DNA of 64,000 nt from a virus. Below are positions 1 through 64,000 of the stretch, in pieces. The number at the start of each line of letters is the position of its first letter. Position 1 is the first letter of the stretch. Under the pieces are notes generated by a model. That model made no database searches and was not told the DNA's origin. It saw nothing but the letters and a program-made list of their open reading frames with translations. A program made the translations under genes and the position numbers. The DNA is taken from the IMG/VR virus record IMGVR_UViG_3300037247_000655, positions 32,001-96,000 of that record; one strand, 5' to 3'.

Positions 1-510
1 CTTGAGTTGGTTAAACAACAAAAAGACACGGGTGGTGGAGACGATAATGATGGTGGAGATAATCCAAGTGGTGATCAACCGAAAGATGAGGGAGTCAATT
101 CTCCTGGCCGACCACCTTCAACAAAGGACACTAAGCCCAGAGATGAAAGAACACCTACTACACAATCTTCTATACTATATCTAACCGCAGAGGGGTTTTT
201 AGACAAACTGGACGCGATACTAGACCCAGTTTATTTAGAACAAATAGGTGTCAAGAATGTACGGTCTCTAACCAAATCGCAGAAAACCGCACTTGACAGG
301 ACCAAACGCGGCATCTTATCTGTCTTGCAACCCAACGACGTTGTTACAAAGGAATTGATTTCTGCTAGACTTGCTGTATCTAGCGATAATGACAGGGCCA
401 TGGAAAATCGTTTTTGCGAATTGCTTGCACTTCAGACCACACACAGCGAAAAGACACCGACAGTAAAAGAGCGTCGTATGATAACGGCTTTTGCATGGGC
501 CACTGGATAA
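1..510 (+). CDS. probable portal protein, C-terminal part (truncated by window edge)
   Basis: Open frame from window edge; low-complexity G/D/P segment with GRPP..KDTKPR; lies upstream of protease and capsid genes. Confidence 0.5.
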   Translation, partial: LELVKQQKDTGGGDDNDGGDNPSGDQPKDEGVNSPGRPPSTKDTKPRDERTPTTQSSILYLTAEGFLDKLDAILDPVYLEQIGVKNVRSLTKSQKTALDRTKRGILSVLQPNDVVTKELISARLAVSSDNDRAMENRFCELLALQTTHSEKTPTVKERRMITAFAWATG

Positions 511-563
511 TTTGTATATTAACGGTTCGTTAATAAGAGTTTGGTTTATTTTAGGAGGTAGTT

Positions 564-893
564 ATGTCTATTGTTAATGTTTCGCTTGACACCAAAAGTA
601 GAGTTGTTGTTCTTACTATCGATGGGATACAAGTACCACAAGATGGGTGTAGTATAGACAGATGGATAAATATGGATGGTGAAGAGCATATATCTTTTAG
701 TTATACAAGAGAAAGTGTAAATGGTTCTGGGCTAACAGAAAGACACCAGTTCAGTCTTCCTACTCCCGAAGAATTAGCTGTAGTAACTATTGCTAATGTT
801 GACAAGGATGGACTAGTATCAAAGATTGTGTATAATGACGAAAAGGCTAAGGCGGATATTATTGATTTTCTTAAGAAAAAGCGTAATCCATAG
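564..893 (+). CDS. hypothetical protein (head module)
   Basis: AGGAGG RBS upstream; 109 aa ORF. Confidence 0.7.
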   Translation: MSIVNVSLDTKSRVVVLTIDGIQVPQDGCSIDRWINMDGEEHISFSYTRESVNGSGLTERHQFSLPTPEELAVVTIANVDKDGLVSKIVYNDEKAKADIIDFLKKKRNP

Positions 894-953
894 TAATATG
901 TCCATGAATGGTCTTTTTGTTAGTATGTTCACGCATACTTTATTCTTATATTT

Positions 954-961
954 GTGTATAA
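954..961 (+). promoter_or_regulatory. putative late promoter GTGTATAA
   Basis: Same octamer recurs in 9 intergenic regions, mostly before virion genes. Confidence 0.6.
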
Positions 962-970
962 TGCATACGA

Positions 971-2434
971 ATGGAGGCTTTCTTGCGTATTTATCAATCT
1001 GAAAAAGAAGATGGCGTAGACGCCCAGATGTCGGCTGATAAAAGTTCTGTTGCATTTGTTACAGCACCAGTTAATATAGGAGATATCAAGAAGTACTTCG
1101 ACGGCATGTCTATGGAGGATATAATTAAAGCTACGTCTACCATTCAGACTGTGGAAGAATTATTGGGTCAAGTACAACCAGATTTAGCTCTAGTGGTTGC
1201 TATTTTAGTTAGTACAGGTTGGAACGACAATGATGATATCTTTACTCCAGCGGAAGTTTGGAAGGCCAGGTCAACTCCTCTACACAAACCCATGAATGAT
1301 AATCATCAGGCCGAAAAGATTTTGGGCCATATTGTTCAAACCAGGGTTTTGGATAAATCTGGTGAAGAAATTGTTGTTGCAGAGGGCGGGTCTCCACCGG
1401 ATGAGTTTGATATAGAAGTAGCTGGTGTACTTTACAGAGCATTCGATGTGTTATCGGATAGAATAGAAGAAATCATAACCAAAGCTCAAAATGGTGAGAT
1501 GTTTGTGTCTATGGAGGCTTGGTTTCCAGATTTTGGCTATGGATTAACTAATACATCTACGGGGAAAACCAATCTCATTGACCGGACAGAATCCACTGCT
1601 TTTCTAACTAAGCACCTGAGGATCTACGGAGGCAGTGGTGAATATCAGGGATACAAGGTCGGTAGGGTTCTAAAAGATATAATTTTTGGTGCGCAAGGGT
1701 TTACTGAAAATCCTGCAAATCCTGAATCTGTAATTAAGGTTGCGGCAAGTCGGGGAGCCGCTTCTAAAGTGTTTGTTACTGCTGAATTGAATGGGTTATT
1801 GGAAGGGGGTGTAGAAGACATGGATAAGGATCAACTAAAAGAACTACAGGTGCAGCTAGATGAGGCCAAGGCCAGTCTGGAGAGCAAGACGCAAGAGGTT
1901 AGTGAACTACAAAAAGCCGCAGATGACTTTAAAGCTAAGGATTATGATGGTCAAATTACTACTCTTAATACGAAGTTAGAAGAGATGACTGTAGATGCAG
2001 ACAAAGCAACTGAAACAATGAAGGTTATCTCAGGTCAGAAGAATGAACTTCAGAAGCAGTTGGATGAGGTGACGAATCGTGCCGATAAGAGCGAAGCGGA
2101 ACTAGAGGTGATTCGTAAGAATGAAGTAGCTCGTGACCGTTTTGCGCAGTTGTCTGAAGTCAAACAGATTGATGACAAGGATGCAACTCTAGCGGAACTT
2201 TGTTCTATGAGTGACGAGACGTTCGCATTGGTTCTGAAGTTTGCTGGTGATACAGACAAGTCTGATAATAAAGAATCAGAAAAGACTGAAGCTGCTTTGG
2301 ATGACGTTAAGACAGACGATAGTGCTGATTTTATTGCTGATGCAAGTTCTGCCGAGACGGCGAAAGAGAGTTGGAGAACGTTGGCGAATGTGCTGACTGG
2401 ACACGAAACAAAGAAAGATGAAGGGGGTGAATAG
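971..2434 (+). CDS. prohead protease with C-terminal coiled-coil scaffold
   Basis: N-terminal WNDNDD..H..IGH..VSME motifs; long acidic coiled coil; position before decoration and capsid genes. Confidence 0.7.
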   Translation: MEAFLRIYQSEKEDGVDAQMSADKSSVAFVTAPVNIGDIKKYFDGMSMEDIIKATSTIQTVEELLGQVQPDLALVVAILVSTGWNDNDDIFTPAEVWKARSTPLHKPMNDNHQAEKILGHIVQTRVLDKSGEEIVVAEGGSPPDEFDIEVAGVLYRAFDVLSDRIEEIITKAQNGEMFVSMEAWFPDFGYGLTNTSTGKTNLIDRTESTAFLTKHLRIYGGSGEYQGYKVGRVLKDIIFGAQGFTENPANPESVIKVAASRGAASKVFVTAELNGLLEGGVEDMDKDQLKELQVQLDEAKASLESKTQEVSELQKAADDFKAKDYDGQITTLNTKLEEMTVDADKATETMKVISGQKNELQKQLDEVTNRADKSEAELEVIRKNEVARDRFAQLSEVKQIDDKDATLAELCSMSDETFALVLKFAGDTDKSDNKESEKTEAALDDVKTDDSADFIADASSAETAKESWRTLANVLTGHETKKDEGGE

Positions 2435-2436
2435 GG

Positions 2437-2916
2437 ATGGCTTTAAAACCAGATCGTGAAATTAATGAAGTTACTGACATTACTAACTTTTGGACTACTA
2501 TTGCTGCTGAAAAGGGTGGTTGTGCTAGTAATGTGACCCAGGGCTCTGGCGCCTCTATGGGTACCAACATAGTTGATGAAGCTAATGTGGTAGGTTATGT
2601 GGCCAATCCTTCGGGAGCAATAGCAAAGGGTATTTTGCTGCAGCCAGTAAACGCACCGATGAGTGCTACCAGAGACTTCCTGAATTTTGAAAGTGGTGAA
2701 ATTCGTCCTGGTGATAAGTGTACTTTGGTGAAAAAGGGGTTTGTGGTTACAGATATGATCGTTGGTAGTACACCGACTGCTGGTGCTACGGCGTATTTGG
2801 CTGCAAGTGGTAAGTTGAGTATGGCAAACTACGGTAGTGCGTCTCCAGCAATTGGTCGTTTCGAGACAACTGTAGATGGTAATGGGTTTGCTAGAGTTTC
2901 TATTGATATTACATAA
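2437..2916 (+). CDS. head decoration/capsid cement protein
   Basis: Small Gly-rich beta protein (G..AYLAASG.L, IGRF) between scaffold and capsid genes. Confidence 0.6.
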   Translation: MALKPDREINEVTDITNFWTTIAAEKGGCASNVTQGSGASMGTNIVDEANVVGYVANPSGAIAKGILLQPVNAPMSATRDFLNFESGEIRPGDKCTLVKKGFVVTDMIVGSTPTAGATAYLAASGKLSMANYGSASPAIGRFETTVDGNGFARVSIDIT

Positions 2917-2934
2917 GGGGGGTGAAAAAGTACT

Positions 2935-3951
2935 ATGCGTAAAATAACCAAACCAACACCTGAACAGATTGAGCTTTTAAGGCGAACTGGTTCTTCAAAT
3001 AAGGCAGAAGCCCTAGAAGCGATGCATTCTTTGGCTCAGGCTCTACAAATTCCTTTGAGATCAGCATTGATCGATGGCGATATTCTAGGTGGGATCTTCG
3101 CACCCGAGGTGCTAGACCCGAGTGCAACGGCTGAGTATCCGCTTGATTTTTATCAGACCGCACAAGAAAACGACTACGTTGCATATACGCTTCCAAGCGA
3201 AGGTGCATTGCCACAGCGCAATGTCTCCGGTGATGCGGTTACCGTTCAGACCTACGACGTAGGTAATGCCATAGACTGGCCGCTTAAGTATTCTTTTTCT
3301 GCACGTTGGAATATTGTCGCTCGTGCTATGGAGGTACTTGAGGCAGGATTTGTCAAGAAGATGAATACTGATGGTTGGCGTGTAATCATAGCTGCTGGTG
3401 CTGGTCGAACAGACTATGCAGGTGGGGCTCCATTGGTGTATGACAGTGCGGCTACTGTTGGTCAGTTTACGAAGCGTTTGATTTCTCTGATGAAAACTAC
3501 GATGACTCGTCTGGCAGGTGGAAACAGCGCTACTGCTAATCGTGGTAGGCTTACCGACTTGTATATGAGTCCAGAAGCGCTTGAAGACATTCGTGAATGG
3601 GATCACGACGAGGTTGATGATGATACTCGTAACAGAATCTTTAATGCTACTGACGAAGTTCTGTCTAGTATCTATGGGGTCAATTTGCATGTACTGGACG
3701 AACTTGGTGTAGGCCAGGAGTTCCAGACGTTCTTTGAGACACTTGGTGTTAGTATGGGTACTGACGATGAGGAAATAGTCGTGGGTCTTGACTTATCTCA
3801 TGGAGATTCGTTCGTTATGCCAATCAGGCGTGAGTTGGTAATCTTTGAAGACGACGCCCTGCACAGGAAACAGCGCGCCGGATTTTATGGATGGCAAGAG
3901 CACGGTTTTGCGTCATTAGATGGTAGAAGGTGCCTCGTCGGATCTTTTTAG
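2935..3951 (+). CDS. major capsid protein (HK97 fold)
   Basis: 338 aa; LTDLYMSPE..IYGVNL..GFYGWQEHGF motifs; canonical gene order; followed by strong terminator. Confidence 0.8.
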   Translation: MRKITKPTPEQIELLRRTGSSNKAEALEAMHSLAQALQIPLRSALIDGDILGGIFAPEVLDPSATAEYPLDFYQTAQENDYVAYTLPSEGALPQRNVSGDAVTVQTYDVGNAIDWPLKYSFSARWNIVARAMEVLEAGFVKKMNTDGWRVIIAAGAGRTDYAGGAPLVYDSAATVGQFTKRLISLMKTTMTRLAGGNSATANRGRLTDLYMSPEALEDIREWDHDEVDDDTRNRIFNATDEVLSSIYGVNLHVLDELGVGQEFQTFFETLGVSMGTDDEEIVVGLDLSHGDSFVMPIRRELVIFEDDALHRKQRAGFYGWQEHGFASLDGRRCLVGSF

Positions 3952-3966
3952 GATGGTTCTAATAAG

Positions 3967-4002
3967 AAAACAGGGCTGACGATTAGTCAGCTCTGTTTTT
4001 TT
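3967..4002 (+). terminator. intrinsic terminator after capsid gene
   Basis: CAGGGCTGAC-GATTA-GTCAGCTCTG hairpin + T7. Confidence 0.85.
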
Positions 4003-4028
4003 GGGACTATATAAATTATTTTTTCCAT

Positions 4029-4057
4029 GCAACAGAACACACTTTGTAACGTATAAT
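4029..4057 (+). promoter_or_regulatory. putative early/middle promoter GCAAC-N16-CGTATAAT
   Basis: Bipartite motif found at 6 intergenic sites. Confidence 0.65.
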
Positions 4058-4076
4058 AATGGGGAAGGAGACTGTT

Positions 4077-5327
4077 ATGTTAAAAAAGCAAATTGATATT
4101 GAGAAAGCAATTAGACTTTATCGGGACGAGGGTAAACATACTCCAGAAGTATCAAAAGCTGTTGGATGTTCTGTTCAGACATTAATCACTCGATTAAGAG
4201 ATGCTGGTGTGACGATTAGGACGGCTGGAGAGTCTCATCAAAAAATTGATTTTGAGACAATACGACACGAATACGAAGATTTGAAGATGTCAACGTCAAA
4301 GATAGCTTCAAAGCATGGAATGAGTCAAGTTTCTATGTGGGGAAGACTGGTGAATGGGGGTGTTCAGATGCGTGATAGAAAAGAAGAGGCAAGAAAAGCT
4401 TGTATTACGATTCCTGTGTCGGATCATCTATCCATTTGCGAACGTTATAAAACCAACAAGCACGAAAGCTGTGCTGATATAGCCGAGGATTATGGAGTTC
4501 ACAGAACTACTATAGCTGCTGTTCTCAAGAAAAACAATATAACCCCTGAACATTCGGGTGCTCGCATTAAATCATACAAAGGTGGTATCACTAAGCTCCA
4601 CACAAGAATACGCAATTGTGAAAAGGCCGAATTTTTGCGGCGTGCCTGTATGGAAAGAGATGACTATAAATGTCGTATCTCAGGAGAAGTCGGCAAGTTA
4701 GAAGTCCATCATTATCCCAAAGTTTTTTCTAAGATGTTTAATGAATTCCTTGCTTTACATACGGATTTGAATCCCATCGAGGATTGTGATGAACTCTTAC
4801 TATTATCTCAGGATTACGAATCATTTTGGGAAATAGATAATGGCATGACAGTTACGGAAGAAATGCATAAAAGATTGCATATGCACAATGGAATCAAAGA
4901 TGAAGAGTTGATATCCTTGCATGATAAAGGGTGGTCATGTCAGCGTATTTCCAAGTATTTCGGCAAATCAGCGTCATTCGTTCGCGCCAGATTCTTGGCT
5001 ATTGGACAAGCTAGGAAAAGTCCAGGATTTTATAACAAGATGCGATCAGAAATAAGTGAAGAAACCCAAGCGGGAGTTTTAGAAGCTTATGTTCGTGGTG
5101 ATGTTGTCAGGCAGATATGCAACAGATATGACATTGCAAGTAGTACATTATACAAAATTCTGCGAGATAATCAGATCATTCCAGGTAATCGTAAAAAGTC
5201 TACAGAAAGTAAAGCTAGACAAGAAAGCACCAGAGTTCACCAGCTACGAGATTCTGGGGTTACTGTCCAAGAATTAGCGAGGATGTATGAAGTGAGTGAC
5301 ACAACAATTCGCAACATTCTATTGTAA
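4077..5327 (+). CDS. HNH endonuclease with multiple HTH repeats
   Basis: RDDYKC..LEVHH..NG.T....H HNH core; repeated HTH segments; AAGGAG RBS favours ATG 4077. Confidence 0.75.
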   Translation: MLKKQIDIEKAIRLYRDEGKHTPEVSKAVGCSVQTLITRLRDAGVTIRTAGESHQKIDFETIRHEYEDLKMSTSKIASKHGMSQVSMWGRLVNGGVQMRDRKEEARKACITIPVSDHLSICERYKTNKHESCADIAEDYGVHRTTIAAVLKKNNITPEHSGARIKSYKGGITKLHTRIRNCEKAEFLRRACMERDDYKCRISGEVGKLEVHHYPKVFSKMFNEFLALHTDLNPIEDCDELLLLSQDYESFWEIDNGMTVTEEMHKRLHMHNGIKDEELISLHDKGWSCQRISKYFGKSASFVRARFLAIGQARKSPGFYNKMRSEISEETQAGVLEAYVRGDVVRQICNRYDIASSTLYKILRDNQIIPGNRKKSTESKARQESTRVHQLRDSGVTVQELARMYEVSDTTIRNILL

Positions 5328-5467
5328 TACTTAATACTTTCTGTATATAATTAGTTGAGTTCACATCTAAGGAGTCGGAAGCTGCGTATGCGGTTTCCAG
5401 CTCCTTTTTCTTTTAATTCTTGGTGTATAATTTAGTGAAAGGTCTTTTTTCTGGAGGTTCTACGTCC

Positions 5468-5845
5468 ATGACTGATGCCCAGGTAGCAGAATTATATTCT
5501 AGTGGAAATAGCTGTGCAGAGGTTGCCAGACTAGACAAGTGTAGTGAGACGTGCATGTATAATCGCTTAATATCCTTGGGTGTGGTTCTGAGGAGCAGAT
5601 CGGAAGCTAACAAGATTTTCCCTGATACTATTTTTATGATTCTGTACAACATGGGCCTGTCTACTTCTCAAGTCGGAAGAGTTTTGGGTATCAATTCATC
5701 GACGGTAACCAAAAGATTACACTCCCTTCATTATCCTTTGCGGTCTCGCACACTAGCTCAAAAGATAAGATACACAGAAAAAGAATTCAAGAAGTATTTT
5801 ATGGTTCCACAACTGTTGGATAGATTAGTAGAATGGGTGAATTAG
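5468..5845 (+). CDS. HTH DNA-binding protein
   Basis: Two HTH-like repeats (LY..G.S...VA/VG); GGAGG RBS before ATG 5468; GTGTATAA at 5423-5430. Confidence 0.6.
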   Translation: MTDAQVAELYSSGNSCAEVARLDKCSETCMYNRLISLGVVLRSRSEANKIFPDTIFMILYNMGLSTSQVGRVLGINSSTVTKRLHSLHYPLRSRTLAQKIRYTEKEFKKYFMVPQLLDRLVEWVN

Positions 5846-5876
5846 TAATTTTTATATTGTTTAAGGAGGATGGGGT

Positions 5877-6218
5877 ATGTCTTTAATAGGCCAATCTATA
5901 GTGGAATTTGATTTCTTTCCAGATTCGCCACCGTCTATTGTGGGAGAACTAGTTACTGGACAGTCTGTCAATATAGAATTATGGGAAAATGACAATGCAG
6001 TGTCTATAGGCTCCAGTGGTTGTGGAGAAATTGGTTCGACTGGCAGGTATAGCTGGTCTACCGGTGGTATCACGACTCTTACAGCTAGCCGTCAACAATT
6101 CCATTGGCGAATGTCTGATGGGTCAAATACTGACGAAGGCGACTTTGTGCTTATATCTCACGAAAATCGTGATGGTGGCATGCCATCATTAAACGACAAG
6201 CCTTCCTACATAGTCTAA
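5877..6218 (+). CDS. virion protein, stand-alone copy of shared 'anchor' domain
   Basis: VNIELW..SSGC.EIG.TGRYSWST motif also at C-termini of 6275-8023 and 8645-9835. Confidence 0.65.
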   Translation: MSLIGQSIVEFDFFPDSPPSIVGELVTGQSVNIELWENDNAVSIGSSGCGEIGSTGRYSWSTGGITTLTASRQQFHWRMSDGSNTDEGDFVLISHENRDGGMPSLNDKPSYIV

Positions 6219-6274
6219 CCTACATTGATGTTTGTTGCAAATAAACATTGTTTGCAACATAAGGAGTACACAAA

Positions 6275-8023
6275 ATGGCAACCGATATTATATTTGGTGA
6301 ACAAGCTACGTTTCGGGGGAGTGATTCCCGTTACGGTAAAGTTGTTGCTCTGAATGATGAAACGGTTGTCGTGGCGTATAATGATGTAGCTGATTCCAAT
6401 CACGGAACAGCTAAGGTGGGGTCAGTCTCTGGTAGCGATGTAGTATTTGGTGCGGAAACTGAATTCATGTCTAGTGGTACTGGTGGTGTCACAACACTCG
6501 ATATAAAGAAGATTGATGATGATAGATTTCTTTTAGCATATAGAGACGGTCCAAGTGATAACAATGGAGTGGCTGTAGTAGGGACAGTCAGTGGTACTAC
6601 AATAACTTTTGGTGATGCGTCTGGATTTATGACTACATTAGGTGGTTCGGTAATAGATATAACTTTGTCTATGTTCTCTGAGACAAAATTTGTAGTCGGA
6701 TATGCTGATTCCGGTCAGGGTACACAGGGGTTTGCAAGGATAGGTACTATAAGTGGTACTACGGTTACGTTTGGTGATGAAACGAGGTTCTTACTGGGTC
6801 ATGCAGATTGGATTGATGTAGCAACTATAAATGAATCTGGATTTGTGGTTTCGTATCAAGATGGAAGAACTAATCCAAAAACAGCTCAGTCAAAAATCGG
6901 AACAGTTGATGGAACAGCCATAACTTTCGGTGCCGAATCAGAATTCGACAATGATGGTGATTTTGCTTATATTTCTATAGCTAAGCTTGACCCAGATAGG
7001 GTCGTGATTACGTACAGAGGCAAGAGTGCAACCTATCTAGGAAGAGCTATAGTTGGTACCATTTCGGGCACAACTATTACGTACGGAGATCAGTTCACAT
7101 ACAACAATGGTGCCTCTTTTTACACCTCTGTCACGACGGTGTCTGCTACTAGATTTATTGTTGGTTGCTGGGACAACAGCGATGGTGCTCATGGGACTGT
7201 TACAGTTGGGACAGTGACAGGAACAGATATAGAATTTGGTACCGAAAATACGTTTGTAATTGGCGCAGCTAGTTACGTCTCGGTTGATCTCATAAATCAA
7301 AATAAATTTATTGTTGGATATAGAGATGACAGTGATTCAAACAGAGGAAAAGCCAATATAGGATTATTATACGCACAAACTATCGATGAGTTTGATCTAT
7401 TCATAGAGGGACTAGGGGGTATATTAAAAACTGGCGAGCTAGATCTGTTCACAAAAGGATGTGCATCAATAACTGGTGAGATAGATCTATTTGTAGGAGG
7501 GTACGAGTTAACCACTGGCGAGATAGGGCTATTCATACCGGCACCGCCACCTGATCTTTACGCAAGTAAATATATGTTTGTCGGTGGTTATCAAAATATC
7601 TGGGCATCCGGAGCACTATTTATAGAAGGGTTCGGTTTAACAACTGGAGAGATGGATCTATTCATAGCAGTGGGTGCCACACAGGCGGCCGGGATACCCT
7701 TAAGAATTGTTCACCGTTTGGTAAAAACTGGAGATTATGATCCGCAGTTAATTGGTATATTCGACGACATACCAGTTAATGTAACAATAGAGGTGTGGGA
7801 CATCGTAGGTGGAAGTAACACATCGATGATCCTTACTGACAACAATTGTTACGCAATAGGAAATACTGATAAATGGGGATGGTCTACAGCTCACTTGCGT
7901 CATACTGGACAAAAAAAGAAATACCAATACTATTTTAGGATGACTTCGAATGAATTGGAAGAGGTGTATGGTGAATTTTTTATAACCGTACCAGAACGCG
8001 GACGTTTTTCGTACCCAGATTAG
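6275..8023 (+). CDS. virion protein: beta-propeller-like repeats + DLF repeats + anchor domain
   Basis: About seven ~50-aa repeats (F.V.Y.D....G.A.IGT.SGT.ITFG.E..F), then DLFIxG repeats. Confidence 0.7.
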   Translation: MATDIIFGEQATFRGSDSRYGKVVALNDETVVVAYNDVADSNHGTAKVGSVSGSDVVFGAETEFMSSGTGGVTTLDIKKIDDDRFLLAYRDGPSDNNGVAVVGTVSGTTITFGDASGFMTTLGGSVIDITLSMFSETKFVVGYADSGQGTQGFARIGTISGTTVTFGDETRFLLGHADWIDVATINESGFVVSYQDGRTNPKTAQSKIGTVDGTAITFGAESEFDNDGDFAYISIAKLDPDRVVITYRGKSATYLGRAIVGTISGTTITYGDQFTYNNGASFYTSVTTVSATRFIVGCWDNSDGAHGTVTVGTVTGTDIEFGTENTFVIGAASYVSVDLINQNKFIVGYRDDSDSNRGKANIGLLYAQTIDEFDLFIEGLGGILKTGELDLFTKGCASITGEIDLFVGGYELTTGEIGLFIPAPPPDLYASKYMFVGGYQNIWASGALFIEGFGLTTGEMDLFIAVGATQAAGIPLRIVHRLVKTGDYDPQLIGIFDDIPVNVTIEVWDIVGGSNTSMILTDNNCYAIGNTDKWGWSTAHLRHTGQKKKYQYYFRMTSNELEEVYGEFFITVPERGRFSYPD

Positions 8024-8032
8024 GAGGACAAC

Positions 8033-8578
8033 ATGACTTGGGATACTGACCTAGTTTTGATGACGAGAGTCCTGATAAGCGACATCAATACTCCACAGAC
8101 ATACACGGATACATATTTGGAGCGAGTTCTCGTCACAGCAGGCATACTTGTTGATGCAGAAATGGTGTTCGTATATACTTATGTGTATGATATCAACGCA
8201 ATTACCATAGTACCAGATCCAGTCGTTAGCGAAGATTCGGATTTTATGGCCCTGGTGCCATTAAAAGCAGCGTGTATTCTTACACAAGCAGAATTCAATA
8301 AGGCTCTGGGCCAAGGTATAAAGGTGCGAGACGGAGACAGTGCTATAGATACAAGTGTGAGTTTTAGAGGGTACCGGGATATTCTGGAATTAGGTCCTTG
8401 CGCGGCATATGAGAAGCTTAAATGGACTATGTTGGCGTCTGGAAGTAATAGTGGAGGCGGTGTTGGCAAGGCAGTTCTTGGACCACATAGTAAGCCGGGG
8501 AGCATCGCTCTTAGTACCATCTCGTGGTATTACGATCAGTACGCAACGAATGCAACAGGTAGAAGAGATCGTTCTTAG
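8033..8578 (+). CDS. putative head-tail adaptor protein
   Basis: Helical 181 aa protein with R.LI.D.....Y.D..L start typical of gp6/gp15-like adaptors; position. Confidence 0.5.
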   Translation: MTWDTDLVLMTRVLISDINTPQTYTDTYLERVLVTAGILVDAEMVFVYTYVYDINAITIVPDPVVSEDSDFMALVPLKAACILTQAEFNKALGQGIKVRDGDSAIDTSVSFRGYRDILELGPCAAYEKLKWTMLASGSNSGGGVGKAVLGPHSKPGSIALSTISWYYDQYATNATGRRDRS

Positions 8579-8644
8579 TATTATATCAATAAACTACATA
8601 CAGTTGTGTTGAGATTGTGTCAGTTACATGGAATGGAAGAATGA

Positions 8645-9835
8645 ATGTCCATATTAAGATCTGATAATGTAATCTATTATCATCCATGCGATTCTGTTGT
8701 TGATTACAACAGTGTGGCATGGACTAATCCAAACTTGTGGGTTCCTACTGGTACATTTACAAGTGGGCTCATAGATAATTCTTATCACAATGGAGACATG
8801 GGGGTTGGCGGTGTTTACACCAACAGTAATGGAGCTAGTAGGATAACCGTTTGTTTTTGGACCTATGATCAACTTTCGCCAGCCAGGATAAATGTTGGTT
8901 TTGTTAATCATGCACCAGAGCAATATCAAATCATACAACTAGATGCTGTCACAGACAGGGTGGTACTGTTCGCCGGAGGTAATACTGCAGATGTGGTCTG
9001 GAGTGGTGTCGTCACGCAGGGTTCAGGTTGGCATTTTCATGTTCTCGACATGGAGCGTGCTTGTGGTTCTTGGATCCTGAGGCATTCAAGGGATGGTTCC
9101 GACTGGACATCAGAACCAGCTGAGGTAGGTCCTGATCTTCATGGTATTCATAGTGATTCTCACATAGCTGGTGGGGACGTAACTACTACCAATGCTGTTG
9201 ACGAAGTTGTTTTGTGGAGGAACGCAAGGCTGTTTACTTCAGGAGAGTTATCAAATTTATATGAGCTATTCAATACACATGGAACCACTATGGACCAATA
9301 CACTAATGTTTTCGGTATAACAGGTTTTACTGAACCACTACCAGACACATATTCTGCCGTGTCATTATATATTACTGGTCCTTCAGGGGTTAACTGTGGA
9401 ATCCCACTTTATATGCGATGCCCCGAAGCAGCCAGTGGTTCTTTTGATATTTCTATAAGAGGTATAATTCCTGCTACTCCATCGTCCGATCAGACAGGTA
9501 AACCGTTCGACTGGCTTATAAGAACATCAGATTACTATCCACAGATAGTCGGTACCCTACTTGCTTCGTCTGGCGTCAACATACAAGTATGGGATACTAC
9601 TGATGGCAACAATGTGTTGGTGGACGTAAGCAGTAGCGGTTGCTATGACATAGGGAATACTGGACGCTGGGGATGGTCTACCTCTGGTTTGCCACTGGCG
9701 CAGGGGCATGCCAGGCAATACTTCTATATGATGACGTCTGACGCGGGTGAGAAGTTCGATGGACAGTTTGTTATGGATATTCCAGAAAGAGCGAAGTGGA
9801 TACATCCAGACAATCAAAATGATTACATATTATAG
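8645..9835 (+). CDS. LamG/ConA-like domain virion protein with anchor domain
   Basis: GWHFHV, DEVVLW...FT..EL..LY LamG motifs; shared C-terminal domain. Confidence 0.7.
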   Translation: MSILRSDNVIYYHPCDSVVDYNSVAWTNPNLWVPTGTFTSGLIDNSYHNGDMGVGGVYTNSNGASRITVCFWTYDQLSPARINVGFVNHAPEQYQIIQLDAVTDRVVLFAGGNTADVVWSGVVTQGSGWHFHVLDMERACGSWILRHSRDGSDWTSEPAEVGPDLHGIHSDSHIAGGDVTTTNAVDEVVLWRNARLFTSGELSNLYELFNTHGTTMDQYTNVFGITGFTEPLPDTYSAVSLYITGPSGVNCGIPLYMRCPEAASGSFDISIRGIIPATPSSDQTGKPFDWLIRTSDYYPQIVGTLLASSGVNIQVWDTTDGNNVLVDVSSSGCYDIGNTGRWGWSTSGLPLAQGHARQYFYMMTSDAGEKFDGQFVMDIPERAKWIHPDNQNDYIL

Positions 9836-9874
9836 TTGTTAATGTATTTTTGTTCGACAGAAGGAGTTAATTTT

Positions 9875-10129
9875 ATGCCTTTGACACATGGAAAAATTTT
9901 CGCTATAAACCAATTCGTGGATGGGTACGCTGATGAAGTGGATCCTCACATACACCACAAAGGACTTAATGATTACATTAATACTCTGGTGGATGCCAGA
10001 GAGGATGTGCTAGCCTTAATTCGTATCAACGAAGATATAGCTGATGGGAATGTTGATATGATACTAGTAAAGGCCAAGCTAAGAATTAGGAATGCAGTCA
10101 CACAATTGTTGGAGTTGATACCAGAATGA
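9875..10129 (+). CDS. hypothetical protein
   Basis: AAGGAG RBS before ATG 9875; ATGA overlap with next gene. Confidence 0.55.
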   Translation: MPLTHGKIFAINQFVDGYADEVDPHIHHKGLNDYINTLVDAREDVLALIRINEDIADGNVDMILVKAKLRIRNAVTQLLELIPE

Positions 10130-10398
10130 AGATAACTATAGAACCAGAACAAGGTGACACGAACGATGTGGTTGTGTTAAAAGGTGTATATCAATTTTCT
10201 TTGTACGGATGCCTAAAGAGCGAGTGTATACTGAAAGATATTTTTAGGATGAGTGTCGTTGACGATCCAAACGAATTATTGGGGCTGTTACGGATGACGG
10301 AGTTAGACATAACAGACTTTAAGATAAATAAGAATAATTCACAGGATAAAGGTTGCAATAAAGCGAACGATCCAGCACACCTTAAAAATACTTCTTAG
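10126..10398 (+). CDS. hypothetical protein
   Basis: Translationally coupled ORF. Confidence 0.55.
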   Translation: MKITIEPEQGDTNDVVVLKGVYQFSLYGCLKSECILKDIFRMSVVDDPNELLGLLRMTELDITDFKINKNNSQDKGCNKANDPAHLKNTS

Positions 10399-10424
10399 TG
10401 GTAAAGTAATAAAAGAGGTGTGTC

Positions 10425-13400
10425 ATGTCCTTAATACCAAATGATGGTAGATTACTGTGGGCAGGCACAGACGCAACCATTCCTTCTGGTTGGTTGCGAG
10501 ATACATCTTTTGACGGCAAACAACTTCAAGGAGGCGGTTCTGGCTTTACCAGTCCAGGTAATGGGGGAGGTGCGTCTCATGATCATGTTATGCCAGCGCA
10601 TACTCATGGTGGAAGTTCCCATAGTCATTCAGTTACTAGTAGCACCTATACACAAGTAGGATTTGCAACGGTTAATGGTTCGGTTCTTCCAACTATATGG
10701 AGTCCAGCTGCAAAGCAGGCTCATTTTCACAGCAGACAATCGTCCGTTACTGCTACACTCGCTTATCTAGATAGTGCTGCCATAACATTGTCAACCGAGA
10801 GTCACGGCGCTCCTTCTGTTCAACCAGTTTTAATTAAGCCTACTGGAGCGACGAGTCCACAATACATCCCCAGTGGAACAAATCTATTTACAGACGAACC
10901 CACCCCTCAAGTTGGATTTGCGGTTGATATCGCATTCAGTGGCTATTTCGTTTCTATAATGACTGGGGGGAATGACGCATCTACAACTGGTATTTATAGC
11001 GATACTCATCAACACACGACAAGTGGTCACAGTCATGCATTCCCCACACACACACACGGTTCCATAACGGGTACTGCTGCAAACCCTAGGCAAGAAATTA
11101 CTGCAAGTTCACCCTCACCTCCAAAATCATATATAACCCGTAGTCATCATAGGTGGCTTCTGAACAGTGCTAATGCCGGTATAGCATCCATTGAATCTCC
11201 TGGTTCAGATGCAGTTGCAAATGATCCTTTGTATACTAGATTATTGGCAATACGAAATACAGATGGCGACATAGAGCCGCCCAGTGGCGTTGTGATTATG
11301 TTTGTTGGGGATGTTGGTGACATTCCTGATGGCTGGACATTAATGGATGGTACTCTCGGTAGTTTGGTTAGTTGTATAGACAGACAAGTAAAATGTACTA
11401 GCGATTCCAGTGAGATAGGTGACACGGGGGGATCTAACGAGCATACACACGTCATGGCACACGTGCACAGTATGGTTACTAGTCATAATCACGCGATAGC
11501 CGTATCTTATATAGGCACAACTTTGTATGCAGATGCTGGTTTTACTCCCATATTGAATAATGCTATACATGCACACTCCTGGACTGTGACCAGTACTACT
11601 CCTCCGGATTCCGACAATAATAATGCCGTGACCGACGCTAGTGATATAAGGGTAGACTACAGAACTATATTATACATCAAGAAAGTACCCCTATCCACAG
11701 AAGCTGTAGAGTACTTTGACGATACGCTATTGTACATAAAAGGCCATATGCCCTATTCTGGAGATGTGTCGCTATTCGTAGGAGGAGATACCACTAGTTC
11801 TGGTAATGTTGAGTTATACATAGGAGGTCGCAAGACACAAGAAGCATCTGGTAGTTTGTTCATATCTTCTTTTGATGAGACAACGGGAAACACACCCCTA
11901 TTTGCAACTGGATACGCAGAGTCGTCAAGTAATGTTGATCTATTTGTCCATGGATTATCTGATGCATCAGGACAAATATCCCTGTATATTTCAGGGCCAG
12001 AAACGGTATCTGGAAATGTTAACTTATACACAGAGTCATTTGATACCACGGTTGATAATTGTAGTTTATTCATGTATGGAGGACACGATCTCTGGTTGTT
12101 CACGCTTGGTGGGACATGGGCAGACTCTGGTGTGCACTTATACTTATCTGGCAGTGGTGCTGTTGGTTCTATAAACCATACTGTTGATACATATCTACAA
12201 GGTAAAGATGGCACTAATTCATCAATAGGTTTATATTTGTCTGGAAAAGATGAAATTAACTTATCTGTAAATTTGTATGAGTATGGATTTGCTAATGAAT
12301 CAAACAATTGCAGCTTATTTATATATGGAGGATATGATCTCTGGCTATTCATAGAAGGGATATCTAGTGTCGCAAATTCCCTAAATGACACAATCGATTT
12401 GTATATCTCAGGTAGAGATGAAACTAATGCATCGGTAGATTTGTATGTATCAGGTCGTGATGCAACGAATTCATCTGTAGACTTATATCTGTATGGTAAA
12501 GATACAGATGATTCATCTATAGATTTATACATCTCTGGTAGAAATGAAACTAATGCCTCAACAGATTTGTACATATTAGGTAATGATGCAACCAGTTTAT
12601 CCATAGACTTATATTTATTGGGACACAATGATGTCAATTCATCAGAAGATTTTTATCTTTCAGGCCAAGACAGCGTTAATACATCTGTGGATTTATTCGT
12701 CAGCGGATCTATCACTGGTTCGTCATGGACCCAGTATTCAGGTAGTACGGCACTGTATCTAGGCGGGCATGGCTCTATATCTGGTGAACGCTCTCTATTC
12801 GTAGATGGGTACGTTGCTTTCTATAATGATATTTCATTGTCTATCAATGGTTATCTCGACGCCAGTGGTAACATAGATTTATTCATCTTGAGTCACGAAG
12901 ATAGTACCTATGAAACTGATTTATACGTACGCGGCAACAACAATAGCAGTGGTTCTGTAGATTTATTCACCAATGGGTCAGTTGCTGAGTCAGGACAAGT
13001 ATCGTTATTCATAAACGGATCCGCAAACATTACCAGTTCTGTCGACGTTTATCTGCAGGGATATGCGTTGTTTTCTGGTGACGTACCACTTTATATAAAC
13101 GGACACATCAACGCAAGCAGTGATGTTGACTTATTCATACCTAGTATAGATACAGTAGTCGGAAATATAGCTTTATTTATAGGTGGATATGGAACCAATC
13201 TTAGCAATATATCACTATATATAATTGGACATATGTTTTCGTCTGGCAACACTCCATGCGTCATAGGAGGACTAGACTCATCTTCTTACGATCAGACATT
13301 GTTCATAGAAGGATCCCTTGCGGTATCTGGTGGTATTAGCCTATACATTGGTGGCAGTGTATCAACCGATAGAAGCGTATCGCTATACGTAGCGGGATCT

Positions 13401-13994
13401 GGGATCTCTTTCGAAACAAATACCATGTCTCTCTTAATAAATGGATTAATATCTAGAGAGTCGGTTACGTGTCCAACCTTAGACCCAACGGCATCAGTTC
13501 AAATATCAGACAGAATAATTAATATTTACAAAAACAGCATAGATGCCCTAATAAACCAGTTAGGGAAAAATACGACATTAATTTTCCAGCCACAGATTGT
13601 GTCGTGTCCTAATTGCTCATACGATGCTCAAGGGAAGATATCTACTGGGGTGTATAATATAGGTGGACCGAGACCTTTTGCGAGGGGGAGACAATGTCCG
13701 TATTGTAAAGGGGCCGGAACATTAAAGACAGAATCTGAACAATGTATAAAGTGTCTTGTTAAATGGAGTCCCAGGGACCTTGAAAATTATGGAATTTCGA
13801 TAGAAAATACGGATAATGTAGTTAGGCTTAAAACATACATAACCCATATGGATGACCTTATGAGGGCTGACAACGCTATTGTATTGCGGGATTCTATCGG
13901 GATTGCCAAACTTAAGACACGTAGAATTATACCACCAGTCCCTGTTGGATTACGTTATGATAGATATTGTATTAGTTTTTGGGAATTAATTTAG
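10425..13994 (+). CDS. fibre protein: three collar/HxH repeats, long 14-aa repeat stalk, C-terminal Cys-rich neck-like domain
   Basis: IP.GW collar motifs and HxH clusters; many DL[FY]xxG repeats; C-terminal domain paralogous to 15423-17108. Confidence 0.75.
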   Translation: MSLIPNDGRLLWAGTDATIPSGWLRDTSFDGKQLQGGGSGFTSPGNGGGASHDHVMPAHTHGGSSHSHSVTSSTYTQVGFATVNGSVLPTIWSPAAKQAHFHSRQSSVTATLAYLDSAAITLSTESHGAPSVQPVLIKPTGATSPQYIPSGTNLFTDEPTPQVGFAVDIAFSGYFVSIMTGGNDASTTGIYSDTHQHTTSGHSHAFPTHTHGSITGTAANPRQEITASSPSPPKSYITRSHHRWLLNSANAGIASIESPGSDAVANDPLYTRLLAIRNTDGDIEPPSGVVIMFVGDVGDIPDGWTLMDGTLGSLVSCIDRQVKCTSDSSEIGDTGGSNEHTHVMAHVHSMVTSHNHAIAVSYIGTTLYADAGFTPILNNAIHAHSWTVTSTTPPDSDNNNAVTDASDIRVDYRTILYIKKVPLSTEAVEYFDDTLLYIKGHMPYSGDVSLFVGGDTTSSGNVELYIGGRKTQEASGSLFISSFDETTGNTPLFATGYAESSSNVDLFVHGLSDASGQISLYISGPETVSGNVNLYTESFDTTVDNCSLFMYGGHDLWLFTLGGTWADSGVHLYLSGSGAVGSINHTVDTYLQGKDGTNSSIGLYLSGKDEINLSVNLYEYGFANESNNCSLFIYGGYDLWLFIEGISSVANSLNDTIDLYISGRDETNASVDLYVSGRDATNSSVDLYLYGKDTDDSSIDLYISGRNETNASTDLYILGNDATSLSIDLYLLGHNDVNSSEDFYLSGQDSVNTSVDLFVSGSITGSSWTQYSGSTALYLGGHGSISGERSLFVDGYVAFYNDISLSINGYLDASGNIDLFILSHEDSTYETDLYVRGNNNSSGSVDLFTNGSVAESGQVSLFINGSANITSSVDVYLQGYALFSGDVPLYINGHINASSDVDLFIPSIDTVVGNIALFIGGYGTNLSNISLYIIGHMFSSGNTPCVIGGLDSSSYDQTLFIEGSLAVSGGISLYIGGSVSTDRSVSLYVAGSGISFETNTMSLLINGLISRESVTCPTLDPTASVQISDRIINIYKNSIDALINQLGKNTTLIFQPQIVSCPNCSYDAQGKISTGVYNIGGPRPFARGRQCPYCKGAGTLKTESEQCIKCLVKWSPRDLENYGISIENTDNVVRLKTYITHMDDLMRADNAIVLRDSIGIAKLKTRRIIPPVPVGLRYDRYCISFWELI
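12396..12731 (+). repeat. imperfect 42-bp tandem coding repeat (DLYxxGxDxxNxSx)
   Basis: Consecutive units begin GA[TC]TT[AG]TA at 42-nt period; core of repeat region ~11720-13450. Confidence 0.75.
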
Positions 13995-14011
13995 TTTTGA
14001 CGAGGTGAACG

Positions 14012-14500
14012 ATGGCGTCTAAAGTTTACGTAGCACGTGAGGTTACAATAGTGTGGACCGACACTACCGGGGATTTGGGTTTAACTCTAAATAATCTTGC
14101 TGCAGGGGTTGCCAGAATAGGGGCTCAAAAGGACTGGGGAGCAGGTTCAACTGCAGAATGGTATGAGTGGAGACTTACTATTCAATTTGCCACAGCTCCA
14201 GTAATAGGTGAAACCGTTGACGTCTACTTGTCGACATCTGATGGAACAGAAGAGGATGGACAAGAAGGTATAATAGATGCTGTCCTTGGTGGAACTGATT
14301 CGTTAAAAAATATGCATTTTATTGGTAGTTTGGTAGTAACAAGTACTGATGCGGATCATAGTATGACAGTAAGCGGTATGTGTCGCATAAATACCAGATA
14401 TGTTTCAGTAGTAATACATAATAATACCGCAGACAACCTGAAAGCCTCCAATAATATAAGTAAATTAACCCTCACACCATCGCCTCCAGAGGTACAGTAA
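14012..14500 (+). CDS. putative virion protein (beta-sandwich)
   Basis: GAGGTG RBS; coupled to LamG gene. Confidence 0.6.
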   Translation: MASKVYVAREVTIVWTDTTGDLGLTLNNLAAGVARIGAQKDWGAGSTAEWYEWRLTIQFATAPVIGETVDVYLSTSDGTEEDGQEGIIDAVLGGTDSLKNMHFIGSLVVTSTDADHSMTVSGMCRINTRYVSVVIHNNTADNLKASNNISKLTLTPSPPEVQ

Positions 14501-15423
14501 TGAATAGAATCGTCCCAGGATATTCGCAGGGCTTTGCCAGATCGTCAAGTGAATCTCAATCACCAGAATTATGGGATGGTTTGGTTGGAGCATGGGTTCC
14601 TGGCTTAGGAGTAACCGGAGATACACTGTTCGACTGGAGCGGTAAGCGACGTCACGGGATTTTTGGCGGAACTAAGGGCGGTGAGTATTTTACCTGGGGA
14701 ATGAATCAAGGGGGTTATTCGCTACTTGGACCTGCACCTGTAGGGAATGGGGCTCTTGCTAACATCGCAATTGGTGATTGGGTTATCCCAACTGGACGCA
14801 TATCAATAGTGGCTCGTGTGTCTAAGATCACAGGTGCGAGCCCCACTGATAGACGAATTATTTCTCGTGCAAGTAGCACTACCAGTGATGATCATGACTG
14901 GATGATTGGCAGTGTCGGATCCCAAGCAACTCAGTTCCGATCTCGTTTTTTTATAGATGGGACAACGCACACAGATATATCAGATGGTATCGTATTCGAT
15001 AATGATCATAATCGATTTTTAGCAGCGACATATGATGGGGCCAATGTACACCACTATCACTACAGGCAAGGTGCGTCCTCCGATTCCACTCCTGTCGTTC
15101 ACAAACAATGGGCAACAACAGGGGATTTGATTGACACAGACAGAGGGCCTCAAACTGTAGAGATAGGCAGAAACCCCGGAGGCACGCCCTATGGTAACTG
15201 GGAAGGTTTAATTTACTTTGTTTATGTTTACGATCGTGCCTTATCTCCAGGTGAAATAGACTCGCTATTCAGTGATAATTATGCACCTTTCAGAATGCGT
15301 AGACAACTTGTCGCTCGTGGCATAGGAAGTACAGGTATAAATGCAGCTATGGATACAGTTGTGGTGGGACATAAACTCTTTGCTACTAGTTGGCACCCCA
15401 ACACATGGAAAGGGAGACCATAA
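14500..15423 (+). CDS. LamG/ConA-like domain protein
   Basis: GLVGAW, AATYDG, W.G.I..VYVYDRALS..EI motifs. Confidence 0.75.
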   Translation: MNRIVPGYSQGFARSSSESQSPELWDGLVGAWVPGLGVTGDTLFDWSGKRRHGIFGGTKGGEYFTWGMNQGGYSLLGPAPVGNGALANIAIGDWVIPTGRISIVARVSKITGASPTDRRIISRASSTTSDDHDWMIGSVGSQATQFRSRFFIDGTTHTDISDGIVFDNDHNRFLAATYDGANVHHYHYRQGASSDSTPVVHKQWATTGDLIDTDRGPQTVEIGRNPGGTPYGNWEGLIYFVYVYDRALSPGEIDSLFSDNYAPFRMRRQLVARGIGSTGINAAMDTVVVGHKLFATSWHPNTWKGRP

Positions 15424-17108
15424 TGACCCCTCTTGCTAGTTCGTGTAACTTATTTACCAATGGATACGAACCTAGACCAACTCTGTCGTGTCCAACACTA
15501 GACCCATCAGCATCTATACAGATAACAGATACGTTGATAGGTGTTTATCAGTCCAGAATAGATGCAGTAATAAATCAGTTGGGCAAAAGTGTGTTACTTG
15601 ATTTTGATCCGAACAGGGAGGACTGCCCAAATTGTTGGACTTCTGGGGCAATGATTTCTACACCAAACGGACCGCAACAAATACAGGATATTAAACCCGG
15701 AGACTATGTTTTTTCTCCTAGTGGTAATATCCGTAAGGTTAATGGTGTATTTACCTCACAGTATAGTGGGAGATTATTCAATATTAAATGTTATGGGATA
15801 AGTGCTCCGGAATACATGACAGCAGATCACAAATTGCCCGTTGTTCGAAAAATGAGATCCTTATATACGCAACATCAATGGGTTGATCACGACTATATCC
15901 TAGCCAATCCATGTGTCGAGTTAGTTAAGACAAAAGATATAGAGATAGGTGACGCTTTAATTATGCCAAATGTTCCGCATAATGACAATGATCTAAAAAC
16001 AATTTATATAGATGGATTTGGAGATATTGATTGTACTGATGATCTTTTGAATTTTCTTGGTTGGTGGTTGGCGGAAGGATGTATCCATAAATCTGAATAT
16101 CCACGAGAAATAAATTTTTGCCTATGTGCTTCAAAAGAAAATGAAATAGCAGATTATTTAATAAATATTGGGAGAAAAATATTTGATTTAAAGGGCACAA
16201 AAACATTCAGAACCAATGCTGATAATCTATTGGTGAATTTCTATTCCACTAAATTAACAAAATTTTTGATGAAATTTGGGTTATGTGCGTGGAATAAATC
16301 TATTCCAAATAATTTGTTTACAAAACTATCTCAAAGACAACTTCGTATTTTATTCGATGCATATAGAAATGGTGATGGGAATATTTATACAAATTCAGAA
16401 TTTTCAATTTATAATCGTTATTCAATAATTACTACTAGTAAAATTTTAGCATTTCAAATATTTGAATGTTTAACACGAGATAATTTGATACCATCTATCT
16501 GTTATAAAAAAGGCAGAACTACTATGGATGGAGTCAAACATAGAGAATTTTGGGTAGTAGTTTGGTTACCAGATAGGAAACAACAAAAAAGTTGTGTCAG
16601 GGAAAGTAATATTGGACAACTCTCAATGGTAAGAAATATAGAACAAATAGAGTCTACCATCATTGTATATAATATTGATGTAGATGTAGACCACCAATAC
16701 GTAGTTAACGGCATAGCTTCTCAAAATTGTAACTTTGACATGATTAGAGGAAGATCACGCAACGTATATACACCTGGTGGGCCAAGACCTTTTACACTAG
16801 GTCGTCAGTGCCCCTATTGTAAGGGTAACGGATTTCTAGAAACCCCAGTTCAGAAGTGTATCAGGTGTTTAATACGCTGGAATCCAAAGGATGCTATCGA
16901 TTACGGCATCTCTATTAGTCGCGGAACAAATGTAGTACGATTTAAGACATATCTATACAACTATCCTGATTTGGTACGAGCTAAATTTGCTATATCTAAT
17001 TACGCTAGCCAAGATATAGCTAAATTAAAAGTTCGAAGAATAAAGGATCCAATCATAACAGGATTGAGAGATGACAGGTATTGTATTAGTTTTTGGGAAA
17101 CCATATAG
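15423..17108 (+). CDS. Cys-rich neck/head-closure-like virion protein interrupted by an intein
   Basis: Exteins align end to end with the C-terminal domain of 10425-13994; TAATG overlap start. Confidence 0.7.
   Translation: MTPLASSCNLFTNGYEPRPTLSCPTLDPSASIQITDTLIGVYQSRIDAVINQLGKSVLLDFDPNREDCPNCWTSGAMISTPNGPQQIQDIKPGDYVFSPSGNIRKVNGVFTSQYSGRLFNIKCYGISAPEYMTADHKLPVVRKMRSLYTQHQWVDHDYILANPCVELVKTKDIEIGDALIMPNVPHNDNDLKTIYIDGFGDIDCTDDLLNFLGWWLAEGCIHKSEYPREINFCLCASKENEIADYLINIGRKIFDLKGTKTFRTNADNLLVNFYSTKLTKFLMKFGLCAWNKSIPNNLFTKLSQRQLRILFDAYRNGDGNIYTNSEFSIYNRYSIITTSKILAFQIFECLTRDNLIPSICYKKGRTTMDGVKHREFWVVVWLPDRKQQKSCVRESNIGQLSMVRNIEQIESTIIVYNIDVDVDHQYVVNGIASQNCNFDMIRGRSRNVYTPGGPRPFTLGRQCPYCKGNGFLETPVQKCIRCLIRWNPKDAIDYGISISRGTNVVRFKTYLYNYPDLVRAKFAISNYASQDIAKLKVRRIKDPIITGLRDDRYCISFWETI
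15633..16727 (+). mobile_element. intein with LAGLIDADG endonuclease (365 aa)
   Basis: Starts CWTSGAMI; TADH block B; LGWWLAEG and YRNGDG motifs; ends VYNIDV..ASQN followed by Cys. Confidence 0.9.
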
Positions 17109-17807
17109 ATGTCAAAAATAAAATTTACAATAGAGACTACGAAACAAACCCTCTCCCAATTAGCAAAGGGCGTAAGGAGAGAAGGTTCTAGATTATGGGG
17201 ACGTGCTGCTATAGTGAATGGCCCTGCAGTCAGTTTGGGGATAGGAACAATGCTTGTCAAAAAATTTGAGAGCACTGCTGTGGCAAAATCTTTGCGTGGA
17301 CAAGGTTCCGAAGATCTACCAGCTCATTTCGGATTGAGTGACGGTATGGCTAGTGCCTTGGTCGACGGCATGGGTGAATTGATTAGATCATCTGTGCAAA
17401 TTATTAGTAAAAGAGACGGTCATTCAGTTTATCTTAGGATACGGGCTGTATCAACTGACTGGAACGAATATCTTTCTTTGCCTGGTGCTCAGTATATATC
17501 CAGTCCATCAAATATCACGATTCCAGTAGCAAAATGGCTGCTGATTGATCCAAGTATAGATATAGGACAAGCGGCATACGATATAGTATTTAAGGGAGAG
17601 GACTCAAAAGTAGACGCCCAGATAGAGAAAGTATCTCGCAGTGGACGAGCAATCATGGTGTCTTTGGAGAAACTCGGTGGCAGTGGTGGCTATGTTTTAC
17701 CCAGCATAGTCTCTGGTCAGGCTGGTCAGAACTTTATCGAATACACCTTGGGGCAAAAAGGGGTAGCGATAGAGGCTGCTAATATACTAATGAAAAAGGT
17801 GGGATAA
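17109..17807 (+). CDS. putative neck/tail completion protein
   Basis: Position in neck module; P.A.WLL motif. Confidence 0.45.
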   Translation: MSKIKFTIETTKQTLSQLAKGVRREGSRLWGRAAIVNGPAVSLGIGTMLVKKFESTAVAKSLRGQGSEDLPAHFGLSDGMASALVDGMGELIRSSVQIISKRDGHSVYLRIRAVSTDWNEYLSLPGAQYISSPSNITIPVAKWLLIDPSIDIGQAAYDIVFKGEDSKVDAQIEKVSRSGRAIMVSLEKLGGSGGYVLPSIVSGQAGQNFIEYTLGQKGVAIEAANILMKKVG

Positions 17808-18593
17808 ATGGATATTAAAGATTTCCTTATTGAGGTGAGACAGGGTAATATTCCTGGGTACTCGATAGAGCACAAATTTGGTCGCAACGACAATATCCAA
17901 AACGGTATTTGGGGGTTAGTATCTCCAATCGGTGGTTCTGGAGTATTTAGAACATCCGCAATTCAAATGAGAGTCAAATCAGGAGGCAGTGTTGATGACA
18001 CCGTAGATGGCGATGGCGCTCGCGGGATTACTGTTATTGGTATTGATTCATCACTGACAGAGATATCTGAAACAATCGTCACATCTGGCGCAGGTGTTAG
18101 TTTGCCTACTACTGCTAGATTCTGGAGAGTATATCGTTCCTATGTAGCTGATGGTGCAGTTGGTACATATGGTGGAAGCAATGTAGGTAATATTATCATA
18201 GAAGACTCTGGGGGTGCGGATAATATAATACAGATATCAGAAGACGAAGGACAATCACAGCATGGTGCATATTCCATTCCTGCTGGAAGAACTGGATATC
18301 TTTTAACCGTACACCTAACAACAGATGCTTCAAAAGCTGCTGATTTTAGGTTATTTACTCGCGAAGACTTTACTAATGTGTTATCGTCGATGTCTCCAAA
18401 GAGACTAAGACTTTACTGGGATGGTATACTAGGACACGTCGATGCATATATTCCTCACTCTCCAGGTATATCACTACCTGCCTTAACTGATGTTTGGATA
18501 GAAGCGGAAGGTGGAGGAGCGAACACTGAAGTATCGGTGGATTTCGAAATTTTATTAGTAGACAATCCTGTGTCACATATCAAACGTATCTAG
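17808..18593 (+). CDS. putative virion protein
   Basis: KFGRN..GARGI...G.D..F.RVYR..YSIPAG motifs typical of phage structural proteins. Confidence 0.55.
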   Translation: MDIKDFLIEVRQGNIPGYSIEHKFGRNDNIQNGIWGLVSPIGGSGVFRTSAIQMRVKSGGSVDDTVDGDGARGITVIGIDSSLTEISETIVTSGAGVSLPTTARFWRVYRSYVADGAVGTYGGSNVGNIIIEDSGGADNIIQISEDEGQSQHGAYSIPAGRTGYLLTVHLTTDASKAADFRLFTREDFTNVLSSMSPKRLRLYWDGILGHVDAYIPHSPGISLPALTDVWIEAEGGGANTEVSVDFEILLVDNPVSHIKRI

Positions 18594-18613
18594 TCTTTGT
18601 TGGGAGAAACAAT

Positions 18614-19549
18614 ATGTGTGCATTAAACTTCAAAGGAACAAATATTGGTGGATTCGGAGGATACGAATTAACTGATCAATTACAGTATAACGTTAAATGG
18701 TTTTTGGATTGGAATTTTTTGAACAATGGTGCTTATGGAATTTACGAGTATGATTCGGCAAGCTGGTATGATGACGACGAATCTAAATTACATCTTGTCC
18801 CGGATGAGAGATATGTTGAAGGTAGTGTGTGGGAGGGCGCGGGACGAGAATGGTCGTGGGAAAGTGGAGTTTCATTAGGTAGTGGTGCCATAGATCCTTT
18901 CCGTGTCTCAGGGGTCTACATAGAGGGGGATTTCTATCCAATTAGTTCTGTAGGTATTAATCGCCATCACGTTGATTATCTCAATGGTAGAATTATATTC
19001 GACGAACCCAAAGATGCTAGCGATGATATCCGGGCTGAATACACTAGACGATCAGTCCATGTCGGGTTTGCTGATGATTCTGAATTTAGACGACTCATGT
19101 TGAATGCAGTGGAGGAGTTCTTGACAGACTCTTTGCCGTCTGGCACAACCTCTAGGGAACACCAGATTTGGCTACCGAGTATTTTCATTGAGGCAGTGAA
19201 TGGTGAACAGAGGGGTTTGCAGCTCGGTGGAGGTCAGATAAAAACGAGGTATATAACTTTTCATATATTCGCAGATAATCCACAAGATCGCAACTTGTTA
19301 AAAGATTGGCTTGATTATCAGAGTAGAACAACATTTTGGATGGCAGATCTCAATAGTCTTACATTTCCATTCGACGAGTATGGAGATATTATTCCTGGGG
19401 TAACCAATTGGGTAGACATGACTATTGATCATCCATGGAAGAAACTACGGGTTATAGACAGTAATTCAGCCACAATAAATTCATTAAATTCACAACTGTT
19501 TAGGGCTCGGGTGACATGGGAAATCGAGATAGATTTTGGTTCAATTTGA
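18614..19549 (+). CDS. putative tail terminator/completion protein
   Basis: VDYLNGRIIF, LPSIFIE, QLGG motifs; immediately upstream of tail tube. Confidence 0.5.
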   Translation: MCALNFKGTNIGGFGGYELTDQLQYNVKWFLDWNFLNNGAYGIYEYDSASWYDDDESKLHLVPDERYVEGSVWEGAGREWSWESGVSLGSGAIDPFRVSGVYIEGDFYPISSVGINRHHVDYLNGRIIFDEPKDASDDIRAEYTRRSVHVGFADDSEFRRLMLNAVEEFLTDSLPSGTTSREHQIWLPSIFIEAVNGEQRGLQLGGGQIKTRYITFHIFADNPQDRNLLKDWLDYQSRTTFWMADLNSLTFPFDEYGDIIPGVTNWVDMTIDHPWKKLRVIDSNSATINSLNSQLFRARVTWEIEIDFGSI

Positions 19550-19619
19550 ATTTCTGGTGTATAACACAATAGTTGGACAGTTGTTTGGATAGTTCTAATT
19601 GAAGGGAGAATGACAAGAA

Positions 19620-20732
19620 GTGTCTCAGAATAGAATTTTTTACGCGATTCAATCATTGGGTTTCGCCCCGCATAATACGCTGTGTCCACTGGACGCAGGT
19701 GCATTGCATGAGGGTTCTGGAACACATCCGTCTGGATTCATAACTGCACACGGTGTACAAAGTGTTGGACTCAATACTACGTTCAATCTTGAGCAAGTAT
19801 TTGAACTTGGTCAGCTGGAGCTTTACGAGAATATCGAAGGTATCCCCGACATTGAGTTGACTGTACAGAAGGTGTTGGACGGATATCCATTGCTATACCA
19901 CTTGTCTACGCCAAATGCGTCGTCTGCAACCTTGGTTGGTCGCTCAAATGAACGATGTTTTGCTGCCCTAAATATATACCCAGATACTTTCGATAACGCT
20001 TCTGGTGTACCACTTCAATCCGTAGGAATGTCTGGAATGTATGTTTCGGCCCTATCTTACACAATGAACGTAGAAGGCAGTTCCACGGAAGACGCCACTT
20101 TTGTAGGTAACAACAAAGAATGGGTTGCTTCGGGCCTTACGCACTTTGCCCCATCTGTCTTTGATGGTTCTGATGCTCCCCTATCACTTGCTGCGTCTGG
20201 TGGTGTGGCACAACGTGAAAATATTCTGATGGGCTCTGGGTGCTCTATGGACAATGCTGGTGTTATTACTGGAGTTAGTGGCAGTCTCTGGCCGACAGAG
20301 ATCGGTGGTATAGATGCGAATGGATGGAACCTTGTATCTGGGGATTCTTATCTTGCTCACCTTCAGACAGCTACGGTTGCAACAGACCTTGGTCGAGAGG
20401 AATTATTCGAACTGGGCCGTAGAGGTCCCTATCATAGATTCGTATCGTTTCCAACTGAAGTTACCTGCTCAATTGATACAACTTCGTCTGAGGGCGATCT
20501 AATTGACGCTCTTGCTGATCCTGTAGGTGGATCTAATCTCAGCAATCAGAAGATTTTCATCTGGGTTGAAGAGGGGACGCGAATCAATCTTGGGGCGAAG
20601 AATAAGTTGGCATCTGTTACTTATGGAGGCGGAGATGCTGGTGGCGGAAATGTTAATGTAAGTTACAACTATTCGAATTTCAACAGCTTACGCGTCACTC
20701 ATACAGCAGATCCAGCAGGACTTGCAACGTAG
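19620..20732 (+). CDS. major tail (tube) protein
   Basis: GVQSVG..FNLEQVFELGQL and ELFELG duplicated half motifs; own GTGTATAA promoter (19557-19564) and terminator. Confidence 0.7.
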   Translation: MSQNRIFYAIQSLGFAPHNTLCPLDAGALHEGSGTHPSGFITAHGVQSVGLNTTFNLEQVFELGQLELYENIEGIPDIELTVQKVLDGYPLLYHLSTPNASSATLVGRSNERCFAALNIYPDTFDNASGVPLQSVGMSGMYVSALSYTMNVEGSSTEDATFVGNNKEWVASGLTHFAPSVFDGSDAPLSLAASGGVAQRENILMGSGCSMDNAGVITGVSGSLWPTEIGGIDANGWNLVSGDSYLAHLQTATVATDLGREELFELGRRGPYHRFVSFPTEVTCSIDTTSSEGDLIDALADPVGGSNLSNQKIFIWVEEGTRINLGAKNKLASVTYGGGDAGGGNVNVSYNYSNFNSLRVTHTADPAGLAT

Positions 20733-20759
20733 AATACATGGTTTAATTTGTTATCAGTT

Positions 20760-20794
20760 AATCGGGGTGGTTTTCGGACCATCCCGATTTTTTT
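20760..20794 (+). terminator. intrinsic terminator
   Basis: ATCGGGGTGGT-TTTCGG-ACCATCCCGAT + T run. Confidence 0.85.
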
Positions 20795-20803
20795 ATTTTA
20801 TAC

Positions 20804-20832
20804 GCAACAAATGTGTTACCCATACGTATAAT
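20804..20832 (+). promoter_or_regulatory. putative early/middle promoter
   Basis: GCAAC-N16-CGTATAAT. Confidence 0.65.
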
Positions 20833-20848
20833 AGTATAGGAGAAAAAT

Positions 20849-21625
20849 ATGGCAACTGACCCCAAAACATTAGCGTATCGCAAAGAACACAATTTGTGCC
20901 CAAGAGACGGCAGGGCAAATAAACCTGGACGCAAGATGTGTGATTATTGTCTGCAGAAATCTGCAGAAAAGACTGAGCGACACAGACAAAAGAAGAAGGC
21001 TGAGAGCCTTTGTTTATCTTGTGGCAAAATAGTGGATAATGTTAAGTTTTGTGATACATGTAAGAAGAATGTAGCTATTACGTTGCACAAATCGCACATT
21101 AAAAGATATGGTTTGCGAAAAGAAACAGGTCGATGCATTCATTGTTGTGCGGATACTGCTCCTGGCAAGGCTGCTTGTCAACCATGTTTGGATAAGAGGG
21201 GATCTCTTCAAAACGCTAAGCACGACAAAAATAGACTGAATGGTAGATGCTCGCAATGTGGCGGTGATCGTGGTGACTCAAAGGGTAAAAGGTGTCAAAT
21301 ATGTATCGAAAAACGCAATAACTGGTATCAAGGATCACCTACTCAGGCCAAAGATAAAGTTAGGAGAGATGAAAACCGTGAAGCTGTTATCAAACATTAT
21401 GGTGGTAGGTGTGTTTGTTGTAACGAAGATGAGCCGTGCTTTTTGGCTATAGACCACATAGACGGTGACGGCAATACTCATCGTAAACAGATAAAAAAGT
21501 ATGGGTCCGGATTTTTCAAATGGTTGGTTGACAATGATTTCCCGACAGGATTTCAGGTCCTGTGCCACAATTGCAACGTGGGCAAACATCTTAACGGTGG
21601 TATATGTCCACACCAAGTCCCATAA
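20849..21625 (+). CDS. HNH endonuclease with tandem CxxC zinc repeats
   Basis: YGG.C.CC..L.IDHI.GDG..QVLCHNCN motif. Confidence 0.8.
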   Translation: MATDPKTLAYRKEHNLCPRDGRANKPGRKMCDYCLQKSAEKTERHRQKKKAESLCLSCGKIVDNVKFCDTCKKNVAITLHKSHIKRYGLRKETGRCIHCCADTAPGKAACQPCLDKRGSLQNAKHDKNRLNGRCSQCGGDRGDSKGKRCQICIEKRNNWYQGSPTQAKDKVRRDENREAVIKHYGGRCVCCNEDEPCFLAIDHIDGDGNTHRKQIKKYGSGFFKWLVDNDFPTGFQVLCHNCNVGKHLNGGICPHQVP

Positions 21626-21644
21626 CCACAATTTTATTTTTAAT

Positions 21645-21672
21645 GGAACAGCCCCTTTGTCCAACGTATAAT
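21645..21672 (+). promoter_or_regulatory. putative early/middle promoter
   Basis: GGAAC-N15-CGTATAAT. Confidence 0.6.
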
Positions 21673-21690
21673 GTGTATGGAGGAATTTAG

Positions 21691-22128
21691 ATGTATTTTC
21701 ACGTAACCGTTGCTGTAATGCCAGGTGTTCCAGATCCTATACACATAACTCTTGACATTGGCGATAAGACGGCTTTGATGGATCTCTCAAAGACAGATGC
21801 GCGTGAACTTATGCATTTCTTGGCTGAACCATGCGGCATTACACAAAATGGCAACACAATACTTTGGTTCAAGGCTGGTTATGGTCGGGAGTGTAGGTTT
21901 CTATGGAGTGGCTGTATGTTCGTTCTCATGAAGGTGTGCACACCCCCTGGTATCGACCAAAAATATGTAGTAGATCTTGTTCTAGAAAGAGACGCAGCTA
22001 CATGTTTATCAAAGGGAATATCCAATGCACTTAATGCTGACACCAAAACTGATTTGATCAATCCTACGGATTTACTAGCCGGTGCGGATAAGAGGCTGGA
22101 CGACAACTTGCGTTCAGTTTTTACATAG
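21691..22128 (+). CDS. hypothetical protein
   Basis: GGAGG RBS after promoter. Confidence 0.65.
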   Translation: MYFHVTVAVMPGVPDPIHITLDIGDKTALMDLSKTDARELMHFLAEPCGITQNGNTILWFKAGYGRECRFLWSGCMFVLMKVCTPPGIDQKYVVDLVLERDAATCLSKGISNALNADTKTDLINPTDLLAGADKRLDDNLRSVFT

Positions 22129-22334
22129 GACGAGAAAAATGGTTGAACAACATGCTTGTCCTACGTGCGAGAAAGATGGGTTTGTACGATGTGAGTGGGC
22201 TAAGACCTATGACGTACAGAGTGGCTATATAAGGTGCAATAACAAAGCAGAGTATTACATGAAAACAACGATGAAGGATTTTGGGATACAAACAACTACT
22301 TATTTGTGTACTACCCATTACAAGATGACAAAGG

Positions 22335-22715
22335 ATGATACAAATAGATGAAGGAATTAGAAAAGTGATCTATTTCGTAGTTGCTCAAAAAGAACAAGAT
22401 GGAGAATGGAAGTTGTTCGGTCCAGATGAACGTATAGAAAAGGCTGATGAGAAGATCGCCGAATTAGAGAATGACCCCGCGTATTCTCAAGTTGAGCTGG
22501 CTAGGGTGTTGACAGACGAAGATGGGCCAGATTGGCTGCGTGATCCTCCGTCAGTACCATGGAATGTAATATATCCTGATCATTGGCCTTCACACTATAA
22601 CGGTAATTCAGAACCATGTGGCATGATAGAGGGGCCATGTGGTTGTGGGGCCTGGCATTCCATGGATGAAAATTGGGTTAAAGAAATGATTGACCAGTAT
22701 GGTTTGCCTGAGTAA
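22335..22715 (+). CDS. hypothetical protein, C-terminal Cys/His motif
   Basis: C....GPC.CGAWH motif. Confidence 0.6.
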   Translation: MIQIDEGIRKVIYFVVAQKEQDGEWKLFGPDERIEKADEKIAELENDPAYSQVELARVLTDEDGPDWLRDPPSVPWNVIYPDHWPSHYNGNSEPCGMIEGPCGCGAWHSMDENWVKEMIDQYGLPE

Positions 22716-22721
22716 ATTACG

Positions 22722-23363
22722 ATGCCAAAATTAGTCGATTTAATTGGGCAAAGATTTGGAAGATTGCTGGTAATAGAACCTCATTATAGTAGCAAATACA
22801 AAAGAGTTCTATGGCTATGTCAGTGTGAATGTGGGAAAGAAAAAATTGTTTTGGGTTATAATCTCAAAAGTGGCAATACACAAAGTTGCGGGTGTTTAGG
22901 TAAAGAAGGAAATCATGCAATACACGGTCACCATAGAAGAGGGAAAGCAACCAGAGAGTACAAATCATGGGCTTCCATGAAAGAACGATGCACTAATCCC
23001 AACCACAAATATTGGAAGAATTATGGTGGTCGTGGAATTACGGTTTGTAAGAAATGGATGGAATTCTCTAATTTCCTTATGGATATGGGAGAAAGACCTT
23101 CAGGATGTACGCTCGAACGGATAAAAAACGAAAAGGGATATTTTAAAAAGAATTGCTATTGGGCAACACGAAATCAACAACAGAGAAACACACGAAGGAA
23201 TCTCTATGTTTCATACGCAGGGGAACGATGGCTTTTTATAGAATTGTGTGAAAAATTTAATATGCCTCGTCAACTTGTGTATGGTAGATATTATGGGCTC
23301 TATTGGACTCTGGAAGAAGCCCTAATAACCACCGTTGGGGAAAAGAGAAAAAGAAATGATTGA
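22722..23363 (+). CDS. HNH-type homing endonuclease
   Basis: DLIGQRFGRL, C.CG, SCGC, YGGRGITVC, LERI.N..GY...NC.WAT. Confidence 0.8.
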   Translation: MPKLVDLIGQRFGRLLVIEPHYSSKYKRVLWLCQCECGKEKIVLGYNLKSGNTQSCGCLGKEGNHAIHGHHRRGKATREYKSWASMKERCTNPNHKYWKNYGGRGITVCKKWMEFSNFLMDMGERPSGCTLERIKNEKGYFKKNCYWATRNQQQRNTRRNLYVSYAGERWLFIELCEKFNMPRQLVYGRYYGLYWTLEEALITTVGEKRKRND

Positions 23364-25248
23364 TATCAAACGATTGGAAAAAGCGTCAGAAGCCTATTAT
23401 TCTGGTAATCCACTAATGACCGATGCAGAATTCGATATGGCCATTGCCGAATTACAGGAAAGTGATCCTGATAGTTATTTTCTTAAACGTATCGGAGCGC
23501 CCGTTCCTGGTGTGTCGAAAGCTAAGCATGCCATACAGATGGGGAGTCTGAATAACATACATGACGAAAAAGAATTTCGAACTTGGGTGCCTAGCGATGG
23601 ACCCTATATTTGTTTGTCTCATAAACTTGATGGTTCATCTTTGGAATTAGTTTACAAGGATGGTCACTTTATACAGGCAATAACACGTGGGGATGGTGAA
23701 GTCGGGGAAGACGTTACCAGAAATGTCCTAGCCTCGAAGAATGTCCCATTGTCTATCAATCCACTGATTGTATCTGTTCGATGCGAATGTTTGATACTTA
23801 AGGACGATTGGGAAAACCATTTCGAGGGAGACGCTAATCCTCGCAATTCTGCTGCAGGTACACTCCGTCGCCACGATGGTCGCAATGCTGAATATCTTAG
23901 GTTCTATGCTTTTGATGCAATAATAGATGAGGCAAAAAAAACCCCAGGGAATTCGCTCTTTACTGTGTCTGATATGGATACATTAGATATGCTGTCTCTA
24001 TGGTTCCTAACTCCATCTCGTAAATGGTCCAATGATCCATCGACTATGATAAGTTGGTATAAAAAAGAAGAAGAACGTAGAGACTGTCTATCGTATGAGA
24101 TTGATGGTATAGTGGCTAAAATTGATGATCGCCAGGCGTCTTTTAAAATGGGCATCGTAAATGGTCACCCTAAAGGACAAGTAGCTATAAAATTCAAACC
24201 CCGTGGTGGTGAGACCGTATTGAGAAGTGTAACGTGGCAAGTTGGTCATACGGGGGTTTTGTCTCCGGTAGGTATAGTTGATCCAGTTGGTGTTGGAGGG
24301 ACTACCATACGACGTGTTACATTATGCAATATGGATGAGATAGATCGTCTTGGTATAGCTATTGGGGATACTATAGAGATCATCAGAGCTTGTGATGTTA
24401 TCCCAAAGTTATCTAAAATGATAAAAAAAGGTTCTAATAGAAAACTTATTCATCCTCCCCTTTCTTGTCCTGCATGCTGCCTGGCAACAACAAGAGATGG
24501 TGCGCATATTCGATGTAGAAATCATGAATGTACCCTCAAATCTTATCATCGCGTAATGAATTGGGTTAAAAAACGCAACATCCTCAACGTAGGAATAAAA
24601 CTGATAATAGCAGCAAAAATAAAAACCATTTCTCAATTGTATAAAACTAGTATGGATGAATGGGAAGATGTAAGAATTAGTAATCGTATATTTGGTGAGA
24701 AGAGGGCAAAGAAGGTAATTGATGCTCTAGAAAAATCCAAAATTGTTTCATTGCCAGATTTCTTGGGGTCTCTTGGAATCAAGGGGGTCGGTAGATCTTT
24801 GGCGTCTGGTTTGTGCGAGCATTTTAGTGGTCTTCCAGATAGTCAATTAACACTTAAAGATATTTTTTGGCTTAAAGAGCAGGATGTTGCAGGACACGAG
24901 AAGTTTGGTAAGATCAGAGCATCTGATTTCTGTGATTGGTTACAACAACATAAGGTTGAGATTGAGGTATTAGCTGATATGATGGATATACAGTATGAAA
25001 CGAATGACGAGAAGGGTATTTTTGATGGAGAGGTAATTTGTTTTACTGGTAAGTCGCCAAAACCTCGCCCAGAAATGATCCGTTTAGCGGAAGCTGCTGG
25101 TGCATTAGTGTCTAACTCTGTTAATAGCAATACCACCATATTAGTAGTGGCTGATACGAACAAGAAGTCGTCTAAGTCTATTAGGGCGGGTCAATTTGGA
25201 ATCAGAATTATGTCAACCCAGGATTTCATGATTCAGGTAGATGGTTGA
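23356..25248 (+). CDS. ligA: NAD-dependent DNA ligase
   Basis: YY....D.EFD, KLDG, TRGDG, NPRNSAAG, IDGIV, zinc finger, HhH and BRCT domains. Confidence 0.92.
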   Translation: MIDIKRLEKASEAYYSGNPLMTDAEFDMAIAELQESDPDSYFLKRIGAPVPGVSKAKHAIQMGSLNNIHDEKEFRTWVPSDGPYICLSHKLDGSSLELVYKDGHFIQAITRGDGEVGEDVTRNVLASKNVPLSINPLIVSVRCECLILKDDWENHFEGDANPRNSAAGTLRRHDGRNAEYLRFYAFDAIIDEAKKTPGNSLFTVSDMDTLDMLSLWFLTPSRKWSNDPSTMISWYKKEEERRDCLSYEIDGIVAKIDDRQASFKMGIVNGHPKGQVAIKFKPRGGETVLRSVTWQVGHTGVLSPVGIVDPVGVGGTTIRRVTLCNMDEIDRLGIAIGDTIEIIRACDVIPKLSKMIKKGSNRKLIHPPLSCPACCLATTRDGAHIRCRNHECTLKSYHRVMNWVKKRNILNVGIKLIIAAKIKTISQLYKTSMDEWEDVRISNRIFGEKRAKKVIDALEKSKIVSLPDFLGSLGIKGVGRSLASGLCEHFSGLPDSQLTLKDIFWLKEQDVAGHEKFGKIRASDFCDWLQQHKVEIEVLADMMDIQYETNDEKGIFDGEVICFTGKSPKPRPEMIRLAEAAGALVSNSVNSNTTILVVADTNKKSSKSIRAGQFGIRIMSTQDFMIQVDG

Positions 25249-25432
25249 CGAACAAAGAATTGTTGATTTTGTACACCCTGACTTTTTGTGTCTTGCCACC
25301 CCCAGGCCAAAGGCCAGAATTAATATGGTTCAATTATCATATTTAGGTGTATAAGATAGATGGACGGAAGCCATGAGCAGGCGTCAAACAAGAGTTACGC
25401 CATCCTTGCGCGTCGTTCGCTACCTTAGTACT

Positions 25433-25461
25433 CGGGACCTGAAACACGGTCCCGCTTTTTT
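25433..25461 (+). terminator. intrinsic terminator
   Basis: CGGGACC-TGAAACAC-GGTCCCG + T6. Confidence 0.7.
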
Positions 25462-25470
25462 ATTTCTTGT

Positions 25471-25499
25471 GGAACACGGGGTGCGGTTGAACGTATAAT
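25471..25499 (+). promoter_or_regulatory. putative early/middle promoter
   Basis: GGAAC-N16-CGTATAAT. Confidence 0.65.
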
Positions 25500-25558
25500 A
25501 GATAACGACATAGTGTCGTTCTCGGGGGTGAGCCCGGCGATCTGTGGGAGAAAAGCCA

Positions 25559-25714
25559 ATGGCAGATAAGATTGAGATGATTTCTATTCCTCAAAAGGAA
25601 TATGATCAGCTAGTAAGTGATCAAAGATGGTTGGCAGCTCTGGAGGCTGCTGGGATTGACAACTGGGATGGGTGCGACATAGCGCGTGAAGCCATGTCCG
25701 AGTATGGTAATTGA
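25559..25714 (+). CDS. small phage protein (51 aa) with LEAAGIDNWDG motif
   Basis: Not in ORF track; GGGAG RBS; MADKIEMISIPQKEYDQLVSDQRWLAALEAAGIDNWDGCDIAREAMSEYGN. Confidence 0.75.
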   Translation: MADKIEMISIPQKEYDQLVSDQRWLAALEAAGIDNWDGCDIAREAMSEYGN

Positions 25715-25840
25715 AGTAGGAGAAAAAATATGTGGTATAATAAGCCGAAGCCAAAGCTACGGGGTGTAGCACTAATAGATTCTGTGGCCAATCGTTTCAA
25801 TGATATGGTCGATGAACTGGAAGTTGGTATGTAGATATAA

Positions 25841-26192
25841 GGGGCTGAAAGGTTTCGACAGGGTAAGTGAAGATTATGTGGCGTGCCGAGGTTGTCAGTG
25901 GGCCTCGTTAAACAACTGATAAAAAAGTCTTAAACGGCGAATCCAAGTTCAAATTGGCTGCGTAGCAGCCCGTCAACCAGAAGACGCCTACTATTCTGCA
26001 AGACGACGACCAGTTGGCTAGTGTTTGTTTGATACCTAACCGAATTAACGCGAAACAATAGTTGGGCATGGAAAAACAAAAGCCTGTCGATTGGCGTTTG
26101 TGGCTTCGAGATTTAAACAATCGAATATGCACGTAGAAGGCATGATTTAATCTATTCCTGGACCCGACTTTCGAAAGTCGGCAGCTCCACCA
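25841..26192 (+). ncRNA. ssrA: tmRNA, tag (A)GESKFKLAA
   Basis: GGGGCTG...CAGCTCC-A-CCA acceptor with G3:U70; TTCGAC 5' motif; tag ORF 25936-25965 ending LAA-stop; 352 nt. Confidence 0.93.
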
Positions 26193-26271
26193 GGGCAGTT
26201 AGTTCAATAGGTAGAACGCAACCCAGCAGGACCAAGGGTTGAGGTTGTAGGTTCGAATCCTTCACTGCCCA
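26193..26271 (+). ncRNA. tRNA-like RNA with expanded anticodon loop and no definable anticodon
   Basis: Intact acceptor (GGGCAGT/ACTGCCC), D and T arms; CAACC-(13 nt)-GGTTG anticodon arm. Confidence 0.75.
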
Positions 26272-26288
26272 TTGTTTGGAGGTATATT

Positions 26289-26573
26289 GTGTTCAATCTC
26301 ATTGGTTTCCGGACAGATTATGAATATGGTTATGGTGGATATACTGGTGTAACTAATTCTGTCGAAAAAATAGTAGCTACTTTTGACTCAGAAAATGATG
26401 CGAGAGTATATATTAAAAAATCCAAACTGAAAAATGCCACCACATGGACCGAAAGACCATTCAGAAAAAATAGTCTTTTGTGTTATTTTCAGGACGCAGA
26501 GGTTAAAGAGGTGGTCAAAGATGATTCGCCTCCACACAACCCCACGCTTAGAGAGGGAAAGAGGAAGATATGA
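26289..26573 (+). CDS. hypothetical protein
   Basis: GGAGG RBS, GTG start. Confidence 0.6.
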   Translation: MFNLIGFRTDYEYGYGGYTGVTNSVEKIVATFDSENDARVYIKKSKLKNATTWTERPFRKNSLLCYFQDAEVKEVVKDDSPPHNPTLREGKRKI

Positions 26574-26926
26574 ACTTAGAACAAGCAAAAGCAAAGTTGG
26601 ACACTATTAGCAAGTCTACAGCGATTCAACACCCTAAGGTCCTGGTTAGTGAACTATGCGTAGTGGTAAAGTTTTTGTTGGACGAAATAGAGAGGGTGAA
26701 GTCGCCTAATATGGTATCACTTTTGAAACAACCTCTTGATCCAAATCAACCAATACATACGCCACCGCCAAGTACTAATAAGCCGGATATTCCATTTATT
26801 CCCCACAAACATCCATGGCCAGATACGCCCAAAAGGACGGTTTGCCCCGATACACCGCCCACACGTCGCGAAGATCCAAGTGTGCCGCCCATACGTAGAA
26901 AGGGAAACGCAGGGGACGCTACGTAA
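26570..26926 (+). CDS. hypothetical protein, Pro-rich C-terminus
   Basis: ATGA overlap with upstream gene. Confidence 0.55.
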   Translation: MNLEQAKAKLDTISKSTAIQHPKVLVSELCVVVKFLLDEIERVKSPNMVSLLKQPLDPNQPIHTPPPSTNKPDIPFIPHKHPWPDTPKRTVCPDTPPTRREDPSVPPIRRKGNAGDAT

Positions 26927-26950
26927 ATTAGTGAGACAGGAGGAAGCATT

Positions 26951-27916
26951 ATGATGGAAGTTTCTGAACATACATGTGATGTCGTTGAAATTAAGCTACG
27001 AATCCACTCAAACGCAGATGCGTTGAGCCTGGTTCATGTGGGTGATTTTCAGTGTGCCGTAAGAACTGCTGATTGGAAAGATGGCGATCTTGCTATCTAT
27101 ATTCCACCAGACAGTATTGTGCCAGACACAAAAGAGTTTGAATTCTTGGGCGAACACAAAAGGATTAAAGCTAGGAAATTGCGTGGTGAGTGGTCTGTCG
27201 GATTGTTAATACCTGCACCGTCCGATGCCAAGATTGGTGACGATTACATGGAAAAGTTGGGGATCACGCATTATGAACCACAAATCCATGGACATTTTAG
27301 TACAGGTGGAGACAATGTTACACCCCCAGAGGGATTTTTCCCTAAATATGACGTATTGAACTTCCGTAGATATTCCGAGTTTTTCGAGGAGGGTGAAGAA
27401 GTAATTGTTACCGAAAAATTACACGGAGCTAATGCTCGCTTTGTTTGTATAGACGATCTTATATATTGTGGATCTCGTAACCATTGGAAAAAAGAAGATC
27501 CCAACAATCTATGGTGGAAAGCACTGAAGAACTGCCAAGTGTTAGATGCGTGGCTTAGGCATCATCAGAATCTAATAGTATACGGAGAGGTGTTCGGTCA
27601 AGTCCAGAACTTGAAATATGGAGCTTTGCCTGGAGAGGTTAAGTTTGCAGCTTTCGATATTCTCAGGGGTGATAAGTGGCTAGATTTTGATGAAGCTCAT
27701 GAGGTTGGTGCTCCATTGCCATGGGTTCCACTTGTCTATCGTGGTTCGTTTGACAAAGAGCAAATTCTGACATTAGCCGAAGGAGACTCTAGTTACCCAG
27801 GTGCGCAGCATCATCGCGAAGGTGTCGTAGTTAAACCAATACACGAACGTACGGAAAGAAAAATAGGAAGGCTGCAACTTAAAATAGTTGGAAATAGGTA
27901 TTTGTCAAAATCATGA
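26951..27916 (+). CDS. RNA ligase, Rnl2-like/DRB0094 type
   Basis: N-terminal H.NAD.L OB-like module; TEKLHG, GEVFG, FDI, EGVV, LK nucleotidyltransferase motifs. Confidence 0.85.
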   Translation: MMEVSEHTCDVVEIKLRIHSNADALSLVHVGDFQCAVRTADWKDGDLAIYIPPDSIVPDTKEFEFLGEHKRIKARKLRGEWSVGLLIPAPSDAKIGDDYMEKLGITHYEPQIHGHFSTGGDNVTPPEGFFPKYDVLNFRRYSEFFEEGEEVIVTEKLHGANARFVCIDDLIYCGSRNHWKKEDPNNLWWKALKNCQVLDAWLRHHQNLIVYGEVFGQVQNLKYGALPGEVKFAAFDILRGDKWLDFDEAHEVGAPLPWVPLVYRGSFDKEQILTLAEGDSSYPGAQHHREGVVVKPIHERTERKIGRLQLKIVGNRYLSKS

Positions 27917-27940
27917 TATCAATAGAAAGGTAGGTACATA

Positions 27941-28219
27941 ATGCCATATATTCCAAGGGAGGACAGGGCCGTTTATGATGATGACATCAATAGTTTGGGT
28001 TCATCATTAGATTGCTTGTCCAATGACCAGTTAGCCGGTCATCTTAACTATATCTTTTTCCGTCTGGCAGGCAGCATGTGTACTGGAGATGATATGTCGT
28101 ATGCAAGAGCTGCCGTTGTTTCATCTGCTCTTAGTGAAGCACAAGCTGAATTCCGTCGTAGGGTTATGGCTCCTTATGAAAATGAAAAAATCAAAGAAAA
28201 TGGGGATATTGAATTTTGA
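27941..28219 (+). CDS. conserved phage protein (DUF6899-like)
   Basis: MPYI...R, G.LNY, EF.RR..APYE..K..ENGD. Confidence 0.6.
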   Translation: MPYIPREDRAVYDDDINSLGSSLDCLSNDQLAGHLNYIFFRLAGSMCTGDDMSYARAAVVSSALSEAQAEFRRRVMAPYENEKIKENGDIEF

Positions 28220-28223
28220 TATT

Positions 28224-28296
<73 letters not shown>

Positions 28297-28300
28297 TTTA

Positions 28301-28452
28301 GGCGACGGTTTTTGTGTTTATTTTGTTGGGGCAGCACACGACAGGTAGTCGGCTGAGGCGGGGTGTCCCTAAAACCGCCAAGTCCAGATATTATGGACCT
28401 ATGGACTAAAGTCACAGACAGGGGGCCGCTGGTCGAATCCAGCCCGTCGCTA
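28301..28452 (+). ncRNA. tRNA-like RNA with ~110-nt internal structured domain
   Basis: GGCGACGG/CCGTCGCT-A terminal stem stacked on GCTGG-TCGAAT-CCAGC T-like arm. Confidence 0.65.
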
Positions 28453-28480
28453 TTGTATTGGCAACTAAAAGGAGAAAGAT

Positions 28481-28786
28481 ATGTTAAGGTTAGTGTTTGG
28501 AAAGCAAAATATCGCCATTAAGTTTTATCATAAAAAATTAGAGGCTAAAGAGATACTGGATATGCATGGTGCGCGAGTAGATGGACCTCGTAGATGTACT
28601 ATGGCTAGAATAAGCTTTGATGGAGAAAAGGCAGATGATACATACGGACTATCTGTGTGTAATCCAGTGGATAATTTTAATAGATCTATTGGACGTGAAA
28701 AGTCGCTAGCAGATTGTCTGAGGAGATTCGACAAAAGGCTAAGGAGTAAAGTCTGGCAAGAATATGAAGTGCAATTTGGTTTTTAA
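28481..28786 (+). CDS. hypothetical protein with G.S.C.P.DNF....G motif
   Basis: AAGGAG RBS; motif common in small phage proteins. Confidence 0.65.
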   Translation: MLRLVFGKQNIAIKFYHKKLEAKEILDMHGARVDGPRRCTMARISFDGEKADDTYGLSVCNPVDNFNRSIGREKSLADCLRRFDKRLRSKVWQEYEVQFGF

Positions 28787-28809
28787 GATGGTTATGTGTT
28801 ATAATATGT

Positions 28810-28881
28810 GCCCGCTAAGCATAGATAGCGATGCGCGGGTTTTGTAAACCTGGGAGGTTAGTGCATGTCTAACAGTGGGCT
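28810..28881 (+). tRNA. tRNA-Thr(TGT)
   Basis: Cloverleaf; atypical T loop TGCATGT. Confidence 0.75.
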
Positions 28882-29262
28882 TTTTCTACACAATACTAGT
28901 TGGCAGTGTCCACAGGGCGTTAACAACGCCAATAAGAAAAGGAAAAATAATGTGACTAGAAAAAATACAAAGCCAACACAACAAAGACAAACCATTGTCG
29001 AATCACCCAATGAGAAGATATTATCTTTTATCAATAGTCCCAATGTTTGGACGCCACAGAGAGAGAACGTTTGGTTAGAAGAGTTGTTTAAAATATCAGC
29101 TGTGGAGATTTATAGAAGGTACCCTCCGATGAAAAAGCCACCTAACGTTCGGAGTAGAGGAAAAAGTTCTGGATGGTTCGATAAGTAGTGTTCGTCTTAG
29201 GTTTTCAGGAAAATAGGGGCTGTGCCCAATATCAAAACTGTAAAAACGTGGAGGTGTGTTGA

Positions 29263-29484
29263 GTGAAATCGTATTGCAATGTTATAGCTGCTTTTTTGAT
29301 TATAATTGGTCTATTGTTGTGTTCTGGATGCAGACTGTTGGAAACCGTAGCTAGCGATGTCGGTGGGTGGGATATGTCGGCTTGTGTGTCTAGTTTTGAC
29401 ACATGTTGGGAACTTTTCACAGACAACACAGACAAGTTCGAAGGAGGATTCGTTGATGCTATCGGTAGTATATCGCCAGAATAG
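29263..29484 (+). CDS. putative small lipoprotein
   Basis: Hydrophobic signal followed by LLLCSGC lipobox-like motif; GGAGG upstream. Confidence 0.5.
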   Translation: MKSYCNVIAAFLIIIGLLLCSGCRLLETVASDVGGWDMSACVSSFDTCWELFTDNTDKFEGGFVDAIGSISPE

Positions 29485-29571
29485 CCTCAGAACCTCCTGT
29501 GGTGCCCTCTACTGCACTTTGTCGTCTTGCATAGGGCTGAAGACCCGTAATGTCTCAGAAAGGATTGTCGT

Positions 29572-29946
29572 ATGATACAACACTTTAGAATCTGTAATTT
29601 GGACAAGAAAGAGTTCATAGACCCCGCTACGTTCAACGAGCATGCTTCGGGAAGTCGTATTTCTGATTGTGGTACTGATTGGCATAATACTTTGAATTTT
29701 TTAACGACTCTATTGCACGATTGGAGACCAAAGGACCAAAAAGCGATTGCTGGTCATTGGGCTGGGGATAGGGTGGTAGTTGCCAATAGCTGGGGATCTC
29801 CAGAATCTGATGCTCCTATCAATCCAGATGTGAATGACGAACACGCTACTGAACCAGAACATTATAACGCTTATGGATGGTCTAAGCTTCCTGGGTGGAC
29901 TGAACTAACCGCTTCTGTATTGTTCGGTGGATTATGTCCGGAGTAG
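29572..29946 (+). CDS. conserved phage hypothetical protein
   Basis: NLDKKEFI.P and G.WAGDR motifs. Confidence 0.65.
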   Translation: MIQHFRICNLDKKEFIDPATFNEHASGSRISDCGTDWHNTLNFLTTLLHDWRPKDQKAIAGHWAGDRVVVANSWGSPESDAPINPDVNDEHATEPEHYNAYGWSKLPGWTELTASVLFGGLCPE

Positions 29947-30033
29947 GTTTACTAAAAACAAAGGCTTGTCCACTGAGCCCGTCTGATAAATCAGTGGTTT
30001 TTTAGCTCGCCCACCATGTGTGGAAGGAGTAAC

Positions 30034-30066
30034 GGTGTCGTCATTATTGGCGACACTAGATTTTTT
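30034..30066 (+). terminator. intrinsic terminator
   Basis: GGTGTCGTCA-TTAT-TGGCGACACT + T run. Confidence 0.7.
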
Positions 30067-30075
30067 ATTTTTTGT

Positions 30076-30104
30076 GCAACAAATACTGTTGTTCGGGGTA
30101 TAAT
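30076..30104 (+). promoter_or_regulatory. putative early/middle promoter
   Basis: GCAAC-N16-GGTATAAT. Confidence 0.6.
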
Positions 30105-30113
30105 GATATTGTG

Positions 30114-30194
30114 ATGAACATACATAGACAATATTTGGCCACCGGAGTATTCCACCATCTTAATCCATGCGCATTTGGTAGTGGTGCGGGCTAA
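30114..30194 (+). CDS. putative leaderless leader peptide MNIHRQYLATGVFHHLNPCAFGSGAG
   Basis: GTG-ATG at predicted TSS; stop codon lies in the 5' arm of an antiterminator. Confidence 0.55.
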   Translation: MNIHRQYLATGVFHHLNPCAFGSGAG

Positions 30195-30252
30195 GGTCTG
30201 TTTGTTATTTGATAGATCTTTTGGCCCGTGAGAAATACTCACGGGGTTTTTT
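30186..30252 (+). promoter_or_regulatory. putative attenuator (antiterminator 30186-30229 / terminator 30225-30252)
   Basis: Two mutually exclusive hairpins sharing CCCGT; terminator CCCGTGAG-AAATA-CTCACGGG + T6. Confidence 0.6.
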
Positions 30253-30267
30253 ATTGGATATAGGACT

Positions 30268-30555
30268 ATGGCAAAAACTACTGTTGTTAATATTCGTACA
30301 AATAAATATGATGTGTATATCGGCAGGGCGGGATATGGTCATGATGGTTATTTTGGTAATCCTTTCTCGGTAATAAGAGATGGTGGTCGAGAAAACGCTG
30401 TTCGCTTGTATAAGGAATATTTTCTCAATCGTATAAAAATCGATCCAGAATTTGCTCTTAAGGTTCAAGAGTTGAAAGGAAAGAAGCTTGGGTGTTTTTG
30501 TGCTCCTGAGCGATGTCATGGTAATGTGATTATTGAATATTTGGAGAAATTATGA
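30268..30555 (+). CDS. DUF4326 family protein
   Basis: DVYIGR, FGNPF, L.GK.LGCFCAP..CHG. Confidence 0.85.
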   Translation: MAKTTVVNIRTNKYDVYIGRAGYGHDGYFGNPFSVIRDGGRENAVRLYKEYFLNRIKIDPEFALKVQELKGKKLGCFCAPERCHGNVIIEYLEKL

Positions 30556-30899
30556 AAGTGTTAGTGTGTGGTAGTCGTTATTGGATCGATATAGAAATTA
30601 TACTAAAACGACTAGATAAGCTTCCTTGTGATACAATAATAGTAGAAGGAGGATGCTGTGGAGCTGACCTTCTGGCACGTAACGTAGCATTGGAGATCGG
30701 CTTAGAAGTGATTGAGTTTCCAGCATCTTGGAAAAAACATGGTAAAGCTGCCGGTATAATACGAAATTTTAGAATGCTAGAGACAAAACCGGAATTAATT
30801 ATTGCTTTCCATGATAATATGGCTAAGTCAAAAGGGACAAAACATACAGTATCAGAAGCTCGTAAAGCTGGAATTGAAGTTGAGATAATTAGTCATTGA
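30552..30899 (+). CDS. SLOG family protein (DUF2493/YspA-like)
   Basis: MKVLVCGSR, GG..GAD, W..HGKAAG.IRN..M, SKGT. Confidence 0.85.
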   Translation: MKVLVCGSRYWIDIEIILKRLDKLPCDTIIVEGGCCGADLLARNVALEIGLEVIEFPASWKKHGKAAGIIRNFRMLETKPELIIAFHDNMAKSKGTKHTVSEARKAGIEVEIISH

Positions 30900-30900
30900 A

Positions 30901-30976
30901 CGGAATGTAGCTCAGTCTGGTCCAGAGCACTGCGTTTGGGGCGCAGAAGTCGAGAGTTCGAATCTCTCCATTCCGA
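30901..30976 (+). tRNA. tRNA-Pro(TGG)
   Basis: Canonical cloverleaf. Confidence 0.92.
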
Positions 30977-30980
30977 ATCT

Positions 30981-31053
30981 TGCGGGATAGCTCAATTGGT
31001 AGAGCTGGCGGCTGTTAACCGCTGTGTTGCAGGTTCAAGTCCTGCTCCCGCAG
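30981..31053 (+). tRNA. tRNA-Asn(GTT)
   Basis: Canonical cloverleaf. Confidence 0.92.
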
Positions 31054-31066
31054 TTGGGGGTGCTGA

Positions 31067-31258
31067 ATGGAAATTATAGTTGTAGTTGGAATGATGCTTT
31101 GTTTTACATTTTTCGGAATGTGTGTAATACTGAAAGTCATTCATCAGCAATATTTGGATAGAAAACCAAGGCATGTGGATGCTGATATTACCATGGGCGA
31201 CAAGGTTGCCAGAATGAGAAAGACGTATGGAGATATGCTAAAAAGGTTGTCTAAGTAG
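31067..31258 (+). CDS. small membrane protein
   Basis: N-terminal TM helix; GGGGGTG RBS. Confidence 0.55.
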   Translation: MEIIVVVGMMLCFTFFGMCVILKVIHQQYLDRKPRHVDADITMGDKVARMRKTYGDMLKRLSK

Positions 31259-31279
31259 AAACAACCATAAGTAGTTGTC

Positions 31280-31834
31280 TTGGAGATTGGTATGTCATTT
31301 GGTCCATTCAGTATTCATCAAGCCACTGAGGAAGTCGTAGCAACAGGTTGTGATGTGTCTGAACTAGACGTGTTGGTTGTCAATGAAGATGATTGGCTTG
31401 AACTGATTAATGCAAGTCCCATGTTTCAAAATGGAAATTCTGGTGATGGTGATATCAGGGTGTATGGTGTTAAAATTGTAACTAGTCGCCATACAGAACG
31501 AGGAACTATTCTAAAGGTATTTCATAACGATAATCAAATGCTATCTAAAGAGTGGACTTACAAGCGCAGCCATATACCATATGTTCCTACAATGCCTGAA
31601 AATGATTATCTACTTGCAGACAAGGTCGTATCAAGTATTGCTGATGCAGCTAATGGTATGAACAAGTTCAGTACTTCAACCAAACAAGCCGCCGATGCGA
31701 TAAAAAAGTTCGAGTCTGCTACAGCTAATGCATTTGGCATAAATAACAATAATGAAACGACAGAACATACTCCTGATATAAAAAAAGAACAGGAACCAAG
31801 ACATAGTGAGATACGAAAAGTGGAGCTAGGCTAA
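31280..31834 (+). CDS. hypothetical protein resembling an isolated HK97 capsid A-domain
   Basis: DVLVVNEDDWLEL...VYGVKIVTS....GT pattern. Confidence 0.5.
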   Translation: MEIGMSFGPFSIHQATEEVVATGCDVSELDVLVVNEDDWLELINASPMFQNGNSGDGDIRVYGVKIVTSRHTERGTILKVFHNDNQMLSKEWTYKRSHIPYVPTMPENDYLLADKVVSSIADAANGMNKFSTSTKQAADAIKKFESATANAFGINNNNETTEHTPDIKKEQEPRHSEIRKVELG

Positions 31835-31848
31835 AAGGGAGATACAAT

Positions 31849-32043
31849 ATGTTAGAACGTAGAAATCTTACACAAGAAGTTAATGGTAATCAGGCTAAGC
31901 TTGATGACTGCGATCATCCACACAACTTCGAACCGGTTAGACTTGAGGATGGATCTGCCAGCTTCTATCGGTGTTCAAGGTGCGGTGGTTTAGTTGACGC
32001 TTTTAGTGGATTAAGGTATACGCTCAGTGGTAGTTTTGAATAA
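31849..32043 (+). CDS. small zinc-ribbon protein
   Basis: C..PH.F....Y.C..CGG; GGGAG RBS. Confidence 0.6.
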   Translation: MLERRNLTQEVNGNQAKLDDCDHPHNFEPVRLEDGSASFYRCSRCGGLVDAFSGLRYTLSGSFE

Positions 32044-32058
32044 GGATATAACAGTAAA

Positions 32059-32131
32059 GCCCCGGTATCCCAACGGCAGAGGAACGCGGTTTAGAACCGT
32101 GTTAGTGTAGGTTCAAATCCTACTCGGGGCA
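32059..32131 (+). tRNA. tRNA-Leu(TAG), short variable loop
   Basis: Cloverleaf, 73 nt. Confidence 0.85.
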
Positions 32132-32135
32132 TTGT

Positions 32136-32208
32136 GGGCCGGTAACTCAGTGGACAGAGTGGGGATCTTCTACATCCTTAGTCGTAGGTTCGAATCCTAC
32201 TCGGCCTA
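32136..32208 (+). tRNA. tRNA-Arg(TCT)
   Basis: Canonical cloverleaf. Confidence 0.9.
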
Positions 32209-32212
32209 GTCG

Positions 32213-32285
32213 GGGAATGTAGCTCAGTCGGTAGAGCAACGGCCTTTTAAGCCGTGGGTCCTGGGTTCGAGTCCCAGCGTTCCCA
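32213..32285 (+). tRNA. tRNA-Lys(TTT)
   Basis: Canonical cloverleaf. Confidence 0.92.
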
Positions 32286-32293
32286 ATAGGAGT

Positions 32294-32935
32294 ATGGATA
32301 TGAAATTGATCGATTTGGTAGGGAAAAGATTCGGAAGATTGGTTGTCCTGAAAAGAGTCGATGATGATAAAAATAAAAACAGGAGATGGTTATGTCTGTG
32401 TTACTGTGGTAAAAAGAAAATTGTTCATGGCAGCAGCCTTTATGCTGGCAGAACAAAAAGTTGTGGATGTTTACAGAAGGAAATAGTGAGAAAACTGTTC
32501 ACTAAACATGGGCACAGTAAATGTGCAATCTACAACATATGGGCAAGCATGAATCAGAGATGTATCAATCCAAACAACAAAGAATACCACAATTATGGTG
32601 GAAGAGGAATTAATGTCTGTAAACGATGGAGAAATTCGTTTCCTAATTTTTTAAAGGATATGGGAGAACGATCAAATAAAAAATACACACTTGAAAGAAC
32701 TAATAACAATCGGGGATATTGTAAATCTAATTGTGAATGGGCGACATCGAAACAGAATAGCAGGAATAGGCGAAACAACAGGCCATTAACCCATAACGGT
32801 AAGACACAACTTCTAATAGAATGGGCTGAAGAAACCGGGATCGATAGACAAACTATTGCTACAAGAATAGATAGATACGGGTGGTCTATAACAAAGGCTT
32901 TGACGACTCCTATCAGAAAGAAGAAAAATTTATGA
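32294..32935 (+). CDS. HNH-type homing endonuclease (paralog of 22722-23363)
   Basis: Same DL.G.RFGRL..YGGRGI.VC..LER.NN..GY...NC.WAT motifs; both 213 aa. Confidence 0.8.
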   Translation: MDMKLIDLVGKRFGRLVVLKRVDDDKNKNRRWLCLCYCGKKKIVHGSSLYAGRTKSCGCLQKEIVRKLFTKHGHSKCAIYNIWASMNQRCINPNNKEYHNYGGRGINVCKRWRNSFPNFLKDMGERSNKKYTLERTNNNRGYCKSNCEWATSKQNSRNRRNNRPLTHNGKTQLLIEWAEETGIDRQTIATRIDRYGWSITKALTTPIRKKKNL

Positions 32936-33978
32936 TATTCTCCGAAATAGAAAAACGAGATAAGCTAGTTGAAGAAAAATTACTTAGGTGTGATGACCAA
33001 GGTGACTTGCGAGTATATTCCTACACTAATTGGTGCAAAATATGGAATGATATTACCATGAATAGCAGAGGTATTATTTTTAATCGCAAAACCGGTGAAA
33101 TAATTAGTAGGCCATTTCCTAAATTTTTCAATATGGATCAGACAGCCGAGACTCAGGAGAGAAACCTTCCGTGGCAAGACGGATTTAGGATTTTCCAAAA
33201 ATACGATGGATGGCTAGGAATATTATACAGGGATGGAGGACAATACAGAATAGCTACTAGGGGGTCGTTCCAAAGCACAGGGGCATTGTGGGCTACTGAA
33301 TTCCTGAAAGAATATGACCTTACTGGATTGCCAGACGAGGTAACGTTGCTGTTCGAACTTATCTGTCCTGCGACCAAGATCGTCGTCGACTACCATAATA
33401 GGGAAGAATTAGTATTGTTGGCTGCTTACAATAGACATACCGGTGAAGAGTATGGGTGGGAGCAAGTTGAAGCGTGGGGTGACAAGTTCGGATTTGGTGT
33501 AGCTGATTCTTATGATAGTAATCACCTTAAATATTGTCGTTTGCAAATCGAATCTACATCTGGTCTGGAACTTGAGGGTTTTGTCATTAGGTTTAATAAT
33601 GGCTTGCGAGTAAAGATCAAGTCGGACGACTACTTCCGTAGAAGTAAAATGCGGAGCCATTTGACTTTGTTGACAATTTGGGAAAATATGGTGTGCGGAG
33701 AAGTTCCTCAAGAATTCTGGGACGCAATAGATGACGATTATCATGATGCTTTGAGTAAGATAACAGTAGCGATGGAGTCTCGCTATTTCGAGATTCGACA
33801 AGAAATCAATCATCAGTTTGTAAGTATAGTTGACATTCAAGATCGTAAGGAATTTGCTATCGCAGCTCAAAAGTTGAGCCATACACCTGCGATGTTCGCT
33901 CGCCGAGACAAGCAAGAGAAGCGTGTTGACGATTACGTTATGAAATTTATTCGTCCACATAACAATATAATAGGGTAG
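32932..33978 (+). CDS. RNA ligase 1 (T4 Rnl1-like)
   Basis: RGIIF, PFPKFFN, KYDG, ATRGSF, FE, EGFV, KIK motifs; ATGA overlap start. Confidence 0.88.
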   Translation: MIFSEIEKRDKLVEEKLLRCDDQGDLRVYSYTNWCKIWNDITMNSRGIIFNRKTGEIISRPFPKFFNMDQTAETQERNLPWQDGFRIFQKYDGWLGILYRDGGQYRIATRGSFQSTGALWATEFLKEYDLTGLPDEVTLLFELICPATKIVVDYHNREELVLLAAYNRHTGEEYGWEQVEAWGDKFGFGVADSYDSNHLKYCRLQIESTSGLELEGFVIRFNNGLRVKIKSDDYFRRSKMRSHLTLLTIWENMVCGEVPQEFWDAIDDDYHDALSKITVAMESRYFEIRQEINHQFVSIVDIQDRKEFAIAAQKLSHTPAMFARRDKQEKRVDDYVMKFIRPHNNIIG

Positions 33979-33987
33979 TTTGATTTT

Positions 33988-34059
33988 GTCTCTGTAGTGT
34001 TAACGGCAGCACATTAGCCTTCCAAGCTAAAAGTCTCGGTCCGAATCCGAGTAGAGATA
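33988..34059 (+). tRNA. tRNA-Gly(TCC)
   Basis: Cloverleaf; T loop TCCGAAT. Confidence 0.82.
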
Positions 34060-34061
34060 TT

Positions 34062-34159
34062 TGATAGTGCATGGCGATGAGTAGCTCTCGGGGTGTATGG
34101 TTCGAATCCATACGTATAAATTGGCACCTGAATCCGGTTCAAGTCCGGGTCGCTATCAT
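34062..34159 (+). ncRNA. tRNA-like RNA with two T-loop hairpins (or highly atypical tRNA-Ser(CGA))
   Basis: TGATAGTG/CGCTATCA stem; GTATGG-TTCGAAT-CCATAC and TCCGG-TTCAAGT-CCGGG hairpins; no normal D arm. Confidence 0.6.
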
Positions 34160-34162
34160 TAA

Positions 34163-34234
34163 GGGTCTGTAGCTCAGTGGTAGAGCGCTGCCTTGAAGCG
34201 GCAGGCGTCGTTGGTTCGAATCCAACTGGACCCA
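34163..34234 (+). tRNA. tRNA-Phe(GAA)
   Basis: Canonical cloverleaf; G37. Confidence 0.9.
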
Positions 34235-34360
34235 TTGAACAGAAATACCGTCACAACTGAATAAGTGACGGTAAAAGTTCCAGTACACTTCGTAATAAGT
34301 GACTGTGTACAAACATCGGTACTTTGTGATATATGTCGACATTATTGTGTATAATGTATT

Positions 34361-34558
34361 GTGATGTCAGAATTTATTGAAATACATCGTGAAACAGGAA
34401 TTCCATGTTTTGAGTGTGGTGAACGATCTGGTATGGATTGTCCAGGTCGGAGACCAGATGAGGCCACACGTTGTACAGTCTGTCTGGAAAAATTCATGAA
34501 AATCGAGCAGCAACTACAATCATCCCATGATCAACGGTCTAAGGATCGTCTGGGGTAG
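34361..34558 (+). CDS. small CxxC protein
   Basis: Two CxxC motifs; apparently leaderless after GTGTATAA (34347-34354). Confidence 0.5.
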   Translation: MMSEFIEIHRETGIPCFECGERSGMDCPGRRPDEATRCTVCLEKFMKIEQQLQSSHDQRSKDRLG

Positions 34559-34580
34559 ACTGTGTAGACTGAGATACGCA

Positions 34581-34615
34581 GAACCGGATGGTCCAATGGA
34601 CTGTCCGGTTTTTTT
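34581..34615 (+). terminator. intrinsic terminator
   Basis: ACCGGATGGTCC-AAT-GGACTGTCCGGT + T run. Confidence 0.8.
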
Positions 34616-34656
34616 GTGCGCATTGGAAGGTACTGATCCTCTTCCTTCCGTTATTC

Positions 34657-34727
34657 GGCCCTGTGGTGTAATGGTACCCCGCCTGCCTTTGGAGCAGGAG
34701 AACTAAGTTCGATTCTTAGCCGGGCCG
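34657..34727 (+). tRNA. tRNA-Gln(TTG), possibly degenerate
   Basis: Good anticodon and T arms; acceptor mismatch and weak D stem. Confidence 0.7.
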
Positions 34728-34834
34728 TTTTCCTTGCCTTTTGGTGTATAAAAATAAGGTAGATGAATCTGTATCGCCTTCAGTTTTTGTGAACTGGAAT
34801 CTTTACAGCCTTATTTTAAGAAAGAGGTAAAGTT

Positions 34835-35386
34835 ATGAGTTTAGTAACAGACAATTGGGCGGCGAATCTTAATCCAGTACCGAAACCAGGTCAGATGTAC
34901 AGGACACTCAGTGCTACAGCCGTATCAGGTTCAGCCGTAACAGATACAGAAGCGTTCTTCACTAAAAGTTGCCCTTTTCCAATCAAGATTGTTGGATTTG
35001 AAGTACAAGCTGTTTCGATGTCCGGTGGAGGATTCAGCGGTAGCGGTTCTGCTCTGACTGTCGCCCTACAGAGTTCCAATGAAGTTGATGTCTCTCCAGC
35101 AGCTCCCACTGCTGTTGTATGGGATACTGTGGTATCTGTTGACGCATCTGGTTCCGCGCAAAGTACTGATAAGCTAATGTTCTCTGCTCCTGGCAACGTC
35201 AGTGGCTTGTTAAATCCTGATATGGACCAGTCGTTTGTTGCTGTACCCAAGGGTGGTTCTTTGAGGGCAACTCTTTCCGCCCAAGCTGCCGATGCTCTAG
35301 GTGTCGCAGGTTCTACTCCAGTTGAACTTCTTGCTGTTGTAGATTTTGTACCAACAGATTTAAAAACACAACGATATAGTTGGTAG
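34835..35386 (+). CDS. putative virion protein, Ser/Gly-rich
   Basis: Own GTGTATAA promoter (34744-34751), GAGGT RBS and terminator. Confidence 0.6.
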   Translation: MSLVTDNWAANLNPVPKPGQMYRTLSATAVSGSAVTDTEAFFTKSCPFPIKIVGFEVQAVSMSGGGFSGSGSALTVALQSSNEVDVSPAAPTAVVWDTVVSVDASGSAQSTDKLMFSAPGNVSGLLNPDMDQSFVAVPKGGSLRATLSAQAADALGVAGSTPVELLAVVDFVPTDLKTQRYSW

Positions 35387-35407
35387 TCATTCATCACATA
35401 AATATTC

Positions 35408-35444
35408 AAAGGGCCTGGAGTGAAAAACTCTGGGCCTTTTTTTT
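35408..35444 (+). terminator. intrinsic terminator
   Basis: GGGCCTGGAGT-GAAAA-ACTCTGGGCCT + T run. Confidence 0.85.
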
Positions 35445-35531
35445 AATTGCACGTGGTGTATAACCTAGTAGGACAGGGCTCAGGCCTGGATAGACAGTAC
35501 CATTGCAAAATTTGGGACTGGGAGAAATAAG

Positions 35532-36608
35532 ATGAATATGGCCGAAACAGAACGGTTAATAGATAAAATTAATTGGGGATATATCTCTGCGACCGTGAGA
35601 ACCCAAGATAATTCAATTCTAATATTCACTCTACGTCCTCCCACACCAGAAGAACGAGGCAAATCAGCAATAACTTATGATAGAGAATACAAAAGATGTA
35701 TTCACATGGGCTTATCTAATGAAGTGGATGCGATAACAGATTTTATAATAACTGATCAATGGGATCCAGAGATAGACATCCAAATAGAAGGATTGCAAAA
35801 AGATATTCATAACATTCGCAAGGGTTTAATAGATTTTGTGTTTAATAGAACTAAACTAGAACAATCTCGCTCCCTTTTGCGTCGTGCAGAAAAAGCTCTC
35901 ATGGATCGTCTAAGTAAAAGACATGTTTTATTGCAGAACACAGCAGAAGCTAGTGCTACAATTACACAACAAAGATACTTAATAAGCGTAGTGACACAGA
36001 CTAAAACTGGTGAACCTTTTTGGGCAACTGAAAAAGATTTCGAAAAATTTGACGACATAGGAATTGTTGTGCAATTGTGTGAATTATTTTTTACACAATC
36101 TAAATTACCTACAGCATTAATACGTGAATTAGCAAGATCGCAACAATGGAGAGTATACTGGGAAGTGGCGAAACATACAAGTGATTTATTTGAGAGTAGT
36201 ATTACTTCGTGGTCTAATAATCAGAGAGAATTAGCTTATTGGTCTTCTATATACGACTCAGTTTATGAAGCATATGAGAGACCAGCTAAAGATATTATTA
36301 TAGATGATGATTTACTCGATTCTTGGTTCATAAAACAAGGTGAGAAAGTAGCGAACAACAAGAATAATGAGACAGTACCTATCAAACCTGGAAGTAATGA
36401 AGTTTTTGTGATGGCTGATGCGGAAGGGGCTAAACGTGTTTATGATATGAATGATCCTACATCTAGAACTAAACTAAGGGCTCGTCAAAGATTTTTACAG
36501 AAACACGGTGATACAAAAGAACAAAATTTGCCAGACAGTAAAAGGGAGATTAAACAACAAATTATGAAAGCTAGATCCCAAAAGGCAAAAGATATTAGTA
36601 GAAGATAG
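35532..36608 (+). CDS. putative tail assembly chaperone-region protein
   Basis: Helical; YD.VYE..E.P....I.DDD.LD.W motif; upstream of tape measure. Confidence 0.5.
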   Translation: MNMAETERLIDKINWGYISATVRTQDNSILIFTLRPPTPEERGKSAITYDREYKRCIHMGLSNEVDAITDFIITDQWDPEIDIQIEGLQKDIHNIRKGLIDFVFNRTKLEQSRSLLRRAEKALMDRLSKRHVLLQNTAEASATITQQRYLISVVTQTKTGEPFWATEKDFEKFDDIGIVVQLCELFFTQSKLPTALIRELARSQQWRVYWEVAKHTSDLFESSITSWSNNQRELAYWSSIYDSVYEAYERPAKDIIIDDDLLDSWFIKQGEKVANNKNNETVPIKPGSNEVFVMADAEGAKRVYDMNDPTSRTKLRARQRFLQKHGDTKEQNLPDSKREIKQQIMKARSQKAKDISRR

Positions 36609-36616
36609 GGGGTAAA

Positions 36617-36982
36617 ATGTTTGAGAAGGAACAAGAGTTGGCTAGTCTACAAAAAGAACTGCGTAAATCACACGAATCTCGTATAGATGATAAATCAAGG
36701 GGGAGATTGAAGAAGATAGCCAGTAAAAAGTTCAGGACTTGCTTTATTTCAGCGTTATCTGAGTTTGAAAATGAATTTGGTCCTGAAATCTGGGGTCATA
36801 ATATGGATAATGAGACATTGACGGAAAAACAAAGAGATAACCGCATTAGATGGAATGGTGTTAGGAAAAAAATTCTTGATAAGGGCAATGTTCAGCTGCG
36901 TGCGCTGAATATGGAAATGGATCTACACGACATACGATTCAGGGGTTATGTTGTTAATTTCAGGAGAATAGATGATGGATAA
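36617..36982 (+). CDS. hypothetical tail-module protein
   Basis: GGGGG RBS; operon position. Confidence 0.6.
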   Translation: MFEKEQELASLQKELRKSHESRIDDKSRGRLKKIASKKFRTCFISALSEFENEFGPEIWGHNMDNETLTEKQRDNRIRWNGVRKKILDKGNVQLRALNMEMDLHDIRFRGYVVNFRRIDDG

Positions 36983-37835
36983 TACGTCAAAAGAGATAGT
37001 TGTTGAAACAATTGATAAGGAAGGTAATAAACTCAAGTTACAAATCAACTCGATAGGACATAATATTCTACAAGATGCGCAAATGGTCTATAGCATAAAG
37101 CTTACATCATTGATCAAACAAAGTACAGTAGCTGGTAACGAATTATTATCACGACAACAACTGGAACAGCATCTTGACACTATGGGGATATGGACAGAGG
37201 AGGACAGCAAAAAGTTTCTTGAGATTCAAATAGAACTAAGGGAGATGGAGTTACAGCTCAAGAGTGGCGGGATACGGGTTGCCGAAGCTAAGCAAATAGC
37301 TATATCCATGAAGACAAGAAGAGCTATTTTGTTAGCTCTTTATAATAGGCGTTCACAATTTGATGGTATAACGATGGAATCAATAGCAGAAAATCAGAAG
37401 TTTAAGTTCTTGCTGGTTAGATGTGTAATGAAGGATAATCAGCCATTTTTCAAGAATATGAGTGATTATGATAGTAGACAAAATGAAAAGTCTTCGGTTG
37501 ATGTGGCTGATGCCCTGGCAACTAAGTTATATGGATATGACAGTAAAACTGAATCCAATTTGACAGAAAATCAGTGGTTAAAACAATTTGAGTTTGCTGA
37601 TGATAGTGGTCGGTTGATCGACCTGGAAAAACGTTTGATAGACGTGGATGGTAATCTGATAAATGATGAGGGACGATTGGTAGATGCAGCTGGTAGTCTA
37701 GTTGATAACAAGGGACGACCAGTAGATGAAAATGGTGAGTTTATAGTCGAGGCAAAGCCTTTTTTGGACGATAAAACAGGCAAGCCAATAGAGTCGGATT
37801 GTAAGAAATCTGCTAAGAAGAAGAAAAAAAGATAA
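36972..37835 (+). CDS. putative tail assembly chaperone
   Basis: Immediately upstream of tape measure; C-terminal G.L[IV]D repeats. Confidence 0.55.
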   Translation: MMDNTSKEIVVETIDKEGNKLKLQINSIGHNILQDAQMVYSIKLTSLIKQSTVAGNELLSRQQLEQHLDTMGIWTEEDSKKFLEIQIELREMELQLKSGGIRVAEAKQIAISMKTRRAILLALYNRRSQFDGITMESIAENQKFKFLLVRCVMKDNQPFFKNMSDYDSRQNEKSSVDVADALATKLYGYDSKTESNLTENQWLKQFEFADDSGRLIDLEKRLIDVDGNLINDEGRLVDAAGSLVDNKGRPVDENGEFIVEAKPFLDDKTGKPIESDCKKSAKKKKKR

Positions 37836-37850
37836 TTGAAGGTGAGTTGA

Positions 37851-40800
37851 ATGGCACAGGGTTTCGTTGTTGGTGTCGATTTACGTATACAGCGGGTATT
37901 GGGCTTAGACAAGGTCAAGCAACAGCTGTCTAGTATCCAGGGTGTTAGTGGTGGTACGGGTGCTGTACCTGCACAGTTCGATAAGATATCAAGTTCTGCT
38001 TCGAATGCGGCTATAAATACAGCAAAAGTTAACAAGGTTATAGCAGACACTGGGAACAGCGCCCAGACTGCTGGGGGTAAGATAGGTAATGCTGGAAATA
38101 AAGTACAAGGTTTCGGGGATCAACTAGCTCTAGCTGGTAGGCGATACGCTGCTTTCATCGGAGCTACTGCTGTAGCATTCAAGGCCGTACAATTCATAAG
38201 TGCTGGTACCAAGGCTGTCATAGAATTTGACAAATCTATGGTCTCTCTGTCTCAAATACTCAGGGTTTCTACCGATCAGTTAGGTGGATTGTCTCAACAA
38301 TTCTTGGACCTGTCGGTATCTACTGGAACTAGTGCTGCTGAAATTGCTAATGCCGCTAAGCTGTTAGCTCAAGCTGGTTTCAGAGGTGCGGAATTAACAG
38401 AAGCTGTTTCTCAGCTATCCAAAGTACCACTAACCCCCATCTTCGAGAGTATGGATCAAGCTGTTGACGGTGCCATCGCTGCAATGAGACAGTTTTCTAA
38501 CGAAGGGCTAACCGTCGAAACAGTGTTTGATAAAATGATAAATGTATCTAATACATACGCTGCTTCATTCCCCGATATCATAGAAGGACTCAAGAGGGGT
38601 GGTTCAGCATTCCAGGCTATAGGTGGCACTTTAGATGAGTTTATCGCTGCTTTTACAACGATAAGATCCGTCACTAGAGAGAGTGCTTCTGCTGTTGGTA
38701 CTTCACTGAAAACACTTTCTACAAGACTGGCTGATCCCAAGATTCTCAAATTCCTAGAAACTAAAAATATTCGCTTACTAGAAAAGGGTCAATTTGTTGG
38801 TCCCTTGGAGGCACTTAAAAGAATCGGAGACGGTCTTGAGAGAACTAAAAGTGTGCAAGAGAAAGTTAGTATAGCTGTACGGCTGGGCGGTAGACGTCAA
38901 GTCAGCCGTTTTCTCGCCTTGTCTCAAAATATGGAAAAGAATAACAAGATTTTAGAAACATCAAAAAATTCATACGGAGCATTTAGTGAAGTCGCAGAAA
39001 AGGGATTACAGGCCATCAGTGTAAAAATTGATATTCTTGTAGCAAAATCCAAAAAATTAGCCATAGAATTAGGCGAAAATTTATTCATACCATTTGTTAC
39101 TGGTTTAACGAACGCCTCCACCGCAGCTATAGCGCTACTTTCGGCACTACAACCACTCCTTCCTATATTAGCCACTGTTGGTACACTAGTAGCCGGGACA
39201 GCTATTACAAAAGGTATAGGAAAGTTTCTTGGACCTCGCATAGCCAACCTTGCTGGTCCTGCAGCTTTTACCGCCGCAGGTGGTGGCATCAAAGGAGCTA
39301 AAACGGCCTTGGGTTCTAGTCCATTTGTTCAGGCTGGTTTACTAATTGCCGCAGCTGAAGTTACTGCATCGTTTTTGCGAACATCCGATGGTGCGGATAC
39401 TTTTGCTTCGACACTAGTATCATCTACGGCGCTTATAGCTGCTGCCATTGCCATCTTCAGACAACAAACAATAGCACAATTTGCTACCGGTGGAGGATTA
39501 TTACCTAGTTTGGGTAAGTTTGGAGCAATCGCTACTATCGGGGCTATAGCTTTGCCGTTGGCAATAAATGCTGCTCACAACAGTGCCCAGGAATTATCTA
39601 ATAAAATAATTGAAAGTGCTGTGTTATCTATAAAAAGGATCGATATTCAACCAGCTGATCCCCAGTCACTTCAAAAGGGATTAAGTGATTTATATAATAG
39701 TATAGGGCAAAGTGTCCGAGAATTAACCAAAAGCGCTAATGTAAATAGCGAACCAAGTATAAAAAAATCTCTCGCAAGTGTTGGTCGTTTGGTTTCGAAT
39801 ATTGTCGAAGGAGATTACGCTACCCTTGGGAAACTGGGAGGTCTAACTGAGCGTAATGTTAGAGATCAAGTTAAGGAAATCATAGATAAAAGTCCAAAGA
39901 TAGTTGAAGATATTCTGAAGGGTATCAGTCAGAGTATGGTTGACATAACAGGAAGAATTGATACGACAGAATCAGCAGGACGAGATAGGTTGATTGGCCA
40001 AGGGTTGAGACTCGGATTAAACAGAAAACAGGCTGGTAATTTTTCCGAAGTAATCATAGAGTCTGTCGGTGGGTTGGAAACTTGGTTGAAATTAATTCGT
40101 AAGAATACAACATCTATACAGAACGAAATACGATCTAGAGAGCAATTAATACAATTAACCAAAATTTTTATACCACCAAAACTAGTTGGACAACTACAGC
40201 AATTTTCACACGCTGTAGATAAAACCGTCAGGGCTATCAGTACATCTTCTAGGGCATTTTCGTCACAAATATCTGAAATATCAGGGGGAGTCAGGCCTCC
40301 TTCATTTGATTTTGATTTTGGGGCAGAACAAATTCGAGGGCTTATTAGTTCGAATGGTCTTAAGGATGTTTTTTCATTGACTCCAGATATCCCTAAATTT
40401 GTAAGTGGTATGAAAGATATCGATAATCTAATAGATCAGTTCATATTAACGATTAGTAGTCTGCCGTCTGATGCTGATTTTATTGGAGAAACTGATAGGT
40501 TTTTGGATGTCAGAGCCCCTCAGGCTATCAAAGATAATTTCGGTAAATTTTTCGATACTATTGCCCAGGATCTTGTAGAAGTTTCTGAGGGAAAGTTAAT
40601 AACTGCTGATGAAATTAAGGATAGATTCCGTAAAGAATTTGCTGATTTAGGCACGGGAGCTAGTGATGCTGTCGTTGAAAATGTTAGAAAATTCTTGCAA
40701 GGTACTTTCGCACAGATACAGGATGAACTTAGTCGGTTAGGTACCATTAGGGGATTTGAAGCTGCCGTCTCCGTGAGACCAGAAAGTCAGGCAGATTTTC

Positions 40801-42101
40801 TAAGGACACAATTAATGCGTTCTGGGATAAATGCAGGAGGTGTTTCCGCGGCAGATCAACAAGTGAGACAAAGAGGAACTATCAGTGAACTAGATCTGAT
40901 AAGGAGGGAACAGAATGCACGTGTTGGTGGACGTAACCGCTTGAGTCTTCCCACACCAGAACAAGGATTCTTCGAGGGTAGAGGACAAGGTCTAGTCGAT
41001 ATAGCAGGCGACGAATCAGTTCGTCGACAAGTTCGTGAGAGTTTTGCGAGTATGACCATAGTATTATCGGAAGCACGTAAAAGTTTGTCTGGATTAAAAC
41101 CAGGTGCTGAAGGATTTGTTTTTGCTGCGGAAAGAGCCAAGGAATTAGGACGTCAAGTGATAGAACTACAGGTTAGTTTACAAGCATTGGATCAAGCGAC
41201 AAGTGCCGCTGCTGCGTCAGAATTAGAAACGTTAAAAAGAAGGCAAAAATTTGATGTTATACAGAAGCAGGCCGGTCTTGTCGGGAGAGTAACACCCCTA
41301 AGAGGCGAAAGAATTATATTCGACCTACAGAAAAAACACCTACAGGAACAAGCGGAATTACAAAACAGATATGATGTTATCATAGAAAAAGATCACGCTC
41401 TCAGAGTAGACTTAGCTAGAGAGATTAGCGATATCAACCAGGTTGAATCACAAGAATTTGGAAGGTCAGTGAATTCTTTTGCTGAATCTACCCGCATACA
41501 TATTACTGCTGCCGAACTAATGCACAAATCCATAGCTGATTTTGGACAATCAGTTATTGATTTCAAAAATCTCAGCACAAATACATTACCACTAGGGAAT
41601 GATTCTACTAATAGCATCACTAATGAACAAATAAGGTCGGGTGGTTTTAGCAGATCACAAGATACATCAAATGCTCAGATAATAGGTGAAGATACCGACC
41701 AGGCGATACAACAAGAAATGCTAGATATTATGAATCGCGTCATAGAAGGACAAAATAAAGAATCTAGAGAATCTATTGACAGAGAAACTACTAAAGCTAC
41801 TGGCTCGGACAAGTCGCGTGACGAACAAGGTGTGAAAATTGCACAACTGACAGAAAGTTTGAACAACCTACACGGTATTCTTAGTGAACCAAATGAGTTA
41901 AAGTTGGTAACAGATCAACGTATAGATTTAGATATATCGACCCTACCATCAGATATATCCGCTGAGATTCGTCCCCTCCTAGTAGCTGCTGCTACGCTTG
42001 CTGCGGAGACAGTATCTAGAAAAGTTATGGAGAGCTTAGCATCTAAGGGCGATTCTGAATTGTCGATAGCAGCGACAGATGTAGCGCAGGAGTTAGAATA
42101 A
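37851..42101 (+). CDS. tail tape measure protein (TP901-like core)
   Basis: 1416 aa helical, Ala-rich; LAQAG, T.RSVTRESA..VGT.LKT...RL core. Confidence 0.88.
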   Translation: MAQGFVVGVDLRIQRVLGLDKVKQQLSSIQGVSGGTGAVPAQFDKISSSASNAAINTAKVNKVIADTGNSAQTAGGKIGNAGNKVQGFGDQLALAGRRYAAFIGATAVAFKAVQFISAGTKAVIEFDKSMVSLSQILRVSTDQLGGLSQQFLDLSVSTGTSAAEIANAAKLLAQAGFRGAELTEAVSQLSKVPLTPIFESMDQAVDGAIAAMRQFSNEGLTVETVFDKMINVSNTYAASFPDIIEGLKRGGSAFQAIGGTLDEFIAAFTTIRSVTRESASAVGTSLKTLSTRLADPKILKFLETKNIRLLEKGQFVGPLEALKRIGDGLERTKSVQEKVSIAVRLGGRRQVSRFLALSQNMEKNNKILETSKNSYGAFSEVAEKGLQAISVKIDILVAKSKKLAIELGENLFIPFVTGLTNASTAAIALLSALQPLLPILATVGTLVAGTAITKGIGKFLGPRIANLAGPAAFTAAGGGIKGAKTALGSSPFVQAGLLIAAAEVTASFLRTSDGADTFASTLVSSTALIAAAIAIFRQQTIAQFATGGGLLPSLGKFGAIATIGAIALPLAINAAHNSAQELSNKIIESAVLSIKRIDIQPADPQSLQKGLSDLYNSIGQSVRELTKSANVNSEPSIKKSLASVGRLVSNIVEGDYATLGKLGGLTERNVRDQVKEIIDKSPKIVEDILKGISQSMVDITGRIDTTESAGRDRLIGQGLRLGLNRKQAGNFSEVIIESVGGLETWLKLIRKNTTSIQNEIRSREQLIQLTKIFIPPKLVGQLQQFSHAVDKTVRAISTSSRAFSSQISEISGGVRPPSFDFDFGAEQIRGLISSNGLKDVFSLTPDIPKFVSGMKDIDNLIDQFILTISSLPSDADFIGETDRFLDVRAPQAIKDNFGKFFDTIAQDLVEVSEGKLITADEIKDRFRKEFADLGTGASDAVVENVRKFLQGTFAQIQDELSRLGTIRGFEAAVSVRPESQADFLRTQLMRSGINAGGVSAADQQVRQRGTISELDLIRREQNARVGGRNRLSLPTPEQGFFEGRGQGLVDIAGDESVRRQVRESFASMTIVLSEARKSLSGLKPGAEGFVFAAERAKELGRQVIELQVSLQALDQATSAAAASELETLKRRQKFDVIQKQAGLVGRVTPLRGERIIFDLQKKHLQEQAELQNRYDVIIEKDHALRVDLAREISDINQVESQEFGRSVNSFAESTRIHITAAELMHKSIADFGQSVIDFKNLSTNTLPLGNDSTNSITNEQIRSGGFSRSQDTSNAQIIGEDTDQAIQQEMLDIMNRVIEGQNKESRESIDRETTKATGSDKSRDEQGVKIAQLTESLNNLHGILSEPNELKLVTDQRIDLDISTLPSDISAEIRPLLVAAATLAAETVSRKVMESLASKGDSELSIAATDVAQELE

Positions 42102-42102
42102 A

Positions 42103-43911
42103 ATGCCTTCTGGATTGTTACATGACGAAAATGTAATCTTCTATCATCCATTGGATGATTTTACTGAATATACCAAGGGTCTAGCGTGGACTTCCCTGGA
42201 TAGCAGCTCAAGTTTCGTTCCTGGAATATTGGTCAGTGGTATCAAGCTTGATCCAGGTGAGGCGTTTGAAAGAATAGTATACCCTGCTTCTACGTATGAT
42301 TCAATAGAAAATGCAAGTGGTCTAACTGCCTCTGTTTGGGTTAGTGGTTTCCTGACCTCAGACACCGTCCAAAGATTAGTAAATATAGGAATAGCCGACG
42401 ACACTATCCCCGCCGAAAGAAACGACGCAATATTATACAAGATTGGAACTACTGATGGATTTAATTCCGCTGGTAGACTCGATGGTACTTTTGGGTCTAA
42501 AGTATGGTCACCACCACCAACTAACGATACCGATTGGCATTTTTTCGTAATAGACCTTAGGTATGAAGGAACTGGGTGGAGACATCGAGTTAGTTTGGAT
42601 GGTGCGGATTGGTTGGACTTAGGAGTTAGCGCACACGGTGGAGATATCGCGACCGCAGACTCTAGGCCAATTATAAGAATAGATGATAGTACTACTGCCA
42701 CGATCGTAGTAGATGAAGTTGTTTTCTGGGGAGATAACAACCTTTTTACTGCTCAAGAACTATCTAATTTATATGAATTATACAACACTTATAACACTAC
42801 AATGGACCAATATACCTCGATTTTTGCAACCCCAGCAAGTGGAGGAATAGATCTTTTTGTCAATGGCCATGCAAGTTCTTATGGAAGTATTTCTCTCTAT
42901 ATACCAGCACAGTATGAGACGGGATCAATAGATCTGTTTCTAGCTTCTTCGCCACCAACCAGCGGTAGTGTAGACAACTTTATACACGGACACCTAGCCG
43001 TATTAGATAACAAAGATCAATACATCAAAGGGCACGAATCTGTTTCTGGTGAAGTAGACTTGTATATAAATGCAATACTTGGCTCGTCGTCACCTCTGTA
43101 CATACGGGGTCCGTTACCATCATCAAGTTCTTTGGATAATATCATTACGGGACATATTGCCGTATCTGGTGAATTCTCATTGTTCGTTGATGGCGGGACT
43201 ATCATCAATGCATTTGTAGGTGTCAATGATAACATAGAATCTGATATTGTGGACTTATTCGTCCATGGTGTCCCGTCTGGTTCTAGTCCAACTACCTCAT
43301 ACACCAATAATTCAATAGGATTATTTATAAGCGACGACGGAGATAATGACACACTAACTTTCAATCGTAACTCGTTTGTGCGAGTGGACGATCCAATATC
43401 TACGCCAAGTAGTGGTGCGTGGACGTCATTTGTAAAGGTTGGTAACTCTACAAATAACACAATGAATTTATATACCAATGGTCATGCTTCTGGTGAGCAA
43501 CCGAATGGCATTTTAGTCACCAATTCGTTCTCAACATTTATAGAAGGTTTGTCTACGAATAGTGGAGACCAGGGATTATTAGAGGACGGTTTTTCTTTTA
43601 TAGCTGAGCAAACAGCCAGTTTTGCTAAGGTGTACGATGGAGTCAGTAACGGATTTAATCTATATACATCCGGAGTAATACCTGTGGCACCACCGTCAGC
43701 GGTTTTGGATATGTTCGTGTTTGGTATTACTGGAACTGAGTCTGGTTTTTTTGATTATTATGTAAAAGGCAAGGCGGCTGTGTATAATGATATAGACCTA
43801 TTTGTTTTCGGCATAATTGGATTACCATCCGACAGTGTCTCTTTGTATCTGGAAGTAACTGCTACTGGGGTATTAAATTCAAGCAATAATGTCTATATAC
43901 ATGGTTATTAA
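42103..43911 (+). CDS. tail protein: LamG domain + DLF repeats
   Basis: N-terminal domain paralogous to 8645-9835 (NVI.YHP.D..ELSNLYEL.NT..TTMDQYT); 14-aa repeats. Confidence 0.7.
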   Translation: MPSGLLHDENVIFYHPLDDFTEYTKGLAWTSLDSSSSFVPGILVSGIKLDPGEAFERIVYPASTYDSIENASGLTASVWVSGFLTSDTVQRLVNIGIADDTIPAERNDAILYKIGTTDGFNSAGRLDGTFGSKVWSPPPTNDTDWHFFVIDLRYEGTGWRHRVSLDGADWLDLGVSAHGGDIATADSRPIIRIDDSTTATIVVDEVVFWGDNNLFTAQELSNLYELYNTYNTTMDQYTSIFATPASGGIDLFVNGHASSYGSISLYIPAQYETGSIDLFLASSPPTSGSVDNFIHGHLAVLDNKDQYIKGHESVSGEVDLYINAILGSSSPLYIRGPLPSSSSLDNIITGHIAVSGEFSLFVDGGTIINAFVGVNDNIESDIVDLFVHGVPSGSSPTTSYTNNSIGLFISDDGDNDTLTFNRNSFVRVDDPISTPSSGAWTSFVKVGNSTNNTMNLYTNGHASGEQPNGILVTNSFSTFIEGLSTNSGDQGLLEDGFSFIAEQTASFAKVYDGVSNGFNLYTSGVIPVAPPSAVLDMFVFGITGTESGFFDYYVKGKAAVYNDIDLFVFGIIGLPSDSVSLYLEVTATGVLNSSNNVYIHGY

Positions 43912-43929
43912 CATTGGAAAGGTGATGTT

Positions 43930-45642
43930 ATGTCTTTAGTTTACACAAAATCTGATAGTGTAGGAAGAAAAATAATACCAGCTCCGATAGTATCGATAGC
44001 TAAAAGTTACGAGACTAACGACAATGATGTGAAAAAAGGAACTACATACTCCATAGTTCTGAAGGGGACCTTACTGCCGTACAATGGAAGCCCCAGTGGA
44101 TCTTACACAAGTATTTCCGATTCGTTTTGGAACCTTGGTGGATATCCACCAGATCAACAAATAGGGATCATTGGTGGTGAACCATTCGATTTATTACTTA
44201 GAAAACAAGAGTCTCTGAGGTGGTTATTTAATGAGGATGGTGGTGCTCTAGAATGGCAACCAGCAGGCGGTCAGCCTCCGGTTAAGTGTTATCCTAAGGT
44301 AATATCCATCAATTTCCAAGAAGGACAGTGGGCGGATAGATGTGATTATGAAATATCCTTAACTGCTTCATTAATCTACATAAATGGTACAGTGGATTCA
44401 GAAGATGATTTTTCTGATGACTTTATATCGTCATCCAACGAAACCTGGTCATTCGAAGAAGTGGATGGTCGGGAAAATAAACAATACAAGGTTGTTCACG
44501 AGGTAAATGCTAAAGGTAAGTTAGGATATGATTCTGTTGGGCATTTACAAGATGATAAACAGGCGTGGGAAAATGCTAAAGATTATGTTGATACCAGAGT
44601 TAATGGTATTGTAGATAACGATGTAATGTTCGCATCTTTAGGTGCTATCGATAAAATTACTGGACAATATAGCACAGTTATAAAGACCGACCAGGATGGT
44701 GGAACATATGGTATTACGGAAGAATGGTTGTTATCAGATGAAACTACCTACGAAGAAAGACAATTTTCCGTAGATTATGACCACGTTAAGGATGAATACA
44801 ACATTACTTATCAAGGAACTATACATGGTGTCACAGCAGATAGTCTCACTGGAGAAGTATCCAACATTGATGTTGCCAAATCTAATATTCCAGACATAGC
44901 AACGGCTAATGCAACTGCTACGTCATATGTTGGATCACTGTTAGATGGACAGACAATACCCGCCTTCCCTAGTAAAGAGACATTTGCTTTGAACCAACTG
45001 GATGGCACGGTATCATTTACATACCAGTGGAACACAGCAGACGACGGTCTATCATATATATCAGATGACTCTCAATTATCATACTCAACAGACGACCTAC
45101 TTCACACATTAACTCTAACCCAGACAGTAAACGGCAAAGGATCAACTCCAAGTTCTCGACTAGTTAATGCACGACAATCGGTATATAGTAATAGCGAAGC
45201 TCTTTTGCAAGCCAAGAGTATCGCCGCAACATCATTGGTTTACAATTTATCGTCTACAGTTCAACTCATTGATCCAAGAGAAGGAACCATTAAAACTACT
45301 TGGGTATGGACTGATAGGGACAGTAATAATTTATCGGTTACAGTTCAAACTCAAGAACAAGTTCCTGTATTAGCTACTATACCCATTCCTGGTAGAGCAA
45401 ATGGTCCAATAATACAAAACATGAATACATTAAGTTCTGAGGTTGTTACTGTAACAATGAAATCTACAAGAAATACTGTGGGATCTAATCCTAAAATACC
45501 ACGGAAACCAACCAATTTGGATCCATTATTATATCTTGATCCAGGAACCGTAGTACTTTACGTATTGAGTGATGTTGAAACATGGAATCCAATAACTAGT
45601 GCAGCAGAAAGAGTCACGAGATATCTTATAGATACACAATAG
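43930..45642 (+). CDS. putative tail tip/baseplate protein
   Basis: Beta-rich; position after tape measure. Confidence 0.55.
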   Translation: MSLVYTKSDSVGRKIIPAPIVSIAKSYETNDNDVKKGTTYSIVLKGTLLPYNGSPSGSYTSISDSFWNLGGYPPDQQIGIIGGEPFDLLLRKQESLRWLFNEDGGALEWQPAGGQPPVKCYPKVISINFQEGQWADRCDYEISLTASLIYINGTVDSEDDFSDDFISSSNETWSFEEVDGRENKQYKVVHEVNAKGKLGYDSVGHLQDDKQAWENAKDYVDTRVNGIVDNDVMFASLGAIDKITGQYSTVIKTDQDGGTYGITEEWLLSDETTYEERQFSVDYDHVKDEYNITYQGTIHGVTADSLTGEVSNIDVAKSNIPDIATANATATSYVGSLLDGQTIPAFPSKETFALNQLDGTVSFTYQWNTADDGLSYISDDSQLSYSTDDLLHTLTLTQTVNGKGSTPSSRLVNARQSVYSNSEALLQAKSIAATSLVYNLSSTVQLIDPREGTIKTTWVWTDRDSNNLSVTVQTQEQVPVLATIPIPGRANGPIIQNMNTLSSEVVTVTMKSTRNTVGSNPKIPRKPTNLDPLLYLDPGTVVLYVLSDVETWNPITSAAERVTRYLIDTQ

Positions 45643-45654
45643 GGGGGATTATTA

Positions 45655-48156
45655 ATGGCAGGACAGGTACAAAGTTATCAATCTTACCACCTATTTGGTG
45701 GATTAGTACGTAATATCAATACGACATTGGGTATAAATCAAAATCCTACTGTTGTGACAGTTTCTGTGGTAAAGGATACGCAAGGTATAACTGTTGAAAA
45801 TAGACGACTTACGCACATACAAATAGGTGTATTTGATTTTCGTGGTATAGTACAGTCGTGGAGTCGGGCGAAGGTTGACATATCTGGTAAAGATGTTTAT
45901 CAGATACGTATAACAGACACCAAACCAGTATTGAATGCAGCTAACGTGATTATTGGATCTTCGTTCGACAGTGACGGTAGTCTATTGTCAACCATGACGC
46001 AATCTGAAAATTACGGGGATAATGTCATATCTATCCTCCCCAATAATGCATCACAAATAATTGAGGGTATCCCCTTTGCAACGATAAAGAGTGCTGTAGA
46101 AAGTTCTGAAATTAAATACGGAAATTCAAGATATACGGTAAAATTTAATTTCACTTTACCTGGTAGGGGAAGTGAGGTTGAATACTCCTTGGGCGGCAGA
46201 GCCCTTTCTTTGTTGGAATTAATATCTCAGATAGGTAATGATCATGGCCTGGATTGGTTCGTAACAACCTCTGAAGATAATGTTATTTCTATAAATATGT
46301 ATGGCAGAACAAGTATAACAGACAAGACTGTCGATCAATTAGCTGCATTACATCAGGGTGCCATTATTAAAAGACACGAAGGAGAGGAAAATAGGGATGC
46401 TGTTCAGAGAGTTGTTCTGATAGGTGGACATAGAACTCGTCTTAGTAAGATAAGTGGATCACAATGGGAACAATTTTGGGGATTTGACTCTAATGGAGAC
46501 AAAAGATCAGAGCCCGTATACTCAATAGAAGAAATGACTAAAATAATCAACAACAATTTTACATCAGACGACTACACAGAAGATGATGCTCAAAAAATCT
46601 TATCTTATGCTAATGAATTTTGGGGACGAAAATTTATTTCTAGCGTTGGTTCTGCCGTGATCGGTTCTGATGGTGAATCGTGGGTATTACCAACTAGTGC
46701 CGGATGGTGGTCATCCGATTCCCCACCAGAAAATCTAGATCAGGATGGTAGATTGAAATTTCAAACAGAGGATGGAAGATGGGTTACTTTTATTGCCCTT
46801 GCAATACCCGGCAATAGATTCGCTTTTGGTCCTCATGCTCTAAACTACGAATGGGATGATGAATTATTTTCTAATCCAAATACACATATCAACGACAATA
46901 ATACTATTTGTATGAAATCATCTTTGGAAATTGTTGATACTGCACAGGGTGGCGATAAATATTTTTTGATAACAACTGCTACTCCATTGCGAGTACAATC
47001 ATCTACAGAAGTAACTGAAGATTCTGTTACTTCTACAGTAACTACCAAGACGAGAGCTGATAATTTGGGATATTTATATTTAGCAGTTATTGATCAGAGG
47101 TTGACATATGGTCCATGGTCTAACGGGAATAACGCAATTGGTCGCGCTGATGTACTAATTGACACATCTTTGACTCCGTGGAATTTCGGGTACAGAGGTA
47201 TTAATGACACGATTGGTCTGAATTTATTGGATCAAGTTGCTAGAGCAAAAATCAAGACAGTTGCAGATACTGTTATGGATGCAAAGACGGTTGAATTAGA
47301 GGTCGCAGGATTACCTCAAATAAACTTAGGTGATCAATTACAAACAACAGGTGCTATAACCTCTATCCAAATAGTATTTGCTGTTAACGGCGTAAGAACT
47401 ACATATAAATCACTGCAATACACCAATGATTTATCTAAACATCTAAGAAAACAACAGGACTTACTAGATCTACTTAGACGTCAAGCATCTGAATTTAATA
47501 ACAAAACCGATAAGGATTTGGAACTAGACAAGGCTGTTAGATCATTAAAAAATGACATACCTGACCCACCAATAGACGCCGGTAATGAAGGGCAACCTAC
47601 TAGACGCGAGCTTAGAACATTACTTGGGAGAGTATATGCACGCAGTAGTTTGGATCAACCTAAATATAATGTCACGCCAATGGCGTGGTCTAGTGATATT
47701 TTTGGTGAACTTACTCTTGTCAGAGATCCTGTTGTTTTCGGGAATTATCTAAATGTGGTAAACATGAGTGAAAAACAAACTGCCCAAGGACGCTTGGCTG
47801 TAGGTACTGATGTTCAAATAAAAGAATTTGCCATTACTGATGGTGGAATAGTTTCGTATTATATGGATATTTCTGTATCTCCAACAGAGAGTTTCAAAGC
47901 AACTATCAATTTACACGTGAGCAATAGTCAACCGACATACAAGGTTACACCAGTGAATAATAGTGTGCAAGAAATCAATTTAACAGATAGGGAGCGTTTA
48001 TCATTGAATGAAGTCCTGAATATCGGAGAACCAGCAAATTTCCGTGGATATATAGACACGGGTACGGAAGTGACGATTAATTGGAATGAAAATTCTGACG
48101 GATCTTTTACTCCATTTATGGAACAGCAACTCAATCTATTTTTGCCACCATTTTAA
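45655..48156 (+). CDS. putative baseplate hub/tail tip protein
   Basis: F.GI.QSW..Y.I.I.D, SLLELI..I...G.DW hub-like motifs. Confidence 0.55.
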   Translation: MAGQVQSYQSYHLFGGLVRNINTTLGINQNPTVVTVSVVKDTQGITVENRRLTHIQIGVFDFRGIVQSWSRAKVDISGKDVYQIRITDTKPVLNAANVIIGSSFDSDGSLLSTMTQSENYGDNVISILPNNASQIIEGIPFATIKSAVESSEIKYGNSRYTVKFNFTLPGRGSEVEYSLGGRALSLLELISQIGNDHGLDWFVTTSEDNVISINMYGRTSITDKTVDQLAALHQGAIIKRHEGEENRDAVQRVVLIGGHRTRLSKISGSQWEQFWGFDSNGDKRSEPVYSIEEMTKIINNNFTSDDYTEDDAQKILSYANEFWGRKFISSVGSAVIGSDGESWVLPTSAGWWSSDSPPENLDQDGRLKFQTEDGRWVTFIALAIPGNRFAFGPHALNYEWDDELFSNPNTHINDNNTICMKSSLEIVDTAQGGDKYFLITTATPLRVQSSTEVTEDSVTSTVTTKTRADNLGYLYLAVIDQRLTYGPWSNGNNAIGRADVLIDTSLTPWNFGYRGINDTIGLNLLDQVARAKIKTVADTVMDAKTVELEVAGLPQINLGDQLQTTGAITSIQIVFAVNGVRTTYKSLQYTNDLSKHLRKQQDLLDLLRRQASEFNNKTDKDLELDKAVRSLKNDIPDPPIDAGNEGQPTRRELRTLLGRVYARSSLDQPKYNVTPMAWSSDIFGELTLVRDPVVFGNYLNVVNMSEKQTAQGRLAVGTDVQIKEFAITDGGIVSYYMDISVSPTESFKATINLHVSNSQPTYKVTPVNNSVQEINLTDRERLSLNEVLNIGEPANFRGYIDTGTEVTINWNENSDGSFTPFMEQQLNLFLPPF

Positions 48157-48168
48157 GGGAGATGTCTT

Positions 48169-49269
48169 ATGAGGGTGGGACCGAATCAAGATATAAATAA
48201 TCCTGAAGTACTTATAACATTGGCATATGATTTTCAACGTCAAAGTGATGATTTTGGAGATCTGTTAGCAGAATACAATGCACAAAATCCTGATGTGAAT
48301 AGTGGGGCAACTATCGTTGATGTATCAATTCCATTTCTTAAAACTGACGGTTCTACGCAATTATTACATGGAGAGAGTATAGAACCAAGTGGCAACACCC
48401 TTTTATATGATATCGATTTAGTTTCTAATTCTGTTATCACAACTTATATCAACTTAGCTGAACGTTTTAGAGATTATTGGGAAACTTTGAATAATGTCAT
48501 AGATCAGGTTGGTCCATGGACCTATGATACGGAGAACGATATTGATCCAGAAGGGCCTATTTTTCTAGATTTTGGTAACAACATATCGCGTATACGTGGA
48601 TCACTGGGGGGGGTATCCTACACAACAACATCGTTTTCTTATTCCCCGTCTTCGTCCCAACCTATTCCTGCTTGGACTGGCGTTGGACCTACTTATTATA
48701 ACTACAGTACGCATCCACAATTATTACGAGAAATAGGCGATATGTCATTGATTAAAAATACAGATTCTGATATATCTTGGGAAACTATTTATTGGTATAC
48801 TAAAGACACGGATAATGGCGGGAGCTTTAGGGGTGCTGATGCATATTTTGGGGCTAATCCAAATCTCGGCTATCCTGCAGAACTACAGTATATACAATTC
48901 TACAATGATAAAACATTTCCTATATATATATCATTATCTATGAGTATTGCTTCAACAATGGAAGCTGCCTTTAGCGCTGGTCTTAGTTCATGGGCTGAAA
49001 TTGGTGATCTTGATGATTATCCAACTCCTTTTGGAGGTGAAAAATCCTTTTTATCTTCATGGATGTCAGTTGGTCAAGCAGCAACACCAGGTGAAGTTGT
49101 AAGTTTAAGTGCAGAAAGAACTGTAGAGATACCACCTGGAAAATCTGCATTTATAGGGTGTCAAGGTAGTACAGGTACGGCATCTTTCCAAGACGGAGAT
49201 ACTGGTTCCGTATCTATAACGCTAACGCTGGATGAAAAGACAATCACACATTCCGCTGTCCTTGGATAA
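48169..49269 (+). CDS. putative tail tip/receptor-binding protein
   Basis: Acidic beta-rich protein at end of tail operon. Confidence 0.45.
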   Translation: MRVGPNQDINNPEVLITLAYDFQRQSDDFGDLLAEYNAQNPDVNSGATIVDVSIPFLKTDGSTQLLHGESIEPSGNTLLYDIDLVSNSVITTYINLAERFRDYWETLNNVIDQVGPWTYDTENDIDPEGPIFLDFGNNISRIRGSLGGVSYTTTSFSYSPSSSQPIPAWTGVGPTYYNYSTHPQLLREIGDMSLIKNTDSDISWETIYWYTKDTDNGGSFRGADAYFGANPNLGYPAELQYIQFYNDKTFPIYISLSMSIASTMEAAFSAGLSSWAEIGDLDDYPTPFGGEKSFLSSWMSVGQAATPGEVVSLSAERTVEIPPGKSAFIGCQGSTGTASFQDGDTGSVSITLTLDEKTITHSAVLG

Positions 49270-49303
49270 CTAATTGTGTATAAACAAGTGAAAGGAATAC
49301 AAA

Positions 49304-49912
49304 ATGGCTGAAGTTAAGATGTACGTAGCAGAAACTGATGTTTATATCAGTACTGATGAATCATTGGGATTTTTTGGTCCTGCTGGGTTCGGAGATCCAT
49401 TATCACTTGGCGAATTCAATGGTCGTACATTCATTACAAATTCAAGTGGTTCTGTATCTTATACAGAATGTGACAACTGTAAAAAAGTATCAACATCTGG
49501 TGTTGTTATAGGACAGGTGGGAGATGGGATCAATTTACAGAATCTTCCAAATTACCTAGCAACGCTGAATATAAGGTTTACACATCCACAAGCAGTATTA
49601 GTACAAGATGCTAGATTAATAGTATCCGATGGTAGTTCTAGTGCACCTGTTGGTTTAAGTGTGTATGGCGCAGAGATAATACATACAAGTAAGTTACAAA
49701 CAGATGTTGGAACTGGAGATACGGAATGGCAACTAATGGATGGTTCAGACAACCCATTGTATTTAGTTAGTTCCCCAGGGGAATCTGGGTTTAGTCCTTT
49801 GGGACCAGCCACATTAGATACCAGACACGATTGGTATTGTGCTATGTCTGTTGCCCCAACATTACCTGGGGATAAACAGTTTGTTTTGGAAGTTTCTCTC
49901 GAATTCATCTAA
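49304..49912 (+). CDS. virion protein, paralog of 49971-50612
   Basis: GFFG..FG, TLNIRFT, DTRHDWY shared; own GTGTATAA (49276-49283). Confidence 0.65.
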   Translation: MAEVKMYVAETDVYISTDESLGFFGPAGFGDPLSLGEFNGRTFITNSSGSVSYTECDNCKKVSTSGVVIGQVGDGINLQNLPNYLATLNIRFTHPQAVLVQDARLIVSDGSSSAPVGLSVYGAEIIHTSKLQTDVGTGDTEWQLMDGSDNPLYLVSSPGESGFSPLGPATLDTRHDWYCAMSVAPTLPGDKQFVLEVSLEFI

Positions 49913-49970
49913 AATGTGTATAATATATTGGTTAAATGTATGTTTTTAATACAAAAAGGAGGTGAAAAAC

Positions 49971-50612
49971 ATGGCAGCAGCAATTAACTTTTATGCAGGA
50001 GAGGGAGCGGGGGTTTGGACAGATCTTAGTTCGTCTGGTATGGGCTTTTTCGGTGCTACATTTGGGACTTCGGTTCAAGTCGGGCAGTATCAAGATAGCA
50101 CTTTCATAAGTTCAGCTAACGGCGCTTCGGAGGGTCCTCAAGCCACTAACTGTAAGTATGACACGTCTGATGGTTCTGGAACAATCATCAATGGAGATGT
50201 GGCAGTGGCCCCGTCTGCGGTACCTATCAACTCAGGGACCATGAATATAAGGTTTACTTTTGATACGGTTGTCAAAACGCAGAATTGTCAACTACGTATC
50301 TTCGATAGGACGACCATTACCAACGGAGCAACTGGTGTAATTACACAAGTACTTCAAGTTTCCAACGGAGGTTCTGGAGTAAGTTCGAGTGGAACAGCAG
50401 AAGCACCAGCCAGTCATACGGGATGGATAGCTCCGTCTGGCTCTGGCGTAACAGTGGCACTTCTGAGCAGTGCTGGTAGTGGTGGTCTTAGTCCTTCCGG
50501 TACCGACACCACAGACACACGACACGACTGGTACGCTTGTCTATCGGCTACTCCAACCAGTATTGGTTCCAAGGAATTATTCGGACTTTATTGTCAGTTG
50601 GAATATTTGTAA
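49971..50612 (+). CDS. virion protein, Ser/Gly-rich
   Basis: AGGAGG RBS; own GTGTATAA (49916-49923). Confidence 0.65.
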   Translation: MAAAINFYAGEGAGVWTDLSSSGMGFFGATFGTSVQVGQYQDSTFISSANGASEGPQATNCKYDTSDGSGTIINGDVAVAPSAVPINSGTMNIRFTFDTVVKTQNCQLRIFDRTTITNGATGVITQVLQVSNGGSGVSSSGTAEAPASHTGWIAPSGSGVTVALLSSAGSGGLSPSGTDTTDTRHDWYACLSATPTSIGSKELFGLYCQLEYL

Positions 50613-50698
50613 CCTATTATAAGATAAGAACTTAGGAAAACAGGAGTGTTGATTGTCCCGGCGATCATAGCTCCTTCTTTTATTTTCGGATACTAAAT

Positions 50699-51421
50699 GT
50701 GAAAAGAAAACCCCTGCTGAGAAACGAAGATGGCTGGATAATAAATATTTGTACAGACTGTGGTAAGACGAGGCTTTCTCGACAAAAGAAACTAAAACCA
50801 TTATGTAAAAGTTGTGGCATAAAGAAAAGTTTCGTATCTAGACCTGCCGTTGGGCTTAAAACTCTAGACAATATGGATAAAATAATAATAGAATATAAAT
50901 CTGGTAGAAGTCTATTGTCTCTTGGTAAACAATATGGTGTCTCGGCAATGACAATCAGGACTAAGATTATCGATCTTGGCTGTGAAACAAGACGTCCTCC
51001 AGAGATCTCTATCCGATTAGGTACTATATCAAAGGCACATGAACGCATTAAAGAAATGTGTAAAACAGGTGAATTCCAGCGGAATAGAAGTGCAATGTTA
51101 CAAGGCGTTACAATAGAAGAATGGAAAGGTTTCATAACACCAGAGAACAAGCGACTAGTTGCTAGCCCAGAATATAAACAATGGCAACAATCAGTATTCG
51201 GCAGAGATAATCGTATTTGCCAACTGTGCAGTAAAACAAAATGCCCGATAGCGGCCCATCATATTTATCCTAAAGCCAAATATCCAGACATGGTTTTAGA
51301 TGTTGATAACGGCATAACACTGTGTGATAAGTGTCATCACAAAACAATTGGCAATGAAGATAAATATATAAACTTATTTACTTCAATACTCTTTGGTGGC
51401 TTATGTGGCAAAAAACGATAG
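50699..51421 (+). CDS. HNH endonuclease
   Basis: Y..W...V..RD...CQ.C...AHHI...NGITLC..CH. Confidence 0.82.
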   Translation: MKRKPLLRNEDGWIINICTDCGKTRLSRQKKLKPLCKSCGIKKSFVSRPAVGLKTLDNMDKIIIEYKSGRSLLSLGKQYGVSAMTIRTKIIDLGCETRRPPEISIRLGTISKAHERIKEMCKTGEFQRNRSAMLQGVTIEEWKGFITPENKRLVASPEYKQWQQSVFGRDNRICQLCSKTKCPIAAHHIYPKAKYPDMVLDVDNGITLCDKCHHKTIGNEDKYINLFTSILFGGLCGKKR

Positions 51422-51717
51422 GACTTGACGGAGAAACATATGATTCTATATCAGAATCAAAGGTAGCCGACTGGCTATTAACTAACGATATAGAATACGA
51501 ACCACACAAGCGTCTTCCGAAAAGTCGTAGTATATCCGATTTCTATCTACCAGAATATGACCTCTGGGTTGAATATGACGGTCTCATGGAAGTAAGGACT
51601 GATGATAAACTAAAGAAGAAAATAGCGTTCTACGAAAAAAGCGGATTGAAATTTTTAGTTATTACCAGAAGCAATTGGCAAAGAGACCTTGTTGGGCGAA
51701 TAGAATTGGGAGGATAG
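51403..51717 (+). CDS. PD-(D/E)XK-like endonuclease
   Basis: S..E..VADWL..I.Y..DFYLP....VEYDG. Confidence 0.7.
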   Translation: MWQKTIGLDGETYDSISESKVADWLLTNDIEYEPHKRLPKSRSISDFYLPEYDLWVEYDGLMEVRTDDKLKKKIAFYEKSGLKFLVITRSNWQRDLVGRIELGG

Positions 51718-52074
51718 ATGATACAAAAAAGGCACACATTCTACGGTATCTGTGGTACTATACTAGGCGTTATTTGTGGCATAGCTGGTACTGCCTTTTC
51801 TCTTGGCGCAGATAGCCAAGCTACACTGAACTCTATAGTAAAGAATGATTCAGCGATAACAGACCTTAAAACAGCAGATATCAAACATGAAACATCAGTT
51901 CAAAGAGAAATGGACAGATACGTTGTAGTTATAACAGCTCAAATGACTGGTATACAAGAATGTATATCTAATCTCACAGAGACTGTAGGAAAGTTGCGCA
52001 CTGATGTCCAAGTACTAAAGGCTATAATTGAACGTGTTGAACAGAATATACAAAACAGGTCTGATCACGACTAA
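51718..52074 (+). CDS. membrane-anchored coiled-coil protein (possible lysis protein)
   Basis: One TM helix then heptads; last + strand gene. Confidence 0.5.
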   Translation: MIQKRHTFYGICGTILGVICGIAGTAFSLGADSQATLNSIVKNDSAITDLKTADIKHETSVQREMDRYVVVITAQMTGIQECISNLTETVGKLRTDVQVLKAIIERVEQNIQNRSDHD

Positions 52075-52544
52075 TGCCACCTGTATATAACTTCTATTGC
52101 ACGACGCAAAAGAACACTCAGGACACAAGCTTCTCCGCTACTAATTGAATGATGGATCACATCCTGGGCATCACCCCTCTTTGTGCTCAGTCTAATATGA
52201 AATCGACCACCTTCATTCTTGTCAAAACGCAGAATAGCGTTGCCCTTTTCGTTTGAGTGATATAGGCCCTTATATCTGCCTGATTGAGTATCTAAAGAAC
52301 CTACCCCAGCCTGCAACCCGACGAGAGTCGCAAGAATCTCGCCTATATCGGCTATACCTAGCTTGAAGATTAGCTTGCTGTCCCAATCAAACCTGGCATT
52401 GTTGTTACTGTCCTTGCCATCCTGGCTAGCCATTTCTAAAAAGACACAATCTCTTTTAGACCCCAGACTCCACTGAGAGGCAGCACCTTGGCCATCGTTC
52501 TTAGCTTTGTATAACATATATTGTTCACTGAACTTATCTGACAT
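52071..52544 (-). CDS. Whirly-like single-stranded nucleic acid binding protein
   Basis: VFLE.A....FDW..K..FKL...DIGEI..LYH..F...L......I...E..VL pattern. Confidence 0.55.
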   Translation of the reverse strand: MSDKFSEQYMLYKAKNDGQGAASQWSLGSKRDCVFLEMASQDGKDSNNNARFDWDSKLIFKLGIADIGEILATLVGLQAGVGSLDTQSGRYKGLYHSNEKGNAILRFDKNEGGRFHIRLSTKRGDAQDVIHHSISSGEACVLSVLLRRAIEVIYRWH

Positions 52545-53488
52545 TATTTACTATCCTTTTCTGAGGCCATTTCTCTCATTCTCGAAGAAGTAGCAACTGC
52601 GTCCTCATACGACAATGACTTCAAATTTACTTCGCCAGTCTGGTCATTCAATTCATATTTCATACCCATGCCATCCAAGATTTCTGTGATTTTAAAATCA
52701 TGGCGATCGGCCATCATTCTAATGAGTGTAATCTGACCAACATGTATTTTCCCACCAGGCTGGACATCATCCACAGCCGCCATCGTTTTACTTACTTCCT
52801 CTGCGGCCACCACACGCTTGAGAAAAAGTGCATTACGATACATCCTGCCCTTGGCTCTAGTGTCAGCCATGGCAACCAAATACGTCGCATAATCTTCCAG
52901 ACAGTTATCGCTGTGGGCATCCGCAAGGGCTTCGAACCTTTTGGTTCTTCCCTCTGGTGTAATAAATACACCCCATGCTTTGACACATGCACGGAATCTA
53001 TTTTCTTCTGTCGGAGCTGCGATCAGATCGCATCCTTCCTCTATTAGCTCACCGACAAGTTCGCAAGCCACCCGTCTAAGACCTTCAACTCGTGGGTTAC
53101 TCCCATCTACTTCATCTTGAAGGAATTTCCCTAGTACATACTGGGTCCATTCGGGACTACTGGGAGTCGGTGGATCAGTCTCTTCTAGTTCTGGTTCATC
53201 CGTATCCGAGTCCGAGTCCTTTATGTAATCTTTTGCGTCTGGCAAACCACCATTAATGACAGTCTCGACGTCACTATCTCCATCACTACTATTCTCTGCA
53301 ATGTTACTCATGACTTCCAGCCCTTCTTCTCCCTTGTTGTGTTCTTGGAGTTTTTCGCACAACGCAGGCCTCTTCAATTTATACCCTTTTCCGTCTAGCA
53401 ACTGTTCCTGCGTATATCCTAGACCAATCAACGTGTCCCTGAGTTCTTGGGCCTTCATCTTAGTGGGCGGATTGGTTTTGTCTGACAT
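52544..53488 (-). CDS. hypothetical protein, possibly ssDNA-annealing-like
   Basis: GLRRV, A.A.TRA.GR..R.AL..VAAEE motifs; acidic N-terminal linker. Confidence 0.45.
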   Translation of the reverse strand: MSDKTNPPTKMKAQELRDTLIGLGYTQEQLLDGKGYKLKRPALCEKLQEHNKGEEGLEVMSNIAENSSDGDSDVETVINGGLPDAKDYIKDSDSDTDEPELEETDPPTPSSPEWTQYVLGKFLQDEVDGSNPRVEGLRRVACELVGELIEEGCDLIAAPTEENRFRACVKAWGVFITPEGRTKRFEALADAHSDNCLEDYATYLVAMADTRAKGRMYRNALFLKRVVAAEEVSKTMAAVDDVQPGGKIHVGQITLIRMMADRHDFKITEILDGMGMKYELNDQTGEVNLKSLSYEDAVATSSRMREMASEKDSK

Positions 53489-54068
53489 TTTTCATCTCCG
53501 TTATGACTAATTTGGCTAACATTTCCGCATTAAAATCGGGAATTATAGTGTCGCACACTTGAACTCCAAATTCTTCTTCTATCAATGACTTATGAGACTC
53601 ATGTCTTACCACTACCTTGATCCTGGGATCACAAAATGCCAATTTCATATCAGACGGATCGATGCATGGCTTGTCTATGAATTCTGGATCAAATGCATAA
53701 TGGTAAATAACTGGAGCGTTACTCGCCAAAGCATCTATCGTGGTCCCTATGCTAGTTGAAATCAGCGGGTCTTCCTTCCATCTAGTAAGCTCTGACACAC
53801 TGAATACTGGGTATAGCGGTGTGACACACGGAGGTATAATATGTTGGGCAAAAACACATATGTCCACACCAGCGCACGTCTTACATAGCTCATTCATAGA
53901 CGTAAGCCCAAGATATGTTAAATGCGACACAGCAAGATGACTAAAGACAAAACCTAACACGGATATATCGTCATCCAGGCTAAGACCTATTCTACCAACC
54001 TCTTTCGACGCCTGGGTTTTCCTCATTGTTGCGTCTTTTTGTTGAGTGTTTTTGTTCCTCTTAGTCAC
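53460..54068 (-). CDS. hypothetical protein (partial GT-B-like)
   Basis: Operon position in glycosyltransferase cluster. Confidence 0.5.
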   Translation of the reverse strand: MTKRNKNTQQKDATMRKTQASKEVGRIGLSLDDDISVLGFVFSHLAVSHLTYLGLTSMNELCKTCAGVDICVFAQHIIPPCVTPLYPVFSVSELTRWKEDPLISTSIGTTIDALASNAPVIYHYAFDPEFIDKPCIDPSDMKLAFCDPRIKVVVRHESHKSLIEEEFGVQVCDTIIPDFNAEMLAKLVITEMKNVRQNQSAH

Positions 54069-54843
54069 CTGGTTGTCCCCTGCGTCGTACCACCATCTGT
54101 TGGGCTAATTTTTCCGATTGCAGTATACGTTGCCGAGCAGCGTCGTCTACCGGAGTTATAGTATTGTTGTGTAGTGGTGCTGGTATATGGTATATGAGAC
54201 CTATCTCGGATATCCTAAGCATCAAATCGTATTCTTCTCTAGCAGCCATTTGTTCGTTGAAACCACTTTTTAGACTGATGAATACTTGCGACCTAACTAA
54301 AAAATTACCATCATAAGGATAGCCAGCCAATAGCCTCTGCATATCAAAAGAATTACGAAAAACTCTTTCAACTCTACCGTCTGAGTGGTAGTTGTCGCAA
54401 TCACTAACTACACATGCTATCGACGGGTTACTCTGGAAAGCCCTGATAGATTGTGCAATTTTGTCTGGCGAGTACCAACTGACAGGGTCCATAAAACCAA
54501 ATATAGTAACACCCTGCCACTTAGATTGCATGGCTATATTCAAGGTGTGTCCTGCAGAACTGATTCTTTTCCTAAAGATTCGAACAGGAACACCATTTAA
54601 TGTACCTTCGAATTCAGGAGGCAGACCCTTCTTCCCATCTAAAGTAATTTGCTTGGCGCCAAGGATCTTGCACATCAGGTCATAAGTGCCATCAGTACTA
54701 TCGTTATCTCCAACGATTACTTGATTAGCTGGACGAACACCTTTGGTTACGGAATCTAAGGATCTTCTGATAGTTCCCACATTGTTGTGTGTGACAGATA
54801 CTATAGTAACGCTTTCTTTATCTTGCATCATGTCAATCCACAC
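54061..54843 (-). CDS. glycosyltransferase family 2
   Basis: THN....I...LDSV, V.DN.STDGT, GFNE...EEYDL.LR. Confidence 0.82.
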   Translation of the reverse strand: MWIDMMQDKESVTIVSVTHNNVGTIRRSLDSVTKGVRPANQVIVGDNDSTDGTYDLMCKILGAKQITLDGKKGLPPEFEGTLNGVPVRIFRKRISSAGHTLNIAMQSKWQGVTIFGFMDPVSWYSPDKIAQSIRAFQSNPSIACVVSDCDNYHSDGRVERVFRNSFDMQRLLAGYPYDGNFLVRSQVFISLKSGFNEQMAAREEYDLMLRISEIGLIYHIPAPLHNNTITPVDDAARQRILQSEKLAQQMVVRRRGQPGD

Positions 54844-55589
54844 TCAGAACAAAACCAAGAGAGATGCATCTCTGTTGTATTTTCTTCTTTTTTCAACTCT
54901 TCTGAGAATGATTTGCTGTCCAGAGGCTTAGTTAGTGCTAAATATGGTTTGGTTATAAACAAGCCGTACTGGTATTTATTGGGAACGATGACGGTACCTC
55001 CCACAACACAGGGGAATGACCATTGGATAACACGACTAGGTACGTTTTTTACATGGTCGGCTAAGTAGTCCATGTTTTTTACCATATTGCCAGCAGGTAT
55101 TGTCATGAAAAACGGAGACCTAACCTGATTAACTATACGTTTGATAGTATCCTCTCGTTGTAATACCGATTCGTTGTTCACACTACTGTCTACCACCGTA
55201 TCTATGTTATGTTTATGGCCGAGATATTCTAACGCTAAATTACGTCGTCTACCGAAACCAGTAACGTCTATTATAATAGCTCTTTCGGCATATGGTATGT
55301 ACCAACCAGTCCCCAGAGTACGTTCTAAGTCTGCTATGGAATTAAAGTTCTCATCAAAAAACACCAATAGATCAAACTTCAGTTCATTCTCTTTCACCAC
55401 CGCGTTGACCATTTTACCTATGCGTGTATCGTCTTGTCGTTTCGCCCATTTACTACTACGACAATATCTACAGTATCCGGGAGCGAAAACCACATTGTCC
55501 CTTTCGACACACACTTGTTGCAGAGCGCATCCTTTCTTAGAATCATCCTTTTTAAGGAAACAACATCCTTCACATCCCGTAGTTATCAC
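54828..55589 (-). CDS. hypothetical protein with N-terminal Cys cluster
   Basis: C..C.F...GC...C..C; coupled in operon. Confidence 0.6.
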   Translation of the reverse strand: MITTGCEGCCFLKKDDSKKGCALQQVCVERDNVVFAPGYCRYCRSSKWAKRQDDTRIGKMVNAVVKENELKFDLLVFFDENFNSIADLERTLGTGWYIPYAERAIIIDVTGFGRRRNLALEYLGHKHNIDTVVDSSVNNESVLQREDTIKRIVNQVRSPFFMTIPAGNMVKNMDYLADHVKNVPSRVIQWSFPCVVGGTVIVPNKYQYGLFITKPYLALTKPLDSKSFSEELKKEENTTEMHLSWFCSECGLT

Positions 55590-56059
55590 TTTGCAGCCTC
55601 CACATAGATAGCGACACCTTCATATCTCTTGAGTAATATAGACAATCCAGCCTCCTTTATCATAGACAACAATGTTGACGCATCTAATATCGACATCCTT
55701 CTATCATTGTCTGCTTGTGTACCAAAGGTAATCTTAGAATATTCCTGAAGACTAAATTGGCCTTGAACAAACGCATTTGCAACCACATGGCCGTCTGGTA
55801 TGAGAATCTTAAGCACTCCACCAGTTATGAGTTTGCGACCCCAATTGGACAATGTTTGTTGAATTATGTCTGGAGGTAAATATTCTATACAGTCTGCCGC
55901 TATAATTTCATCAACAGTGTTGTCCTCGGTAATCCAATCTAATGATTGTATATCTCCTTGCTTATAGTCAACGCCAGTAGGTAGTGCAGGAGAAGGCAGA
56001 CGGTCTATGTTGACGTATCCTGTTCGTATATCTGTACCACATCCGAGGTTCAATTTCAT
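55586..56059 (-). CDS. class I SAM-dependent methyltransferase
   Basis: KLNLGCG..GYVNID, L..GG.L.I..PD. Confidence 0.85.
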   Translation of the reverse strand: MKLNLGCGTDIRTGYVNIDRLPSPALPTGVDYKQGDIQSLDWITEDNTVDEIIAADCIEYLPPDIIQQTLSNWGRKLITGGVLKILIPDGHVVANAFVQGQFSLQEYSKITFGTQADNDRRMSILDASTLLSMIKEAGLSILLKRYEGVAIYVEAAK

Positions 56060-56069
56060 AATTTACTCC

Positions 56070-57089
56070 TTATGACAATCTACCAGAAGGACACTTAGAA
56101 ACCCTTCTAAAGATCTCATTCCATTTATTAAGAAACTGCTGTTGTCCAAACTGTTCTATAACCGTTTGTCTACCTGCATCACCTATTACTTTAGCAAGAT
56201 CTTTGTCATTAATCAACAATTCTATACGCTCTCTCATAACCTTAGGATCATTTGTTATGAAACCATTTACGCCGTCTTCTATAAATTCAGGCATTGATGT
56301 TGTTGCAGTAGTAACTATCGGGCATCCAACAGACATAGCTTCTAGTAAAGAAAATGGACAGGATGACCAAAGTGTGGTGTTAAGATATACAGACGCACGA
56401 CGATAAAGGTCTCTGAGGTGGTCGGTGTTGTCTGCCATTTTTGACAATCCAGGAGTTTCTCCCCATATACTTACTGGCAATCCTTCTGTCACTTCTTTCC
56501 ATAATGAAAAACCACAAATTCTGTCTCTTTTAATATAGTCCCATACTGCAGACATTACCTTCCCATCGCCACCTACCCATCCGTTCCAGTATTCAGTATC
56601 CATTCCATGCCTTAAAACAGAAACATCTGGATCATCAAGGTCATGGAACCACGCCCCAACAGAGAAATCGGCAACAAAAATATTGTGATCACACTTTAGG
56701 TGACCAACTTGATCTGTTGTTTTATCGTCCCAGTCGGGCCATGGCAGTGTATGTTCCATCTGCAACAATGGGCAATTGAGCTGTTGTGCCAATTGTAGCA
56801 TTATCGGATAATGATCTATTCTATTTTGTGTTAACACAAGATCGAAAGATATATCTATTTTCAATTGATCTGGTATATCTTTGCCGTTAAGCATAAAAAA
56901 GTTGGGAGGTAATGGACGCTCTTTGGTATCCCATGGATGGAATCTAGGATGTTGCAAGACGTAAAAGTTGTGACCTGTTTTTGCCAGGGTGGCACTATAG
57001 CCCTCGTGATTATTGGCGTATAGAATATTCAACGGCCTGTTGTCATCTCTATTGATACTTCTTAATACACTAGAAAGTGGTGCAGCCAT
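56070..57089 (-). CDS. glycosyltransferase family 4 (GT-B)
   Basis: P.SLLEAMS.GCPIV..I.DG.NGF. Confidence 0.85.
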   Translation of the reverse strand: MAAPLSSVLRSINRDDNRPLNILYANNHEGYSATLAKTGHNFYVLQHPRFHPWDTKERPLPPNFFMLNGKDIPDQLKIDISFDLVLTQNRIDHYPIMLQLAQQLNCPLLQMEHTLPWPDWDDKTTDQVGHLKCDHNIFVADFSVGAWFHDLDDPDVSVLRHGMDTEYWNGWVGGDGKVMSAVWDYIKRDRICGFSLWKEVTEGLPVSIWGETPGLSKMADNTDHLRDLYRRASVYLNTTLWSSCPFSLLEAMSVGCPIVTTATTSMPEFIEDGVNGFITNDPKVMRERIELLINDKDLAKVIGDAGRQTVIEQFGQQQFLNKWNEIFRRVSKCPSGRLS

Positions 57090-57099
57090 TTGTTTACCT

Positions 57100-58278
57100 C
57101 TATTCAGTCAAAAGACCCTTGGCTATCATCCCCACTTTGGGATAGCTGAATTCAGCCGCACGTCGTTTTGCAGCATCTCCCCTAATACTCAATTTGTCGT
57201 CTTGCCACGCCGTATATGCGTGTTTCATACATTGAATCAGGGCTTTTATGTCTGGGTCAAACCAGAATTCGTCCCCGGTGTATAAATCAGGGAAACTGTC
57301 AACCATACCAAAACATGGTGTTAACTGTCCATTAACTAGCCAACCACAATTAATACGTGGACACCATCTAAACCGTTTACTATCTGAATCCCAGTCTCTC
57401 TGAGTTGTTTTTATTGTTAGTTCTGGGAAAGAACCCCAGTTGCTCAGAATCACAGGATTACAAAAGCCCATAGCATCGTGTGCTGGGATACCCCAGGCTT
57501 CCCCATGGGATGCCGAAACAAAAACATCACCTGTCACATGGATTTTATCTAGTTCATTTTCAGAAAGAAAGTTGGTCATACACACTACTGGCGGATAGTA
57601 TGGGTGCCTTATGTATATATGTAAAGACTTCTTGATGTCCTGGATTGTGGTTCTTAAGATATTAATTGCTTCGTCTGATTTCTTACCTGGTACATTAGTT
57701 TTGATAACCAAAACAACATCATCTCGAAGACTAAATGCACTATAGAATGCTCTCAAAACTGCTACTATATTTTTCCTCCGAGTCATTTCCCCTATAGTAT
57801 AAAAAACACACTTATTTTTGAATTCTGGTGAATCAATGGGTTCCGGAGGATTGTCGAATCTTTTTATATCACATGCACATGGTAAGATTTTTACTGGTAC
57901 CGTAACACCACTGTCTTTCGCAGCCTGCGCATTCTGTAGAGATGGAACCCATAATTCGTCCATAAGATTGCAACAATGTGCCCAGTTTGATCTACTAAAA
58001 TGAGTTGTCTCCCAACACATCATACCAATATTTTTTACCCCAGCTTTGTATTCGAACTGATGAGGTAAAACGTGTTGAATTACTACCGATACGTTGTCAA
58101 CAGATTTCTTTTCTAGATGTTCTACTTTTTCCGCTAGTTCAAGATTGCTGCTTGGAGATAGTTTTATTGCTCTAGCAACAACATCGATGCCACCAGCTTC
58201 CATAGCCAACATATTATGCACAGCTTGGTTACTATACCCAGTACCATCACGAAATACAGATAAATAAGCAACCTTCAT
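57100..58278 (-). CDS. glycosyltransferase (GT-B)
   Basis: GY, WET, DELWVPS, RKN, S.GEAWGIP..DAM. Confidence 0.85.
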   Translation of the reverse strand: MKVAYLSVFRDGTGYSNQAVHNMLAMEAGGIDVVARAIKLSPSSNLELAEKVEHLEKKSVDNVSVVIQHVLPHQFEYKAGVKNIGMMCWETTHFSRSNWAHCCNLMDELWVPSLQNAQAAKDSGVTVPVKILPCACDIKRFDNPPEPIDSPEFKNKCVFYTIGEMTRRKNIVAVLRAFYSAFSLRDDVVLVIKTNVPGKKSDEAINILRTTIQDIKKSLHIYIRHPYYPPVVCMTNFLSENELDKIHVTGDVFVSASHGEAWGIPAHDAMGFCNPVILSNWGSFPELTIKTTQRDWDSDSKRFRWCPRINCGWLVNGQLTPCFGMVDSFPDLYTGDEFWFDPDIKALIQCMKHAYTAWQDDKLSIRGDAAKRRAAEFSYPKVGMIAKGLLTE

Positions 58279-61205
58279 TACATCACCACCATACTAATTT
58301 GTCCAGGATCTGCTTTCTTGAGAGAAGATGTTCTTTTCTCTTCAACTACATTAGCCTGTTGCACAAGTCCCATGAAATGCTCAACTAACATCTTGCGATC
58401 AAACGGTACTCGCCTATCTCCAACGGTCCGTGATCCACTATTGAGAGCCTTAAGCCATTCACCGGAAAAATGAGTGTGTAACATTTCTGGGTGATTCCAA
58501 ACCTTGCCTATAACCCAATTGATAAATTCACTATTGTTCATATTGTTGCTAGGAGGTGTCAAATTTGGATTATGAAGACGAGCTGTGGGGCATAGCCAGG
58601 TTTCTGTCTGATCCTGAATTTTGGTTTCACGGATAACTTGTCCCCAGATAGCCGCTGTTCTTTCCCATCCCCTTCTTTTCATGGGTAATTCCTGTCCGTA
58701 AGTTGCAACTGGTTCTTCTATATACGCTCTGGTTTGTTGCATCTTCGTGTTTCTCGCATCTTCGCTAAGTTTGAGAAAACGATCCATTTTTCTGACAAAA
58801 TCGTCATTACTAGGCAAAGCCCTTCTTTGTTCAGTTTCAATAATAGCTTCCCAAAAGAATTTATGTACTTCTATTGGAATAGAGGTAGGATTATCCAAAT
58901 GGTCTTCCATAGCAGAGTATCTCACCGCCATAGTAGGTACGCCACAAGCCTGAGCCTCAGTTAAGGGCATACCCCAGCCCTCACACGTAGAATACTGCAC
59001 GTACAAATCGAAAGACTTGATGATGTCTGCTAACACATTCCGGGGGCACGAATGACTCGCATTAGGCGGATGCGCAGCTAATTTGCCACACTTACGACAA
59101 ACCATGATTTCCCCAGAGAAAAACGATGGATAAGCAGTGTTGCACTCGCTACATAGATATGTCATTATGACCTTGTTGCCTATTTTGAAATCACGAATAG
59201 CTTTCGCTATGTCATAACCAACATCAGGGTAACTAGTATGTAAGTAAAGAAACGTTTTCCTTGCCAACTCCGTATGTCCCTTGGATGTTGATCGATTAAC
59301 CCACATGGCAAACGCTTCTATCAAGTCGTAGTACAACTTTCGTTTTTGATTCCGCATTACGGTTCCGACAATAAGAGAATTAGGATCTATGCCAAGTTTT
59401 TGTTTGTGTTCTCTTTTATTGTCTGGTGGTTTGAATACGTCTAGGTCTGCGCCAGGAGATGCTATAGTTATAAGATTAGTTCCTTTCCTACCGGTTTTTT
59501 TTAATAGCTGCATACCATACTTAGAGTACGTAAGAATACGATCGCACTGCTTGTATGAATCTAACCAAAGCTCTCTCTGCGGCTCCCCATCGATTGTTGG
59601 CATCCATATAAAAGAAAAATTATGACGCACAGAAGAACGTAGTATAAACTCGTCCATCCACCAATCTCGAATACTGCAATTGTGAACACTGAACCCCGTT
59701 ACATAGCTATTATCTTGATCTACTTCTAGGTTATAAACTTGTCCATGATATTGTTCTGTTCGTATCCGCCGAATCGGAACAACTATGTAATCATCTTCGA
59801 TCCATCCAATACCTCCTTTGTCTATCCATTTTGGATTAAGAGATTTTCTCGACAAAAGTTCTGACTGTTTGTTAATAAACTCATGTGCCAAACGGGCTGA
59901 TTGACCATAACATTCTACATCGAACGACAACCTTTCTGTTTTGACCAATTTCGAAGGTTTATTGATCTTCCACATTATCGACGCCTTAACCCCTATTCTC
60001 GCAAACAGCATTCGTACTTGTCTTGCCAAGGTTTCAGAAACAGTGCTCAATGAAACCGTGTCAGGACCGTAATATCCATCGCCCTTAATTAACCCCTCTA
60101 GAAATGACTGGATTAATTCGATATCATTTGATTTCCAAATACAATCTGGTATTCTTTTATTGTGTGCGCCACAACCAACCATCTTCCCCATTAATTCTTT
60201 GATAAGAACAGAACAACATTTTACTGATTGACCATTTGACACTTTTGACTTCACCACGGAAGTAGACAGCCCAAATAAATCCTGTATTAGTGATTGTACG
60301 TCTTTGACATATTCGTTTTCCTTTATGGTAATGCCAAAATCGAGACTAATAGAATTACCAGAGTTTGAGCCTTCTGCGCAATAGTAGCCCAGTAGTCTAG
60401 CAAAACGTTTAGTTATATGGATGTACTTGGGTATGCCGTGGTCTTTTTTGTAATCCTGGTGCCCTGCTGGGTAAACCTTCGTGTCTATATTATCATAGAT
60501 AAATTGATCAAAGTAACAGGTTGTATCTAAAACATTTGACCGCTCTTTTTCGGGACGATGAATGGGAATTAGAACATAATCACCGGAAGACAAGTTTCGT
60601 GCTTCCACGAACTTCGCGTCATCAACAGAATGTCTGTCTCTAACATCTCTTTGTTTCCAAGTTCGTTTCTTACTTTTAATCACTAGGATTGGATGTTCTG
60701 GTGTAAAAGTATAACATTGATTGTCATTGTGTGGATAAATCTTAACAACATCACCTATATGTTGCCGTCTCGTAATATCTAAAACTTTTCGAGCTTTCCC
60801 CGTATGGGAAATAACTAATTCACCTTTTTGAATATCCTCTATATTTTTTACACCACTTGGCGTTTCCACTTTCGTCCCAGGAGGAACACATACTATATCA
60901 GGCTTAAAATCGAGACATACATCATCAAATATTCCTTCGCCGAATTGATTGGTAGGATTAGCCTGATACTTTTGCATAGCCTGCTGGTCACTCCTTGGCG
61001 GCGCAACTGGATAGAACTTCCAAGGAACTTGACTACACCGTTGATCGTCTGCGTGGGCGTAAGAACCCATTTCCGCAATTTCGAATTCGTTAGTTGCATG
61101 CAGTCTTTGAATAACTTCGTTCCAATAGGTACTAAATCCAGTAGCGAGATAAGACGCCTCACCTGTAAACAAAACACGGCGTTTGCGATTAGATTCCATA
61201 ACCAC
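58278..61205 (-). CDS. glycosyltransferase (GT-B) containing an intein
   Basis: TGF, RNQ.RK, EGWGMP..EAQACGVP. Confidence 0.85.
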   Translation of the reverse strand: MVMESNRKRRVLFTGEASYLATGFSTYWNEVIQRLHATNEFEIAEMGSYAHADDQRCSQVPWKFYPVAPPRSDQQAMQKYQANPTNQFGEGIFDDVCLDFKPDIVCVPPGTKVETPSGVKNIEDIQKGELVISHTGKARKVLDITRRQHIGDVVKIYPHNDNQCYTFTPEHPILVIKSKKRTWKQRDVRDRHSVDDAKFVEARNLSSGDYVLIPIHRPEKERSNVLDTTCYFDQFIYDNIDTKVYPAGHQDYKKDHGIPKYIHITKRFARLLGYYCAEGSNSGNSISLDFGITIKENEYVKDVQSLIQDLFGLSTSVVKSKVSNGQSVKCCSVLIKELMGKMVGCGAHNKRIPDCIWKSNDIELIQSFLEGLIKGDGYYGPDTVSLSTVSETLARQVRMLFARIGVKASIMWKINKPSKLVKTERLSFDVECYGQSARLAHEFINKQSELLSRKSLNPKWIDKGGIGWIEDDYIVVPIRRIRTEQYHGQVYNLEVDQDNSYVTGFSVHNCSIRDWWMDEFILRSSVRHNFSFIWMPTIDGEPQRELWLDSYKQCDRILTYSKYGMQLLKKTGRKGTNLITIASPGADLDVFKPPDNKREHKQKLGIDPNSLIVGTVMRNQKRKLYYDLIEAFAMWVNRSTSKGHTELARKTFLYLHTSYPDVGYDIAKAIRDFKIGNKVIMTYLCSECNTAYPSFFSGEIMVCRKCGKLAAHPPNASHSCPRNVLADIIKSFDLYVQYSTCEGWGMPLTEAQACGVPTMAVRYSAMEDHLDNPTSIPIEVHKFFWEAIIETEQRRALPSNDDFVRKMDRFLKLSEDARNTKMQQTRAYIEEPVATYGQELPMKRRGWERTAAIWGQVIRETKIQDQTETWLCPTARLHNPNLTPPSNNMNNSEFINWVIGKVWNHPEMLHTHFSGEWLKALNSGSRTVGDRRVPFDRKMLVEHFMGLVQQANVVEEKRTSSLKKADPGQISMVVM
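59679..60890 (-). mobile_element. intein with LAGLIDADG endonuclease (404 aa)
   Basis: Starts CVPPGT; TPEHP; LLGYYCAEG and FLEGLIKGDG; ends VYNLEV..SVHN followed by Cys. Confidence 0.92.
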
Positions 61206-61779
61206 TCCTCATGAGTTTGGGACGTAAATTCCTGGTTCGCAACCATCTCTGTTTTCTACTGAGACCTAGCTTGTTGATCTGTCCATCCATCTGTGACACA
61301 ATCATATCCTTATCTTCTTTAGTCAAGTTAATAGACGACAAAATATCTGATAGCACGGAAAACGGATCAATGGTATCAACAGGTTCTACAAATAAAGTTT
61401 GCCAAGACTGTGGGTGGAGCATAGATCTAAGGACTTCTAGTTTAAGCCCTGTTATCTGTAGTTGTTCACAGATCTCGTGGTCATTCTTGCCTAAACCAGA
61501 AAGCATTTCAACCTGATGAATCTGTCTCTTTACTCTGCATGGTGCAGAGACCACGCACATCGCCCCCAAAGCAGTGTCTCTCATCGCACGAGCTATAGAT
61601 ACTATCGCATAGGCAGTGAAGTTATTCTTATTATGTCCCCCAGCTTTAATCTCTGCTAATTTGAGATGTCCAGCTTGTATATAATCTTCTGCATCCGCGC
61701 AACTATTGTTATAGGCAGCATCTATTTTTATAGCGAAATAAGATATAAACTTTTCTAGTGTCTGTTCTGCTTCCTGCAT
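61189..61779 (-). CDS. phage sigma70-family factor
   Basis: Region 2 ED.IQAG...L...F.AYA...I...M; HTH-like EIC..L.I. Confidence 0.75.
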   Translation of the reverse strand: MQEAEQTLEKFISYFAIKIDAAYNNSCADAEDYIQAGHLKLAEIKAGGHNKNNFTAYAIVSIARAMRDTALGAMCVVSAPCRVKRQIHQVEMLSGLGKNDHEICEQLQITGLKLEVLRSMLHPQSWQTLFVEPVDTIDPFSVLSDILSSINLTKEDKDMIVSQMDGQINKLGLSRKQRWLRTRNLRPKLMRSGYGI

Positions 61780-62207
61780 TAGAATGGGACACTGGGATCG
61801 TTAGTGGGAGCCTGAGCACTTGGTTCAGCTACTTTGGTCGCCTGTGCTGGTTGTGCTTCATCGCTGTTTTTAGCGGTCTTCACACACAACTGAAAATCAC
61901 GGACATTCAAAGAATAGGCGACCCTCTTTTGACCACTATCCTTGTCTTCCCAGCTATCTTGTTTAATATATCCATTGACGTAAATAGGCTGGCCCTTCTT
62001 GACTAGTTCAGACATCCTGGTTGCCTTAGCACTCCATACCTGCGCCCTCATAAAACAGGGTTCGTTCTGCCACTGATCATTATTATCCTTATAACTACGA
62101 TTAAAAGCCAGGTTGACAGTACAAACGGGCGTTTTCTTCTGTCCAACGAACTTTAGCTCCGGATCTGCAGTTGCAACACCAACACCATTAAAACTTAACT
62201 CTGCCAT
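61779..62207 (-). CDS. ssb: single-stranded DNA-binding protein
   Basis: DPEL, LA.NR, KG..IYV.G....WE.K.G; C-terminal VPF. Confidence 0.92.
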   Translation of the reverse strand: MAELSFNGVGVATADPELKFVGQKKTPVCTVNLAFNRSYKDNNDQWQNEPCFMRAQVWSAKATRMSELVKKGQPIYVNGYIKQDSWEDKDSGQKRVAYSLNVRDFQLCVKTAKNSDEAQPAQATKVAEPSAQAPTNDPSVPF

Positions 62208-62248
62208 TACACATACCCTTCCAATAAATACATTAGTTAGTCCTCCTT

Positions 62249-62277
62249 GTTATACGTCCAAAGAGGTATTCTGTTGC
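62249..62277 (-). promoter_or_regulatory. putative early/middle promoter for ssb-sigma-GT operon
   Basis: Minus strand GCAAC-N16-CGTATAA. Confidence 0.65.
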
Positions 62278-62283
62278 ACAAAA

Positions 62284-64000
62284 TTATAATAATTTTTGTA
62301 TATTCTTAACAATAAAGCTGCCCTTTCTTTTATCCCCGTAAACAAGACAGATAACATCATCTTTACATAATCCCCTAAGCTTGGAAAATACGTCGGGGAA
62401 GACTACCGCGTGATCCACTGAATACGTAGAATCTGACATAGTCAAGAAACACATTGGCTTACCGGGATTCTTACCTCTTTTTGTTTTAGTATGTTTCACA
62501 CTATCTATTATGACACACACAACAATATCATCCTGATTAGTAGCCTTAGCTATATCTAGGCAGGTATGTGTGGCAAGTGTTTGGTCTGCATCGTCGGCCT
62601 GAGAACAAGAAAGGGCGATTCCAAGAAAATACTTCTCCGCAGTAGCATTAGCCATGTTTGTATCCTTCAGTGGACTTTCTGTCATGGCGGCTTTCCTGGC
62701 CATCATTGTCCGTCTAGCATCACTGGCACACGGTGGTTTGACGACAATATCTCGATATCCATTGTCTAGCATTAGTTTTTCTAATTTCTTCTTAGTCCGT
62801 CCCCCTAGTTCGGACAACCACGACACTTTCTCTTCACTTGAAGTATATACAAATTTACTGTCCCCATCTGTGATTCCGTCAAAAGCAACATCGGCTTGGT
62901 CCAAGTATTCCTGTGTAGCTTTTACCAATTCACCCTTGGTCATTTGCTTGATAGTTTTTGTTTTGCATCCAGCAGGCTGGGACATTTGTAGTAATATTTC
63001 CTGTGTAGTCATCTCACCAAGTTCCAGTTGATTGAAAAAATAAACTTTCTCTTTACCGGTTAGACCCTTTACTTCTACTTTTTTGCCAGATTCGTCATGA
63101 ACAGAAGTCCCCAGTATTACTTCAAGTTCTCTGACCATCTCACTACGCTCCATACCGTAGCAATCGCACGCACCTGACTTAATTAAAGCTATTCCAACAT
63201 TTCTGTGAAAATCAGGGACAGAGGCCAAAAAGCCACCCCAAGTTCCCAAACATGGACTAGATACTTTTAAAGGGTCCATTCCTGGCGTTTCTGTGGCCGC
63301 TGAGACGATCTTCTTGATAGCCGAGGCACCAACACCCCTAATATGCGCCAGGCCAAAAGCTATGCCATTCTTTGTTTTTTCTGCCATCGTAAAATGTGTG
63401 TTTCCACTTCTGATGTCAGGAGGTAGAATTTCAACACCGAATAACCTGGCATCCTGTACTAATTTGTAAATCTCCTCCTTAGGATCACCCTTATAACTAG
63501 AATATGTAAGGTAACTTGTGAAGAACTCTCTAGGAAAGTGGCACTTTATCCAAGCAGTTTGGTATGCAATCAGACCATAACTTACAGCATGGCTTTTATT
63601 AAAACTGTAGCGTTGACATTTTTCAATCCAACCAAAGATTTCTTCAGCTACTTCTAAGTCAATCTTGCCATATTCTTGGGCACCTTTGATAAATTTAGAC
63701 TTTACTTTAGCCATAAGCTTAGAATCCTTTTTACCTATAGCTTTTCTCAGCGTATCGGCACTTTCGGGACTAAGACCAGCCAAGTCGGTAGCTATTCTCA
63801 GCGCTTGCTCCTGATACACCATCTGGGCGTGAGTAGATTCTAATATCGGTTTTAAGGCGGGATGTAGATAAGTTATTTTTTTCTTTCCAAACTTAACGTC
63901 GACATAGGCTTGACTGAGCCCACTTTCAAGTGGACCTGGACGTAAAATACTCACTAACGCAGCCAATTCTTCTATACTATCGGGCTTTAATTTCTTTGAC
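62284..64000 (-). CDS. dnaE: DNA polymerase III alpha subunit, C-terminal part (frame open to window edge)
   Basis: LRPGP, VYQEQ, AD.LRKAIGKK, Y.FNKSHA.SY, FGL..I.GVG, EK..LG, OB fold. Confidence 0.92.
   Translation of the reverse strand, partial: SKKLKPDSIEELAALVSILRPGPLESGLSQAYVDVKFGKKKITYLHPALKPILESTHAQMVYQEQALRIATDLAGLSPESADTLRKAIGKKDSKLMAKVKSKFIKGAQEYGKIDLEVAEEIFGWIEKCQRYSFNKSHAVSYGLIAYQTAWIKCHFPREFFTSYLTYSSYKGDPKEEIYKLVQDARLFGVEILPPDIRSGNTHFTMAEKTKNGIAFGLAHIRGVGASAIKKIVSAATETPGMDPLKVSSPCLGTWGGFLASVPDFHRNVGIALIKSGACDCYGMERSEMVRELEVILGTSVHDESGKKVEVKGLTGKEKVYFFNQLELGEMTTQEILLQMSQPAGCKTKTIKQMTKGELVKATQEYLDQADVAFDGITDGDSKFVYTSSEEKVSWLSELGGRTKKKLEKLMLDNGYRDIVVKPPCASDARRTMMARKAAMTESPLKDTNMANATAEKYFLGIALSCSQADDADQTLATHTCLDIAKATNQDDIVVCVIIDSVKHTKTKRGKNPGKPMCFLTMSDSTYSVDHAVVFPDVFSKLRGLCKDDVICLVYGDKRKGSFIVKNIQKLL

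Follow-up and report, generated by a model that had tools for sequence, protein, structure and literature searches.

A short leader at positions 30111-30252 of the analysed window (64,000 nucleotides, bases 32001-96000 of the phage genome IMGVR_UViG_3300037247_000655) probably acts as a ribosome-coupled transcription attenuator, opening a block of tRNA, RNA-repair, and ADP-ribose-processing genes when translation slows. We give this reading, which draws in part on folding models, a probability of about 0.72. Eight related phages keep the wiring, one of them in part, and the block therefore probably opens when ribosomes run slowly. The role of phage tRNA genes has long been debated, with codon compensation set against the replacement of tRNAs removed by host defence (PMC10264068). 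A stop that ribosomes would control, conserved ahead of a tRNA array, suggests production on demand when decoding slows, and the switch may double as a reporter: the stress that opens the attenuator would reveal the purpose of the block.

A Family of Related Leaders

The phage genome is complete (165.5 kb, with terminal repeats and 41% G+C). The attenuator, referred to below as the focal copy, sits in an island of ligases, a tmRNA, and tRNA genes, after which come tail chaperone-like and tape-measure-like genes. The phage tmRNA is followed by a tRNA-like element (together 25841-26271 of the window) that has an Rfam tRNA match and is detected by ARAGORN at a relaxed threshold only.

Relatives were recruited through protein homologues, DNA patterns, and alignments; the majority of pattern matches were set aside as gene-end terminators arising by chance. 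Near relatives sharing DUF4326 and tail genes form a family of syntenic uncultured phages. The homologous leader is complete in seven of them (L025, L031, L065, L066, L068, L069, and G001/L154) and partial in one, L020. The phage's own genome has no second copy. BLAST against annotated phages returned no match to the leader, and GTDB genomes gave 0 matches to the leader pattern or to a family marker protein, and thus showed neither a host copy nor a prophage. In viral contigs, single-protein searches reached distant DUF4326/Rnl1 loci only, and a covariance model identified no leader among 80 other loci, mostly from unrelated DUF4326 phages. At gathering and E-value thresholds Rfam had no family for the leader, its weak matches spanning the generic terminator only. 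Likenesses to guanidine-IV, ZTP, c-di-GMP-I, and T-box RNAs, noticed by eye, were rejected, as the key motifs were absent and not conserved.

Promoter and Leader ORF

The unit, all on the plus strand, is insulated by an upstream intrinsic terminator (30034-30073; 10-bp stem at 30034-30057) whose T-run reaches into the upstream T-tract of the promoter, and which is kept with compensatory changes in L025, L031, L065, L068, and L062. The promoter (30076-30104) was assigned, from family copies and matrix score, to a phage-wide GCAACA/GGAACA-17-TATAAT family. The pattern G[CG]AAC[AG]-17-TATAA[TC] occurs 11 times in the phage versus 0.25 expected by chance, and the focal promoter, left out when the scoring matrix was trained, reaches 38 bits and ranks eighth in the genome. 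It does not match TTGACA, and its position is the same in seven homologues. Both elements lie where an earlier, sequence-only reading of this DNA had put them, with the promoter now placed in the 11-copy family. An operator-like inverted repeat in the promoter spacer (30077-30091) is absent from the homologous promoters.

Several minor features were observed around these elements. A non-coding module of two hairpins with varying stems recurs at 29936-30005 of the window and at L025:7393-7462, L068:5706-5770, L069:5525-5598, and L058:8168-8245; it precedes the promoter in the focal phage and L069, and in L025 and L068 it follows the promoter, ahead of the leader ORF. The module has no Rfam match and is a possible small RNA. 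About 30 nt before the upstream terminator (window 30003-30066) show sequence conservation and include a small hairpin in L025, L031, L065, L068, and L062. This segment persists in L062 despite loss of the leader, and may be a small RNA or a processing signal. A sigma-70 region 2-like protein (G000:C1:22750-23295; weak Pfam match) is a candidate factor for one promoter class. At the G000:C1 promoters 22486(-) and 129814(-), an ORF of 8-9 codons starts 6-7 nt past the -10 box, and at 22486(-) the stop codon and the start of the following gene overlap; such short ORFs may be chance occurrences or leaderless coupling.

The leader ORF (30111-30194) begins with GTG at 30111, the predicted 5′ end, followed by ATG at 30114, and stops at a TAA (30192-30194). 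Counted from the ATG (30114-30194), it has 26 codons, 24 of them distinct, and its first 13 residues all differ, just as had been described. The peptide uses 16 amino-acid types (P 0.16), and D, E, K, and W are absent. No Shine-Dalgarno sequence precedes the focal ORF, so leaderless initiation would be needed, probably at 30111, where the G of the GTG is the first purine 6-7 nt past the -10 box. Leaderless starts have a precedent in the family, as a conserved gene starts 3-4 nt after a late -10 box in four relatives. In five homologues, a Shine-Dalgarno sequence (GGAGG/AGGAGG) stands in frame before the start.

Homologous ORFs are 21, 22, 27, 27, 29, 46, and 85 codons long, six length classes among seven full homologues. 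All end at the same place, and the stop (TAA or TAG) lies inside the 5′ arm of the antiterminator in all eight relatives. The family thereby shows how loose such a sensor may be: the ORFs span 21-85 codons and are either leaderless or led by a Shine-Dalgarno sequence, yet share the hairpin at which they end. Across indels, start, frame, and stop stay in register, a pattern that would be hard to explain without translation. The closest pair, L031 and L065, differ by 2 synonymous and 9 non-synonymous codon changes, the eight leader peptides compared have no invariant residue, and the focal ORF is still open after replacement of 14 of 24 codons relative to L065. Since the peptide is without purifying selection, it appears to be the frame and the stop that matter, not the peptide.

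Within the 46-codon leader ORF of L068 (L068:5783-5923), one stretch matches TacA1/DUF1778 antitoxins over their C-terminal part (Pfam E 1e-4, which lies above the curated cut-off). TacA is paired with GNAT toxins, which acetylate charged tRNA. This leader may hold a captured antitoxin fragment, or a mimic of one, within the attenuator.

Antiterminator and Terminator

The last two codons of the ORF, its stop, and the next 8 nt make up the 5′ arm of the antiterminator (30186-30229; 16-17 bp, -23 kcal/mol, ends at 30186/7 and 30228/9). Its 3′ arm includes the 5′ arm of an intrinsic terminator (30225-30252), which has an 8-bp stem (30225-30245) followed by G and U6. Folding agreed with the earlier description of a ~17-bp hairpin that sequesters CCCGT from this terminator; the folding z-score of the focal leader is -3.5. 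The antiterminator forms in nine of nine sequences, at -18 to -28 kcal/mol in the eight that were folded; its pairs were counted anchored on the stop, MAFFT having misaligned the 5′ arm of L069. Across eight sequences, 97% of the cells in the terminator stem are paired, and five of the eight pairs have changed on both sides. None of 500 shuffles showed pairing as high, a control that the relatedness of the sequences inflates. Changes in the 5′ arm of the terminator result in G-U pairs or are compensated in the antiterminator. Related phages had been expected to share the layout, compensatory changes, and codon-diverse leaders: the first two were found in eight relatives (one partial), while the third was not.

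In folding models, antiterminator and terminator are mutually exclusive. Folding also predicts a hairpin just 5′ of the antiterminator (30153-30186), possibly a pause or 1:2-like hairpin, whose pairing partners vary among homologues. In the focal copy only, a segment at 30137-30151 is predicted from duplex energy to pair with the terminator loop and 3′ arm (30234-30248), at -15.0 kcal/mol versus -8.6 in shuffles (P 0.003, post hoc). The read-through fold of the focal copy reaches -44.3 kcal/mol, compared to -38.6 for the best terminator-containing fold, so that the extra helix would favour read-through by 5.7 kcal/mol without a ribosome.

Ribosome Position and the Proposed Mechanism

The effect of a translating ribosome was modelled by masking its footprint codon by codon and folding the RNA just before the terminator 3′ arm emerges, an equilibrium treatment that only approximates a kinetic decision. 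In the focal copy, L025, L031, L068, and L069, the modelled antiterminator forms at all ribosome positions until the last 3-5 codons, and these same five leaders also form it without a ribosome at the decision point. In L065 and L066, a competing upstream helix, comparable to the 1:2 helix of trp-type leaders, lowers antiterminator formation earlier in the model and narrows the window; at the decision point L065 has a 1:2-like helix, L066 has it in part, and the other five lack it. A ribosome on the stop gives the terminator in all modelled leaders with one exception, L068, which has a weak terminator that failed to form in the models. Without a ribosome, the predicted terminator probability is 0.00 in the focal copy versus 0.9-1.0 in five homologues. 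The masked folds agree with the earlier proposal that a stall at almost any codon leads to read-through and arrival at the stop to termination. Because the antiterminator forms until the last codons, the switch would in effect ask whether the ribosome reaches the end of the ORF on time.

In the scheme that follows, RNA polymerase would start near 30111 and a ribosome would initiate at once on the leader ORF, leaderless in the focal copy and Shine-Dalgarno-led in most relatives. A ribosome keeping pace until it is within the last 3-5 codons or on the stop would cover the 5′ arm of the antiterminator, allowing the terminator to form and an RNA of ~140 nt to be released. If the ribosome lagged earlier, the antiterminator would form first and transcription would continue for ~4.3 kb through the tRNA genes and the RNA ligase; in the focal copy, a ribosome that never started would also give read-through. 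The input would be slow or uncoupled translation in general. Coupling between ribosome and polymerase is an assumption of the scheme.

The Putative Gated Block

The first gated gene encodes a DUF4326 protein (30268-30555; Pfam E 1e-21), followed by a SLOG (YAcAr/YspA-like) protein (30552-30899; Pfam E 1e-13), tRNA-Pro(UGG) and tRNA-Asn(GUU) (30901-31054), and three ORFs with no assigned function (63, 184, and 64 aa; 31067-32043). Next come tRNA-Leu(UAG), tRNA-Arg(UCU), and tRNA-Lys(UUU) (32059-32285), a 213-aa ORF (32294-32935) that has no Pfam match and by eye is a candidate HNH-type endonuclease, and an Rnl1-type RNA ligase (32932-33978; Pfam RNA_lig_T4_1 E 6e-21). After the ligase lie tRNA-Gly(UCC), an atypical tRNA-Ser(CGA)-like element, and tRNA-Phe(GAA) (33987-34234); the Ser(CGA)-like element (34071-34157) was called by ARAGORN only and has no Rfam tRNA match. 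These assignments reproduce the DUF4326, SLOG, RNA ligase, and seven tRNA genes listed previously. For DUF4326, a proposed phosphatase of ADP-ribose derivatives, and for viral SLOG proteins, a role in processing such derivatives that originate from host immunity has been proposed (PMC9503650).

The sequence-only reading depended on the cluster having no independent promoter past 30252. No promoter of either phage type was found in 30253-34340, neither one of the phage-wide family nor an exact late-type GTGTATAA box, and the interval contains no terminator. At the end of the unit (34347-34616), a late-type GTGTATAA promoter at 34347 is followed by a 65-aa gene and a strong terminator at ~34581-34616; the gene, at 34361, has a GTG-ATG start as in the focal leader and no Shine-Dalgarno sequence. 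Just past this terminator lies a tRNA-Gln (34656-34728) with no obvious promoter of its own.

Across the family, the first gene past the attenuator's terminator is DUF4326, SLOG, or an ORF inserted ahead of them, and Rnl1 is downstream in four of the eight phages with a full leader. Four relatives without a leader have 0-1 tRNAs in the interval and those with one have 2-16 before the late box, an association among relatives that share ancestry. In L062 (L062:6690-6900) the block is decayed: leader and promoter are lost, DUF4326 and SLOG are fused via internal deletions, and one tRNA is left. Genes for kinase and phosphatase partners of Rnl1 lie at other sites of the phage genome. Pnkp-like end-healing candidates outside the gated unit are an AAA_33 kinase fused to a metallophosphoesterase (G000:C1:144768-145901) and a stand-alone AAA_33 kinase (G000:C1:157157-157624).

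Codon Content and the Likely Natural Trigger

The earlier reading saw the leader as a codon sampler that induces the block only when host defence depletes tRNA. In the focal leader, the run of 13 all-different residues has P about 0.006 (nominal and post hoc) and 24 distinct codons out of 26 have P 0.02-0.08. On all three diversity measures, six homologues are indistinguishable from chance (distinct-codon P 0.16-0.90), and with diversity at the null in these six, codon sampling fails as a selected trait. As for the claimed match to the phage's own tRNAs, codons for five of the eight tRNAs do occur, a coverage that is not significant against 3.5 expected (P 0.19). Similarly, 7 of 21 codons are read by the phage's own tRNAs versus 4.4 in shuffles (P 0.10), and over the measures used the bias is non-significant for the focal leader alone (P 0.10-0.3). 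Cognate codons for tRNA-Lys, tRNA-Leu(UAG), and Ser(CGA) are lacking; the absence of a Lys codon had been noted correctly.

A modest bias emerges when the family is pooled. In six short leaders, the phages' own downstream tRNAs read 46 codons versus 31 expected, and C, D, E, M, and T, amino acids for which no relative has a downstream tRNA, account for 6 codons versus 18.7 expected. Treated as near-independent triplets, this bias has P 0.007-0.065, in leaders that share ancestry, and a swap test of each leader with its own or a relative's tRNA set gave P 0.07, no clear advantage for the own set. These results are suggestive of leaders tuned to the ancestral tRNA set of the family, part of which the focal phage has kept. 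Given this bias towards amino acids of the family's downstream tRNAs, a shortage of charged tRNA, whatever its cause, is the likely natural trigger; starvation, phage demand, and host tRNA nucleases would all be sources. A narrower version, in which the sensor is tuned to its own tRNA array and mainly induces replacement tRNAs, RNA ligase, and ADP-ribose-processing enzymes under a tRNA-attacking defence, is doubtful. Induction only on host defence is unsupported, since the geometry is blind to the difference between tRNA cleavage and other slow-downs, and starvation, antibiotics, ribosome toxins, and failed initiation should also open the switch.

Alternative Readings

T4 Rnl1 repairs tRNA cut by PrrC, and on that precedent the leader could be a codon-sampling sensor selected for host anticodon nucleases, with replacement tRNAs and Rnl1 induced only during defence. 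The modelled geometry permits sensing at almost any codon, the family bias runs to amino acids with downstream tRNAs, Phe codons are confined, among the short leaders, to the focal one, and no other phage of the family has tRNA-Phe downstream, and the gated gene content fits counter-defence (PMC9503650; PMC10264068). We nevertheless consider this unlikely: codon diversity is not conserved, the match of the focal leader to its own tRNAs falls short of significance, and the switch cannot separate tRNA cleavage from starvation. The argument from PrrC is also unsupported, as that precedent concerns tRNA-Lys, for which the leader has no codon, and half of the full-leader phages carry no Rnl1 downstream. 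Slightly less probable is that the attenuator works in the family while the focal copy has decayed and stands mostly open, through loss of the Shine-Dalgarno sequence, poor leaderless translation, and the helix at 30137-30151. Lacking a Shine-Dalgarno sequence and bearing an extra read-through helix, the focal copy may indeed be largely open; by eye it looks like a deletion relative to L065, and its terminator probability without a ribosome departs from that of the five homologues. Against decay, the GTG is in frame and falls precisely where the 5′ end is expected, the ORF has stayed open through the codon replacements separating it from L065, the terminator is intact, and leaderless starts recur in the family.

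Two further readings would take the sensing away from the pace of translation, and both are very improbable. In one, a riboswitch, T-box-like RNA, or protein-controlled antiterminator decides the outcome and the ORF is incidental, and the nucleotides 5′ of the stop are indeed conserved without synonymous change, as an RNA constraint would give. Yet no Rfam match reached the gathering score or a meaningful E-value, a T-box motif is lacking, the region upstream ranges in length from 63 to 255 nt without a conserved fold, and Shine-Dalgarno sequence, start, frame, and stop survive indels. The other, the least probable of all, is nascent-peptide arrest sensing a ligand or factor in the style of TnaC, ErmCL, or SecM. 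Peptides ending in GGDAG in four homologues and SGDAG in a fifth, the recurrence of NP 7-9 codons ahead of the stop, and RAPG in one homologue could be read this way; however, the eight peptides lack any invariant residue and non-synonymous changes dominate, base pairing explains the conserved ending, and a stall there would favour termination, not read-through.

Relation to Known Systems

In the leaders trpL, hisL, and pheL/pheM and the multivalent thrL and ilvL, the uORF stop lies in the 5′ strand of the antiterminator, and antiterminator and terminator are exclusive. The phage leader has the anatomy that defines a leader-ORF attenuator: it shares stop placement and exclusive hairpins with trpL-type leaders, and some homologues add an upstream 1:2-like helix. 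It differs from trp, his, and phe leaders in having no run of one control codon and in gating DUF4326, SLOG, tRNAs, and Rnl1 rather than amino-acid biosynthesis or synthetases. Unlike in trp-type super-attenuation, an untranslated focal leader is predicted to favour read-through.

In its modelled behaviour the attenuator works most like that of whiB7 in mycobacteria, where efficient uORF translation leads to an intrinsic terminator and inefficient translation to an antiterminator; the amino-acid content of that uORF sets broad sensing, and knock-down of tRNA or synthetase induces (10.1101/2023.06.02.543512 = PMC10274678). Both have a uORF of variable length and low conservation in which a stall anywhere gives read-through, for the phage in the model only. 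The whiB7 attenuator is chromosomal, controls a transcription factor instead of a phage block with tRNAs, an RNA ligase, and predicted ADP-ribose-processing enzymes, and has no sequence relation to the phage leader, which is not upstream of whiB7/wblC and thus resembles that attenuator in operation without being a member. In E. coli, the topAI uORF toiL reacts to a range of translation stresses, and stalls at several of its positions are effective (PMC12121999); one uORF with several stall positions is likewise predicted here. Where the phage leader has an intrinsic terminator, toiL acts by RBS occlusion and Rho-dependent termination, and it controls a toxin-antitoxin pair (PMC12121999).

Among systems responding to tRNA damage, RtcR-controlled rtcBA is also an RNA ligase operon induced by tRNA trouble. 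Its regulator, however, is a CARF protein that binds a tRNA fragment and activates initiation, with no uORF or attenuator, and its ligase is RtcB where the phage block has Rnl1 (PMC7790460). In gated gene content the block resembles T4 Rnl1 counter-defence against PrrC (PMC10264068), while differing from the T4 style in that the phage kinase genes lie outside the gated unit. No report of leader ORFs attenuating phage tRNA genes turned up in a literature search that covered few subscription journals, nor did an attenuator described for T4-type tRNA/RNA-ligase counter-defence genes.

Other Observations

Beyond the unit, leaders at 34744-34834 and 35456-35531 of the window follow two late-type GTGTATAA boxes. 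Their sequence and hairpins are conserved in all relatives examined, making them candidate structured RNA regulators of tail genes. Elsewhere, at G000:C1:146746-150000, adjacent ThiF/E1-like and JAB-domain genes are followed by small genes and may form a ubiquitin-like conjugation module.
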